Below are positions 1 through 45,009 of a stretch of 45,009 nucleotides of DNA, piece by piece; position 1 is the first letter of the stretch, and each line of letters opens with the position of its first letter. The translations under genes and the position numbers were made by a program. The stretch is from a virus. Below the pieces are notes generated by a model. That model searched no databases, was not told the DNA's origin, and saw nothing but the letters and a program-made list of their open reading frames with translations. The DNA lies in the UHGV virus genome UHGV-0208172, one strand, 5' to 3'.

Positions 1-516
1 ATGAGTCAGGAATCAGTAGAAGCTGCCTATCGCCGTAAGTTGGCATCAAATCCCGACGGCGAGATGGACTACATAACGTTGCAAATCAGCCACCCGTTGC
101 TGTCAAAGACGTACTATCTTGTGCGCGGGTTACAGGAACTTACGGCAACACTAGAGACAGGCGAAACTATCACATTCGAACCTACCCCGATGGAGGCGTC
201 GGGGGCCGCTAACAACAGTGATATGGACCAGACGACCACGTTTACTTTACCGGATATCCTCAATCAACTTGATGATGAGATGGATAAAATCCCAATGAGC
301 AATACCGAGTTGCCGAAGTTCGTCTTCCGCCGTTACGTCAGTACCGACCTGTCTTACCCGGCTGACGGCCCGGTCGTGTACGAGTTGCAGGCTATAAACC
401 AGGAGAAAGGCGAGTTCTCTGCGGATGTCGGTACACCTATGCTGAACCAACGAAGCACTGGTATACTGATGACACCTAAAGAGATACCGTTATTACGCGG
501 CCTGTTGACCACATGA
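1..516 (+). CDS. minor tail protein, lambda gpL-like (N-terminal domain only)
   Basis: 171-aa ORF beginning at base 1 directly after the gpM-like gene ending at 45006 (circular continuity); residue pattern resembles minor tail protein L family; overlaps next gene. Confidence 0.6.
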   Translation: MSQESVEAAYRRKLASNPDGEMDYITLQISHPLLSKTYYLVRGLQELTATLETGETITFEPTPMEASGAANNSDMDQTTTFTLPDILNQLDDEMDKIPMSNTELPKFVFRRYVSTDLSYPADGPVVYELQAINQEKGEFSADVGTPMLNQRSTGILMTPKEIPLLRGLLTT

Positions 517-878
517 ATATTAATGACTATACGGGTATACCTTACGATTTTCGCAAACGCAATTGCTGGCATCACGTGCGCATCGTACGGGCCGATGCCG
601 GGTTAGAGACCCCGGCGTTCGACGTCACAAGCCCAACGGCGATTAACGAAGCGTTTGACGAAGGCCACCGTGACACGAAGGGGCTTACAAAAATTGATAA
701 GCCTGAAAACTTCTGCGCGGTGTTGATGGGGTATCGCCGTGGCGGTCGTATCGTGTGGCACGCAGGAGTTTACTTCGACGGGATGGTTAGCCATTGCGAG
801 CTTGCGTCCCGTCAGGTACGGCTTGACAGGCTGGCGGACCTCAGAGACACGTACACGGAGATTGAATTTTGGCGATAA
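513..878 (+). CDS. tail assembly protein, gpK-like (putative Cys/His peptidase domain)
   Basis: 121 aa, ATGA overlap with the L-like gene, NCWHH and later His/Cys residues, position between L-like and J-like genes. Confidence 0.5.
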   Translation: MNINDYTGIPYDFRKRNCWHHVRIVRADAGLETPAFDVTSPTAINEAFDEGHRDTKGLTKIDKPENFCAVLMGYRRGGRIVWHAGVYFDGMVSHCELASRQVRLDRLADLRDTYTEIEFWR

Positions 879-3427
879 TCCTGCACTACACGCGAAACGC
901 TGATGGCGCTTTCGACCGTACAAAACACGTCGGGATGCCGATGGAGTTTGTCGTTAACCGTGTCCCGGACGGCGTGCCGGTGCGCGTCTACCTCGGTGAG
1001 ATTGGCGACGATACTGATGTCACTGACGACTTCGATGCGCTTAAAGACGAAGACGCCGTGTACCACATTATTGAGGGCGCTGGTAGTGGGGCGCTTGGCG
1101 CAGTTAGTAAGGTGTTTGGTTTTATCCTCAAGCCTATCGCTAAGTTGTTTGGGCTAAACACCGCAGCCAACGCCAACTACACGGCGACTAACAACCAGAC
1201 AACATCACCAAATAACAGCCTCACAGACCGCTCCAACAAACCGCGGCCTTACGAGCGCTCTTATGATATCTGCGGGACTGTACAGACAATCCCTAATGAC
1301 CTGATGCAGACGTACAAGGCATTCAATTCTACGGGGGCTTTGCTGGAGTATTCGTACTATGACGCAGGGCGCGGGCATCTGCATATTGATGCTGATGGCG
1401 TGACAGAGGATGACACCCTGATAAGCGATATCACAGGTTCCTCTGTTGCCGTGTATGCGCCGTATACTTCGCCGAACAACACCGCTTCACCACAACTACA
1501 AATCGGCGACGTCATTGACCAGAAACTATATGTGACATACTCCAACGACGATGTTGACGGTATTATACTGAAAGCACCCAACGACATCGGAGCTAACCCG
1601 AGCGCTGACGGGAGAGTTCGTTACGACTCGTCTACTAAAATAGGCTACATATATGACAGCTCCGGGGATTCCGCCTTTACCGAATTTCTTAATGTCGGAG
1701 ACATTGCGGTCTTAACTGAATTTTGGGTTAAGGACGTTGCCGTTTTAGATGGGGAGTTTGAAGTGCTTTACGTGGACGATTTTGAGGTGAGAATAGCTAC
1801 AGGTGGCACTAACCAATGGCCTAACCTCGGAAGCACAACCTACAACCTGACCGAGCAATCAATCACGTTTATCGGGCCCAAAGACACTTATGAACCATCG
1901 CTTTCGGACTGGTACTACATGGTGCGCGGAGAAGTTGACCGGGTGCTAGTTAACGTTGCGGGGCAAAATGGCCTCTACAAATACGACGGCGGCTATAACC
2001 GCACCAGCGTAACTGTAGAACTCCAGTACCAGATGATTGACTCTCAGCGTAACCCTTTGAGCGGCATTTACACGGTACGGGCTACAATTACTGGTAATAG
2101 CACGGATTACGTCGGTACGTCTATCTACGGGCAATTGCCGACCGCGTCTCGTTTCCGCGCCCGTATGCGCCGTATAACGAATTTCGATAAGGACTACGAC
2201 GGTACAGTAAGTGACGAGATAACCTTCATCAACCTGTACGGGCAATCACTAGACACCACCCCGCACTACGGCAACAGAACTACCGTACATTGCGCACGTA
2301 AACAGACGCCGCGGGCCGCCAGTATCGATAACCCTGAACTGCGCATGATTGCGACCGAGATGTGCTACAAATACCTCGGCAATGGGGTATTCGATACAGT
2401 AATGACACCGAACACGCAAGCCGTACAATCTCTAATTCGACTGGCGCGCGACCCCGCAGTAGGCAATCTGGAACTGACAACGGCAAACATGGACAAGTTA
2501 CTTGCTGTGCAGGAAGAAATTGAGTCCTATTTCGGAAGTGAATTAGCAGGGCAATTCTGCTACACGTTCGACGACTATGACACAACCATGCAGGACATCG
2601 TTCAGACCATAGCGGAAGCCGTGTTCTGTACCGCGTACCGTAAAGGTGCGGATATTATGCTGCGATTCGACCGTCCTGTCGCGGGGCCTGAAATGGTGTT
2701 CACCCACCGCAGTAAGACGACGGGTACGGAGAAATGGACCCGCACGTTCAACGATTCGACAACCTACGATAGCCTGTCGTTCTCGTACATCGACCCGTAT
2801 ACTAACGTACAGGAGACAATTTATATCCCGGAAGAACTCGGTGCAAACACCGAGGAATACGAATCGAAGGGCGTGCGCAACTACCAACAGGCATATTGGC
2901 TGGCATGGCGTCGCTACCAGCGCAACGCGTTAAGTAAAGTTGTCGTAGAGTTCGAAGCTACAGAAGAAGGCGCTCTCGCTACACCCGGCGGTGTAATCAG
3001 CGTGGTTAAGGGCTCCCGCATCGCCCCGCAGGATGGTTATGTTGTTGCCGTTAACGGGCTTACACTTACACTATCTCAGCCGGTTACGTTTACCCCGGGC
3101 GACGACCACTCCATTATCCTCAAGAAGCGCGACGGCTCTGTGCAGAGTATCTCTGTTATCAAAGGAAGCCACGACCGCGAAGTGATTATGCTCTCCGCAC
3201 CGGAGGAGGCAATTTACACGGGGAATAGTGCGCTAAAAACTGAGTTTTCATTCGGCAACGAAGCAAGGCATAATGCACAGAAGATAGTTGTTTCTTCAAT
3301 CGACCCCGGCGACGACCGCACGGTCAAGATTACAGGCTACAACTATGACGATGGATTCTACAAATACGACGGCGTCGCGCCATACGGCAGCGGTTTCTCC
3401 GACGGATTCAGCAATGGTTTTAATTAA
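869..3427 (+). CDS. tail tip / central tail fibre protein (gpI/gpJ-like host specificity protein)
   Basis: 852-aa ORF after K-like gene; track start is TTG, first in-frame ATG is near 935; N-terminal region has a hydrophobic gpI-like segment. Confidence 0.6.
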   Translation: MAIILHYTRNADGAFDRTKHVGMPMEFVVNRVPDGVPVRVYLGEIGDDTDVTDDFDALKDEDAVYHIIEGAGSGALGAVSKVFGFILKPIAKLFGLNTAANANYTATNNQTTSPNNSLTDRSNKPRPYERSYDICGTVQTIPNDLMQTYKAFNSTGALLEYSYYDAGRGHLHIDADGVTEDDTLISDITGSSVAVYAPYTSPNNTASPQLQIGDVIDQKLYVTYSNDDVDGIILKAPNDIGANPSADGRVRYDSSTKIGYIYDSSGDSAFTEFLNVGDIAVLTEFWVKDVAVLDGEFEVLYVDDFEVRIATGGTNQWPNLGSTTYNLTEQSITFIGPKDTYEPSLSDWYYMVRGEVDRVLVNVAGQNGLYKYDGGYNRTSVTVELQYQMIDSQRNPLSGIYTVRATITGNSTDYVGTSIYGQLPTASRFRARMRRITNFDKDYDGTVSDEITFINLYGQSLDTTPHYGNRTTVHCARKQTPRAASIDNPELRMIATEMCYKYLGNGVFDTVMTPNTQAVQSLIRLARDPAVGNLELTTANMDKLLAVQEEIESYFGSELAGQFCYTFDDYDTTMQDIVQTIAEAVFCTAYRKGADIMLRFDRPVAGPEMVFTHRSKTTGTEKWTRTFNDSTTYDSLSFSYIDPYTNVQETIYIPEELGANTEEYESKGVRNYQQAYWLAWRRYQRNALSKVVVEFEATEEGALATPGGVISVVKGSRIAPQDGYVVAVNGLTLTLSQPVTFTPGDDHSIILKKRDGSVQSISVIKGSHDREVIMLSAPEEAIYTGNSALKTEFSFGNEARHNAQKIVVSSIDPGDDRTVKITGYNYDDGFYKYDGVAPYGSGFSDGFSNGFN

Positions 3428-3439
3428 AGAGGACTCTAT

Positions 3440-5530
3440 ATGTCAAGCGGATGCGGTGACGTTTTAAGCCTGGCGGATTTACAGACCGCCAAGAAACACC
3501 AAATATTTGAAGCTGAGGTTATCACCGGTAAATCCGGTGGGGTTGCTACGGGTGCTGATATTGATTACGCAACAAATCAGGTTACGGGGCAGACGCAGAA
3601 GACCCTCCCTGCCGTGTTGCGTGATGCGGGTTTTTCTCCGGTGTCGTGGGACTTTTCTACCGGTGGCACTCTCACGGCTAACGACCGCGACAAAGTGGTG
3701 TATGACCCCGTAAGTAAAACATGGTATTCGTACGCAGGTACGTTACCAGTTGTTGTACCCGCTGGTTTTAATCCGGTAGGTAACGCTAACTGGAAACCGC
3801 AGACGGACCCCGATTTGCGTAACGAGCTTACCGCATACGATGGGACCACGGTTGACCAGATTGCCCATCGAGTTACGACAATAAAGTCATTTGAAGAGTT
3901 TGGCGCCATTGGCGACGGGGTAACTGATGATACCTCAGCGATGCTGGCGGCATTGTCGTGGTTGGAGGGGGTGCCGTTTGGTAAATTAACAGGGCGAGTT
4001 GGGGCTAAATACCGCATACAACAGAGCCTGGTAATGAAGTTCGACGGCTCTTATACACAGGAGGTTACCTCTACAAGGTATATTGATTTCACCGGAACAA
4101 CAATCGTAGCAGGAGCTTCTGGCATCACATGCTTAAGAATGAGCCATGATTTCTGCCACATCATAAATCCAGTAGTAATTAACCCAGACAACTACTCTGA
4201 CGTTATCGCCTACGCTATCGCGCCAGAAGACGAATCTCAGACTACCGTACGCGTATCACAGCAATTCTGTGTAATGGAGAATCCACGCGCAAGGGGAACC
4301 AAAATTGGTCTTAAGTTTAAACCAGGGCCTACAGTCGGTGGGAGTAATAGCGGTGCGTATTACCACTCAATTATGAACCCAAACTTTGAGCGAGTAGACT
4401 GCGGGTTTTATTTCGAACGTAGTGTAAGCGGAGATAATAATAACACCCGCATTCATATATACGACCCGCACCATGCAACTGGGAACTGTAGCTTCTGGAT
4501 TGAAAGTACAGATAGCCTTCGTGTATTCGGTGGGCACTCAGAAAATATTACACAAGGCACTTGGCCCGCAGACGTGCCTTGTGCAGTGCGTGTTGTTAAG
4601 ACGGTGAACAGTGACACCCAAGTTGCCGGTAACTTGCGATTCTATGGTTACTTTGGCGAATTATGCACTCGTGGGTATCAGATAGATGATAACGTTGGTA
4701 CGTATAACAATTTCTTTGATTGGAGTTGGGTATTCTTAGACCAAACCCCGACACGTGCAGTAGATAAACCTTTTGAATCATTAGCAGAATTCGATGGTGT
4801 ACTTGTCTCTAGTAACTGGGATTCAACCCAGAAGAATATTGCTGGTTGTCGTAGAAGAGAATCTGGTAAACAGGCAGTAATCATACAGAACGATGATACT
4901 TTACCAGCGGAATTATACTCAGACACGAAGTGGAAATTCACATCATCTGTGCTGGAAGCTCCTGTTCAGGATGTAAGGAATAATAACAGTGGTATTCAGA
5001 TTATTGGGGCTACTGACGCAGGGGTTTTAATAACCACAACTCCAGGAACTAAAGGAATAACCCTGTCCAGTTATGATGGCAAAACATCATCTGGAAACCC
5101 AAATGGCGACTTCACCATCACCGGGTATAATGGGTTCCTTCCTGGTGCGGATAACTCTACAGTGCTGGGGTATACAGGCCACAGGTGGAGCGCAGTGTAC
5201 GCTGCGTCCGGGACTATAGTTACATCTGACGAAACGTACAAGACATTCACTACCCCATCCGACGACGAGGCTGCGCGCGAAGCAAACGCAGCAAAAGAAA
5301 TACGTTGCTCACTTCGTAGGTATAAGTTTAACGAGTCTGTCGCTGCTAAAGGTTTCGAATCGGCACGCACACACTTCGGGGTAGGTGCGCAGACAGTGGA
5401 GTCTATTCTGATGTCCAATGGGTTGAACCCTGATAATTATGCGTTTCTGTGCAAGGATGAACTGGATGGTCGGTTTGTGTATTCAATACGGTATGAAGAA
5501 TTATTGGTTTTCCTCATGATGTATTCATAA
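3440..5530 (+). CDS. tailspike / tail fibre with right-handed beta-helix depolymerase domain (pectate-lyase superfamily-like)
   Basis: 696 aa; RBS AAGAGGA upstream; motif FGAIGDGVTDDT typical of pectate-lyase-fold phage depolymerases; last gene of tail module; possible C-terminal chaperone-like domain. Confidence 0.8.
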   Translation: MSSGCGDVLSLADLQTAKKHQIFEAEVITGKSGGVATGADIDYATNQVTGQTQKTLPAVLRDAGFSPVSWDFSTGGTLTANDRDKVVYDPVSKTWYSYAGTLPVVVPAGFNPVGNANWKPQTDPDLRNELTAYDGTTVDQIAHRVTTIKSFEEFGAIGDGVTDDTSAMLAALSWLEGVPFGKLTGRVGAKYRIQQSLVMKFDGSYTQEVTSTRYIDFTGTTIVAGASGITCLRMSHDFCHIINPVVINPDNYSDVIAYAIAPEDESQTTVRVSQQFCVMENPRARGTKIGLKFKPGPTVGGSNSGAYYHSIMNPNFERVDCGFYFERSVSGDNNNTRIHIYDPHHATGNCSFWIESTDSLRVFGGHSENITQGTWPADVPCAVRVVKTVNSDTQVAGNLRFYGYFGELCTRGYQIDDNVGTYNNFFDWSWVFLDQTPTRAVDKPFESLAEFDGVLVSSNWDSTQKNIAGCRRRESGKQAVIIQNDDTLPAELYSDTKWKFTSSVLEAPVQDVRNNNSGIQIIGATDAGVLITTTPGTKGITLSSYDGKTSSGNPNGDFTITGYNGFLPGADNSTVLGYTGHRWSAVYAASGTIVTSDETYKTFTTPSDDEAAREANAAKEIRCSLRRYKFNESVAAKGFESARTHFGVGAQTVESILMSNGLNPDNYAFLCKDELDGRFVYSIRYEELLVFLMMYS

Positions 5531-5534
5531 AACT

Positions 5535-5559
5535 AAGGCCCCATAACGGGGCCTTTTCT
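5535..5559. terminator. bidirectional rho-independent terminator between convergent tail and replication transcription units
   Basis: AAGGCCCC-ATAAC-GGGGCCTT hairpin followed by TTTTCTC; U-rich on both sides. Confidence 0.6.
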
Positions 5560-5697
5560 CTACTCTTCAGATAACTTCTCCAGTACAAACGCCAGTTGTG
5601 CATTAGCGGCGTCTCTTTGCTGCCGTAGTCGTAGAACCTCCTCTTCAAGTTCCTTGATACGTTTTTGCAATGCTGGAATAGGGGCTATGATGTTCAT
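5560..5697 (-). CDS. small hypothetical coiled-coil protein (45 aa)
   Basis: ATG overlaps stop of upstream gene (ATGA coupling); MNIIAPIPALQKRIKELEEEV... ; ends at the terminator; below the ORF-track size cut-off. Confidence 0.3.
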   Translation of the reverse strand: MNIIAPIPALQKRIKELEEEVLRLRQQRDAANAQLAFVLEKLSEE

Positions 5698-5879
5698 TTC
5701 TTACCTTCGCTTTTCTTGAAACTGCGCTTTATGTCCGGCAGCGTGTAGCAGCGTGACTTTTCGTATTTACCGTCCGAGCTTACCAAAACAAAGCTGTTGC
5801 CATCTTTTGATATGTACTCGATGGTGAAAGTATTGAATGAATGTACGCTGTATATTTCATCGCCGACATTAAGTTTCAT
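5694..5879 (-). CDS. hypothetical protein (61 aa)
   Basis: ORF translationally coupled to the helicase gene stop. Confidence 0.45.
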   Translation of the reverse strand: MKLNVGDEIYSVHSFNTFTIEYISKDGNSFVLVSSDGKYEKSRCYTLPDIKRSFKKSEGKK

Positions 5880-7300
5880 TTCTTACCTCGTCTCTTCATG
5901 TAATTAAGCAACTCTTCCTGGACCGATTTCTTCTCGTCTGTGCGCGCGGCGACAACCTCGTCCAGCGTGTCTTTAGCAACTATGTGATACAGGAACACCG
6001 GGCGCTCGTGCCCTGCCTGCTTCTGGCGGACAGGGCCTATACGCTCAACGACCTGCAGATAGTGCTCAAGGTTCCAGCCTTGTGAAATAAACGCCAGATG
6101 GTGACCTCCGTCCTGTAAATTCAAACCATGCCCGGCTGACGCGGGATGCACGCATAGGATTTCGATTTCACCGCGGTTCCACGCTTCCATCTGCTTATTC
6201 CCCTTAGCGCCTTTGGTAAATGCCTGTGCTTGCGGGAATCGCTTAAGGATGCGATCCAGTTCGTGCTTGAACTGATAGGCCACCAGTAACGGTGCACCCT
6301 GTAACTCCTCAACGATAGACTCCAGCGCATCCAGTTTCGTGTCGTGCACTTTCTCCCAGTCTTTGGTTGCTTCGCCGTCCGCCCCCGAAACATACACGGC
6401 ACCGGAGGCAATCTGCAGACACTTAGATATCTTCGCCGCCGCGTTAGCCGCTTCGACTTCGCCGCTTTCCAGTTCCGCGAATAACTTCTCCTCCATGTCG
6501 ATATACGTCTGACGCGCCTTCTTCGGCAGGTCAATTTCAACCGGTACGATAATCGGCGCTTCACAACCGAACCACTCGGAGGGGTCGATAGTCAGGCTGA
6601 TGTCTTTCATCTTCTGATGAATCTCATTATCGGCACCCGGTCGTGCGTGATACTCACGTGCCATAGCCGATTTTCCTTTCTGTACTGAGTTAAACCAGCG
6701 GTCAGTGAATGCCGTATACGATGAGCCGAGGCGTTCGCCTCCATCGATAAACCAGTTCTGGCCCCACAAGTCTTTTAGGCCGTTCGGTGACGGTGTTCCT
6801 GTCAGGTTGATGAAACGCTTAACCTTACCGAACGCCACTTTACTGAGCGCCTTTGCACGCTTGCTTCCACCAGAACGGCTGCGGAACGATTTAAGCTTCG
6901 TGCTTTCATCGGCAACGATAACCGTAAAAGGCCAGTCGTCTTTGCCGTAGTAGTCAATCAGCCACTCGATAACTTCGTAGTTCGTACACACCACGTTAGC
7001 GTCCGACTCCAGCGCTGCGATACGGCGCTTCTCTGAACCGGTCGCATCGACGACATGCAGACACGGGAAGTTCCATTTCTCTTGTTCTGCGGGCCATGTA
7101 CCTGACGCAACACGCAGGGGAGCTAGGATTAACACGCGGTCCTCTTCGGTAAGCTGCCCGTTGCGGAACAATCGGTTGAGCACCCACATAGTAGAGGATG
7201 TTTTACCACCTCCCATACCGCACCATATATTACAGCGCGGGTGTTGCAGCATAAACGAAGTCATGAGCTTCTGGTATTCGCGCCTTTGAAACTTAGACAT
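5876..7300 (-). CDS. SNF2/DEAD-like superfamily 2 DNA helicase
   Basis: Walker A GMGGGKT, DExx box VIVADEST, LTGTP motif, C-terminal helicase domain; 474 aa. Confidence 0.85.
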   Translation of the reverse strand: MSKFQRREYQKLMTSFMLQHPRCNIWCGMGGGKTSSTMWVLNRLFRNGQLTEEDRVLILAPLRVASGTWPAEQEKWNFPCLHVVDATGSEKRRIAALESDANVVCTNYEVIEWLIDYYGKDDWPFTVIVADESTKLKSFRSRSGGSKRAKALSKVAFGKVKRFINLTGTPSPNGLKDLWGQNWFIDGGERLGSSYTAFTDRWFNSVQKGKSAMAREYHARPGADNEIHQKMKDISLTIDPSEWFGCEAPIIVPVEIDLPKKARQTYIDMEEKLFAELESGEVEAANAAAKISKCLQIASGAVYVSGADGEATKDWEKVHDTKLDALESIVEELQGAPLLVAYQFKHELDRILKRFPQAQAFTKGAKGNKQMEAWNRGEIEILCVHPASAGHGLNLQDGGHHLAFISQGWNLEHYLQVVERIGPVRQKQAGHERPVFLYHIVAKDTLDEVVAARTDEKKSVQEELLNYMKRRGKK

Positions 7301-7949
7301 GATTGGCCTCGTAAACTGCTTTTGCGAAACCCCGCGGAGTAAGAGACCGAAGTTGCTTAGTTCTCGCCGAAGCTCCGCCCAAGTATTTCCACCCCCAAAA
7401 ACAACCTATATGTGGAACCGGTTTTTTCTCCGGCATCGCAAAACCGTTACCGGCCCATATGCACGTCTTCTTAGTATAGGCGTCGCGTTTCGGCATCTTA
7501 GGGTGAAATACATCTTCACTTCCGTCCATATAGCCGCCGTACTCAAACGGGTTAAAATAATAGTTTGGCTTACGCCACAACGTTGACAGCTTACCTACCG
7601 GGTTTTCTACCATCCACGGTGACCCGTATACTCGGCCTAACCGTTCAGCCACCTTAGCGGTAGCAACGGCGGTATCTATTACGGATTGTTGCCGTTGGTG
7701 TTTCTCCCCACATCCGGCTAAGTCTGTACAACTAGGGAATGCGAAAATAATATCTGGCTCCGGGAAGTCGGAGAAACAGGAGTTAGGCGAGATGAACTTA
7801 TTCACGTATATAATGTTTTCATGCTGCACGCGCATTTCATACGCCCCGTGGTCAGCTCCGTCGTAGTTGAAACAATAGCAAGTATGGCCTGCTTCCGCCC
7901 ACGGCTGGGCCATAAGGCCCGAACCGTCAAACAATGACCAGACAATCAT
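7293..7949 (-). CDS. compact DNA cytosine-C5 methyltransferase-like protein
   Basis: 218 aa; motif I-like LFDGSG, Pro-Cys-like PSC, ENV motif (WMVENPVG), C-terminal LTPRGF resembling motif IX/X; unusually short. Confidence 0.55.
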   Translation of the reverse strand: MIVWSLFDGSGLMAQPWAEAGHTCYCFNYDGADHGAYEMRVQHENIIYVNKFISPNSCFSDFPEPDIIFAFPSCTDLAGCGEKHQRQQSVIDTAVATAKVAERLGRVYGSPWMVENPVGKLSTLWRKPNYYFNPFEYGGYMDGSEDVFHPKMPKRDAYTKKTCIWAGNGFAMPEKKPVPHIGCFWGWKYLGGASARTKQLRSLTPRGFAKAVYEANHV

Positions 7950-8137
7950 TTCGCCACCAGCACCAGCTCTTTACGCCCGAACGCCGTGACATTACCGGTT
8001 ACATCTTCAATGACCAGTTTACCGTTCGATTCGACGAACACCGTATCTACGGCGGCAGGACGACGGGTCTTAACGTTGAAAATCATGTCGCCCGGTACGA
8101 TGTCACGTGCTGGTTTGCGGTCATATTCGTGTTTCAT
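7946..8137 (-). CDS. hypothetical protein (63 aa)
   Basis: ORF with RBS AAGGAA; 30 nt downstream of a TTGACG-N17-TATAGT promoter. Confidence 0.5.
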   Translation of the reverse strand: MKHEYDRKPARDIVPGDMIFNVKTRRPAAVDTVFVESNGKLVIEDVTGNVTAFGRKELVLVAK

Positions 8138-8167
8138 TTCTCAATTCCTTATATTGTTGGTGTAGGA

Positions 8168-8452
8168 TTAACTATAATAGTTTGCTATTAGGTCGTCAAC
8201 CTGTTTAAACGACCCGACGACAAAAACATTTGCACCGCGTTTACGCATCCGCTCGTGCTCACGTAACTGGTGCGGGTCTGGCTTCGTGTTTTCGTCTTTC
8301 TTCACCTCGACGAACCAGACGATGCCGCCGGGGAGAATTACCAGCAGGTCAGGTGCGCCGGAACGTCCTTCGTAGGAAAGTTTACGAACGAGACCCCCCA
8401 GGGCCTCGAATCGCTCCTTTGCATATTTCTGTACGCGCCCTTCCGGGGTCAT
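8168..8452 (-). CDS. VRR-NUC domain nuclease
   Basis: 94 aa; PD-(D/E)XK-type signature GAPDLLVILPGGIVWFVEVKK. Confidence 0.75.
   Translation of the reverse strand: MTPEGRVQKYAKERFEALGGLVRKLSYEGRSGAPDLLVILPGGIVWFVEVKKDENTKPDPHQLREHERMRKRGANVFVVGSFKQVDDLIANYYS
8171..8199 (-). promoter_or_regulatory. sigma70-like promoter (class B: TTGACG-N17-TATAGT) embedded in the 3' end of the VRR-NUC gene
   Basis: Read on - strand: TTGACG ACCTAATAGCAAACTAT TATAGT; same architecture as promoters at 11967 and 14705. Confidence 0.5.
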
Positions 8453-8601
8453 GAGTGCAGAATCCAGGTAAGGAAAGCCCCGCCTAGAACGGCAACCCCG
8501 ACAAACTTAAAGAACAGGCCGTAACAGAACATCGCAGCTATTCCGGCGCCAAGTAACAGTGCGAGCATGGTTACTATCGTCCAAAATACAAACATTGTCA
8601 T
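8449..8601 (-). CDS. small hydrophobic membrane protein (50 aa), alternative to the overlapping 8507..8815 ORF
   Basis: ATG with RBS GGGAGGGG; MTMFVFWTIVTMLALLLGAGIAAMFCYGLFF...; stop overlaps VRR-NUC start (ATGA). Confidence 0.35.
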   Translation of the reverse strand: MTMFVFWTIVTMLALLLGAGIAAMFCYGLFFKFVGVAVLGGAFLTWILHS

Positions 8602-8815
8602 AATACGCACCCCTCCCGTTTCGTATGCTCAATCCCGCAGCGCGGACAGATTCGGCAGTCTTCTTCATAGAACCAGTAAATTTTCGTTCCAGCACCCACA
8701 GATAAATTGCGATGAACATACCCAATACGGCGACCATCATGCCGTATTGACCCTCGTGACAGTAGACACCGGCGGCAAATCCCGCCAGTATCGCGATAAT
8801 CAGTTTACTTAGCAT
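8507..8815 (-). CDS. hypothetical protein with hydrophobic N-terminus (frame conflict with 8449..8601)
   Basis: 102-aa ORF; N-terminal half membrane-like, C-terminal half low plausibility. Confidence 0.3.
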   Translation of the reverse strand: MLSKLIIAILAGFAAGVYCHEGQYGMMVAVLGMFIAIYLWVLERKFTGSMKKTAESVRAAGLSIRNGRGAYYDNVCILDDSNHARTVTWRRNSCDVLLRPVL

Positions 8816-11075
8816 AACGGTACACCTCTTCCCCGGCCCATGTTAGTGGGAATCCTTCGGCCCATTCAGGTAATGAGCATAGCAGATCACCCATCTCTTT
8901 AACCGTGTACTCCGGTGTGTCTGGTGTTTCGGCGACACATTCGTCATGTACGTGAAGTACAATTGGGTATCCCGCTGCCTCGACCGTCAGGAGTCCGTTA
9001 ACCAGTAAATCACGGCACAACGCTTGAATAATGTTTTCACACAATTTCCCGCCGTGGGTGTACAAAGTTGTCCACTGGCGGGTAGTCTGATTTTCGCCCT
9101 GGTACTTAATGCGAACGTTAGTTGTTACGCGCCCATCCTCGTCAGTTTCTTTAGTCACGCTTAAGCCTATGCCAGGGTAGGACATGATGCGCCCGGACGG
9201 CAACTCCACGCATAGCCACCAACCTGGCACAAAGTTACCCTGTCTGTCTTTCTCTTTAGTACGCCAGATGCGAATGGCCCTATCACCGTTGAGGCGGACT
9301 CTGGCCCCCGCCCAAAACTCTCGCCCCGGATTTCTGATTGCTGCAATTACCGAATCCTTAAGGTCGTTCCAGAATTTTACTGTTTCCGGATGAGCCTCCC
9401 GCCACATGCGCTTGATAGCATCGCAAGTGCGCCAGACTTCTTTAGGCAGCACATAAGAGGCCCGTTCATCTTTTTTACCGGGTTTCGGTGGTCGCTTAGC
9501 CTCCTGGATCCGCGCCCATTCATAACCTCGGGCAGTGGCGGCCCATATATGGTCAGGGAATGTTCCCCGCATTGTCTCCGTCATTTTAAAGAGGTCCAGA
9601 CCGTAAGTTTTAGCCATAGTCATGAAGGCCCCTACGCCCCCCTCGTAGCCAAGGCCGAGTTCGCAACATTTCCCGACCTGTCGCAGGTCCTTACGGGTGG
9701 CTTTCAGTTCTACAGGGTCCATACCAAACATCTTGCCCGCAGTGGCGCAGTAAATATCAATCCCCGCGCGGAACGTCTCAAGGGCAGACGTCTCCCCCGC
9801 CGTCCAGGCTAACCCACGCCCTTCCACGTTTGAGTAGTCGGCAACGAGCAACTTATTGCTTTTTTTCGGGATGATGCAACTGCGGACGGTTGAGGCCGTT
9901 AGTTTAGATACATCAAAACGGCGATGCGCTCGGCCCTTTAAAAGCAAATTGATGCCAAACGATAGCTGGTGCAGCCTGCGGTGCCACTCTTCGTCGGTCT
10001 CCCACTCAAAACGGACAAGCCCACCTTCGTTTTTAGGGTCGTCATGGTAGTACCCGCGCGACAGGTTCTGTGGTTGGAACGCTTTACCCGCAAATCGTAA
10101 AGTGCGCTTTGCCCCGCCGTACTGGATGCACCCACGTCGTCGTCCATCTTTGGACAGTCCTAGCAGGAGCGGTTTATATTTTGTCGACGCCGTGGAGGCT
10201 GCGCCGAGGCGCATCTCAATGATTGTACGCGCATCGTCGGGCAAGTCGTCGTCCTCTAATAAACCTTCGAGCGTTGCTTTCTGCGCATTATAAATATTGT
10301 AGGCCGGTGCCAGTTCCCGAAGGATTGGCAGGAAATCTTTGCCCGTTAGCTTCCCGCCGAACTTCGCGCGGGCCTCGTTTTTTAGCTCTTGCTTGTGGCG
10401 TTCAACCGCCGCTACCGCCGCCTCAGCAAGAGCCGTGTCAACAAAGAAGCCTCGGTCGTTGATTAGCTGGTCCAGCTCCAGTACACGGTCTTCGAATTCT
10501 GAGTTACCCCAACGCGGCAGCTTATGGAACACTTCACGCATCGCAGTGATGTCGCTCACGGCGTACTTGATAAACAAAGCCCACTCGTCCGGGTGCGTCT
10601 CAGCGGTGTAACGGCGGATTTTGTAGTTCTTCGGCGTGGGCTTAGAGAAACGCTTAATCAGCGCCTTGCCGCGTTTATCTTTCGCGTTGTCCGCGGACAC
10701 GCCCAGCACTTCGCACAACGCATCGAGCGACCCCGGCAGCGCGTGACGGAACGCCCAAATCATCGTATCAATGGTGTTACTTACCGGAATATCGAAACCC
10801 CAGCAGTGCTTCATGATGAGCCTGTCGAACATTGAACCATTGTGCCATACCATCTTGATGCGGCTGTTGGGCTTAACAAGGCGGCGTAGCGCGCGGTGCA
10901 AATCGCCTGGCATGTCGCTGCCGTCGGTGCAATCCCATACCTGCACAGGCTCGTCGTCAAAAGCATAGGTACAGATGAGCACTTCGGTTGACGGGTGTTC
11001 GGCGTAAGCGTAGGAACCGACTTTCTTCAAATCGGCTTCGGAGAATGTTTCAAAGTCCAGGTATAAGTAGCTCAT
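8805..11075 (-). CDS. family A DNA polymerase with 3'-5' exonuclease domain
   Basis: Exo I LDFETFS; pol motif A DYSNVEGR, motif B RQVGKCCELGLGYEGG, motif C HVHDE; likely start ATG at 11075 with RBS AAGGAAAAAG (track start 11129 is TTG). Confidence 0.9.
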   Translation of the reverse strand: MSYLYLDFETFSEADLKKVGSYAYAEHPSTEVLICTYAFDDEPVQVWDCTDGSDMPGDLHRALRRLVKPNSRIKMVWHNGSMFDRLIMKHCWGFDIPVSNTIDTMIWAFRHALPGSLDALCEVLGVSADNAKDKRGKALIKRFSKPTPKNYKIRRYTAETHPDEWALFIKYAVSDITAMREVFHKLPRWGNSEFEDRVLELDQLINDRGFFVDTALAEAAVAAVERHKQELKNEARAKFGGKLTGKDFLPILRELAPAYNIYNAQKATLEGLLEDDDLPDDARTIIEMRLGAASTASTKYKPLLLGLSKDGRRRGCIQYGGAKRTLRFAGKAFQPQNLSRGYYHDDPKNEGGLVRFEWETDEEWHRRLHQLSFGINLLLKGRAHRRFDVSKLTASTVRSCIIPKKSNKLLVADYSNVEGRGLAWTAGETSALETFRAGIDIYCATAGKMFGMDPVELKATRKDLRQVGKCCELGLGYEGGVGAFMTMAKTYGLDLFKMTETMRGTFPDHIWAATARGYEWARIQEAKRPPKPGKKDERASYVLPKEVWRTCDAIKRMWREAHPETVKFWNDLKDSVIAAIRNPGREFWAGARVRLNGDRAIRIWRTKEKDRQGNFVPGWWLCVELPSGRIMSYPGIGLSVTKETDEDGRVTTNVRIKYQGENQTTRQWTTLYTHGGKLCENIIQALCRDLLVNGLLTVEAAGYPIVLHVHDECVAETPDTPEYTVKEMGDLLCSLPEWAEGFPLTWAGEEVYRYAK

Positions 11076-11244
11076 TTCTTTTTCCTTAAATCCAGTGCCT
11101 TCGTTTCGCTTAATCTTATTTTCATACAATCACGGCAAATCCACACATGCCGGTGTCCGGCCCGGTAATCATCCGCGTACCACGGAAGCGGTTTGATATA
11201 GTGGTAAACGTGCTTACAGAAAAACATTATTTTCGACCCTTAGT

Positions 11245-11267
11245 AAAAAGGCCCAATGAAGGGCCTT
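11245..11267 (-). terminator. rho-independent terminator downstream of SSB-like gene
   Basis: AAGGCCC-TTCATT-GGGCCTT hairpin followed by TTTTT on - strand. Confidence 0.5.
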
Positions 11268-11286
11268 AGTTAAATTGATTCAGATA

Positions 11287-11913
11287 TTAGCGACGACGGC
11301 GTTCGCGGCGCGGTGCTTCATCTTCTTCGTCGTCTTCCAGGTCATTGACGCTTGCAGCGACTTTAGAACCACCGAACGCTTTACCTTCGCCGACGTATTT
11401 AATTGCCAGCAGGTTAACACCGAGAACTTTGTATTTCTGGCTGAACCAGATTTCTACGCTTACGTTGGCGACGCAACCGCTGTAAACCTGTTCGCCTTCA
11501 ATCTGTTCGCCGTCTACGTTGAAGTCCTGCTCTACCTGAGTCTCGCCTTTTTTAGAGGTTACAATCAGTGGCTGCTTCTGGGCCTTCGCCTTGAAGTAGA
11601 AGCCTTCCGGGAAGTCTTCAAACGGATTGTCGCGCTCGGCAATGTCTTTAATTGCGCATTTATCCATGTGCTTACCTTCTCCGTAGTTGGACTTCATCCA
11701 CTTCTCGGCGGCGGCTGCACCCAACGCCTCTTCAACTACAGCGTAAACGGTGTCGTAGAGCGCGTCGATTTGTGCGTGGTCAGACGGCAGGATGATAGTC
11801 GCGCTGTACTGGCCTTTAGTGATTGAGCCATCATCGTTTTCACGGTCTTTTTCGCGTTCGAATACGTTAACCCAGGCAGTGTTTACTTTACGCAGATTCA
11901 GTTTAATACCCAT
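11287..11913 (-). CDS. phage ssDNA-binding protein-like (DUF2815-type)
   Basis: 208 aa; acidic C-terminal stretch DLEDDEEDE followed by RRERRRR; position next to polymerase and Cas4-like nuclease. Confidence 0.6.
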   Translation of the reverse strand: MGIKLNLRKVNTAWVNVFEREKDRENDDGSITKGQYSATIILPSDHAQIDALYDTVYAVVEEALGAAAAEKWMKSNYGEGKHMDKCAIKDIAERDNPFEDFPEGFYFKAKAQKQPLIVTSKKGETQVEQDFNVDGEQIEGEQVYSGCVANVSVEIWFSQKYKVLGVNLLAIKYVGEGKAFGGSKVAASVNDLEDDEEDEAPRRERRRR

Positions 11914-11966
11914 CTTAATTTCTCGCTTTTAAGTTTACTCCGGGAACTGCCCGGCCAGTGATTAGA

Positions 11967-11995
11967 ACTATAATAGCTAACTATTCAGGTGTCAA
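11967..11995 (-). promoter_or_regulatory. sigma70-like promoter (class B: TTGACA-N17-TATAGT) upstream of SSB-like gene
   Basis: Read on - strand: TTGACA CCTGAATAGTTAGCTAT TATAGT. Confidence 0.5.
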
Positions 11996-11999
11996 CACT

Positions 12000-13241
12000 T
12001 TATTCCAAATCTTCTTCACTAACCTGATTCCAACCGAAGCTGTTAAAGTGATACCGGAAGAAGAACTGAAAGACTTCATCACACGTAAGCCAGGTGCCCA
12101 GTTCTTCTTCCGGTATCACTTTAACAGCTTCGGTTGGCGTCATGAGCACTTCTTTAGTCAGCTTGTCGCCGTAGAGTTCTGCTACTTTCTCTGCGTCTTT
12201 CCACGCACGGTTGCCCATCTTACCCTCCACCAGCTTGTACCCAGGAACTTTCTTACCGGAATGCAATGCGGCGGACATCGCTTTCTCAACCTTGTCGATG
12301 TGCTGGCGCAACAGCGGCAACTTCTCATACTCAACTACGAGTTGCTCCGGCGTCAGTTCCAGCACAAAGTCGTCTTCAAGTTCTTCCGCCAGTACCGCGT
12401 TAACGGTTTTTGTACGCGCGGCGCATTGTTCAGAGAACCGGCACCACTGACAACCATCGACCGACGGCCTGAAGTCCGATGCTTTCAGGTTCTTTTTACC
12501 GCGGAAATAAGCATCAAGCGCTAACAGTGCGCGTTTCTGCGCGAACTTAGCGAACAGTTCCAGACCTTCAACCGAGATGTCCCACTCCGACGCACCGCCT
12601 GCGTACGGCTGAAAGATGACCAGGCGAACAACTGTGATGTTATAACGTCTCTTGAGTCGGCGATAAACACCGAGAGCGTAAAGCATAAGCTGCTTGTTTT
12701 CTTTCGCTTCGACACGATGTCGTCCAGTTTTAAGGTCGCCGATGATTAGCATGTGTTCGTCGGTGTTAGCCAGTTCCTGCACGGCAACAAGGTCGGCCGT
12801 TCCGAACGTCTCAACGCCTTCATACCCCGGATGCAACACCTCAGTAAGATTTACCCGCATTTCCAGCTTGGCGTAAGTCGCTACGTCGATAATTGGTTTG
12901 CAGTAGTCGGTGTACTTGCGCACCTGCTCAATCATGTCCGCCGTAATCAGTACCGCGCCTTTCATCGGGCTAATTAGCGCCTTAATCTGGCCTTTACCCT
13001 CGTCCAGCACGTAAGCACCTACCTCGCGCTCTAATGGCAACGCAGTGCCTTTTATATACTGGTTTAGATGGACCTCAGCTATAGTGTGACATGCGGTTCC
13101 TGTAACGGCGGCTTTACCGGACGTGTTAGGAATATCTTTTTCACAGGCCAGGGATGCAGCGCAACTTAGCCACTTTTTAGCGCCAGACGGTGACAGTAAA
13201 GCGTGCACATCGTTATTGCCGCCGCGTTCCTTTAAAATCAT
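12000..13241 (-). CDS. Cas4/RecB-like PD-(D/E)XK nuclease with Fe-S cysteine cluster (DUF2800-type)
   Basis: 413 aa; N-terminal SPSGAKKWLSC, nuclease motifs DLVAV / IGDLKTG / QLMLYAL, C-terminal CQWCRFSEQC (C-x2-C-x5-C). Confidence 0.7.
   Translation of the reverse strand: MILKERGGNNDVHALLSPSGAKKWLSCAASLACEKDIPNTSGKAAVTGTACHTIAEVHLNQYIKGTALPLEREVGAYVLDEGKGQIKALISPMKGAVLITADMIEQVRKYTDYCKPIIDVATYAKLEMRVNLTEVLHPGYEGVETFGTADLVAVQELANTDEHMLIIGDLKTGRHRVEAKENKQLMLYALGVYRRLKRRYNITVVRLVIFQPYAGGASEWDISVEGLELFAKFAQKRALLALDAYFRGKKNLKASDFRPSVDGCQWCRFSEQCAARTKTVNAVLAEELEDDFVLELTPEQLVVEYEKLPLLRQHIDKVEKAMSAALHSGKKVPGYKLVEGKMGNRAWKDAEKVAELYGDKLTKEVLMTPTEAVKVIPEEELGTWLTCDEVFQFFFRYHFNSFGWNQVSEEDLE
12030..12137. 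repeat. perfect 39-bp inverted repeat (arms 12030-12068 and 12099-12137, 30-nt spacer) inside the nuclease coding sequence
   Basis: Arm 1 CCAACCGAAGCTGTTAAAGTGATACCGGAAGAAGAACTG is the exact reverse complement of arm 2. Confidence 0.85.
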
Positions 13242-13600
13242 CGTAAACTCTCCAAATACAAGTTTAATGCCTGTAGCTGTTCTTCTGTGGGAATGAAAGA
13301 ACCATCGCGATGTAAGTCGCTTAACTGTTGCAACATTCCTGCGAACTGACGTCTTGCGTCAACAGCGACCATGTGATGCTTTTCACTTTTATATATTAAT
13401 GTTTTCGGGTAATCCTCAAGTCTACCAGAAGATTTATTCACGCGGAGTGCTCGAGCTTCATGCACAATGTGGATGTACTTTTTGCCGTTTTGTAACACAG
13501 TAGCTACGCCGCTGTTCTTTCTGCGGTCACCGACGGTATAGACTTTGTCGCCACTACGCAGGTTAAGCCACCATTTATCGGTCATACCCTGTTCTCCCAC
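13238..13600 (-). CDS. hypothetical protein (120 aa)
   Basis: ORF in leftward replication operon, overlaps neighbours. Confidence 0.5.
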   Translation of the reverse strand: MGEQGMTDKWWLNLRSGDKVYTVGDRRKNSGVATVLQNGKKYIHIVHEARALRVNKSSGRLEDYPKTLIYKSEKHHMVAVDARRQFAGMLQQLSDLHRDGSFIPTEEQLQALNLYLESLR

Positions 13601-13854
13601 TGGTCAATTAAATGTCGTGTCTGGCGATGGCAATGCATGGCCCACCCATACATCGACTCGAAGACATAAAAGTCAGGTTTGGCGAATGTCGTGCGCTTAA
13701 TCTGAGACACATGACGGCCTATATCTTTAGGTCGTGGTACTTTTCCTAAGTACGCCATCTCTTCCATATAGTGCGCACCGGACGGCGCACGCAATAGCCA
13801 CAACGCCTCTGTGTTATCCCGCCTGTCAACGGCGCGGTATAGTTGATAAATCAT
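13582..13854 (-). CDS. hypothetical protein (90 aa)
   Basis: ORF in leftward operon. Confidence 0.5.
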   Translation of the reverse strand: MIYQLYRAVDRRDNTEALWLLRAPSGAHYMEEMAYLGKVPRPKDIGRHVSQIKRTTFAKPDFYVFESMYGWAMHCHRQTRHLIDQWENRV

Positions 13855-13897
13855 ATTTCCGACCCTCAGTTAAAGCGGCCCGAAGGCCGCGGGATAG

Positions 13898-14416
13898 TTA
13901 TTCTTCTTCAAAATACTTGTTCTTGATTTCTGTGAGGCGTTCCAGGTACTCAGCCAGGTCTTCGTCTTTAATCGCGGCAATCTTCATCTTCTTACCGGTG
14001 AACTCTTCCAGCAGTTCATCAGAATCATCGCACGCGGCATCGCTCGGGCCTTCGTTAATCGCATCGTCGATAGCCTGAATCTGATTGCGAAGAGACTCGT
14101 AATCAATCATCTCATCTACCTGCTCTGGTGTTACAGTTTCCTCTACTTTAGCTTTACGCGGCTTACGTTTCGGCTTCTCTTCTTCTGCCGGTTTAGTGTC
14201 TACGATGTCTTCGCCTTCGACCGGGATTTCTTTCACCTTATCTACTTCCTCAAGTGCTTTAGCCAGTTCTTTTTTAACTGTTTCTACCCCCGTGACCGCT
14301 ACGTCAACGGTTAATTCACCTACTGATTTGCTGTTTTGCGGTTTCGCGCTGTTAGCGGCAATCAGTTCATGGGCGACTACAAAACGTTCCAGTAATTTTA
14401 AAAATTGGTCTAACAT
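13898..14416 (-). CDS. highly acidic hypothetical protein (172 aa) with a basic KPKRKPRKAK patch
   Basis: ORF translationally coupled to upstream gene (ATGA); Glu/Asp-rich. Confidence 0.55.
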   Translation of the reverse strand: MLDQFLKLLERFVVAHELIAANSAKPQNSKSVGELTVDVAVTGVETVKKELAKALEEVDKVKEIPVEGEDIVDTKPAEEEKPKRKPRKAKVEETVTPEQVDEMIDYESLRNQIQAIDDAINEGPSDAACDDSDELLEEFTGKKMKIAAIKDEDLAEYLERLTEIKNKYFEEE

Positions 14417-14673
14417 TATTTGTTCTCCTGTTTATTTAACTCATTTTTATAGTCTTCGTAGTAAACTACTTCACTTTCAAGCGGTCTGGATGGCTCGCGC
14501 ACCAGACCGGATGCTATACCGCCGTATATCTCGGCACAATCGTACGGCCAGTTTCCGGTAGAGTCGTAGAAGTCAATCGTCGCTTCATCTACAAACCTAA
14601 CACATTCCGTAGCCTCTGCAGGCCAGCCCCCATACTTAGGTAGTTCTTTAAGAAGCAAGTCAATTAACTGCAT
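14416..14673 (-). CDS. hypothetical protein (85 aa)
   Basis: First gene after class B promoter at 14705; RBS GAGAGGAG. Confidence 0.5.
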   Translation of the reverse strand: MQLIDLLLKELPKYGGWPAEATECVRFVDEATIDFYDSTGNWPYDCAEIYGGIASGLVREPSRPLESEVVYYEDYKNELNKQENK

Positions 14674-14704
14674 CTGTTTCTCTCCTCTCGTTTGGTATGG
14701 GCTA

Positions 14705-14733
14705 ACTATAATAGCTAACTATTCACGTGTCAA
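14705..14733 (-). promoter_or_regulatory. sigma70-like promoter (class B: TTGACA-N17-TATAGT) with GTGAATAGT operator-like core
   Basis: Read on - strand: TTGACA CGTGAATAGTTAGCTAT TATAGT; 30 nt upstream of ATG at 14673. Confidence 0.55.
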
Positions 14734-14737
14734 CGGG

Positions 14738-14766
14738 CTTTTATAAAATAATTAATATGGTACTAT
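14738..14766 (+). promoter_or_regulatory. putative weak rightward promoter for the Cro-like gene (-10 TACTAT, AT-rich -35 region), divergent from promoter at 14705
   Basis: TACTATTCAC -10 region identical to class A promoters; poor -35 (CTTTTA). Confidence 0.35.
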
Positions 14767-14797
14767 TCACATATCAACTGACTAAGGAGTAATTGAC

Positions 14798-15013
14798 ATG
14801 CAACCATCTGAACTAGGCATTCGCGTAGAACAACGCCGTAAAGAACTCGGCATCTCCCAGCGCCGTCTGGCTGTCCTGGCCGGCGTTTCCCAGGGCGCGA
14901 TTAACCAGCTTGCACTCGGTGTAACTCAGGACGTCCGCCCGGCAACGCTGTTTAAACTGGCGGAAGTGCTGGAAGTAGACGCCAAGTGGCTGGCGTTAGG
15001 TGAAGGGGCTTAA
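14798..15013 (+). CDS. XRE-family helix-turn-helix transcriptional regulator (Cro/CI-like)
   Basis: 71 aa; HTH QRRLAVLAGVSQGAINQLALG; RBS AAGGAG; only + strand gene within the leftward module. Confidence 0.8.
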   Translation: MQPSELGIRVEQRRKELGISQRRLAVLAGVSQGAINQLALGVTQDVRPATLFKLAEVLEVDAKWLALGEGA

Positions 15014-15029
15014 GCCCCTTTCTTTTTAC

Positions 15030-17297
15030 CTATTCCAAATCCTCCTCTGTCACTGTCAGCATTTCATTCGGTTCGTATATTGTCTTCGGAATCTTGTTAT
15101 CCGTTATCCTGGTGTTAAGCCGGTAGCGGCCAGGTATTATCTGATTGTTTTCGTCGGTTCCTGGCACAAGATACCCCGCCTCAACCATTTTCTTGATCTT
15201 CCCGCGTTCTATAGCTTCTTTGGAGTTAAACGCCTTCGCGTTGGGGTCGGACTGTGCGAGCTTATTAGCTGCGGCTACCGTGATACCTTCGTTGCCGTTG
15301 TAGGTTCCTTCCGCCAGTTCAAACGCCGCCAGTATCGTGGCCTCCGAACTGTTGACGGCGTTCTCTACGGTTTTACGTACGTTTTCTTTACCTTCTTTCG
15401 ACAGCCCCTCTTCCCGCTCTTTCTCCTCGTCGGTCTTGAACGGCTCGAAGCCCCACGGCATCAGCACAAGCGCTTTGTGCGGCTCTGGCAGGTCCAGGTT
15501 TACGATTGTGCCGTATTCCTCTGTGCTACCGAGGAACTCAACCGCGCGGTATTCTTTCGGCGGCGGGGCTTCGCGGAACTGTACCGACTCCAGCACCATG
15601 CCAACCGTCTTCTGTTGGGGTCCGTGTTTGAATTTCGAGTGGTATACATTTATCTGACGGTCTGTCGCGCGTTCGATTGTCAGTTCCACGTCGACACCCG
15701 CGTACAGCGCCCCACTGCCACGGGCTTTCTTCCCGCCCTTAGGCGTATGGTGGACGACGCCCACCGCGGCTTTAGTCGCATCACGTACTTCTTTCAGGAT
15801 GGCGATAACTTTACCCATGCCGATTGCCGTTGATGAGCTGTTCTCGTCGAACTTATCAATCGTCAGGGCCAGCGTCTGGTTGAGGGTGTCGAACGCAACC
15901 ATGCCAATAGGCTCGTCGCCAGCGGTTTCGCGCATTAGCTTAATCAGGCTTTTCAGTTTTCCGACTTCACCCATGTCGATGACATGTACATAATCTTTAC
16001 CTTCCGCGCCATATTTAGCCGCGAGCGCATCAATACGTGTACGTGTGGCGGCGCCGCCCTCGCCGTCGATATAGAAATGGTGGCAACGCTGGGTATCCGC
16101 CCCCGCAAACCGGTATCCGGCGGCGCTGAGGTACATCATCCCCATCGTATAGAATGATTTGTACGTGCCAGATTCCCCGACAATATCCCAGATACAATCC
16201 GACGGCATGTACCCCTCAACGACGAAATCAGCCTTTACCGGTTCTGGTAACTCGTCCCCCTCTGAGTCCTCATCGTCTTCCAGGTCGTCGAGGCTGCATG
16301 AAACAGATTCACGCGCACCCCATCCTATAGCCTCAGCCACTTCACTGAACGGCAGCCCGGTCGCATCGCACGCATACTTCCACACCTCTTTCGGCGACAT
16401 ACCTTCGGTTGCCGTAATGTCGGTGTCGTGAATCATGGTTACGTTCGGCGCTTCATATCCCTCGCGTGGGAAGCACAACAGGAAGTCGTCCGGGCGCGGC
16501 GTCGGGTCGCTGTAGTTTTCTGCGTGTTCATGTGTAGCTGGCATCTTAAGGCCTCGGGGGGTCATGATGCCACCGTACTCGAACGCCAGTGCCTCGAACG
16601 CGTCTGTAAACGCGGTGCGCAGTTCTTCCGGTATCTGGTAGTCAGATGCGCTGCTCACCTCGTAATCCGGGATGCCTTCCAGTAATTCGTCCGGGTCAAT
16701 CAGGTCGTTACGGCGCGACCAGATAACAGTAGAGCCAACCGGCGGCAGGTACATAGGCTGGGACAGAGTGAAACCGCTGCGGTCAGCGCCCATGCCTTTG
16801 AAGAAGTGCTCCAGCAAGCCATGACGAACACGGATGATGTCTCCGCCTTCAACCGGGCGGCCCAGCGGCATGACGACACGAAAGCGCGGTGACTCATCGG
16901 TATGTGATGCCGTGGTATAGATACACATTGCCTGGCGGCTGCGCTTAACCAGGCGCACCGCTTCCTGATACTCTTCCGGCGTCGCACTGTCGAAGTCAAG
17001 ATACGCCAGCGATGATTTGCTTACAGACGCGTCACAGCGGTAGAAGAAGCCTTTGCGCGCTTGCTTAAAGTCACCGGTTTCCGGGTCTTTTACGGTGCTG
17101 TGCGTTGAGTCACACGCGGCAGTGATATAACCAGGCGCGGTCTTAGGGTTAATCCCGTCGCGAACGGCATCGAGCGGCCGGATTAACTCTTTCAGGTCGT
17201 CCAGTGTTGCCGTGTGTGTGGTTCTGACGTTTATATCCTTTTTCTCCGCCCGCGCGTTGCGACGAGACCACGAGTAGGATAAAATTACATCGGACAT
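15030..17297 (-). CDS. primase-helicase (N-terminal primase-like region, C-terminal RecA/DnaB-like AAA ATPase)
   Basis: 755 aa; Walker A GESGTYKS, Walker B-like IGMVAFD; ends with EEDLE. Confidence 0.75.
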   Translation of the reverse strand: MSDVILSYSWSRRNARAEKKDINVRTTHTATLDDLKELIRPLDAVRDGINPKTAPGYITAACDSTHSTVKDPETGDFKQARKGFFYRCDASVSKSSLAYLDFDSATPEEYQEAVRLVKRSRQAMCIYTTASHTDESPRFRVVMPLGRPVEGGDIIRVRHGLLEHFFKGMGADRSGFTLSQPMYLPPVGSTVIWSRRNDLIDPDELLEGIPDYEVSSASDYQIPEELRTAFTDAFEALAFEYGGIMTPRGLKMPATHEHAENYSDPTPRPDDFLLCFPREGYEAPNVTMIHDTDITATEGMSPKEVWKYACDATGLPFSEVAEAIGWGARESVSCSLDDLEDDEDSEGDELPEPVKADFVVEGYMPSDCIWDIVGESGTYKSFYTMGMMYLSAAGYRFAGADTQRCHHFYIDGEGGAATRTRIDALAAKYGAEGKDYVHVIDMGEVGKLKSLIKLMRETAGDEPIGMVAFDTLNQTLALTIDKFDENSSSTAIGMGKVIAILKEVRDATKAAVGVVHHTPKGGKKARGSGALYAGVDVELTIERATDRQINVYHSKFKHGPQQKTVGMVLESVQFREAPPPKEYRAVEFLGSTEEYGTIVNLDLPEPHKALVLMPWGFEPFKTDEEKEREEGLSKEGKENVRKTVENAVNSSEATILAAFELAEGTYNGNEGITVAAANKLAQSDPNAKAFNSKEAIERGKIKKMVEAGYLVPGTDENNQIIPGRYRLNTRITDNKIPKTIYEPNEMLTVTEEDLE

Positions 17298-17355
17298 GTT
17301 GTATTTCCTTCAGCAAGTAATTTGGCCTCGGCGTTCACCGCGTCGGGGCTTTCTT

Positions 17356-17589
17356 TTATTCCAGGTCTTCTAAAGTAGCGGCCATTCCGCGAACTTCAGC
17401 AACGGCGCTATATTTCCCGCCAACATTTTTCACGACACCGGATTTAACCAGTACCTTCAACGACCCTTCAATAATGGCGGAACTATAGTACTTAAAATAA
17501 CTACGGCGCAAGTCGATAACGCTGCACGACCCCTTTTTACGCGTCAACGAAACGACTGCCGTAAATACACGCGACTGGAACTCGGTCAT
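17356..17589 (-). CDS. hypothetical protein (77 aa) ending in LEDLE
   Basis: ATGA coupling with upstream HTH gene. Confidence 0.5.
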   Translation of the reverse strand: MTEFQSRVFTAVVSLTRKKGSCSVIDLRRSYFKYYSSAIIEGSLKVLVKSGVVKNVGGKYSAVAEVRGMAATLEDLE

Positions 17590-17840
17590 TTCACGTTCTC
17601 CTTAATCCACGCTTCCACTTTCTCCGGGTCAAACGTACCGGGCTGACGGCGGCCCATAATGCGGATACAACAATCCGGGAACTTCCCACTCTTTAACCAG
17701 TTATTAAGCGTGCGGCGAGTAACCCCGATACGCTCAGCTACTTCATTCTGTGTCATCTTTAATCTCCTTAATTGTTTCACGCGCGAACGCTGTAGCTGTG
17801 CCGTATTTATTGGGGCAGTATCTGCTCTCATTATGCCCAC
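17586..17840 (-). CDS. AlpA/excisionase-like (MerR-superfamily) HTH DNA-binding protein
   Basis: RIGVTRRTLNNWLKSGKFPD ... EAWI pattern typical of AlpA-family regulators; strong RBS AAGGAG before ATG at 17756; true start ambiguous between 17756 and 17840. Confidence 0.65.
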   Translation of the reverse strand: MGIMRADTAPINTAQLQRSRVKQLRRLKMTQNEVAERIGVTRRTLNNWLKSGKFPDCCIRIMGRRQPGTFDPEKVEAWIKENVK

Positions 17841-17895
17841 TAAACCACGCTTCTATTAGCAACTCTTTCAACTGTTCTTCTGTCAAAGTAACCAT
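17743..17895 (-). CDS. small hypothetical protein (about 50 aa), first gene after leftward promoter
   Basis: ATG at 17895 with GAGGG RBS; frame conflict with long form of the HTH gene. Confidence 0.3.
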   Translation of the reverse strand: MVTLTEEQLKELLIEAWFSGHNESRYCPNKYGTATAFARETIKEIKDDTE

Positions 17896-17927
17896 TCTCA
17901 AACCCTCATTATCAGTTAACGAAGCCA

Positions 17928-17956
17928 AGTATACATTGCGAATAATGGGAAATCAA
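17928..17956 (-). promoter_or_regulatory. putative leftward early promoter (TTGATT-N17-TATACT)
   Basis: Hexamers with 17-nt spacer at the head of the leftward operon. Confidence 0.45.
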
Positions 17957-17971
17957 ACATAATCACACCTA

Positions 17972-18000
17972 TTGACATTACGAAAATCTTCGTTTAAGGT
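17972..18000 (+). promoter_or_regulatory. putative rightward promoter (TTGACA-N17-TAAGGT) in divergent control region
   Basis: Consensus -35 with 17-nt spacer and TAnnnT -10. Confidence 0.4.
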
Positions 18001-18144
18001 GCTTCTATATCTTAGTTACTTTGATTCCTGTTCACCTTGTAATACCCGCTTGAAACGCAGCGGCGCACCAGCGCCAGCGAAGTGTTAAGCGGCAGATTAC
18101 TGAACATATGAATTATAGTAACTTCCCTTCCTAAGTATCTCCTG

Positions 18145-18228
18145 TTGCCCTGGGCAAGCTCTATTCTCATCGGCAGCATATCTTTTAAGCCACTGATAAT
18201 TAAAAGTTTCTATAGTTGCCGTGGGCAA
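18145..18228. promoter_or_regulatory. pair of 13-bp palindromes TTGCC-N3-GGCAA (18145-18157, 18216-18228), putative operator sites
   Basis: TTGCCCTGGGCAA and TTGCCGTGGGCAA, centres 71 bp apart, in the 455-bp divergent non-coding region. Confidence 0.45.
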
Positions 18229-18331
18229 TGATGAGAGTACTTCACTCCGCTGGGGTGGGCTAACGCCCACCCTCTGCGTTGCGTACTCTTTTAAGAAATG
18301 AAAGAATCACAACGGCAACGTAACTATTCTC

Positions 18332-18360
18332 TTGCACACCCCAACATAATAGGATACTAT
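18332..18360 (+). promoter_or_regulatory. sigma70-like early promoter (class A: TTGCAC-N17-TACTAT) with conserved leader
   Basis: TTGCAC ACCCCAACATAATAGGA TACTAT TCACTTACCGAAACGAGA...GAGGAG; near-identical copies at 19738, 30714-30742 (-) and 40437-40465 (-). Confidence 0.6.
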
Positions 18361-18385
18361 TCACTTACCGAAACGAGACAGAGGA

Positions 18386-18586
18386 GTGAGGGTTATGTTT
18401 AAGAAGGGTCAGTTGGTTAAAACGATGTACGGTAGCTTAGGTATTATTGAAAAGAAATCGACAGTGTACCGAAGTTCTTATGTCGTTAGCTTACTCAGGG
18501 AGCACGGGTTAAGTTCCGCGGCGTATTACCGAGAGTATGAAATGAAACTAATTGGCAACAATTTTAAATTCAAAGGGGCGAAGTGA
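18386..18586 (+). CDS. hypothetical early protein (likely start ATG 18395, 63 aa)
   Basis: First ORF after class A promoter; RBS GAGGAG. Confidence 0.5.
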   Translation: MRVMFKKGQLVKTMYGSLGIIEKKSTVYRSSYVVSLLREHGLSSAAYYREYEMKLIGNNFKFKGAK

Positions 18587-18789
18587 TGGAAGAATTATTT
18601 GAAGAACTTAAACATCATAAACTGGAGAGGGTGCATTTCCAGGTAAATAGATACGAGGTTATTTTGCTAGATGGCCCGACTATTTCTTCCGGGACATGTG
18701 AGCTCTTGCTAAAAGTTTTACGTGCACTACGAACGGCATCGAATCATGATGCTCGCGCCGACGACTCTGAGGGAGGTTGCCGTGAATAA
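18583..18789 (+). CDS. hypothetical early protein
   Basis: Overlapping start/stop with upstream ORF. Confidence 0.45.
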   Translation: MMEELFEELKHHKLERVHFQVNRYEVILLDGPTISSGTCELLLKVLRALRTASNHDARADDSEGGCRE

Positions 18790-18837
18790 TTACCCGTTTA
18801 TTTTAATCATCAGCGCAGTTTATGTGGTGCACGCGTT

Positions 18838-19071
18838 GTGGGGGCTGATATGAGAAAACACATAATCAAGGTAGACCATCTGGACGGGGCTAAATTGCCG
18901 ACAAATAAAGTGGAAACGTGGTGCGGGGCCGCCCCGTCATACGGTGAATGGCTGTTCCAGGACGCTCAACACGCTTTATACGCTGTAGAAAACGGATTCA
19001 GGCAAGAGCCTTGCGCCCAGTGTTTATCAGCTATCATCCAGGTAGCAAGTCGGGCATTAAGCGAGGACTAA
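18838..19071 (+). CDS. hypothetical early protein (likely start ATG 18850)
   Basis: ORF in tandem early array. Confidence 0.45.
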   Translation: MGADMRKHIIKVDHLDGAKLPTNKVETWCGAAPSYGEWLFQDAQHALYAVENGFRQEPCAQCLSAIIQVASRALSED

Positions 19072-19074
19072 GTT

Positions 19075-19218
19075 ATGAGAGAAGCATTCGAACGGTGGGC
19101 CGTAGTCGAGGGTCTGCCCGTTAACAAGGGTTCGAAGAAAGAGTACCTGAACGTTAAGACGCGTCTCGCGTGGCGGGCGTGGAAAGCTGGTGTGTTGTCT
19201 GTTGCGAATCCGAGGTGA
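19075..19218 (+). CDS. small hypothetical protein (47 aa)
   Basis: ATG with GAGGA RBS; fills gap between track ORFs; MREAFERWAVVEGLP... Confidence 0.35.
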   Translation: MREAFERWAVVEGLPVNKGSKKEYLNVKTRLAWRAWKAGVLSVANPR

Positions 19219-19221
19219 TTT

Positions 19222-19431
19222 ATGGGTGAGTGGATTAAGTGTAGTGAGCGGATGCCGGAAGAAGGTGAGGACGTACTTGTTTACGACGACTTAAGACAAG
19301 TCCACGAGGGTTACTATCTCCGATATGGAGATTATGTTAGTTGGGAGATTCATTCGTACGACTCATCCTATTACGATGAGGCTAACGTAACGCACTGGAT
19401 GCCGTTACCCGAGCCGCCATCGCTGGCGTAA
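19222..19431 (+). CDS. DUF551-like phage protein
   Basis: 69 aa; W...PE...VLVYD...VTHWMPLPEPP pattern characteristic of DUF551. Confidence 0.6.
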   Translation: MGEWIKCSERMPEEGEDVLVYDDLRQVHEGYYLRYGDYVSWEIHSYDSSYYDEANVTHWMPLPEPPSLA

Positions 19432-19556
19432 CAGGTCAATAGGTTACTATTTGGCTTTGTGACTTACGCTGCTACACAGCAGCGTATCATTTTTCTCATT
19501 TTTGTTCTATTTCACCAAACGCAACAATCGAAGCGACTATTGCAGGAGATGCAACA

Positions 19557-19730
19557 ATGATTACTAAAGAACAGGCCGAACGACTAATCACGTTAATCGA
19601 CACGATGATTGATGCGAAAACCGATTCAGCAACGGCAACAGAGGAATCCGCTACCTGGGCGATTGAAGAAAGAGAAGCAGAAGCGGAGCGCGCGTTACTG
19701 TCGTTCATTGATTCTATAACACACCAATAA
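19557..19730 (+). CDS. small hypothetical protein (57 aa)
   Basis: ATG with AGGAG RBS; preferred over low-complexity antisense ORF 19496..19708. Confidence 0.4.
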   Translation: MITKEQAERLITLIDTMIDAKTDSATATEESATWAIEEREAEAERALLSFIDSITHQ

Positions 19731-19737
19731 AATTTAC

Positions 19738-19766
19738 TTGCACACTGGGATAGAATAGACTACTAT
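19738..19766 (+). promoter_or_regulatory. sigma70-like early promoter (class A: TTGCAC-N17-TACTAT)
   Basis: TTGCAC ACTGGGATAGAATAGAC TACTAT TCATTTACACGAACGAGAGGAG. Confidence 0.55.
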
Positions 19767-19797
19767 TCATTTACACGAACGAGAGGAGAGGCTGAAG

Positions 19798-20259
19798 ATG
19801 AGTAATAAAAACGAAGTATTCGAGTACCTGATTGACCAACTACGGCAGCAGGTAAACAACAACCCATACAAGCAACAGTGCGAAGACCTGGCGCGTGAGG
19901 TGCAGTCACTTAAGAATCAGTTACGGGATGCTTCGGCGCAGCTTAAGGAACTAACCTGTGCGCTGGATTGCGCTGAAAACGAGGTTATGTGTCTTCGTTC
20001 AGTCGTTGACCTGGACCCTAAAGGCGCGATTGGGTACATCCGGCGGGCAAATAGTGCAATGACTGACACCATGCGCCGCCAATACCTTAGCAAAGCACTT
20101 GAGGAACTCGGATGTAAGGATGTGCCTGAGCAATCCGGTTGCCGCAGGGAAGATACACAGGAGTGCGAACACGAATGGAGGGTAGTGCATTACTCAGCAG
20201 GGTTAGAGACGAATAAATGCCGGCTTTGTGGGGCTGAAAAAGAGGTTCGCTACAAATGA
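19798..20259 (+). CDS. hypothetical protein with N-terminal coiled-coil and C-terminal Cys/His-rich region
   Basis: 153 aa; C-terminal CEHEW...CRLCG possible zinc-binding motif. Confidence 0.55.
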   Translation: MSNKNEVFEYLIDQLRQQVNNNPYKQQCEDLAREVQSLKNQLRDASAQLKELTCALDCAENEVMCLRSVVDLDPKGAIGYIRRANSAMTDTMRRQYLSKALEELGCKDVPEQSGCRREDTQECEHEWRVVHYSAGLETNKCRLCGAEKEVRYK

Positions 20260-20459
20260 CCAGCATCTTATTTATATGGGTACTGTCAGCGGGCCAGATG
20301 CAACTAGCGGCATCGGAAACGTTTTACTCGATGGAGGCGTGCCAGTCAGCGGCACGCGCCGCAGAGAACGCGCACTTCCTGTTCCAGGGTGACAAGCCCA
20401 ACGATTCAGAGGTACGTGCTATCTGCTCACCTAAGCGACTTGGTAAACAGGAGAAGTGA
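20256..20459 (+). CDS. small protein with hydrophobic N-terminal signal/TM segment
   Basis: 67 aa; ATGA coupling; MTSILFIWVLSAGQMQLAA. Confidence 0.45.
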   Translation: MTSILFIWVLSAGQMQLAASETFYSMEACQSAARAAENAHFLFQGDKPNDSEVRAICSPKRLGKQEK

Positions 20460-20710
20460 TTATGATTAAACTATACGCAGAGCGCGATTTAGAAATGCTC
20501 GACATGGCTAACAATTACTATTCAAGACATGTGATGGCCGTGACAGAGGAAGGGTTAAACAGTAAATCATCTATCGCCGCGGAGTTGGCGTACCGTGACT
20601 GGATTATTGATGAACAGCAAAAAGAGTTACAGAAATACAAAGACCAGTTCCCGGATTACGTAGAGTGCGCGAACTGTGGGTCAGTTACACATGTGGAAGG
20701 GGTGGAGTGA
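20456..20710 (+). CDS. hypothetical protein
   Basis: 84 aa; overlapping start/stop with neighbours. Confidence 0.45.
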   Translation: MIMIKLYAERDLEMLDMANNYYSRHVMAVTEEGLNSKSSIAAELAYRDWIIDEQQKELQKYKDQFPDYVECANCGSVTHVEGVE

Positions 20711-21015
20711 TGATTGACGTATATATCTATTGGAGCGGGATAGCTTTTAATTTTACCCTTGCCGCTGGGGTTCTTTGGTTGCTTTGGCGCTGGGTGCTGT
20801 TCCCTGCCGTAGAAGCGGCAAGCATGGTGCGGTACTACCGAAGAATCGGAAAAGTGCACGGGATTAAAGTGCACAACTGGTTCAGGCTCTTCCTCGCTAA
20901 CTACGAATTGTTTGGGCGCACGTTCACAGCGCAGCGGTGCGCCTACGGCCACTGGGAAGGGGTAGGGCGTTGGGAGGTATTTCCTGCGGAGGCTGAAAAT
21001 GAGCCTTGCAACTGA
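20665..21015 (+). CDS. hypothetical membrane protein (likely start ATG 20710)
   Basis: One predicted TM helix IAFNFTLAAGVLWLLWRWVLF. Confidence 0.45.
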   Translation: MRELWVSYTCGRGGVMIDVYIYWSGIAFNFTLAAGVLWLLWRWVLFPAVEAASMVRYYRRIGKVHGIKVHNWFRLFLANYELFGRTFTAQRCAYGHWEGVGRWEVFPAEAENEPCN

Positions 21016-21292
21016 CATCCTGAAACGAAGCGGCCTTGCGCCGCTGTCGCCGAGAGCTAAAACACAGATATGCAAGCGCAGGGGTAACGCGCTGTACCTT
21101 GAAATTCAGGCCAGGCGCAAAGCGGTCCGCGCCTGTGGATTCCAGAACGGGAAGGCCGTGAATCTCGGTGAGTTTAAGACACAGGAACGCGCCACAATCG
21201 CAAACCGGTTATTTAATTACTGGAAATCGCTGGGGTATGATGATATTCCGACGAAACCACAGAGACGACAGTACATCTGGAGACACAAATGA
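20999..21292 (+). CDS. basic hypothetical protein, possible nucleic-acid binding
   Basis: 97 aa, Arg/Lys-rich; RBS GGAGG; directly upstream of HslV-like gene. Confidence 0.5.
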   Translation: MSLATDILKRSGLAPLSPRAKTQICKRRGNALYLEIQARRKAVRACGFQNGKAVNLGEFKTQERATIANRLFNYWKSLGYDDIPTKPQRRQYIWRHK

Positions 21293-21729
21293 CTACTATC
21301 GCATTTGACGGAAAGACAATGGCCTGTGACACCCGTGTTGTGTGCGGGAGTAACTGTTACAACACAGACACTAAGATATACGAGAATGATTTCGCTGTTA
21401 TTGGTGTGGCTGGTGATGCGGGGGTTGGAATCCTTTTAGTGAAGGACGATAGTATTTTAGTGCCTAAGCATTACGACTTCGATTTCGAAGCCCTGGTGTT
21501 CGTGAAAGACACAGAAAAGGTGTACAAAGTCGCGTTTTATAAATCATGGGATTGTGCTCTTAGTTCGGTTATTCCGATTGCGGACAGTTTTGCCGCCGTT
21601 GGTTCCGGTTCGCCTTATGCACTGGCGGCTATGGAATGCGAATATTCGGCACATGGTGGCGTAGCCGTTGCATCGAAGTTCGACACTAACACCGGTGGCA
21701 AGATTATTACCAAACAACTATTAGGATAA
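21289..21729 (+). CDS. proteasome beta-subunit / HslV-like N-terminal nucleophile hydrolase
   Basis: 146 aa; N-terminus MTTIAF (Thr2 as potential nucleophile), conserved Lys region, GSGS..ALAAME near C-terminus as in HslV/proteasome beta. Confidence 0.65.
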   Translation: MTTIAFDGKTMACDTRVVCGSNCYNTDTKIYENDFAVIGVAGDAGVGILLVKDDSILVPKHYDFDFEALVFVKDTEKVYKVAFYKSWDCALSSVIPIADSFAAVGSGSPYALAAMECEYSAHGGVAVASKFDTNTGGKIITKQLLG

Positions 21730-21788
21730 TTCCTAACCGTGCTATCCTCCAGTTACTGCATACTTAATACGCACCTGGAGGATTCATC

Positions 21789-22097
21789 TTGGATAAATTT
21801 ACTGAAACAGTGACAGGCTGGCTTCTGGCTGCCGCACTAGCCGGTGGGGTAATCGGGCTAAGGCAACATAAGTCCTCTATTTCCGGCCCTATCGACGGAT
21901 TCTGCTTTATAGCAACCGGCTTCACCTGCGCCGTATTTGGCGCACCTCTTGCCGCTCAATGGTTCGGTATTACCGGCGAACGTGAAATCGCCGGCCTCGG
22001 CTTCATTATCGCTATTCTCTGGATGCCTATCTATTCCCGCCTCTCCGGTATCGTCGCCGGAGAATACATCTCACGTCAAGGAGGCACAGATGAATGA
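21789..22097 (+). CDS. holin (three predicted TM helices), TTG start
   Basis: 102 aa; GGAGGA RBS 8 nt before TTG; hydrophobic segments; immediately upstream of endolysin. Confidence 0.6.
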   Translation: MDKFTETVTGWLLAAALAGGVIGLRQHKSSISGPIDGFCFIATGFTCAVFGAPLAAQWFGITGEREIAGLGFIIAILWMPIYSRLSGIVAGEYISRQGGTDE

Positions 22098-22362
22098 GTT
22101 ATTCTGGTTCGGCGGTATGCTGGCAATCGGAGGCACATCGCTGTTTAATGTATACCACCCCAGCGTTGACGACGGACTATTTGGCCGGGTGCTCTATATC
22201 CTGACCGCTATCGTCTGCGCTGCCGGGTGTATCCACCTGTTACAGGGCGGCATGTCACCGACGCTGCCTGAGACGTTAATCACATTAGTTGCGCTGCGCC
22301 AGATTCGTCAGGCGTGGCTGTCATACGGAGGACATAAGCGTGTCTCGAAACATTTCAGATAA
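22090..22362 (+). CDS. second holin-like / antiholin-like membrane protein
   Basis: 90 aa from ATG 22090 with RBS AGGAGG; two predicted TM helices; overlaps both neighbours. Confidence 0.5.
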   Translation: MNELFWFGGMLAIGGTSLFNVYHPSVDDGLFGRVLYILTAIVCAAGCIHLLQGGMSPTLPETLITLVALRQIRQAWLSYGGHKRVSKHFR

Positions 22363-22828
22363 TGGATTGCATTTCACCGCCACGTTCGAGGGATTCCGCG
22401 GAACTGCGTATCGCGCTACGCCGAACGAGAAGTACCTGACTATTGGCTATGGTCACTACGGGCCTGACGTAACACCAGGTAAGACCATCACACCAGGTCA
22501 AGGTCTCCTGTTACTGAATCGCGATATGGCTAAGGCCGTAGCTGCGGTTGACGCTGCAGCACACCATTCATTGACACAGGCGCAGTTCGATGCAGTGTGC
22601 GACCTGGTGTATAACGCGGGTGCTGGTGTGATTGCGGCTACTACCGGAACCGGTAAGGCGTTGCGTTCCGGTGACATCGCGACGCTGCGGGCTAAACTGG
22701 CACTGTTCATCAATCAGAACGGCAAACCGTTACTCGGCCTGCGCCGCCGTACCGCAGGACGTCTGGCGCTGTTCGACGGTAAACCGTGGCAGGAGGCAGA
22801 GGCTATTGGTCGCGCGGTGAAAGGTTGA
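22340..22828 (+). CDS. endolysin, GH24 lysozyme
   Basis: FEGFRGTAYR ... TIGYGHYG lysozyme signature; GTG start at 22340 with GGAGGA RBS (track ORF starts at upstream TTG 22289). Confidence 0.85.
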   Translation: MSRNISDNGLHFTATFEGFRGTAYRATPNEKYLTIGYGHYGPDVTPGKTITPGQGLLLLNRDMAKAVAAVDAAAHHSLTQAQFDAVCDLVYNAGAGVIAATTGTGKALRSGDIATLRAKLALFINQNGKPLLGLRRRTAGRLALFDGKPWQEAEAIGRAVKG

Positions 22829-22892
22829 CACCTGAGACTAATCCGACGATACTTAAATCACCTCCTGTTCCATCCCTCTGCTCTCCAGTTTT

Positions 22893-22926
22893 ATCCCGGC
22901 CCTGACCCAGCCGGGATTTTTTTTTT
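22893..22926 (+). terminator. strong rho-independent terminator after the lysis genes
   Basis: TCCCGGC-CCTGACCCA-GCCGGGA hairpin followed by T10. Confidence 0.8.
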
Positions 22927-22948
22927 ATCTATTTTCTGTAATGACTAG

Positions 22949-22977
22949 TTGACTATTACTCTCGACCCTACTATATT
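22949..22977 (+). promoter_or_regulatory. sigma70-like promoter (TTGACT-N17-TATATT) with ACGAGA leader
   Basis: TTGACT ATTACTCTCGACCCTAC TATATT then CGACAACGAGAACGGAG before ATG 23014. Confidence 0.5.
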
Positions 22978-23013
22978 TACTCCATCGACAACGAGAACGG
23001 AGTAGAGAGAGAA

Positions 23014-23202
23014 ATGATGACTAAGATTAAGCATACCGATAACTGGGGCGATTTCATGGAGATAGAGAAGTGCCGGGACGGGACATTACTTATAACTTGT
23101 ACAGACGGAGATAGCGACGAATCGGTTAGTGTTAACGTGAGTATGGATGATTTTATGATTATTGTTGGGCAAGTGGCGTCTTTTTACGGAGATGATAAAT
23201 GA
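23014..23202 (+). CDS. hypothetical acidic protein (62 aa)
   Basis: First ORF after promoter at 22949. Confidence 0.45.
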   Translation: MMTKIKHTDNWGDFMEIEKCRDGTLLITCTDGDSDESVSVNVSMDDFMIIVGQVASFYGDDK

Positions 23203-23348
23203 AAATCACAGATATTGAAGCATTCGAAGATGCACAACTGATGGCTCGCATCGCCATTAATAACCTGAGCGACAATATCCCGGCGGACGCGTTCTGGGCC
23301 GCTGCGATGCGGGCACTGAAAGCAGCTTATGCAGGAGAGAAGAAATGA
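23199..23348 (+). CDS. small hypothetical protein (49 aa)
   Basis: ATGA-coupled ORF below track cut-off; MKITDIEAFEDAQLMARIA... Confidence 0.35.
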   Translation: MKITDIEAFEDAQLMARIAINNLSDNIPADAFWAAAMRALKAAYAGEKK

Positions 23349-23503
23349 GCGAGTCAGAAGGAAATATCACAACACCATCCGCCGGGAAGAAAGTCAACCG
23401 CACCCCGTTCCCGACACGCGAGGAACTGATGAAACGTAACAGTTTCCCCGGGCCGGACAAGAACAAATATCTCAATCGCATGTGGGGAGAGCGTAAAGAA
23501 TGA
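23345..23503 (+). CDS. small hypothetical protein (52 aa)
   Basis: ATGA-coupled ORF; MSESEGNITTPSAGKK... Confidence 0.35.
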   Translation: MSESEGNITTPSAGKKVNRTPFPTREELMKRNSFPGPDKNKYLNRMWGERKE

Positions 23504-23673
23504 CTAACAACGAATACGAGAAACTTAGCGTCGAATCCGCGACCGGTGAATCTGAAATAGCATGGATTGACACCAACATTGAGCACCACTTACGGCAAGT
23601 AGACATCCTTATGGAACGCCGCCGTGAACTTATTAACCGCTTTAACCTGAACAAAGGTGACGCCAATGCCTAA
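23500..23673 (+). CDS. small hypothetical protein (57 aa)
   Basis: ATGA-coupled ORF; MTNNEYEKLSVESATGESEIAWIDT... Confidence 0.35.
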   Translation: MTNNEYEKLSVESATGESEIAWIDTNIEHHLRQVDILMERRRELINRFNLNKGDANA

Positions 23674-23818
23674 AATCACAATCACATCGCTCGAGCGCCG
23701 TATTCTGGGGCTTGAGTCGGAGAAACAGACGTTAGGCGGGCAACTATCAATTAACGGTGAGTTTCAACTGGAGGCGTTTAAGTTGCTGCTTGAGCGCATG
23801 AAGAATGAAAGCGCTTAA
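23666..23818 (+). CDS. small hypothetical protein (50 aa)
   Basis: Overlapping-start ORF; MPKITITSLERRILGLESEKQ... Confidence 0.35.
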   Translation: MPKITITSLERRILGLESEKQTLGGQLSINGEFQLEAFKLLLERMKNESA

Positions 23819-23987
23819 GCCGGTAGTTATTGATGGCGTCCTGTGGAAACCCTACTCGGTTAATCACATCGACGCCGACGGGAAGAAGTTCAGCTTCTAC
23901 ATTTTTGCAATTAGCCGTGAGCACGCGGCCTGTGTGGTCGACGATATACGTGAGACGGCGTGGCTTGGTGATGAGATAGTGGGGTGA
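23805..23987 (+). CDS. hypothetical protein (60 aa)
   Basis: Track ORF in tandem small-gene array. Confidence 0.4.
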   Translation: MKALKPVVIDGVLWKPYSVNHIDADGKKFSFYIFAISREHAACVVDDIRETAWLGDEIVG

Positions 23988-23991
23988 GAGT

Positions 23992-24252
23992 ATGGAACAG
24001 ATTGAGCAACTCAAGATGGACAACAAAGACCTTAAGAAGGCGCTGGATAAGATGAACGGTAAATATTCAAAAGCAACTCAGGAGCTGACCGCGGCGAAAC
24101 TGGAAGTTGAACACTTAGTTCGTGTACGCAACATGCTAGAGAAAGAAAAAATTTCACGTAGCCAGAAAATGCGAACAGACACAAAAATATCAATGTTAAT
24201 TGGTATCGTGGTTGGAATGTTAATTATGTGGGGTGTTGGATATGTTCAGTGA
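23992..24252 (+). CDS. coiled-coil protein with C-terminal TM anchor
   Basis: 86 aa; heptad-like N-terminus, C-terminal ISMLIGIVVGMLIMWGVGYV. Confidence 0.5.
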   Translation: MEQIEQLKMDNKDLKKALDKMNGKYSKATQELTAAKLEVEHLVRVRNMLEKEKISRSQKMRTDTKISMLIGIVVGMLIMWGVGYVQ

Positions 24253-24394
24253 CATTAACGCAGCAATCGAAGAAGCAATCTGGCGACGTTACAACGGCAC
24301 TTCTGCCTGGTACAACGCGGTAATATGGTCGCCGTGGTGCAGGACCGCGATAACAAATATCCGAATGCGATGTGGACAACGAGGAATTTCTTAG
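24242..24394 (+). CDS. small hypothetical protein (50 aa), weak
   Basis: Only + frame open between neighbouring ORFs; Trp/Cys-rich, low plausibility. Confidence 0.25.
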   Translation: MFSDINAAIEEAIWRRYNGTSAWYNAVIWSPWCRTAITNIRMRCGQRGIS

Positions 24395-24632
24395 GATGAT
24401 TACCAGCATTCCGAACCTGATTAAAGAATTTGGCACGATGGCGGAGACATGCCGGCAAACCGGTATCAACGAAATGACGATTGCCAAGTACAGTAAAGAC
24501 GTTGATTGTGAGCGCCATGTAATTTATAACAATCGTCTGATGACGCACGTTAAGACAAGCCCGGTGTTATTCACGCGCCGGGGTATCACTAAAACAGAGC
24601 AACGCATTGCTAAAAAGGAGAGCGGGGAATGA
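24372..24632 (+). CDS. putative HTH DNA-binding protein (likely start ATG 24396)
   Basis: HTH-like segment AETCRQTGINEMTIAKYSK. Confidence 0.5.
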   Translation: MDNEEFLRMITSIPNLIKEFGTMAETCRQTGINEMTIAKYSKDVDCERHVIYNNRLMTHVKTSPVLFTRRGITKTEQRIAKKESGE

Positions 24633-24811
24633 TTGAGATTTTGAGAGCTGCAAATGCCGCTGGCGACCTGGTGTTTTGGCTGGCCTTTCTCGGTGTGCTG
24701 ATAAAACAACCGACTTTGTTTAACAGTCTTCCCCGATATCTGTGGTGGCCTATGTTTTTAGGCATGGGTGTATCGGGCGTGGCGGGCATCCTGTTGTGGT
24801 TTTTCAAATGA
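24629..24811 (+). CDS. small membrane protein (two TM helices)
   Basis: 60 aa; ATGA coupling; two hydrophobic helices. Confidence 0.45.
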   Translation: MIEILRAANAAGDLVFWLAFLGVLIKQPTLFNSLPRYLWWPMFLGMGVSGVAGILLWFFK

Positions 24812-24912
24812 GACTACTAATCATACCTAACGCATGGGCTATTGCCGTAGCTAACGACCATTACGGCGGCGATGGTAAAAGAGCACCACGACACGGCCTA
24901 TATAACTGATAC

Positions 24913-24934
24913 AAGCCCTCTACGGAGGGCTTTT
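24913..24934 (+). terminator. rho-independent terminator after early region
   Basis: GCCCTC-TACG-GAGGGC hairpin followed by TTTTCT. Confidence 0.6.
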
Positions 24935-24991
24935 CTGTACATCCCGCCCAATCCCCTTATATAATCCATTTAGACGCGTAGGGCGCGTCTG

Positions 24992-25576
24992 GTGCGCTCT
25001 GATGGTCAGACGCATATGCAAGGGGATTCTATGAAGCTGAAACTTAAGCAGCCATCGCCAGAGGTGGTGCAAGCTGCACATGAAGAAGCTGTTAGTGCAA
25101 ACCGCCGCCGTAGACGACCGCGCGGCAAACAGAGCCTTTATCAATCATCCCGTAATTCCGCCGCGTTGTGGGACCCGGACTATTGCGACGCGTTAATCGA
25201 GTTCTTCGACCGCACGTCATGGGAACTTGTGCCTACGTCTAAGGGTGATAAACGCCCGCTGATTCAGGATAAGCCCCCGTCTCTGGCCCGCTTTGCCTTA
25301 CACATCGGCGTCACTATCCCGATTATTAAGCTGTGGTTGCGAGAGATTCCCGCATTTGCAGAAGCCTGGGAGACCGCACAGGCACTGGAAGAGGCATACT
25401 TCACTGAGACCGGGGCCGCGGGTATATCCGCTACGTTTGCCGCTGCGAAACTGGGCCTAAGCAAAGAAAAACCGGTTGAATCCACCGAAGAAACAGCACC
25501 GACTGAGATTATTTTCAGTGTCGCAGAGCCTGTAGGTAAAATTGTAACAACGAACATGGGCGAGGTAGAGGAATGA
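24992..25576 (+). CDS. terminase small subunit (likely start ATG 25031)
   Basis: HTH-like SLARFALHIGVTIPIIKLWLRE; immediately upstream of and overlapping TerL; RBS AAGGGGA before 25031. Confidence 0.75.
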   Translation: MRSDGQTHMQGDSMKLKLKQPSPEVVQAAHEEAVSANRRRRRPRGKQSLYQSSRNSAALWDPDYCDALIEFFDRTSWELVPTSKGDKRPLIQDKPPSLARFALHIGVTIPIIKLWLREIPAFAEAWETAQALEEAYFTETGAAGISATFAAAKLGLSKEKPVESTEETAPTEIIFSVAEPVGKIVTTNMGEVEE

Positions 25577-26823
25577 GTATTCAGCTATCCGCACCACAGG
25601 CGCTGTTCCTGAACTGCAATAATAAATACAAAGCCTATGTTGGTGGCTTCGGCAGCGGCAAGACATTTGTCGGCTGCCTCGACCTGCTTACGTTCATGCT
25701 CAAGCACCCCGGTACGCGACTCGGATACTTCGGCCCTACGTACCCGGCTATCCGCGACATCTTCTACCCGACATTCGAGGAAGCAGCGAACCTGCTTGGC
25801 CTTGATGTGCTGGTTAAATCCGGCGACAAAGAAGTCGTGGTTACTCGTGGTAAGACGGTTCTCGGGACCGTCATCTGCCGTTCGATGGATAACCCCGGCT
25901 CTATCGTCGGCTTCAAAATCGCTGCTGCAGTCGTCGATGAGTTGGACGTATTGAGCCGCGAGAAGGCTGAGCTGGCGTGGAACAAAATCGTCGCCCGTAT
26001 GCGTCTGGTTATCCCTGGTGTAACTAACCACATCTCCGTTACCACGACGCCAGAAGGGTTCAAGTTCGTCTATGCCAAGTTCAAAGAGAACCCGACTCCG
26101 AGTTACTCGATGGTGCAGGCGTCCACTCACGAGAACGCGCGATTCCTGCCTCCGGATTACATTAGCTCGCTGACTGAGACTTACCCCGCGCAACTGATTA
26201 ACGCGTATCTGAATGGGGAGTTCGTCAACCTGACATCCGGCAGCGTCTACTACGCCTACGACCGCCGTAAGCATCGCAGCAAAGAGACAATTCAACCTGG
26301 CGACACGCTGTACATCGGGCAGGACTTCAACGTTACGAAGAACGCCAGCGCCGTGTATGTGCAACGTAAAGACGGCTGGCACGCAGTAGCAGAACTGAAA
26401 GGCCTGTTCGATACGCCGGACACCGTGCGCGTAATTACTGAGAAGTGGAAGTCGCAAGGCCATCGCATCGTCGTTTACCCTGACGCCAGCGGCAAGAACC
26501 GCAAGACCAACTCGGCATCAATCTCAGATATTGCGTTACTCCAGCAGGCCGGGTTCGATGTTCGCGCTAAATCTGCCAACCCTCCGGTTAAAGACCGTGT
26601 TTTAGCCGTGAATACCGCACTGGAAAAAGGTAAGCTGTGGGTTAACGACCACTTATGCCCCGAGATAGCGAAGACGCTGGAGCAGCAGGCATACGACGAT
26701 AACGGAGAGCCGGCCAAAGACGGCGTTATTGACCATATGGCGGATGCTCTCGGCTATCCTGTAGTTTACGAGATGCCTGTGGTTAAACCCGTAATCAACA
26801 TCCCGGTGACTTTCGCACTTTAA
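25573..26823 (+). CDS. terminase large subunit
   Basis: Walker A GGFGSGKT near N-terminus; 416 aa; followed by portal gene. Confidence 0.85.
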   Translation: MSIQLSAPQALFLNCNNKYKAYVGGFGSGKTFVGCLDLLTFMLKHPGTRLGYFGPTYPAIRDIFYPTFEEAANLLGLDVLVKSGDKEVVVTRGKTVLGTVICRSMDNPGSIVGFKIAAAVVDELDVLSREKAELAWNKIVARMRLVIPGVTNHISVTTTPEGFKFVYAKFKENPTPSYSMVQASTHENARFLPPDYISSLTETYPAQLINAYLNGEFVNLTSGSVYYAYDRRKHRSKETIQPGDTLYIGQDFNVTKNASAVYVQRKDGWHAVAELKGLFDTPDTVRVITEKWKSQGHRIVVYPDASGKNRKTNSASISDIALLQQAGFDVRAKSANPPVKDRVLAVNTALEKGKLWVNDHLCPEIAKTLEQQAYDDNGEPAKDGVIDHMADALGYPVVYEMPVVKPVINIPVTFAL

Positions 26824-26835
26824 GAGGATTATTCA

Positions 26836-28317
26836 ATGTTAACTATGAACGGTCAGAATCAGGGTGTTAAGACAAAACACCGGGAATGGCTGCATCACTT
26901 CGATAAATGGCAGAAGGTACGCCACGCGCTGGAAGGCGACCTTATTCACTATCTCCGTAACGTCGGGAAGAACGAGCCTGACCCGACCTACGCGGCACAG
27001 CGACAGGAAGAATACGAGAACGGCGCTATCTGCTACAACTTCACTAAACGTACCCTGGCTGGGATGGTGGGGTCAGTGATGCGCAAAGACCCTGAGCAGA
27101 TTATCCCGCCTGAGCTTGAGTACCTGTTACGCAATGCCGACGGTTCCGGTGTCGGACTGTGGCAGCACGCGCAGGATACGCTAATGGAGATTGACTCGGT
27201 AGGCCGTGGTGGGTTGCTGGTGGACGCGCCGGAGACTGCTGCGGCAACGGCAGCCGAACAGAACGCGGGATTATTAAACCCGGTCATCGCATTCTACACC
27301 GCAGAGAACATCATCAACTGGCGACTGACACGCATCGGTTCTGTTAACCGGGTGACGATGGTCGTGTTGCGCGAGGTGTGGGAATACTCGGAACCGGGCG
27401 CGGAGTTCGAAACAAAGTTCGGTGAGCAATACCGCGTTCTCGATTTGATTGACGGGCGCTACCGCCAGCGTATTTACCGCTTCGATGCCGAAGGTGGCGC
27501 TCAGGGTGAAGTAAAAGAAATCTTCCCGGAACTTGGCGGACAGTTACGCGGCAAAATCCCGTTCACGTTCATCGGGGCGAGCAACAACGATGCCACCATT
27601 GACGACGCACCTTTGCTACCGTTAGCTGAGCTTAATATCGGGCATTTCCGCAACAGCGCCGATAATGAGGAATCCAGCTTCGTCGTGGGCCAGCCCACTC
27701 TGTTCATCGCCCCTGGTGAGAATATGAGCACGGAACAGTGGACCGAAGCCAACCCTCACGGCGTGCGCATGGGGTCGCGTTCAGGCCACAACATTGGCTA
27801 CGGCGGTAATGCGTTTCTGGTTCAGGCCGGAGAGAACAATCTCGCCAAGCAGAACATGCTGGATAAAGAGAATCAGGCCATTCAGATTGGTGCGCAGCTT
27901 ATTACCCCGACGCAGCAAATCACTGCAGAATCGGCCCGTCTGCAACGTGGCGCTGATACGTCTGTTATGGCGACAATCGCGCGTAATGTAAGCATGGCGT
28001 ATACCGATGCGTTGCGCTGGGTAGCCGCGATGCTAGGGCTGCGTGAAGGCACAGAGATTGAGTTCAAGCTGAATATGGAGTTCTTCCTGCAGCCGATGAC
28101 CGCTCAGGACCGTGCACAGTGGATGGCGGATATTAACGCGGGCCTACTACCAGCTACCGCTTATTATGCTGCGTTGCGTAAGGCGGGGGTAACCGACTGG
28201 ACCGACGAGGACATTCAGAACGCTATTGAGGATGCGCCGCTGCCGTTGGGTGCTGCTACTCCGGTAGCGGGGGAGATTCCGCAGTCGGCGCAGCAACAAG
28301 ACACCGCCCAGCAGTAA
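26836..28317 (+). CDS. portal protein
   Basis: 493-aa ORF immediately after TerL with RBS AAGAGGA; position and size typical. Confidence 0.75.
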   Translation: MLTMNGQNQGVKTKHREWLHHFDKWQKVRHALEGDLIHYLRNVGKNEPDPTYAAQRQEEYENGAICYNFTKRTLAGMVGSVMRKDPEQIIPPELEYLLRNADGSGVGLWQHAQDTLMEIDSVGRGGLLVDAPETAAATAAEQNAGLLNPVIAFYTAENIINWRLTRIGSVNRVTMVVLREVWEYSEPGAEFETKFGEQYRVLDLIDGRYRQRIYRFDAEGGAQGEVKEIFPELGGQLRGKIPFTFIGASNNDATIDDAPLLPLAELNIGHFRNSADNEESSFVVGQPTLFIAPGENMSTEQWTEANPHGVRMGSRSGHNIGYGGNAFLVQAGENNLAKQNMLDKENQAIQIGAQLITPTQQITAESARLQRGADTSVMATIARNVSMAYTDALRWVAAMLGLREGTEIEFKLNMEFFLQPMTAQDRAQWMADINAGLLPATAYYAALRKAGVTDWTDEDIQNAIEDAPLPLGAATPVAGEIPQSAQQQDTAQQ

Positions 28318-28328
28318 GTTCGCATATA

Positions 28329-28348
28329 GCCCCGAAAGGGGCTTTCTT
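28329..28348 (+). terminator. hairpin attenuator / weak terminator after portal gene
   Basis: AGCCCC-GAAA-GGGGCT followed by TTCTTA. Confidence 0.4.
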
Positions 28349-28353
28349 ATAGT

Positions 28354-29430
28354 ATGCTATTAACTTTAGTGCCACAGGATTTAACTATGAGCTTACTTAC
28401 ATCCCTAATCAGCCACCAGATATGGCTGCAACGCACCGCATCCGGTGAAGTGAAAGACCTTGCGCCGTTTCTTCAGGAAATGCGAGACGAAATCAAACGG
28501 CAGGTGCTGTTATTCGGCGACGACGGTCGCAGCACTGCGCGACTGAATAAATTGTTACGCGACCTGGAAGAAGCACTGAGCGGACTTACAGGCGACTGGC
28601 AAACAAAGCTGACAGAAGACCTTAAAGAACTGGCGGCGTATGAAGCGGAGTGGAATGTAAAAACGCTGACGGCTAACGTAGACGCGGAATTTGTTACGCC
28701 CACTGCTGAACAGGTGTGGGCCGCTGCCGAGTTTCAACCATTATCGTTAGGTGACAAGCCAGTCGACTTCACTAAGCTGATGGCAGGCTGGGGTGAAACA
28801 GAAGTCGCGCGCCTTGTAACCGGTGTTAAGATGGGTTTCGTTCAAGGCCTGACAACGCGGCAGATTGTTAAGAATGTCGTAGGCGCTGGCGGGCTGGCGG
28901 ACATCTCTGAGCGTAACGCAGCTACTGTAATCCGCACCGCGCTGTCCCATGTATCTAACGAAGCACGCAACGAGACGTACCGCCAGAACGACGACATCAT
29001 CGAGAAATATGAATGGGTGTCAACGCTGGACAGCCGTACCAGTACGATTTGCAGAGCCAAGGACGGTATGAAGTGGGAAATTGGTAAGGGGCCGATGCCC
29101 CCCGCCCATCCGAACTGTCGAAGTACCACTGCACCCGTAATCAGTTCGGAGTTCGACTTCCTGGATAAAGGCGCAAAACGCGCGGCTAAGGGCGCAGACG
29201 GCGGTACTCAGGTAAGCGCGGACACCACCTATTACGAGTTCCTGAAACAACAACCGGCATGGTTTCAGGATGAAGCACTCGGGCCAACCCGCGGTAAGAT
29301 TTTCCGCAACAGCGGTATATCGCCAGAAGAGTTTCGCGTAATATCTGTAGATGGTTTCGGGAATCCGCTCACGCTTAAGCAGATGGCGGAACTCGATAAA
29401 CGTGTTGCTGATTATCTGAAAGGGGATTAA
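28354..29430 (+). CDS. head morphogenesis protein (Mu F / SPP1 gp7-like by position)
   Basis: 358-aa ORF following portal; alternative start ATG 28387. Confidence 0.6.
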   Translation: MLLTLVPQDLTMSLLTSLISHQIWLQRTASGEVKDLAPFLQEMRDEIKRQVLLFGDDGRSTARLNKLLRDLEEALSGLTGDWQTKLTEDLKELAAYEAEWNVKTLTANVDAEFVTPTAEQVWAAAEFQPLSLGDKPVDFTKLMAGWGETEVARLVTGVKMGFVQGLTTRQIVKNVVGAGGLADISERNAATVIRTALSHVSNEARNETYRQNDDIIEKYEWVSTLDSRTSTICRAKDGMKWEIGKGPMPPAHPNCRSTTAPVISSEFDFLDKGAKRAAKGADGGTQVSADTTYYEFLKQQPAWFQDEALGPTRGKIFRNSGISPEEFRVISVDGFGNPLTLKQMAELDKRVADYLKGD

Positions 29431-29891
29431 TGATGGGCTTTTTCAAAGTAACTGATGTGCCGTCGCGTCGTGTAGTCCAGTACGCCCGCGTGTCTGGCTC
29501 CGGTGAGAACGTGGTATTTATTGAGGACGAAAGTGTACTTGGTACACCGGTAGACGACATGCCGTTTGCGGATAAAACCGGTATCGCGCTACCAGCGGCG
29601 GGCATGCTTTACGAGATTCCGTATCTGGCGGACGCTGGCGACGTATACTTCTCTGTGCAACCGAAAGACGCTGAACTGGCAGACGGCAGCGCAACTATCC
29701 CTGTTGAGGTTAAGGCAGGCAAAGCGCCGTATACTCTGACCTGGTACAAAGACGGTAAGGAAGTGGTAAACGCTCCGGAAGAGGCATTGTCTCTGACGGT
29801 TAATGCAGTTGGCGAATACTTCGTTAAAGTCGCCGATGCTGACGGCGTAGAGGCGGTAAGCAAAGCGGCGAAGGTTACTAAGCCAGAATGA
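29430..29891 (+). CDS. Ig-like domain-containing protein (possible capsid decoration)
   Basis: 153 aa; C-terminal YTLTWYKDGKEV...GEYFVKV I-set-like signature. Confidence 0.55.
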   Translation: MMGFFKVTDVPSRRVVQYARVSGSGENVVFIEDESVLGTPVDDMPFADKTGIALPAAGMLYEIPYLADAGDVYFSVQPKDAELADGSATIPVEVKAGKAPYTLTWYKDGKEVVNAPEEALSLTVNAVGEYFVKVADADGVEAVSKAAKVTKPE

Positions 29892-29893
29892 TA

Positions 29894-29916
29894 AAAGGCC
29901 CCATTATGGGGCCTTA
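29894..29916. terminator. bidirectional terminator (AAGGCCCC-ATTAT-GGGGCCTT)
   Basis: Hairpin between convergent + packaging genes and - moron; same family as 5535 and 37986. Confidence 0.6.
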
Positions 29917-30212
29917 ACTTTCCATACTTCCCTTAGCGCTACGAGTTTATGATTACCAATATCCCTTGATATTATTGAATCTGTAAAACCATTGAACCAT
30001 GATTTCATCCAGTCAGACGTTCTGAAATCGGCGTACAGAATATGTATTGTTTGCGGAGTGTCAACGTCGTAATGTTGGCACACATAAACACATCCGCTGG
30101 CGAATATAACAGCTTTAAACGTATCGTAGTCTTCTGAATCCGGGAACTCGCTGGAGTCCCCAACAAGATACCTGTACGCGTATTTTTTAGTAGTCTTCTT
30201 TCTTTTCCGCAT
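29904..30212 (-). CDS. hypothetical protein (102 aa), moron gene
   Basis: Track ORF; last codons lie within terminator hairpin. Confidence 0.45.
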   Translation of the reverse strand: MRKRKKTTKKYAYRYLVGDSSEFPDSEDYDTFKAVIFASGCVYVCQHYDVDTPQTIHILYADFRTSDWMKSWFNGFTDSIISRDIGNHKLVALREVWKVKAP

Positions 30213-30221
30213 AGTACTTTC

Positions 30222-30461
30222 TCAGAAGTGCCTGACGGGTTGTTTAAACTTCCAGTCACAATCTACCTGTTTAATAGCGCCTTTTGCAACAAGGCTGTCT
30301 ATGAAATCCTGGCCCGAATTCGTCTTGTACCACGTATATCTGTTCCCGACTTTTACTCCAGGTAGGCTGTGATACACAACGGCATCAACCACCATAAAAG
30401 AGACACCGATAGCCCCTTTCTCTGCATATAGTTTTTTGCTCACACTGCTCATGTAGCGCAT
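30222..30461 (-). CDS. hypothetical protein (79 aa), moron gene
   Basis: Track ORF in reverse 3-gene operon. Confidence 0.45.
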   Translation of the reverse strand: MRYMSSVSKKLYAEKGAIGVSFMVVDAVVYHSLPGVKVGNRYTWYKTNSGQDFIDSLVAKGAIKQVDCDWKFKQPVRHF

Positions 30462-30493
30462 CTCCCACGTAGATAGTTAGTAAGGTAAAGCCC

Positions 30494-30679
30494 TTAGGCC
30501 TTACGAATTGTATATCCATACCCGAGGTAGCCGTTTTTCTCTTGCATAGCGGAGGCGCGCAACATAGCAGCATTCTCGCCTTTTACTACAGCGACCACAT
30601 AATCCGTAGAGTCTGGGCCGTTTTCCACAACTTCATACGCCTGTACGTTCTTGGTGGTAAGTTCATATGTGTTAGTCAT
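30494..30679 (-). CDS. hypothetical protein (61 aa), moron gene
   Basis: First gene after class A promoter; RBS AAGGAA. Confidence 0.5.
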   Translation of the reverse strand: MTNTYELTTKNVQAYEVVENGPDSTDYVVAVVKGENAAMLRASAMQEKNGYLGYGYTIRKA

Positions 30680-30713
30680 TTCTAAATTCCTTATCTCTCG
30701 TTTCGATAAGTGA

Positions 30714-30742
30714 ATAGTATCCTATTATGTTGGGGTGTGCAA
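30714..30742 (-). promoter_or_regulatory. sigma70-like early promoter (class A: TTGCAC-N17-TACTAT), reverse orientation
   Basis: Read on - strand: TTGCAC ACCCCAACATAATAGGA TACTAT TCACTTATCGAAACGAGAGATAAGGAA...ATG. Confidence 0.6.
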
Positions 30743-30794
30743 ACTATTTGTTTACGTATTCCATATATTCCGCCTAATTGTAAATGTTGGAATA

Positions 30795-30837
30795 AACTAT
30801 TCGAATAGTTGACTTTTCACTGAAAATATGCTAAGCT
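30795..30837 (+). promoter_or_regulatory. putative rightward promoter (TTGACT-N17-TAAGCT) overlapped by perfect 16-bp palindrome AACTATTCGAATAGTT
   Basis: Palindrome 30795-30810 overlaps the -35 hexamer (30809-30814). Confidence 0.45.
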
Positions 30838-31016
30838 CCACCTGAGCTTGTGAAGTATGAACAAGCGACCGCGGCGCGGGCAGGTAACGGAGCGGGACGT
30901 AAGTCCTGAGTGTAGTTACGCTGACGCGTTCGGAAGGGCCATACTCTATTGCTTGTGTAAAAAGTAACTGGTTTACTGAGATTACGCCGTTTCTATGTTT
31001 AAATGATAAGGACTAG

Positions 31017-31039
31017 CGCCCCGCTTTAAGGCGGGGCTT
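31017..31039 (+). terminator. hairpin terminator/attenuator about 25 nt upstream of the spanin start codon
   Basis: GCCCCGC-TTTAAG-GCGGGGC followed by TTT. Confidence 0.45.
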
Positions 31040-31061
31040 TACTTATCGAGAAAGGAGAAAC

Positions 31062-31448
31062 ATGAATCTTAAAGCAACTGTCGTAGCAGGAGCATGTTCC
31101 ATCATCCTGGTCTACGCATACGGCATCTATCAGTACCGCAGCGGCTGGAGTGAAGGTCGGGCGAATCTCGTTTCGCAGCAACAGCAGAAAGCACTGGCCG
31201 AATTAGCTAAGAAAACACAACGGCAGCAGCAGGATGAATCAAAGGCCGCAGCCGCTGACAACGAAGGCAAGACGAAATCAGAGGTAATCACCCGTGAAGT
31301 CGTTAAGTACATTAAAACGCCTGGCCGCAGCGTGTGCGCTTTTGACCCTGAGCGCGTGCAGCTCAAGTCCCGCGCCGTCGCCAACGCCAATTCCATCCCC
31401 GGATACGACGATGATGCAGCCGCCGTGCAAGCTGGCCCCGCCAAGTAG
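31062..31448 (+). CDS. i-spanin (Rz-like inner membrane spanin)
   Basis: 128 aa; N-terminal TM VVAGACSIILVYAYGIY, Gln/Ala-rich coiled-coil; RBS AAGGAG; overlapped by embedded lipoprotein gene. Confidence 0.75.
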   Translation: MNLKATVVAGACSIILVYAYGIYQYRSGWSEGRANLVSQQQQKALAELAKKTQRQQQDESKAAAADNEGKTKSEVITREVVKYIKTPGRSVCAFDPERVQLKSRAVANANSIPGYDDDAAAVQAGPAK

Positions 31449-31557
31449 CGACGCTGACGAGGACTTAGCTATTGACGTTCAGAATGCCGAATGTGTACGG
31501 CAACTGAGACTGAAAGTGTTCATGTTGCAGGATTACGTGAGGAATATTCTGGAATAG
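31294..31557 (+). CDS. o-spanin (Rz1-like outer membrane lipoprotein)
   Basis: 87 aa; lipobox LTLSAC, Pro-rich; overlaps the i-spanin 3' end in another frame and extends beyond it; GTG start with GAGGT RBS. Confidence 0.7.
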   Translation: MKSLSTLKRLAAACALLTLSACSSSPAPSPTPIPSPDTTMMQPPCKLAPPSSDADEDLAIDVQNAECVRQLRLKVFMLQDYVRNILE

Positions 31558-31585
31558 TTGCCTTGCATGTTGGAATAATTTATTC

Positions 31586-32344
31586 TTGACATGTAAATCC
31601 GGGTGGCCCGGGTTCCAACGTCCAGGGGACATACTGACTATGAATCGTTTTTTACGTTATCCGTTCCAGGAAGAAGCTGGGGCAGAAGATAAATCTGGCG
31701 GCGGTGACGCGCCGAAAATGTTCACCGCTGAAGAAGTTCAGGCGCTGATCGAGAAAGAAGTTGCCGGGCTTAAGGCTAACCAGGAAGCGTTGTTGGCGGA
31801 GAAGAAAGAAGCCGCTCGTAAAGCAAAAGAGGCCGAAGAAGAGCGGCAGCGCGCACATCAGGAGGCTTTAAAAGCCGCTGGTAAGATGGACGAGTTCGAA
31901 AAGACGATTCGTAGCCAGTATGACCCGGTGTTAGCTGAGAAAGATGGTCGCATCTCCAGAATGGCAGAGCGCATCCTCGGCAGCGAACGTAAAGCGGTGT
32001 TAGGCTCTTTCGCTGGTGACTTTATTACCCCGGAAGCAGTGGACATCCTCGCACCGTTCGTTAAGACTGAGTTCGACGGCGATGATGTGGTTACTAAGTT
32101 TGTCGGCGCAGACGGTAACGTAATCACGACTGACCCGGAACAGTTCCGCAAATACCTGCGTGAACATAAAGCGTTTTCGCATTTGATTAAAGCAAATGCA
32201 GCTTCCGGCGGCGGGGCTTCCGGTAGCAAAGGCGGCGGGGCCGCACCAGCGTTTAAAGACATGAGTGAAGCAGAGCGTATCGCTCTGTACGAATCGAACC
32301 CTGCCGAATTTGAACGGCAACTTAAAGCCCTGAGGAAAAAATAA
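31586..32344 (+). CDS. capsid scaffolding protein (likely start ATG 31640)
   Basis: Ala/Glu/Lys-rich, coiled-coil character; immediately upstream of major capsid gene. Confidence 0.65.
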   Translation: MTCKSGWPGFQRPGDILTMNRFLRYPFQEEAGAEDKSGGGDAPKMFTAEEVQALIEKEVAGLKANQEALLAEKKEAARKAKEAEEERQRAHQEALKAAGKMDEFEKTIRSQYDPVLAEKDGRISRMAERILGSERKAVLGSFAGDFITPEAVDILAPFVKTEFDGDDVVTKFVGADGNVITTDPEQFRKYLREHKAFSHLIKANAASGGGASGSKGGGAAPAFKDMSEAERIALYESNPAEFERQLKALRKK

Positions 32345-33393
32345 TGGCAATTACTACTATCGGCGACATCGTAACTGGTAAAGAATCGGTCATTCTGTCT
32401 TACATGACAGAGGACCCGGTAGAGAAAACCGCGTTCTTCCAGTCCGGTATCCTTACCCCGACTCCGTACGCCGCTGCTATCGCAAACGGCCCATCCAACA
32501 AAGCTGTTCTGCCGTACTGGAAAGCGATTGATACCTCTATCGAGCCGAACTACTCGAACGATGTATATCAGGACGTCGCTACCCCGCGTAACGTGCAGAC
32601 CGGTGAGATGATGGCGCGCGTAGCGTACCTGAACGAAGGTTTCGGCCAGGCGGACCTGACTGTAGAACTGACCAGCCAGAACCCGCTGCAATCTGTAGCG
32701 TCCCGTCTGGATAACTTCTGGCAGCGTCAGGCACAACGTCGTCTGATTGCCACTACGCTCGGCCTGTACAACGACAACGTTGCCGCGACCGATGCTTACC
32801 ACGAGCAGAATGACATGGTTGTAGACGTGTCTGCTACTCTTGGCTTCGACTCTGGTGCGTTCATCGATGCTACCCAGACTATGGGTGACGCTCTGATTGG
32901 CAACGGAGGTGAAGTGTTGGGTGCTATCGCGATGCACAGCTTCGTTTATGCGCAGGCTCGTAAGCAGCAGCTTATCGACTTCATCCGTGACGCTGACAAC
33001 AACACCATGTTCGCCACCTACCAGGGCTATCGTGTGATTGTTGACGACAGCATGACCGTAGTCGGTACAGGTGGCGACCGTAAGTTCATCTCCATCATCT
33101 TCGGCAACGGCGCTATCGGTTACGGGGAAGGCAACCCGACCAATCCGCTGGCCTATGAGCGCGAAGAGTCTCGCGGTAACGGTGGCGGTGTAGAAACCCT
33201 GTGGACCCGTAAGACTTGGTTGCTGCACCCGTTTGGCTACAGCTTCACCAGCGCGGTAATCACCGGCAACGGCACCGAGACCGTCGCACGCTCTGCTTCC
33301 TGGCAGGACCTGGCGAACGCCTCCAACTGGAACCGCGTTGTTGAGCGTAAGCATGTACCGATTGCCTTCCTGGTAACTGGTGTCGGTGCTTAA
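32344..33393 (+). CDS. major capsid protein
   Basis: 349 aa; RBS GAGGAAAAAA; follows scaffold; followed by hairpin terminator typical of abundant capsid mRNA. Confidence 0.75.
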   Translation: MAITTIGDIVTGKESVILSYMTEDPVEKTAFFQSGILTPTPYAAAIANGPSNKAVLPYWKAIDTSIEPNYSNDVYQDVATPRNVQTGEMMARVAYLNEGFGQADLTVELTSQNPLQSVASRLDNFWQRQAQRRLIATTLGLYNDNVAATDAYHEQNDMVVDVSATLGFDSGAFIDATQTMGDALIGNGGEVLGAIAMHSFVYAQARKQQLIDFIRDADNNTMFATYQGYRVIVDDSMTVVGTGGDRKFISIIFGNGAIGYGEGNPTNPLAYEREESRGNGGGVETLWTRKTWLLHPFGYSFTSAVITGNGTETVARSASWQDLANASNWNRVVERKHVPIAFLVTGVGA

Positions 33394-33410
33394 GGTTAAG
33401 CTATAATCGA

Positions 33411-33433
33411 GAGGGACTTCGGTCCCTCTTTTC
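33411..33433 (+). terminator. rho-independent terminator/attenuator after major capsid gene
   Basis: GAGGGAC-TTCG-GTCCCTC followed by TTTTC. Confidence 0.6.
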
Positions 33434-33452
33434 ATTTACTAAGAGGTAAATT

Positions 33453-33752
33453 ATGGCTAAGACCGGAAAAGGCTTACCGCGCAGCCTTCAGAACGTTGAC
33501 TTTAGCGACCTAGATATCCCAGTGACGCCTGCTACTACCAGCGTAGTTGGTGGGGTTAAAAAGTCAGCTACTGTAGCTGCACCCGCGGCCATTACTGCCG
33601 CTGCCGGAGTTCAGGCCGCCGCAGACCCGACTAAGGCAGAGTTTGATGCGCTTGTAGCGGAGTACAATAAACTCCGAACCGATGTTACCGCGCTGCGCAC
33701 TACCGTAGCGAACCTGTTAACCGCGCTTAAAAACGCAGGAACTGTAAGCTAA
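33453..33752 (+). CDS. hypothetical structural protein (Ala-rich)
   Basis: 99 aa; RBS AAGAGG; in head module. Confidence 0.5.
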   Translation: MAKTGKGLPRSLQNVDFSDLDIPVTPATTSVVGGVKKSATVAAPAAITAAAGVQAAADPTKAEFDALVAEYNKLRTDVTALRTTVANLLTALKNAGTVS

Positions 33753-33764
33753 AGGAGCTTAAAA

Positions 33765-34115
33765 ATGGTTGATGTAATTAAACGTCGTATTACCGGTGTT
33801 TCTGACGATTCTCCTGCCGACGGTCAGGTTGAAATCGACATGGCGAATATCTCACCAGCATCTTTTTCTACCGCGCTCGCGGCTACCACCGCAGTTACGG
33901 CGGGGCAGACTATGACCCTGACCGTCGCGGTAACCGGCGGTCTGGAGCCATATTCCTACCAGTGGTACAAGAACAACAACGCTATCGCCGGGGCAAACGC
34001 TGCTACCTATGCGAAGGCGTCCACTACTACCGCAGATTCAGGCACGTATAAAGTGGTTGTTCACGATGTGTATGGTAATATTATCTCCAGCAGCACTGTA
34101 GCAACTGTGTCTTAA
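33765..34115 (+). CDS. Ig-like (I-set/Big-like) domain protein
   Basis: 116 aa; YSYQWYKNNNAIAGA...DSGTYKVVV signature. Confidence 0.6.
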   Translation: MVDVIKRRITGVSDDSPADGQVEIDMANISPASFSTALAATTAVTAGQTMTLTVAVTGGLEPYSYQWYKNNNAIAGANAATYAKASTTTADSGTYKVVVHDVYGNIISSSTVATVS

Positions 34116-34151
34116 TACAACGGCCCTTCGGGGCCGTAATAAGGAAAGGTC

Positions 34152-34331
34152 ATGGCAGATAATTATGTAATCCGCGAAAAGTACACCCACGTTGACGTTG
34201 TTGACGGTCAGGTGATGCCTGTTCGCGGTGTGGTAGAGGCTGATGAACTGGTTGCAACCCAACCGGACAACGAAGAAGCGCACAACAACGGCGGTGGTAC
34301 TAAGCGTCGTCGCCGTAAGTCAGAGGAATAA
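34152..34331 (+). CDS. small hypothetical protein (59 aa) ending in a basic tail
   Basis: ATG with AAGGAAAGG RBS; below track cut-off. Confidence 0.4.
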   Translation: MADNYVIREKYTHVDVVDGQVMPVRGVVEADELVATQPDNEEAHNNGGGTKRRRRKSEE

Positions 34332-34334
34332 TTT

Positions 34335-34847
34335 ATGCCGCTAATCGTGGAAACTGGGGCAATCGTCCCGAATGCCGACAGTTACATTAGTCTGGCCGAC
34401 GCCCGCGCGTTAGCGGCTAATTATGGTCTGGAGTTACCTGCTGACGATACCGCTGCCGAAGTAGCTCTGCGCAACGGCGCTACGTATGTCGGGCTTGCAG
34501 AACCCCAGATGTGCGGCCGTCGCGTATCAGCTGAACAGTCTCTGGCGTACCCTCGCACCGGTGTTACGCTGAATGGCTTCCCAGTAGCTAACAATACCAT
34601 TCCGAAGCAGGTGATTCTTGCGCAAGTAATCGCCGCTGTTACATATGGCGCAGGCGCTGATGTCCGGGCTAACTCAGACGGGCGTTCCGTGCAGACTGAG
34701 CGTGTCGAGGGCGCGGTGACAGTGACGTACTTCAACAACGGCAGCAGTGGAGCCACAACCGCGATTACCGCCGCTGACGACGCTTTACGTCCGTTACTGT
34801 GTGGCGGTCTTAACAATGGCTTCTCATTTAACGTGTACCGGGGTTAA
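34335..34847 (+). CDS. putative head-tail connector / head completion protein
   Basis: 170 aa; position between capsid and tail genes. Confidence 0.45.
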   Translation: MPLIVETGAIVPNADSYISLADARALAANYGLELPADDTAAEVALRNGATYVGLAEPQMCGRRVSAEQSLAYPRTGVTLNGFPVANNTIPKQVILAQVIAAVTYGAGADVRANSDGRSVQTERVEGAVTVTYFNNGSSGATTAITAADDALRPLLCGGLNNGFSFNVYRG

Positions 34848-34849
34848 AA

Positions 34850-35464
34850 ATGGCGAAGACTAAAACAGAGATATTTACGCTAATCGGTTCAGAGCTACCT
34901 GATAACACGACCGGGCAAATCACGCCAGCGAAGTTACGTGGGGTGTTAACCCAGATGGCTGACTCACCTATTTACGCCACTCCAGGTGTTAAAGAGGTTG
35001 AAGTTCTCCGTGCTGCGTCGACCGTGACACAAGCGCCCACCGCGGTAGATACAGCGTTGCAGTTAACTTTCGGGGCCGCTCAGGGTAGCGCTTCTGACCC
35101 AGTAATGATTAATGCCGCAGGGCTGGTTACGTTCAACACCGCTGGTAACTACGCCGTTCGCATCAAGTTACAGGCCGGTCGCTCAGGCGCTAGTGGAACG
35201 TCCATCCTGTTGTCCCGCATTCTTCTCAATGGCGCCCAGTACGGTTCTCCGGCCGCCACGAAACTGGTAAGCGCCGATACTACAATCCCGATTGAATCTC
35301 GCGTCGTTATTAACCCCACCGCGGGCCAGACGTTTTCCGTGCAGATTATGCGGGATAGCGCCGGGAGCAACTTTGGTGGCGTATACCCGCAAGTGGCTAC
35401 CGTAACTGCATGGGGTACAGCTCCGTCCGCGCTACTGGTTATCTCTAGACTGGAGGCCGCGTAA
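34850..35464 (+). CDS. hypothetical structural protein
   Basis: 204 aa; in connector region. Confidence 0.45.
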   Translation: MAKTKTEIFTLIGSELPDNTTGQITPAKLRGVLTQMADSPIYATPGVKEVEVLRAASTVTQAPTAVDTALQLTFGAAQGSASDPVMINAAGLVTFNTAGNYAVRIKLQAGRSGASGTSILLSRILLNGAQYGSPAATKLVSADTTIPIESRVVINPTAGQTFSVQIMRDSAGSNFGGVYPQVATVTAWGTAPSALLVISRLEAA

Positions 35465-35823
35465 TGAGCACAGCTTTCAGTAAACGTATGCAAGGCGTGG
35501 GTACGCGCCTGCTAACCAAATTCGGCAGTACGGTATCTCTTGTTCGCGCTGGTTCGAAAGTATGGGATGAAGTTCTCGGTGAGTACGTCTGGTCCGCGGA
35601 TGAAGTGTTGCCGTTGAAGGCCGTTCCTGTTCCGGTAAACGCGGGACTGGTAAACGGTACGACGATTCAGGTGGGTGACATGATTGTTAAAGCGGATTGC
35701 AGTGTCGTTCCGAAGATGGAAGACAAAGTGCAATTCGGCGGCGAACAATGGTCTGTCGTAGCTATAGAGAAGAAGATGGTTAACGATGATGTCGTGGCAT
35801 ACTTTATTCAGGTGAGAAAATGA
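35464..35823 (+). CDS. putative head-tail joining protein
   Basis: 119 aa; ATGA coupling. Confidence 0.45.
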   Translation: MSTAFSKRMQGVGTRLLTKFGSTVSLVRAGSKVWDEVLGEYVWSADEVLPLKAVPVPVNAGLVNGTTIQVGDMIVKADCSVVPKMEDKVQFGGEQWSVVAIEKKMVNDDVVAYFIQVRK

Positions 35824-36215
35824 GTTTCTCGCTTGATGTCTCTAAGTTCGTGGAAAAGGCGAAGAAGAATCCCGAGAAGGTGATGCGTCAGGTGTCTATC
35901 AAGCTGTTTTCCGCTATCATAAAGGCGAGTCCGGTAGATACAGGCCGCTTTCGTATGAACTGGATGGCGTCTGGCGGTACTCCTGCTTCCGGGATTACGG
36001 ACGCTACAGATAAATCAGGAAACACGGCAACCGGAAACGCTACAAGTTTCGTGCTGAAAGCCGCTGACTGGCACGAGTTCACGCTGACAAATAACCTGCC
36101 GTATGCACAACGGCTGGAGTATGGTTGGTCGCAGCAAGCGCCACAAGGATTTGTCAGGGTGAACGTGTCCCGCTTCCAGCAACTCATTAACGAAGAAGCC
36201 AACAAGGTGAAATGA
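35820..36215 (+). CDS. putative neck / tail completion protein
   Basis: 131 aa; overlapping starts within connector module. Confidence 0.45.
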   Translation: MSFSLDVSKFVEKAKKNPEKVMRQVSIKLFSAIIKASPVDTGRFRMNWMASGGTPASGITDATDKSGNTATGNATSFVLKAADWHEFTLTNNLPYAQRLEYGWSQQAPQGFVRVNVSRFQQLINEEANKVK

Positions 36216-36350
36216 TGGACAAGTCACGTCGTCAATACTTCATACTCGCGTGCCATTGGCTGGCCGGAAGTAGGTACGATTTCGTCATGCTACATCTTAA
36301 TTTCGGAAAGTCACGAGTTATGGCGACGAAGGCTCGCGCTGTGGTAGCCT

Positions 36351-36809
36351 ATGACCGTCGTCTTGCCTCAGAAGAAAGTAAATGTGGGGTATATGATGGG
36401 CTACTTTGAGGACTTAACAAAAGCGTTCGATGTGCCGCTGGTAGCCTTCGGAACAACCAACGGCATCAAGGTCGCGCTTGAAAACATCGACGCGCCGACG
36501 TCAACCGATACACCGTATCTGGCAAGTTACATGCTGCTTTCGGATACGGAACAGGCGGATTTGTTCTTCACGGAACAACGCTCTGGTATTTATCAGGTCG
36601 ACATTAACTACGCATCGGTGAAAGGTAGCGCACCAATCAATAAAATGGCAGACTTACTTAACACGGCGTTTAAAGCAGGTAAGTCATTTTCGCGTAACGA
36701 CATCTGCGCCGAGGTTCAATCGGTTAGCCTGGGGCCGCTGATTGTAGAAAACGGATGGACCAAACGACCCTTGTCAATTAACTTTATTGCATTCACCAAG
36801 AGGCTGTGA
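36351..36809 (+). CDS. putative tail terminator / tail tube-associated protein
   Basis: About 140-152 aa; immediately upstream of major tail protein. Confidence 0.45.
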   Translation: MTVVLPQKKVNVGYMMGYFEDLTKAFDVPLVAFGTTNGIKVALENIDAPTSTDTPYLASYMLLSDTEQADLFFTEQRSGIYQVDINYASVKGSAPINKMADLLNTAFKAGKSFSRNDICAEVQSVSLGPLIVENGWTKRPLSINFIAFTKRL

Positions 36810-37981
36810 ATATGGCTACAACTCCTTTTAAGGGCGCGAATACCGCGCAATTCTATGTGGCGGAAGTTACCCCGGGCGTAACACCAAGTAACCCGGTATG
36901 GTCGCCGTTGCGTAACACCGGTGGTGTTCCAGCTGTAACTCGCGATGCGCTGACCTCCAACGAACTGGACGGCAGCCGAGAAACCACATCCATCCGAACC
37001 GGTAACAAGCAGGTTAGCGGGGAGTATGCCATCGAACTTAGCTCCCGTAGCCAGGATGATTTCCTCGCGGGCGCGATGACTTCTACGTGGCAGGATGGGG
37101 TAACCTTATCCGCTGTTGGCATTACGGTAGACCCTGTGGCTAAAACCTTTACCCGCGCCACCGGCAGCTTCATTACTGACGGCGTAGAGGTCGGGGACCT
37201 TCTGTATTTTGACGCTTTAACCGGTGATAACTCTAAGCCGTTCATCGTTACCGCAGTAACTGCTACTGTGGTTACGGGTGCAGGTATTCAACACACCCTG
37301 ACCGCCGAAGGTCCTATCGAGACCGACGGTAAAACTGGCGATAAACTGGAAACCAGTAACGCGTGTAAGACGTTCTCCATCCTGACATGGTTCAAAGGGC
37401 AGTGCGGGAACCCGGACGCGTACATGTTGACCAAAGGCGTGGAAATCTCCGGTTTCACCATCGAGCAGGCCGTAAACGCTATGGTAACCGGCAGCTTCCC
37501 GTTCATCGGTCTGAGCCAGGAAATTCTTACCGCGCCGCCGACAGGTTCCGACTTCTCTCAGGTCACATTCACTGATGAGCCGTTCTCGTCGGTTGATGTG
37601 TCTGTGTTCGACGGGTCCACGCCGTTGCGTTGCGATACTCTCACTATCACAAACGACAACGGTGCTTCTGCGCAGTTCGAACTCGGCAACAGTAGCGTTG
37701 CGTTCGTGGAACGTGGTCGCGCGGCTAACACCTTCTCCATCTCTGGTAAGCTGTACGACATGGCGATGATTCAGAAGTTTATCAACGAACAGCAGGTAGA
37801 GATTAACTCTATTCTGGCGGGGGTAAATGGGGCTATGTCTTTTAGTCTGAAACGTGCCGAACTTACGGCGGTTACACCTGAGATTGGCGGCCCTGAGTCA
37901 ATTACTCAGTCCATTGAAGGTCAGGCTACTGGAAACCAGTACCAGTCGTCTATTGTTATCCAGCGTATCGCCTATGCATAA
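36806..37981 (+). CDS. major tail (tube) protein
   Basis: 391 aa; followed by strong bidirectional terminator; position in tail module. Confidence 0.65.
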   Translation: MNMATTPFKGANTAQFYVAEVTPGVTPSNPVWSPLRNTGGVPAVTRDALTSNELDGSRETTSIRTGNKQVSGEYAIELSSRSQDDFLAGAMTSTWQDGVTLSAVGITVDPVAKTFTRATGSFITDGVEVGDLLYFDALTGDNSKPFIVTAVTATVVTGAGIQHTLTAEGPIETDGKTGDKLETSNACKTFSILTWFKGQCGNPDAYMLTKGVEISGFTIEQAVNAMVTGSFPFIGLSQEILTAPPTGSDFSQVTFTDEPFSSVDVSVFDGSTPLRCDTLTITNDNGASAQFELGNSSVAFVERGRAANTFSISGKLYDMAMIQKFINEQQVEINSILAGVNGAMSFSLKRAELTAVTPEIGGPESITQSIEGQATGNQYQSSIVIQRIAYA

Positions 37982-37985
37982 AACT

Positions 37986-38008
37986 AAGGCCCCGTTTGGG
38001 GCCTTTTT
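37986..38008. terminator. bidirectional rho-independent terminator (AAGGCCCC-GTTT-GGGGCCTT + T5)
   Basis: Hairpin plus TTTTT; separates major tail gene from convergent reverse cassette. Confidence 0.7.
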
Positions 38009-38009
38009 C

Positions 38010-38564
38010 TTACAAACCTAATCTTAAAGCAATGCCTATAGCGTTCGATTTAACGTAACCCGGTATGATGTAGGTGTCATAATCTTTTACGCCATCAATA
38101 TCGTACAGGTAACCACGGCTGTCCCCTTCAAACGTATAGCCGTCTCTGTGCAAGCGAACGATTCTCACATCATGCCCCGCGGCAACGATAGGGGCCACTT
38201 CGCTGGCGAATCCACCGTCGGAAACTACAAAAACTTCGTTGCCGCCGGGCAAGTTTTCAGCAAGATACTTACCGAAATAATCACTACCAAGTACCGGTTT
38301 AATGAATTGTTCAGAGATAGCAATCATGAACTGACGTCGCGACAAACCATTAAGGAAGCCTTCCGGCTTTTCTTTCCGCGCTCGGTCGTCGTAGCCGTCG
38401 AGAAATTCGTGGTAAGCATCAGGGCCTAACGCCGCCAGGGCAACATTGAACATTGGATTCTTGAAACTGGCAGTTCCTTTTGCAAAGCCCATTTCTACCA
38501 GTGCCATAGCAAGAGTGTCTTTCCCGCAACCAGCAGGACCATTAAGAATAATTACCTTAGCCAT
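38010..38564 (-). CDS. P-loop nucleotide kinase, dNMP-kinase-like (T4 gp1-like) or polynucleotide 5'-kinase
   Basis: 184 aa; Walker A GPAGCGKDT at N-terminus; overall pattern resembles phage dNMP kinases. Confidence 0.65.
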   Translation of the reverse strand: MAKVIILNGPAGCGKDTLAMALVEMGFAKGTASFKNPMFNVALAALGPDAYHEFLDGYDDRARKEKPEGFLNGLSRRQFMIAISEQFIKPVLGSDYFGKYLAENLPGGNEVFVVSDGGFASEVAPIVAAGHDVRIVRLHRDGYTFEGDSRGYLYDIDGVKDYDTYIIPGYVKSNAIGIALRLGL

Positions 38565-39049
38565 TATTTATCACTCCCGTGCGATTTTAAGTGTGTAGAG
38601 TTCCCGTTACAGTCGTATTCAGTAACCGCGTGAGTGGTTATACCGAGGCCGCGGAAATGCTTTATTACCGCTGGCGAGTCGTCGAACGCACACAAGATTC
38701 TTTCTAGCCCGATCGCACGCAACACCTCTTCTTTAATTACGATGTCTTTTCTGTTGTCGTGTTTGCTGCGCATGATTAGCTGATAAAATTCGACGCGGTG
38801 GCGCTGCAGCCACATTCTGGTTTCTTTTTCTGCATCATCACTACGGCCCGTTAAAATAATAACGGCATAGCGACGATTGAGGGCGTTACACAGTTCGATG
38901 TTATCTCTAATTGGTTCATCATCTTTGCACGCCATGTTAAATGGCTTCCACGCCCACGTTTCGTCGTAGTTATCTTTCGGCAGCAGGTGCAAACGATGTG
39001 TCCCATCCGCCAATGTCCCGTCTAAATCGAAAATTACAATATCTTTCAT
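38564..39049 (-). CDS. HAD-superfamily phosphatase, polynucleotide-kinase 3'-phosphatase-like
   Basis: 161 aa; N-terminal FDLDGTLA motif, ILTGR, KEEV...FDD motif pattern like T4 Pnk phosphatase domain. Confidence 0.7.
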   Translation of the reverse strand: MKDIVIFDLDGTLADGTHRLHLLPKDNYDETWAWKPFNMACKDDEPIRDNIELCNALNRRYAVIILTGRSDDAEKETRMWLQRHRVEFYQLIMRSKHDNRKDIVIKEEVLRAIGLERILCAFDDSPAVIKHFRGLGITTHAVTEYDCNGNSTHLKSHGSDK

Positions 39050-40176
39050 CCCAGCATCTCCGGTGAAATAGTTAAACGTGCGACCTCGCCATATTCGGCG
39101 CTATAAGTAATTACATTTGCGCTACGGCCTGACATCCATCCGCCGCGGGAGGCGTAGGCGTCTTTAGCCGCTAAGGTGCGGTGTTGCTCAACAATCATGT
39201 TACGGCTTTCTACAATCTTCTGGTGGTGGAGATGTCCGACATGTGCGTAGCTGTACTCGCTTTCGCCAAATGCTTTGCGGAACTTAGCTATCATAATGGG
39301 TTCGACCACCTCAAACCGGCATTTATGCCCGTGTGTAAAGAACAGCGTCGTTTTCCCGTGTTGCACCATCTTGTAAACATCCGGCGACGTATCGACGAAC
39401 ACACGAGGCTCATTGCCATACAGTGTACTGAACATCTCAGCCAACCAAATCATTCCGCTTTCGTCGTGGTTCCCTTGCACGATAAGCAAGCGAACATTTT
39501 TATGTTTAACAAGGGCCATATCGACAACACGGCGGACCATACGAATCATGTAGCGGACCAGTTTCTGATAGCGTGTATCCGCATCAAGAACATGACCACT
39601 TGCGGGTGTAACTGCATCCAGGCTATCGAAGTGAGCGAGGTCGCCCAGCAGATTAATAACTCCTGTTCCTGCATCCGGTGCTTTCTGAAACGCTGCATCG
39701 AACCAACGAGAGAACAGGTCTTCTGCAATCTTCATATCCCAGTCGTCGCCGCTCTCGTCGGCCCAGGCCAGCATACCGAGATGGAAATCAGATACCGTGT
39801 AAAGATTAAGTAGCTTGTCGTCGCGTTTTGCTCGAGTCGCTTTAACAGGCGCAACCGGCGTAATCTCTGACTTCATACCTTCAACTACGGCTTTCATCAA
39901 TTCAACCTGACGTTCGGCGTCTGTGTCGGTCTTAACCCATTGCAACTTAGTGTTGCCGAACTCGTCTACCAGTGACGACGTTCCTTTAATCTTGTAGCCG
40001 TCTGGTACGAGGTGGCTAACGTCGCGTCCGTGGCCTACGCCTTTCTTAGCCAGCTTCGCTTTACGGATACGAATAACGCGGTCTGAGATGCCGTATTTAC
40101 GGGCGATGTCGATATTCTTCATCCCGGCGTTCAATTCTTCCTGTAACTGTTCGTCGGTTATTTTCTTCTTGGCCAT
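39046..40176 (-). CDS. calcineurin-like metallophosphoesterase with N-terminal HTH domain
   Basis: 376 aa; HTH NIDIARKYGISDRVIRIRK; phosphoesterase motifs SDFH, GDLAHFD, GNHDE, THGH, GHLHH. Confidence 0.75.
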   Translation of the reverse strand: MAKKKITDEQLQEELNAGMKNIDIARKYGISDRVIRIRKAKLAKKGVGHGRDVSHLVPDGYKIKGTSSLVDEFGNTKLQWVKTDTDAERQVELMKAVVEGMKSEITPVAPVKATRAKRDDKLLNLYTVSDFHLGMLAWADESGDDWDMKIAEDLFSRWFDAAFQKAPDAGTGVINLLGDLAHFDSLDAVTPASGHVLDADTRYQKLVRYMIRMVRRVVDMALVKHKNVRLLIVQGNHDESGMIWLAEMFSTLYGNEPRVFVDTSPDVYKMVQHGKTTLFFTHGHKCRFEVVEPIMIAKFRKAFGESEYSYAHVGHLHHQKIVESRNMIVEQHRTLAAKDAYASRGGWMSGRSANVITYSAEYGEVARLTISPEMLG

Positions 40177-40214
40177 GCTTACGTCCTCGTGTTTAGGATT
40201 TGTCCTATACTAGC

Positions 40215-40421
40215 TTACTTCTCGTTAACATTCGAGTTGCACGCCCAGATTAAAATAAAGACCCACGGCAGCATAGCCCAACCAAGAAACAGGTTAGCCA
40301 TGAATATAGCTAACTTCGCTTTATGGTTACGGAAGTACGCAACCAGGAAAGGCGCGAAATAAGCGAGCAGTGCAAACAGAATTAAGGAAACTGGTAAACT
40401 GGACATTTTAAACCCCTTCAT
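40215..40421 (-). CDS. superinfection-immunity-family small membrane protein (Imm-like)
   Basis: YFAPFLVAYFRNHKAKLAIFMANLFLGWAMLPWVFILIWA matches conserved pattern of this family; likely start ATG 40406 with AAGGGG RBS. Confidence 0.65.
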   Translation of the reverse strand: MKGFKMSSLPVSLILFALLAYFAPFLVAYFRNHKAKLAIFMANLFLGWAMLPWVFILIWACNSNVNEK

Positions 40422-40436
40422 TGTTGGTGTAAGTGA

Positions 40437-40465
40437 ATAGTACCCTATTATATTGGGGTGCGCAA
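40437..40465 (-). promoter_or_regulatory. sigma70-like early promoter (class A variant: TTGCGC-N17-TACTAT), reverse orientation
   Basis: Read on - strand: TTGCGC ACCCCAATATAATAGGG TACTAT TCACTTACACCAACAATG. Confidence 0.55.
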
Positions 40466-40573
40466 GTAATGTGATAGAATAATTTTGCGCCTAGTGTCGC
40501 ACACGAAAAGCGGGTGGTTCCCGTCTGGCGCATTTATCGTTAACCTGTAACCTCTTAACCAAAGGATTAAAGA

Positions 40574-40993
40574 ATGAAACTTTCTGATTTCTATTTCGAA
40601 GAGAAAGCGCTGGTAGGCAAGAAGATGCCGATTCTGCTACCAAACGGTGAAGACTCCGGTGAGTGGCTTAATGTGGTAAGCCCTGACGCGGATGTCGCCG
40701 TTAAAGCGGGGCGTGCTTTCATTATCGCGTACCGCCGCGGGCTGGCGCGTTTTGAAGAACTGGAAAAAGCTGCCAAAGAATCCGGCGACTATACTGAATA
40801 TAACCTGGCGATTAATGAACTAGCGGAAGACCTCAACCGGCAACTAGCGGCAGAAGTCGTAAACGGCTGGAGCTTTGACGACGAGCCTTTCTCTAAGGAA
40901 GCGTTTAACAAATTGCTCGACCAGTTCAAAGGTCTTGGAACCCAGGTTGCAGCTTTCCATAACGCCGAGCGCAAAGCATTACAGGAAAAGTAG
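40574..40993 (+). CDS. tail assembly chaperone (gpG-like)
   Basis: 139 aa; RBS AAAGGA; immediately upstream of tape measure gene, with overlapping -1 frame ORF. Confidence 0.6.
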   Translation: MKLSDFYFEEKALVGKKMPILLPNGEDSGEWLNVVSPDADVAVKAGRAFIIAYRRGLARFEELEKAAKESGDYTEYNLAINELAEDLNRQLAAEVVNGWSFDDEPFSKEAFNKLLDQFKGLGTQVAAFHNAERKALQEK

Positions 40994-41358
40994 ACGCGCT
41001 GTACAGGTTCGCCACCTACGAGTTTGTGGATAAGCATAAAATCAGAGAGTTTGATTCTATAGCTGACGGCCACGAACAGGCGCTTATCGCGATGGGTGTA
41101 ATCGATAAGAAAAAACGTGCAGCGCGACGGGGTGGGCCGGAATGCCCGCCCCTTTTTATATCCACCTTTGAGACGTACTGTGGCATTAAGTTTACGCGAC
41201 ACGTGCGCGAGGACGCTGTAGTATTGTTCGCAAGAGAATCCGTTACGTGGCAAGACCTGAAAGCCTATCTCGATGTTACGCAAAAACAGCTTAGCCTGTT
41301 CGAGATAGACATTATCATGGGCTTAGAAGCAATCTTTGAAGGTAGAAATCATGGCTGA
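40963..41358 (+). CDS. -1 frame extension of tail assembly chaperone (gpGT-like frameshift product region)
   Basis: Frame -1 relative to 40574..40993 is open from 40963; overlap contains GGAAAAG; ORF runs into tape measure start. Confidence 0.4.
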   Translation, partial: RRAQSITGKVDALYRFATYEFVDKHKIREFDSIADGHEQALIAMGVIDKKKRAARRGGPECPPLFISTFETYCGIKFTRHVREDAVVLFARESVTWQDLKAYLDVTQKQLSLFEIDIIMGLEAIFEGRNHG

Positions 41359-43624
41359 TACCGCTAGCTTGATAGTACGAGTATCCTCGACCGGCGTCGA
41401 TAAAACCACATCGCAACTGAACGGCCTTACCAAAGCGGCTGGCGCTGCCGCCGCTGCCGTTGTTAGTCTGGAAACCGCTAAGCAGGTGTTCAGCGCACTG
41501 GTGGACTCCCAGCGAAACTTCGATAAGCTGAACTCCGGCCTCATCACAATGACCGGGAGTGCTGAGAACGCGGCTAAGGCTTTCAGCGTACTGCAACAGT
41601 TCGCAAAAGAGACCCCGTACGGTCTCAATCAGGCGGTCGAGGGCTTCACTAAACTTGTAGCCCTCGGTCTTAACCCAAGCAAAGAGGCGCTGATTTCCTA
41701 CGGCAACACCGCCGCGGCGATGGGTAAAGACCTTAATCAAATGATTGAGGCGGTGGCGGACGCCAGTACCTTTGAGTTTGAGCGACTGAAAGAGTTTGGC
41801 ATCAAGTCGTCACAGCAGGCGGATACAGTTTCTTTCACGTTCCGCGGTGTTACCACCACGGTTAAAAAGAACTCCGAAGAGATTCAGAAATATCTGTTAA
41901 ACATCGGTAACACTGATTTCGCCGGGGCTATGGAGACGCGCTCGAAGACATTAGATGGTCAGTTGTCGAGCCTCGCCGACTCCTTCGACGGCCTTGTTCT
42001 TGCGGTAGCGCAATCCGGTTTTGGCGATGCCGTAGGTGAGCAAGCAGCGATGGCGGAAGACGCAGTGACGGCGCTTACCGACGCCATCGCGTCTAATGAG
42101 ATAGCAGCCACACTCCAGGATTGGGCAACACTGTTCAATGAGTCGTTCAAGTTTATTTCTGATGCCTTGAACGACCTGGCATATGACACCGAGGACAAAT
42201 CCGCGGATATGTCAGATTCGCTTGGGACCATCCCTGACGCCATCCGTGAGTGGTTGCCCGACATCCAGCGGACATTCCACGAGGTTATTGCGTGGTTCCA
42301 GCGCATTGACGATTACGCCGTGGCGTTGGGCCAGACCCTTGCTGATGTGTTTGACCCGAGCAAAACGGCAGCGCTAACATTTAAAAACCTGACCGCAGAG
42401 GCTGACGCCGCATACGCCGCCAGCATAAAACGCGCAGAGGCGGAATCACAGGCCATTACCGACAGGTCTAAGCAGCGTAAGAAAGAAATTGAGGAACAGC
42501 GCAAGCAGTACGACGAGCGCAAGAAGCAAGAAATTGACTTAGCCAGCCTTGTTAATAAAAAGGGAGGAACTGGCAGTACCGGAAACGCCAACGATAAAGC
42601 AGCAAAAGCCGCCGCCAAGAAAGCAGAACAATTGCGGAATCAGGCCCAGGATTATCTGGACACTTTGGCCCGCCAGAACAACGACGAGATAAAGGCTATC
42701 GACGCGCAGGAACAGCAGAAACTGGCTAAGGCAAAAGAATTCTACAGTCAGGGCGCGCTGTCACTGAAAGAATACGAACAAGCAAAAACGGCTATTGTCC
42801 TCGAAGCTGGACAAAAACGACAAGATGAACTGGATAAACGCCAGAAAGAAGCCCAGGAAAAGCAACAGAAAGGCGACGACTTCATGGCTCAGATTATGGG
42901 TCAGAACGCTACTGAGCTTGAGCTTCTCGACATCCAGGAACAGCAGAAACTGGCAGTAGCGGATAAGTACCGTGAGCAGGGGCTTATTAGTGAGAAACAG
43001 TACCAGGCCGCGCTTAACGCCATCAACGAGCAATACGCAACCAAGCGTGCCGACGCAACGGCAACCGCCTTCGGTAACATGGCCTCAAACATCGGGTCTG
43101 CGTTGGGGGAGGCTTCTGGTGCATATAAGGCGTTCGCTATCGTACAGGCCACTATCGCCACGTACACCGCAGCTATTGAGGCGTACAAGTCCACGGCTGC
43201 CATCCCTGTAGTTGGTCCGTTCCTGGCCCCTGTAGCCGCTGCCGCTGCCGTTGGGGCAGGTATGGCGCAGGTTTCCGCTATAAGGTCCGCACGTGAACAG
43301 GGCGGTCAATTATCCGCGGGGCAGGCTTCCACCATCGCAGAACGCGGTAAACCAGAAGTTATCATGCCAGCTGGTGCGTCACGCGTGCGCACCGCGCAGC
43401 AGATGAAAGAAATTATGGGGCAAAACGGGTCTTCTTCCGGCCCGTCTAATGTTACTATCGTAAACAACACGAGTTCTCAAATCGGCAACGTATCCACCGA
43501 ACAAGATGATGAAGGCCGTTTGCGTATCATCATCGAAGAGCAAGTTGCCGCATCTTTGCAGAACAGCAACAGCAAGATTAGCAAGGCCCGCAAGGCCACA
43601 AGAAACGCGCCGGGGTTCAAATAA
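41336..43624 (+). CDS. tail tape measure protein
   Basis: 762 aa; Ala/Gln/Glu-rich, coiled-coil; follows chaperone genes. Confidence 0.85.
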   Translation: MKVEIMADTASLIVRVSSTGVDKTTSQLNGLTKAAGAAAAAVVSLETAKQVFSALVDSQRNFDKLNSGLITMTGSAENAAKAFSVLQQFAKETPYGLNQAVEGFTKLVALGLNPSKEALISYGNTAAAMGKDLNQMIEAVADASTFEFERLKEFGIKSSQQADTVSFTFRGVTTTVKKNSEEIQKYLLNIGNTDFAGAMETRSKTLDGQLSSLADSFDGLVLAVAQSGFGDAVGEQAAMAEDAVTALTDAIASNEIAATLQDWATLFNESFKFISDALNDLAYDTEDKSADMSDSLGTIPDAIREWLPDIQRTFHEVIAWFQRIDDYAVALGQTLADVFDPSKTAALTFKNLTAEADAAYAASIKRAEAESQAITDRSKQRKKEIEEQRKQYDERKKQEIDLASLVNKKGGTGSTGNANDKAAKAAAKKAEQLRNQAQDYLDTLARQNNDEIKAIDAQEQQKLAKAKEFYSQGALSLKEYEQAKTAIVLEAGQKRQDELDKRQKEAQEKQQKGDDFMAQIMGQNATELELLDIQEQQKLAVADKYREQGLISEKQYQAALNAINEQYATKRADATATAFGNMASNIGSALGEASGAYKAFAIVQATIATYTAAIEAYKSTAAIPVVGPFLAPVAAAAAVGAGMAQVSAIRSAREQGGQLSAGQASTIAERGKPEVIMPAGASRVRTAQQMKEIMGQNGSSSGPSNVTIVNNTSSQIGNVSTEQDDEGRLRIIIEEQVAASLQNSNSKISKARKATRNAPGFK

Positions 43625-45006
43625 TGACTGACTTATACTTTCCACGTAGCCTTAAGCCGGTGGTGTCGAAAGGCTACTCAATGACCAGACGTAACAACGT
43701 CTGGAGTGTAGATTTAGCTGGCGGCGGCGTACGTCAGGGCCGCGACACGTATTACGACGTGTTTCCGGTGAGCGTAACCCTGATTACATCCGCAATGGGG
43801 CGGCAGGCGTTTCTATCGTTCCTTGAAAAAGTAGACGGCGGTGCGTCAAGTTTCTGGATGGCGCACGACTTCGGCATGGGTATTGAAGATTATCAGGTAA
43901 CAATCACGTCCACCATCGCCGAGTCCACCGAAGACGGCATTAACTGGACTATTACTTTCACGGCAACCGCCGAGAAATCACCGTTCCAGGACCTTGAGAA
44001 CCAGTGCCTGATTAACAATCTGCCAGATTTGTATGGTTGTTACGGGGATTGTCTGGGTAGTTTCCTGAAAATATACGCGAACTACGAGACAACGTTCCCG
44101 CGCATCTGGAGCAATGAAGGGCCTGCAGGATACCCGCCGATTAACCTTCTGGCGTCGACTCTTGATAGCCGCATTGTGTATGACGGGCCGCAGGTTTATT
44201 ACATCAACCGCAACGGCAATCTTGTGCAGTCCGCCGCCAATGAATGGCCTCTTACGTTTATTGATGGAGTTGCCGTTGGGCGTGTGCCTCCGGAAAACCT
44301 CTCTACCAACCTTTACACAGAGAGCGCAACGCCTAATGCGTGGCCATATAGCTCCAGTCAACTTTCAGTCGTAACCATCAACGACGGGGATACAAATTTG
44401 ACAACAGGCGTGCTTACCACCGTGCAGTCAAGAGTTGACGCTCAGTTTTTGGTGCACGAGATGCAGATGGCCGCAGGGGATAAAGTCACATTTTCAGGGA
44501 GAGTAGCCGGAGTTTACGGGCGAATGCGCTGTCGTGTTGCGAAGGCTGGGGCATTCAGTGATTCATGTGATATTGAATTAGCGTCTGCGGGGGAGAGTCA
44601 CACAAGCAATTTCACCGCTAATGTCATAACAGAAAGCGACGGGTATATAAACTTTGACGCCACATTTACCGCCCCTGGGGATGATACCTACCTGCTTCAA
44701 ATGCGGGTAAGAGCCGCGGTTGGTGACGACAACATCCCTGTCGGAACAGTATTCAAAGCGCAAATGATGCAGTTGGAGGCTGGAGGTATCAGGTCTTCTT
44801 ATATCGCTACACCAGTAACCTCAGCCAACCGTACCGCCGCGTCGGCAAAAGTAGTAATGGGCGGCGCAACAAGCATCGACATTACCTACTCCGACGGCTC
44901 TGTGGTAAACGTTCCGTCTGTAGCTGATTACGCGATTATCCCGCAGGCCGATTCTGCGTGGGGTAGTAAATATATCACTCGTATTGATTTTAATGTGGAC
45001 GGCTAA
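43624..45006 (+). CDS. distal tail protein (gpM-like N-terminal domain with C-terminal extension)
   Basis: 460 aa; ATGA coupling to tape measure; N-terminal 110 aa resembles minor tail protein M family; stop 3 nt before window end. Confidence 0.6.
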   Translation: MTDLYFPRSLKPVVSKGYSMTRRNNVWSVDLAGGGVRQGRDTYYDVFPVSVTLITSAMGRQAFLSFLEKVDGGASSFWMAHDFGMGIEDYQVTITSTIAESTEDGINWTITFTATAEKSPFQDLENQCLINNLPDLYGCYGDCLGSFLKIYANYETTFPRIWSNEGPAGYPPINLLASTLDSRIVYDGPQVYYINRNGNLVQSAANEWPLTFIDGVAVGRVPPENLSTNLYTESATPNAWPYSSSQLSVVTINDGDTNLTTGVLTTVQSRVDAQFLVHEMQMAAGDKVTFSGRVAGVYGRMRCRVAKAGAFSDSCDIELASAGESHTSNFTANVITESDGYINFDATFTAPGDDTYLLQMRVRAAVGDDNIPVGTVFKAQMMQLEAGGIRSSYIATPVTSANRTAASAKVVMGGATSIDITYSDGSVVNVPSVADYAIIPQADSAWGSKYITRIDFNVDG

Positions 45007-45009
45007 CTT

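Follow-up and report, generated by a model that had tools for sequence, protein, structure and literature searches.

The four reverse-strand genes inside the tail module of the phage genome UHGV-0208172 (45,009 nucleotides, analyzed whole and called the window below) form a block of two layers: a core pair encoding an Imm-family membrane protein and a helix-turn-helix (HTH) metallophosphoesterase (MPE), and an optional pair encoding a HAD phosphatase and a dNMP-kinase-family protein. We consider it fairly probable that the block is an early DNA and nucleotide-salvage module, in which the MPE and the HAD protein have predicted functions. The window is a Kagunavirus with 93% identity to annotated K1G-like phages, and the block, which is already annotated in K1G, RP180, and other K1G-like phages, is a known, genus-typical feature of this group and not a new one.

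Layout of the block and its transcription signals

As listed in Table 1, the four genes occupy positions 38010-40421, between the tail-tube and tail-chaperone genes, and have their own promoter and hairpin terminator. Overlaps of 1 and 4 nt between adjacent block genes are operon-like, and the flanking plus-strand genes agree with the K1G annotation. An earlier interpretation made from the letters of the window (the sequence-only reading) had called the same four ORFs on this strand at this position, together with the promoter and a bidirectional terminator, and all of these calls proved right.

Table 1. Features of the block and its flanks, in window positions unless residues are given
Feature	Position	Strand	Details
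Tail-tube gene	36806-37981	+	391 aa
Bidirectional intrinsic-terminator hairpin	37986-38005	both	AAGGCCCC-GTTT-GGGGCCTT; 8-bp stem, 6 GC pairs
dNMP kinase (DNK), P-loop kinase	38010-38564	-	184 aa; P-loop GPAGCGKDT, catalytic K15
Variable slot, HAD+DNK pair	38014-39045	-	Exact insertion/replacement vs close relatives
Stand-alone HAD phosphatase, T4 Pnkp phosphatase-domain type	38564-39049	-	161 aa
HTH-metallophosphoesterase (MPE)	39046-40176	-	376 aa
MPE, N-terminal three-helix HTH	Residues 8-44
MPE, conserved beta-hairpin/helix module	Residues 57-103		Family-specific
MPE, core	Residues 119-370		Complete di-metal site
Imm-family superinfection-immunity membrane protein	40215-40421	-	68 aa as ORF, two hydrophobic helices
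Sigma-70-type operon promoter	40437-40465	-	-35 TTGCGC (40465-40460), 17-nt spacer, -10 TACTAT (40442-40437)
Tail chaperone	40574- (start)	+

The promoter is kept in ∼40 related loci of Kagunavirus and Jerseyvirus, where the Jerseyvirus version reads TTGCAT-17-TATTAT, and a second copy (36 nt, 92% identical) lies at 30707-30742. It is overlapped by a TATAAT at 40452-40447, and a consensus scan chooses ATCACA-17-TATAAT there instead. The terminator hairpin scores on both strands and is common to the tail-tube gene on the plus strand and the cassette on the minus strand; an 82%-identical copy of it is found at 5522-5559.

The first gene of the block carries the Imm label of the sequence-only reading with good reason, as its product matches Pfam PF14373 (Imm_superinfect; 3.3e-13, 49.7 bits against a cutoff of 27.9 bits) and phrog_1039 in PHROGs (5e-23). 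The gene at the same site in K1G and SETP7 is annotated as "immunity to superinfection," and two hydrophobic stretches in the sequence describe a small two-helix membrane protein. Its start is probably the ATG at 40406, which follows an AAGGGG ribosome-binding site and would give a protein of 63 aa, as in the K1G annotation.

A core pair and an optional pair

Comparison with related phages separated the block into its two layers. Imm and MPE were found together at this exact site throughout the Guernseyvirinae, and SETP7 has only these two, with a 76-aa arrangement in place of the HAD and kinase genes. In six Kagunavirus-like loci from IMG/VR, whose MPEs are 91-99% identical over the whole protein, similarity to the window ends at 39046 and returns at 38013; between these points are 223-711 bp that carry a 76-aa ORF and, in some cases, an HNH endonuclease. 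The MPE stands alone in most of >2000 phage genomes, in Sd1 and EK99P-1, and in 63 of 80 MPE loci. The whole block had been described as accessory, which holds for the HAD and kinase genes, an optional indel, but not for Imm and MPE, which are core to the Guernseyvirinae. Nor are the three enzymes an obligate unit, since the MPE occurs alone in most phages and the HAD and kinase genes come and go even among close relatives.

Where the optional genes are present, their order is fixed. Of 80 kinase loci, 63 have HAD upstream of the kinase and on its strand (17 of 25 clusters at 80% identity) and 25 have MPE upstream of HAD, and the order never varies. Webervirus GH-K3 has the complete MPE>HAD>kinase series too, as do the Autographiviridae phages S2 and Bolek, where it directly follows 5′-3′ exonuclease and endonuclease genes. 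Escherichia phage Rao1 has orthologues of all three, gp56 (MPE), gp57 (HAD), and gp58 (kinase), with 46%, 51%, and 51% identity, in the same order and on one strand; gp58, also called R1DNK, has been proven to be a dNMP kinase and to trigger Kongming. The same arrangement is described in Drexlerviridae as [quoted passage not shown] (PMC13164509). In that survey the exonuclease is persistent (508 of 522 genomes), the polynucleotide kinase and dNMP kinase genes are the commonest genes to follow it directly when SH3 is missing, and the authors interpret the latter two as a nucleotide supply (PMC13164509). The setting differs, however: in T1-like phages the block adjoins the lysis genes, whereas in the window it sits within the tail module, on the reverse strand and after the Imm gene, and its HAD and kinase half is an indel in Kagunavirus.

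The kinase belongs to the T4 gp1/R1DNK family of dNMP kinases

The kinase matches phrog_139 (1e-43), the family of T4 gp1 and R1DNK, and is a member of that family. It aligns with R1DNK over its full length (51% identity, E 7e-61) in the same synteny, and both the catalytic K15 and the escaper site R61 of R1DNK are kept. Its P-loop fits the GxxGxGKD(T) pattern, and G14, K15, and D16 do not vary across 77 homologues. Searches of PDB sequences with the kinase, both single-sequence and profile, gave P-loop matches only, and those with the MPE gave sub-threshold matches, so structure prediction was needed for both proteins; the predicted kinase fold is nearest to the T4 dNMP kinase. R1DNK has been shown biochemically to phosphorylate dAMP, dGMP, dCMP, and dTMP, and we predict from homology that the window kinase likewise converts dNMPs to dNDPs. 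The resemblance to the 5′-kinase domain of T4 Pnkp is confined to the P-loop, with no structural proximity to polynucleotide or RNA kinases. The polynucleotide-kinase role proposed in the sequence-only reading thus fails on family and on the assayed orthologue; profile searches place the protein among the dNMP kinases, an assignment which that reading had itself counted against its proposal.

Labels in public records are misleading for two of the block proteins: "polynucleotide kinase" is attached to a phosphatase-only protein, and "ATPase" or "RFC large subunit" to the dNMP kinase. We rejected a Rad50-like or RFC-like ATPase identity for the kinase, as these labels rest on the P-loop alone.

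T4 gp1-family kinases handle hydroxymethyl-dCMP in T4, and the module might on that account make a modified deoxynucleotide for phage DNA. We regard this as extremely improbable: apart from DNA methyltransferases the K1G annotation has no base-modifying enzymes, the substrates of R1DNK are canonical dNMPs, and the HAD and kinase pair is dispensable among close relatives. A modified-base pathway, one of the candidate roles suggested earlier, was rejected for want of supporting genes.

The HAD protein is a T4 Pnkp-type phosphatase

The HAD protein matches Pfam PF25109 (HAD_PNKP; 2.8e-19, 70.1 bits against a cutoff of 27.6 bits), as do its T1, S2, and Rao1 orthologues, and its PDB sequence matches are Pnkp1 (4XRP) and T4 PNK (5UJ0/1LTQ), with Pnkp1, from a bacterial RNA-repair complex, as best relative. 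Its similarity to T4 Pnkp residues 162-300 extends across the whole domain (BLASTP E 4e-8). D8, D10, R19, R69, D102, D123, and D124 align with T4 D165, D167, R176, R213, D254, D277, and D278, phosphatase residues reported as essential from mutagenesis by the Shuman laboratory. These matches confirm the T4 Pnk-type label of the sequence-only reading: the protein is a genuine phosphatase of this type with all catalytic residues, and its homology to T4 PseT/Pnkp runs over its entire length. It differs from T4 PseT/Pnkp in that its 161 aa make up the HAD domain alone, with no fused 5′-kinase domain, in that the neighboring kinase is of T4 gp1 type, and in that there is no Rnl partner. By homology, 3′-phosphatase activity on polynucleotide ends would be a candidate function.

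The seven residues are also invariant in a multiple alignment that includes T5 Dmp, the 5′-dNMPase of that phage, and puts the catalytic residues of the two proteins in register (DxDGT, R+11, motif II R, KD, DD). Because Dmp keeps the same residues in this alignment, they leave the substrate of the HAD protein unfixed. Phage DNKs trigger Kongming, T5 Dmp blocks Kongming by dephosphorylating dAMP, and Dmp homologues often coexist with DNKs; sensing of m6dAMP and of dinucleotides has been described for other defense systems. The HAD protein, tightly linked upstream of a DNK, could therefore be a counter-defense enzyme that is paired with the kinase because of this trigger and acts on dAMP like Dmp, on m6dAMP (Metis, PUA-Cal-HAD), or on pdNG dinucleotides (ApeA). 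The shared catalytic signature fits such a role, yet Rao1, which has an orthologous HAD beside R1DNK, is Kongming sensitive and is rescued by T5 Dmp in trans. In addition, BLASTP similarity to Dmp, which itself has no Pfam match, is limited to motif I (E 0.001), compared with the whole-domain similarity to T4 Pnkp. We hold a counter-defense role of the HAD protein, which would agree with the earlier suggestion that signaling nucleotides are degraded, to be possible but unlikely. Metis and PUA-Cal-HAD also pair a calcineurin-like enzyme (MisA) with a HAD phosphatase (MisB) that acts on mononucleotides from degraded DNA, but they are bacterial defense genes with a PUA sensor domain; the window has no PADLOC matches, and the likeness is one of composition only.

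The MPE resembles Mre11-type nucleases

Pfam and PHROGs confirmed the calcineurin-like fold of the MPE, and fold and HTH together agree with its earlier description as an HTH-metallophosphoesterase. The protein has the DxH, GDxxH/D, GNH(D/E), H, and GHxH motifs and the MPE sandwich fold, and the top structural neighbors of the predicted structure are the Mre11, SbcD, and PolD-DP1 nucleases. The structure matches Mre11/SbcD best, its di-metal site is complete, and motif II is GDxxH with the Mre11-like, nuclease-type histidine. The GDxxDRG motif II of lambda-phosphatase and CthPnkp was not found, nor was structural proximity to these enzymes, and the cyclic-phosphodiesterase role once suggested for the MPE is accordingly not supported. 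The sub-threshold PDB sequence matches were to Mre11 and GerE (Mre11/SbcD, E 0.08). The MPE further differs from Mre11/SbcD in that its architecture is not the usual one but has an N-terminal HTH and a beta-hairpin module instead, and in that no Rad50/SbcC partner was found in the K1G annotation or beside the MPE in any inspected locus; we rejected an Mre11-Rad50-type complex for lack of this ATPase.

A homologue set was built with a profile of 50%-cluster representatives, as a plain search returned only proteins at least 95% identical. The family, with ∼4,700 clusters at 50% identity, is a persistent one in both Drexlerviridae and Guernseyvirinae. NCBIfam yielded nothing specific, BFVD yielded only uncharacterized phage MPEs, and literature searches found nothing on a Kagunavirus or Drexlerviridae metallophosphoesterase and nothing usable on T1 gene 2.5 and host DNA degradation.

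The HTH of family members matches the sigma-70 region 4, LuxR, Fis, and LysR families, and an interaction with RNA polymerase has been reported for T5 A1. Both points would suit an MPE that is not a nuclease but a transcription regulator, with an HTH or sigma-region-4-like domain, or a phosphodiesterase of cyclic or linear nucleotides. We find this very doubtful in view of the DNA nucleases among the top structural neighbors, the Mre11-like GDxxH, the position of the podovirus gene among DNA exonuclease and endonuclease genes, and the lack of matches of the block proteins to PADLOC and anti-defense families.

With all three enzymes assigned, we could weigh the proposal that they act as a split end-healing system, the kinase on 5′-OH, the HAD protein on 3′-phosphates, and the MPE on 2′,3′-cyclic phosphates, which would repair tRNA or DNA cut by defense nucleases for sealing by a host ligase. 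The HAD protein is truly Pnkp-type and closest in the PDB to an RNA-repair enzyme, CthPnkp heals cyclic phosphates with an MPE domain, and Erwinia phage S2 has a DNA ligase gene directly after the trio. Against this, family, fold, and an assayed orthologue all mark the kinase as a dNMP kinase, the MPE is Mre11-like and mostly occurs without the HAD and kinase, and half of the block is core. The window also lacks a ligase, as had been stated earlier: tblastn with T4 Rnl1 and a T7-type DNA ligase gave nothing better than E 0.2, and none is annotated in K1G. End healing thus appears to us a poor explanation of the block, with little chance of being correct.

Proposed role in DNA and nucleotide salvage

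Taking the block as a salvage module, we propose that it would be transcribed as an early operon from its own promoter by host RNA polymerase. The MPE may bind DNA through its HTH and cut or resect it early in infection; its likeliest substrates would be DNA ends or the host chromosome, as the T5 metallophosphatase A1 suggests by analogy. The kinase would turn dNMPs from DNA breakdown into dNDPs, as shown for R1DNK, and host NDK would then make dNTPs for phage DNA synthesis. The HAD protein would most likely strip 3′-phosphates from DNA ends or breakdown products, or else trim dNMP pools. Mre11-type nucleases leave 3′-OH ends, and for this reason the MPE would not itself make 3′-phosphatase substrates. 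Deletion of R1DNK has no detectable fitness cost to Rao1 in the laboratory, and therefore the benefit of salvage may be conditional. Host-DNA degradation by Kagunaviruses is something we infer only from their Ec2ApeA sensitivity.

T5 offers a parallel, as its pre-early A1, Dmp, and Dnk comprise the same three enzyme classes in a similar context of early host takeover and nucleotides. The predicted metallophosphatase A1 is both required and sufficient for degrading host DNA and has been described as resembling double-strand-break-repair and proofreading nucleases, like the window MPE, and Dmp has HAD motif I and the catalytic signature in common with the window HAD. However, homology to A1 is not demonstrable (hhalign aligned 22 columns around GNHD, with a probability of 15%), similarity to Dmp is marginal, and T5 excretes the breakdown products, in contrast to the salvage proposed here. 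In a more specific reading, T1-like and K1G-like phages would degrade the host chromosome with the HTH-MPE, as a functional analogue of A1, and the HAD protein would be a counter-defense enzyme beside the DNK that destroys dAMP (Kongming), m6dAMP (Metis/PUA-Cal-HAD), or pdNG (ApeA), or their precursors, in an operon to "degrade, filter, rephosphorylate." We judge this combination quite unlikely; if true, it would account for the HAD lying almost always directly upstream of the DNK and for the pair moving as a unit.

The main use of these results is to correct misleading database labels. The HTH-MPE is among the most widespread uncharacterized early genes of virulent enterobacterial phages, and the HAD protein is genetically tied to a kinase that several newly described defense systems exploit. 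Knowledge of what the MPE and the HAD protein do would show more clearly how host DNA is taken over, and nucleotide-sensing immunity evaded, by T1-like and K1G-like phages.

Organization and source of the cassette

The four genes of the cassette overlap by 1 nt at the kinase/HAD and by 4 nt at the HAD/metallophosphoesterase (MPE) junction, which suggests translational coupling. The sequence-only reading had described four reverse-strand genes with a promoter of their own, and this was borne out by the gene structure: the ORFs and a terminator scoring on both strands lie where it had placed them, and the promoter is kept in ~40 related loci (aligned Jerseyvirus form, TTGCAT-17-TATTAT). Two in-frame ATGs of the Imm ORF flank an AAGGGG Shine-Dalgarno sequence, and K1G is annotated with a 63-aa form; the start is therefore probably at 40406 rather than 40421.

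Features of the cassette, its neighbors, and the second reverse-strand gene set
Feature	Position	Strand	Length	Detail
Mini-cassette ORF	29904-30212	minus	102 aa	
Mini-cassette ORF	30222-30461	minus	79 aa	
Mini-cassette ORF	30494-30679	minus	61 aa	
Second promoter copy	30707-30742		36 nt	TTGCAC-17-TACTAT
Tail-tube gene	ends 37981	plus	391 aa	cassette neighbor
Terminator hairpin	37986-38005			GC-rich; scored as terminator on both strands
Kinase ORF	38010-38564	minus	184 aa	
HAD ORF	38564-39049	minus	161 aa	
MPE ORF	39046-40176	minus	376 aa	
Imm ORF	40215-40421	minus	68 aa	
Cassette promoter	40437-40465	minus		-35 TTGCGC, 17-nt spacer, -10 TACTAT
Tail chaperone gene	starts 40574	plus		cassette neighbor

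The second promoter copy, 92% identical to the first, precedes another small reverse-strand gene set, a mini-cassette (29904-30742; local GC 0.44) within the head/lysis region; at the matching place K1G has only ~340 bp. The hairpin with its flanks (TAAAACTAAGGCCCC....GGGGCCTTTT) is likewise present twice, at 5522-5559 and 37973-38010 (82% identity), which suggests a terminator module reused where the coding strand switches. A 31-nt element with three copies spread among the minus-strand replication genes (8170-8200, 11966-11996, and 14704-14734) resembles, on the minus strand, a strong sigma-70 promoter (GTTGACAC...N...TATTATAGTT) of a class other than the cassette promoter's.

The 2.7-kb cassette region matched 295 records, 49 of which covered at least 80% of it. 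Among the 30 matches listed, K1G-like coliphages and Raoultella phage RP180, which belong to the genus Kagunavirus (Guernseyvirinae), were 86.9-93.1% identical at 95-100% coverage. The K1G RefSeq record has these four genes between "putative tail protein" and "tail assembly chaperone," labeled ATP-binding protein, polynucleotide kinase, DNA repair exonuclease, and immunity to superinfection. According to its depositors, the first two resemble genes of Era103 and T1 and the last two those of SETP3. The cassette is real, sharply bounded, and conserved, yet ordinary for Kagunavirus and previously annotated. Public labels for its enzymes are inconsistent and for the most part misleading: among the 30 matches listed, the kinase appears as "replication factor C large subunit," "GTP-binding protein Era," "ATPase," or "helicase"; the phosphatase-only HAD is called "polynucleotide kinase," and the MPE "DNA polymerase II small subunit," "oxidoreductase," or "serine/threonine phosphatase."

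A core pair and a swap slot

In the Jerseyvirus SETP7, the same site holds Imm, MPE, and a 76-aa gene without HAD or kinase, and MPE occurs by itself at another genomic location in Sd1 (Rogunavirinae) and EK99P-1 (Dhillonvirus). We scored HAD and kinase within 5 kb of MPE homologues in 80 IMG/VR loci; the trio was found in 13, all Kagunavirus, HAD only in 4, and neither gene in 63. Imm and MPE are the core layer of the cassette, and HAD plus kinase are an optional insert. Six Kagunavirus-like loci lack the insert while their MPEs are 91-99% identical over the whole protein; nucleotide similarity to them ends at 39046, in the MPE stop codon, and restarts at 38013, the slot being occupied there by 223-711 bp encoding a 76-aa protein, with an HNH endonuclease besides in one. 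The MPE stop codon and the terminator delimit what behaves as a swap slot. The exchange with the 76-aa ORF is base for base (38014-39045; L093, L094, L099, and L105-L107). This ORF (MTSKY...DVYDVLRAF...LEKLREYRSNIDE) is the one carried by SETP7; some relatives have, next to it, an additional small ORF or an HNH homing endonuclease.

The kinase and the HAD phosphatase

Pfam detected only a P-loop in the kinase, PHROGs placed it in phrog_139, dNMP kinase (1e-43), and its BLASTP alignment with T4 Pnkp was restricted to the P-loop region. It is 51% identical over its full length (E 7e-61) to R1DNK, gp58 of coliphage Rao1, the sequence of which is given in a study of the bacterial defence system Kongming (bioRxiv 10.1101/2024.12.20.629578), and 49% identical to the Webervirus VAC2 DNK tested there. 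In vitro, R1DNK phosphorylates dAMP, dGMP, dCMP, and dTMP, and in vivo it raises dADP; its K15A variant is inactive, Kongming escaper mutations, including R61Q, lie in its gene, and its deletion moderately lowers dATP with no measurable laboratory fitness cost (bioRxiv 10.1101/2024.12.20.629578). In the alignment of 77 diverse homologues that served as input for our AlphaFold model (pLDDT 94), K15 is invariant and R61 nearly so. Judged by sequence, the window kinase is an orthologue of this assayed dNMP kinase, and it would convert dNMPs to dNDPs, recycling them for phage replication.

The HAD protein matches Pfam HAD_PNKP (70 bits against a 27.6-bit cutoff), and among solved structures it is nearest in sequence to Pnkp1 (4XRP) and the T4 PNK phosphatase domain. 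Residues 5-146 align with T4 Pnkp 162-300 (BLASTP, E 4e-8), and in an eight-sequence alignment D8, D10, R19, R69, D102, D123, and D124 correspond to T4 D165, D167, R176, R213, D254, D277, and D278, which we take to be the essential phosphatase residues. The protein is a predicted Pnkp-type phosphatase without a kinase domain. T5 Dmp, a 5'-deoxynucleotidase, keeps the same catalytic positions in that alignment, so these residues fix the catalytic machinery and not the substrate; in pairwise comparison, similarity between HAD and Dmp was confined to motif I (E 0.001). Dmp (L008, 124-858), which gave no Pfam match, aligns with the signature motifs of the T4 Pnkp phosphatase (DxDGT, Arg at +11, motif II Arg, K-D, and DD) and may belong to the Pnkp-type HAD clade as a divergent branch. 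The cassette HAD would act on DNA ends or breakdown products, taking off 3'-phosphates, or would tune dNMP pools.

Around 80 kinase homologues in IMG/VR (25 clusters at 80% identity), HAD lies upstream on the same strand in 63 loci and 17 clusters, directly adjoining the kinase in 30 of the 63 and 0.7-2.2 kb away in the other 33. MPE is also present immediately upstream of HAD in 25 loci (8 clusters), always in the order MPE>HAD>kinase, which recurs in Webervirus GH-K3, in Rao1 gp56-58 (46%, 51%, and 51% identity to the window proteins), in Erwinia phage S2 (preceded by genes for a 5'-3' exonuclease and an endonuclease and followed by a DNA ligase), and in Aeromonas phage Bolek (behind exonuclease and endonuclease VII genes). 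In phage T1 (L007, 4948-6534) an HNH homing endonuclease separates HAD from the dNMP kinase, MPE lying far off; together with the 33 spaced loci (within L029-L068), this suggests repeated insertion, of homing endonucleases or other elements, at the HAD-kinase junction. Upstream of MPE, and not downstream as elsewhere, in two environmental loci (L133, 400-786; L141, 4468-4866), a weak kinase-profile match (E about 1e-10) may represent a different small P-loop kinase. In Drexlerviridae, "DNA repair exonuclease" is persistent (508/522 genomes), and in those without the SH3 gene "polynucleotide kinase" and "dNMP kinase" are the commonest genes right after it (PMC13164509, 2026); the arrangement was thus already on record.

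The HTH-metallophosphoesterase

The MPE belongs to phrog_704 ("DNA repair exonuclease," 2e-166), a family with 4,665 cluster representatives at 50% identity, nearly all of 370-420 aa, and 2,064 phage records. D130, H132, D179, H182, N236, H237, H282, H315, and H317 are invariant in two alignments and make up a complete five-motif di-metal site, and the N-terminus of family members matches GerE, sigma-70 region 4, Fis, and LysR HTH models. The AlphaFold model (pLDDT 84) comprises a three-helix HTH (8-44), a conserved beta-hairpin and helix (57-103), and the MPE core. Its structural neighbors were T. maritima Mre11 (score 14.3), S. aureus SbcD (14.0), Pol delta B subunit (13.4), the MJ0936 phosphodiesterase (13.3), LpxH and E. 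coli SbcD (12.7 each), and PolD DP1 (12.4); lambda-phosphatase/CthPnkp-type structures were absent from the top 60. A profile comparison against the PDB aligned the family's GDflH on Mre11 GDLLH, at a weak E-value (0.08). These likenesses to Mre11 and SbcD favor a nuclease, our best guess from the model, by a slim margin over small phosphodiesterases; a Rad50/SbcC partner, as Mre11/SbcD have, is neither annotated in K1G nor present beside MPE in the loci inspected. T5 A1, a predicted metallophosphatase likened to double-strand-break-repair and proofreading nucleases, is both necessary and sufficient for degrading host DNA (bioRxiv 10.64898/2026.04.02.716235); its homology to the MPE is not demonstrable (hhalign probability 15%). 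The MPE may act as a DNA nuclease with its HTH as guide, and is possibly the source of host-DNA degradation. Guernseyvirinae are sensitive to Ec2ApeA, of the ApeA defence system, which senses pdNG dinucleotides thought to come from host DNA breakdown.

Discussion

The sequence-only reading labeled the genes correctly for the most part, but its proposal that they form an end-healing set of kinase, 3'-phosphatase, and 2',3'-cyclic phosphodiesterase is not supported: the kinase is a dNMP kinase, the MPE is distributed independently, and a ligase is absent, none being annotated in the K1G RefSeq record or found in the window by tblastn with T4 Rnl1 and a T7-type DNA ligase. Of the trio, only HAD stays compatible with end-healing.

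Phage dNMP kinases trigger Kongming, which T5 answers with the HAD-like phosphatase Dmp, whose homologues tend to coexist with DNKs, and two further defence systems, Metis and PUA-Cal-HAD, detect m6dAMP released from degraded host DNA. A kinase-linked phosphatase could therefore erase such signals, and HAD might serve counter-defence by removing alarm nucleotides. We consider this unlikely; against it, Rao1 has the orthologous HAD and is still Kongming-sensitive, being saved by T5 Dmp in trans. According to the Kongming authors, Bas26 has a functional Dmp yet is also sensitive (bioRxiv 10.1101/2024.12.20.629578). Guernseyvirinae are sensitive to Ec2ApeA, of the ApeA defence system, which senses pdNG dinucleotides thought to come from host DNA breakdown.

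The cassette was annotated before, an orthologue of its kinase has been characterized experimentally, and published work has already remarked on the order of the three genes; its interest rests on the biochemistry of two proteins, the HTH-metallophosphoesterase, which is very widespread, and the HAD phosphatase linked to the kinase.
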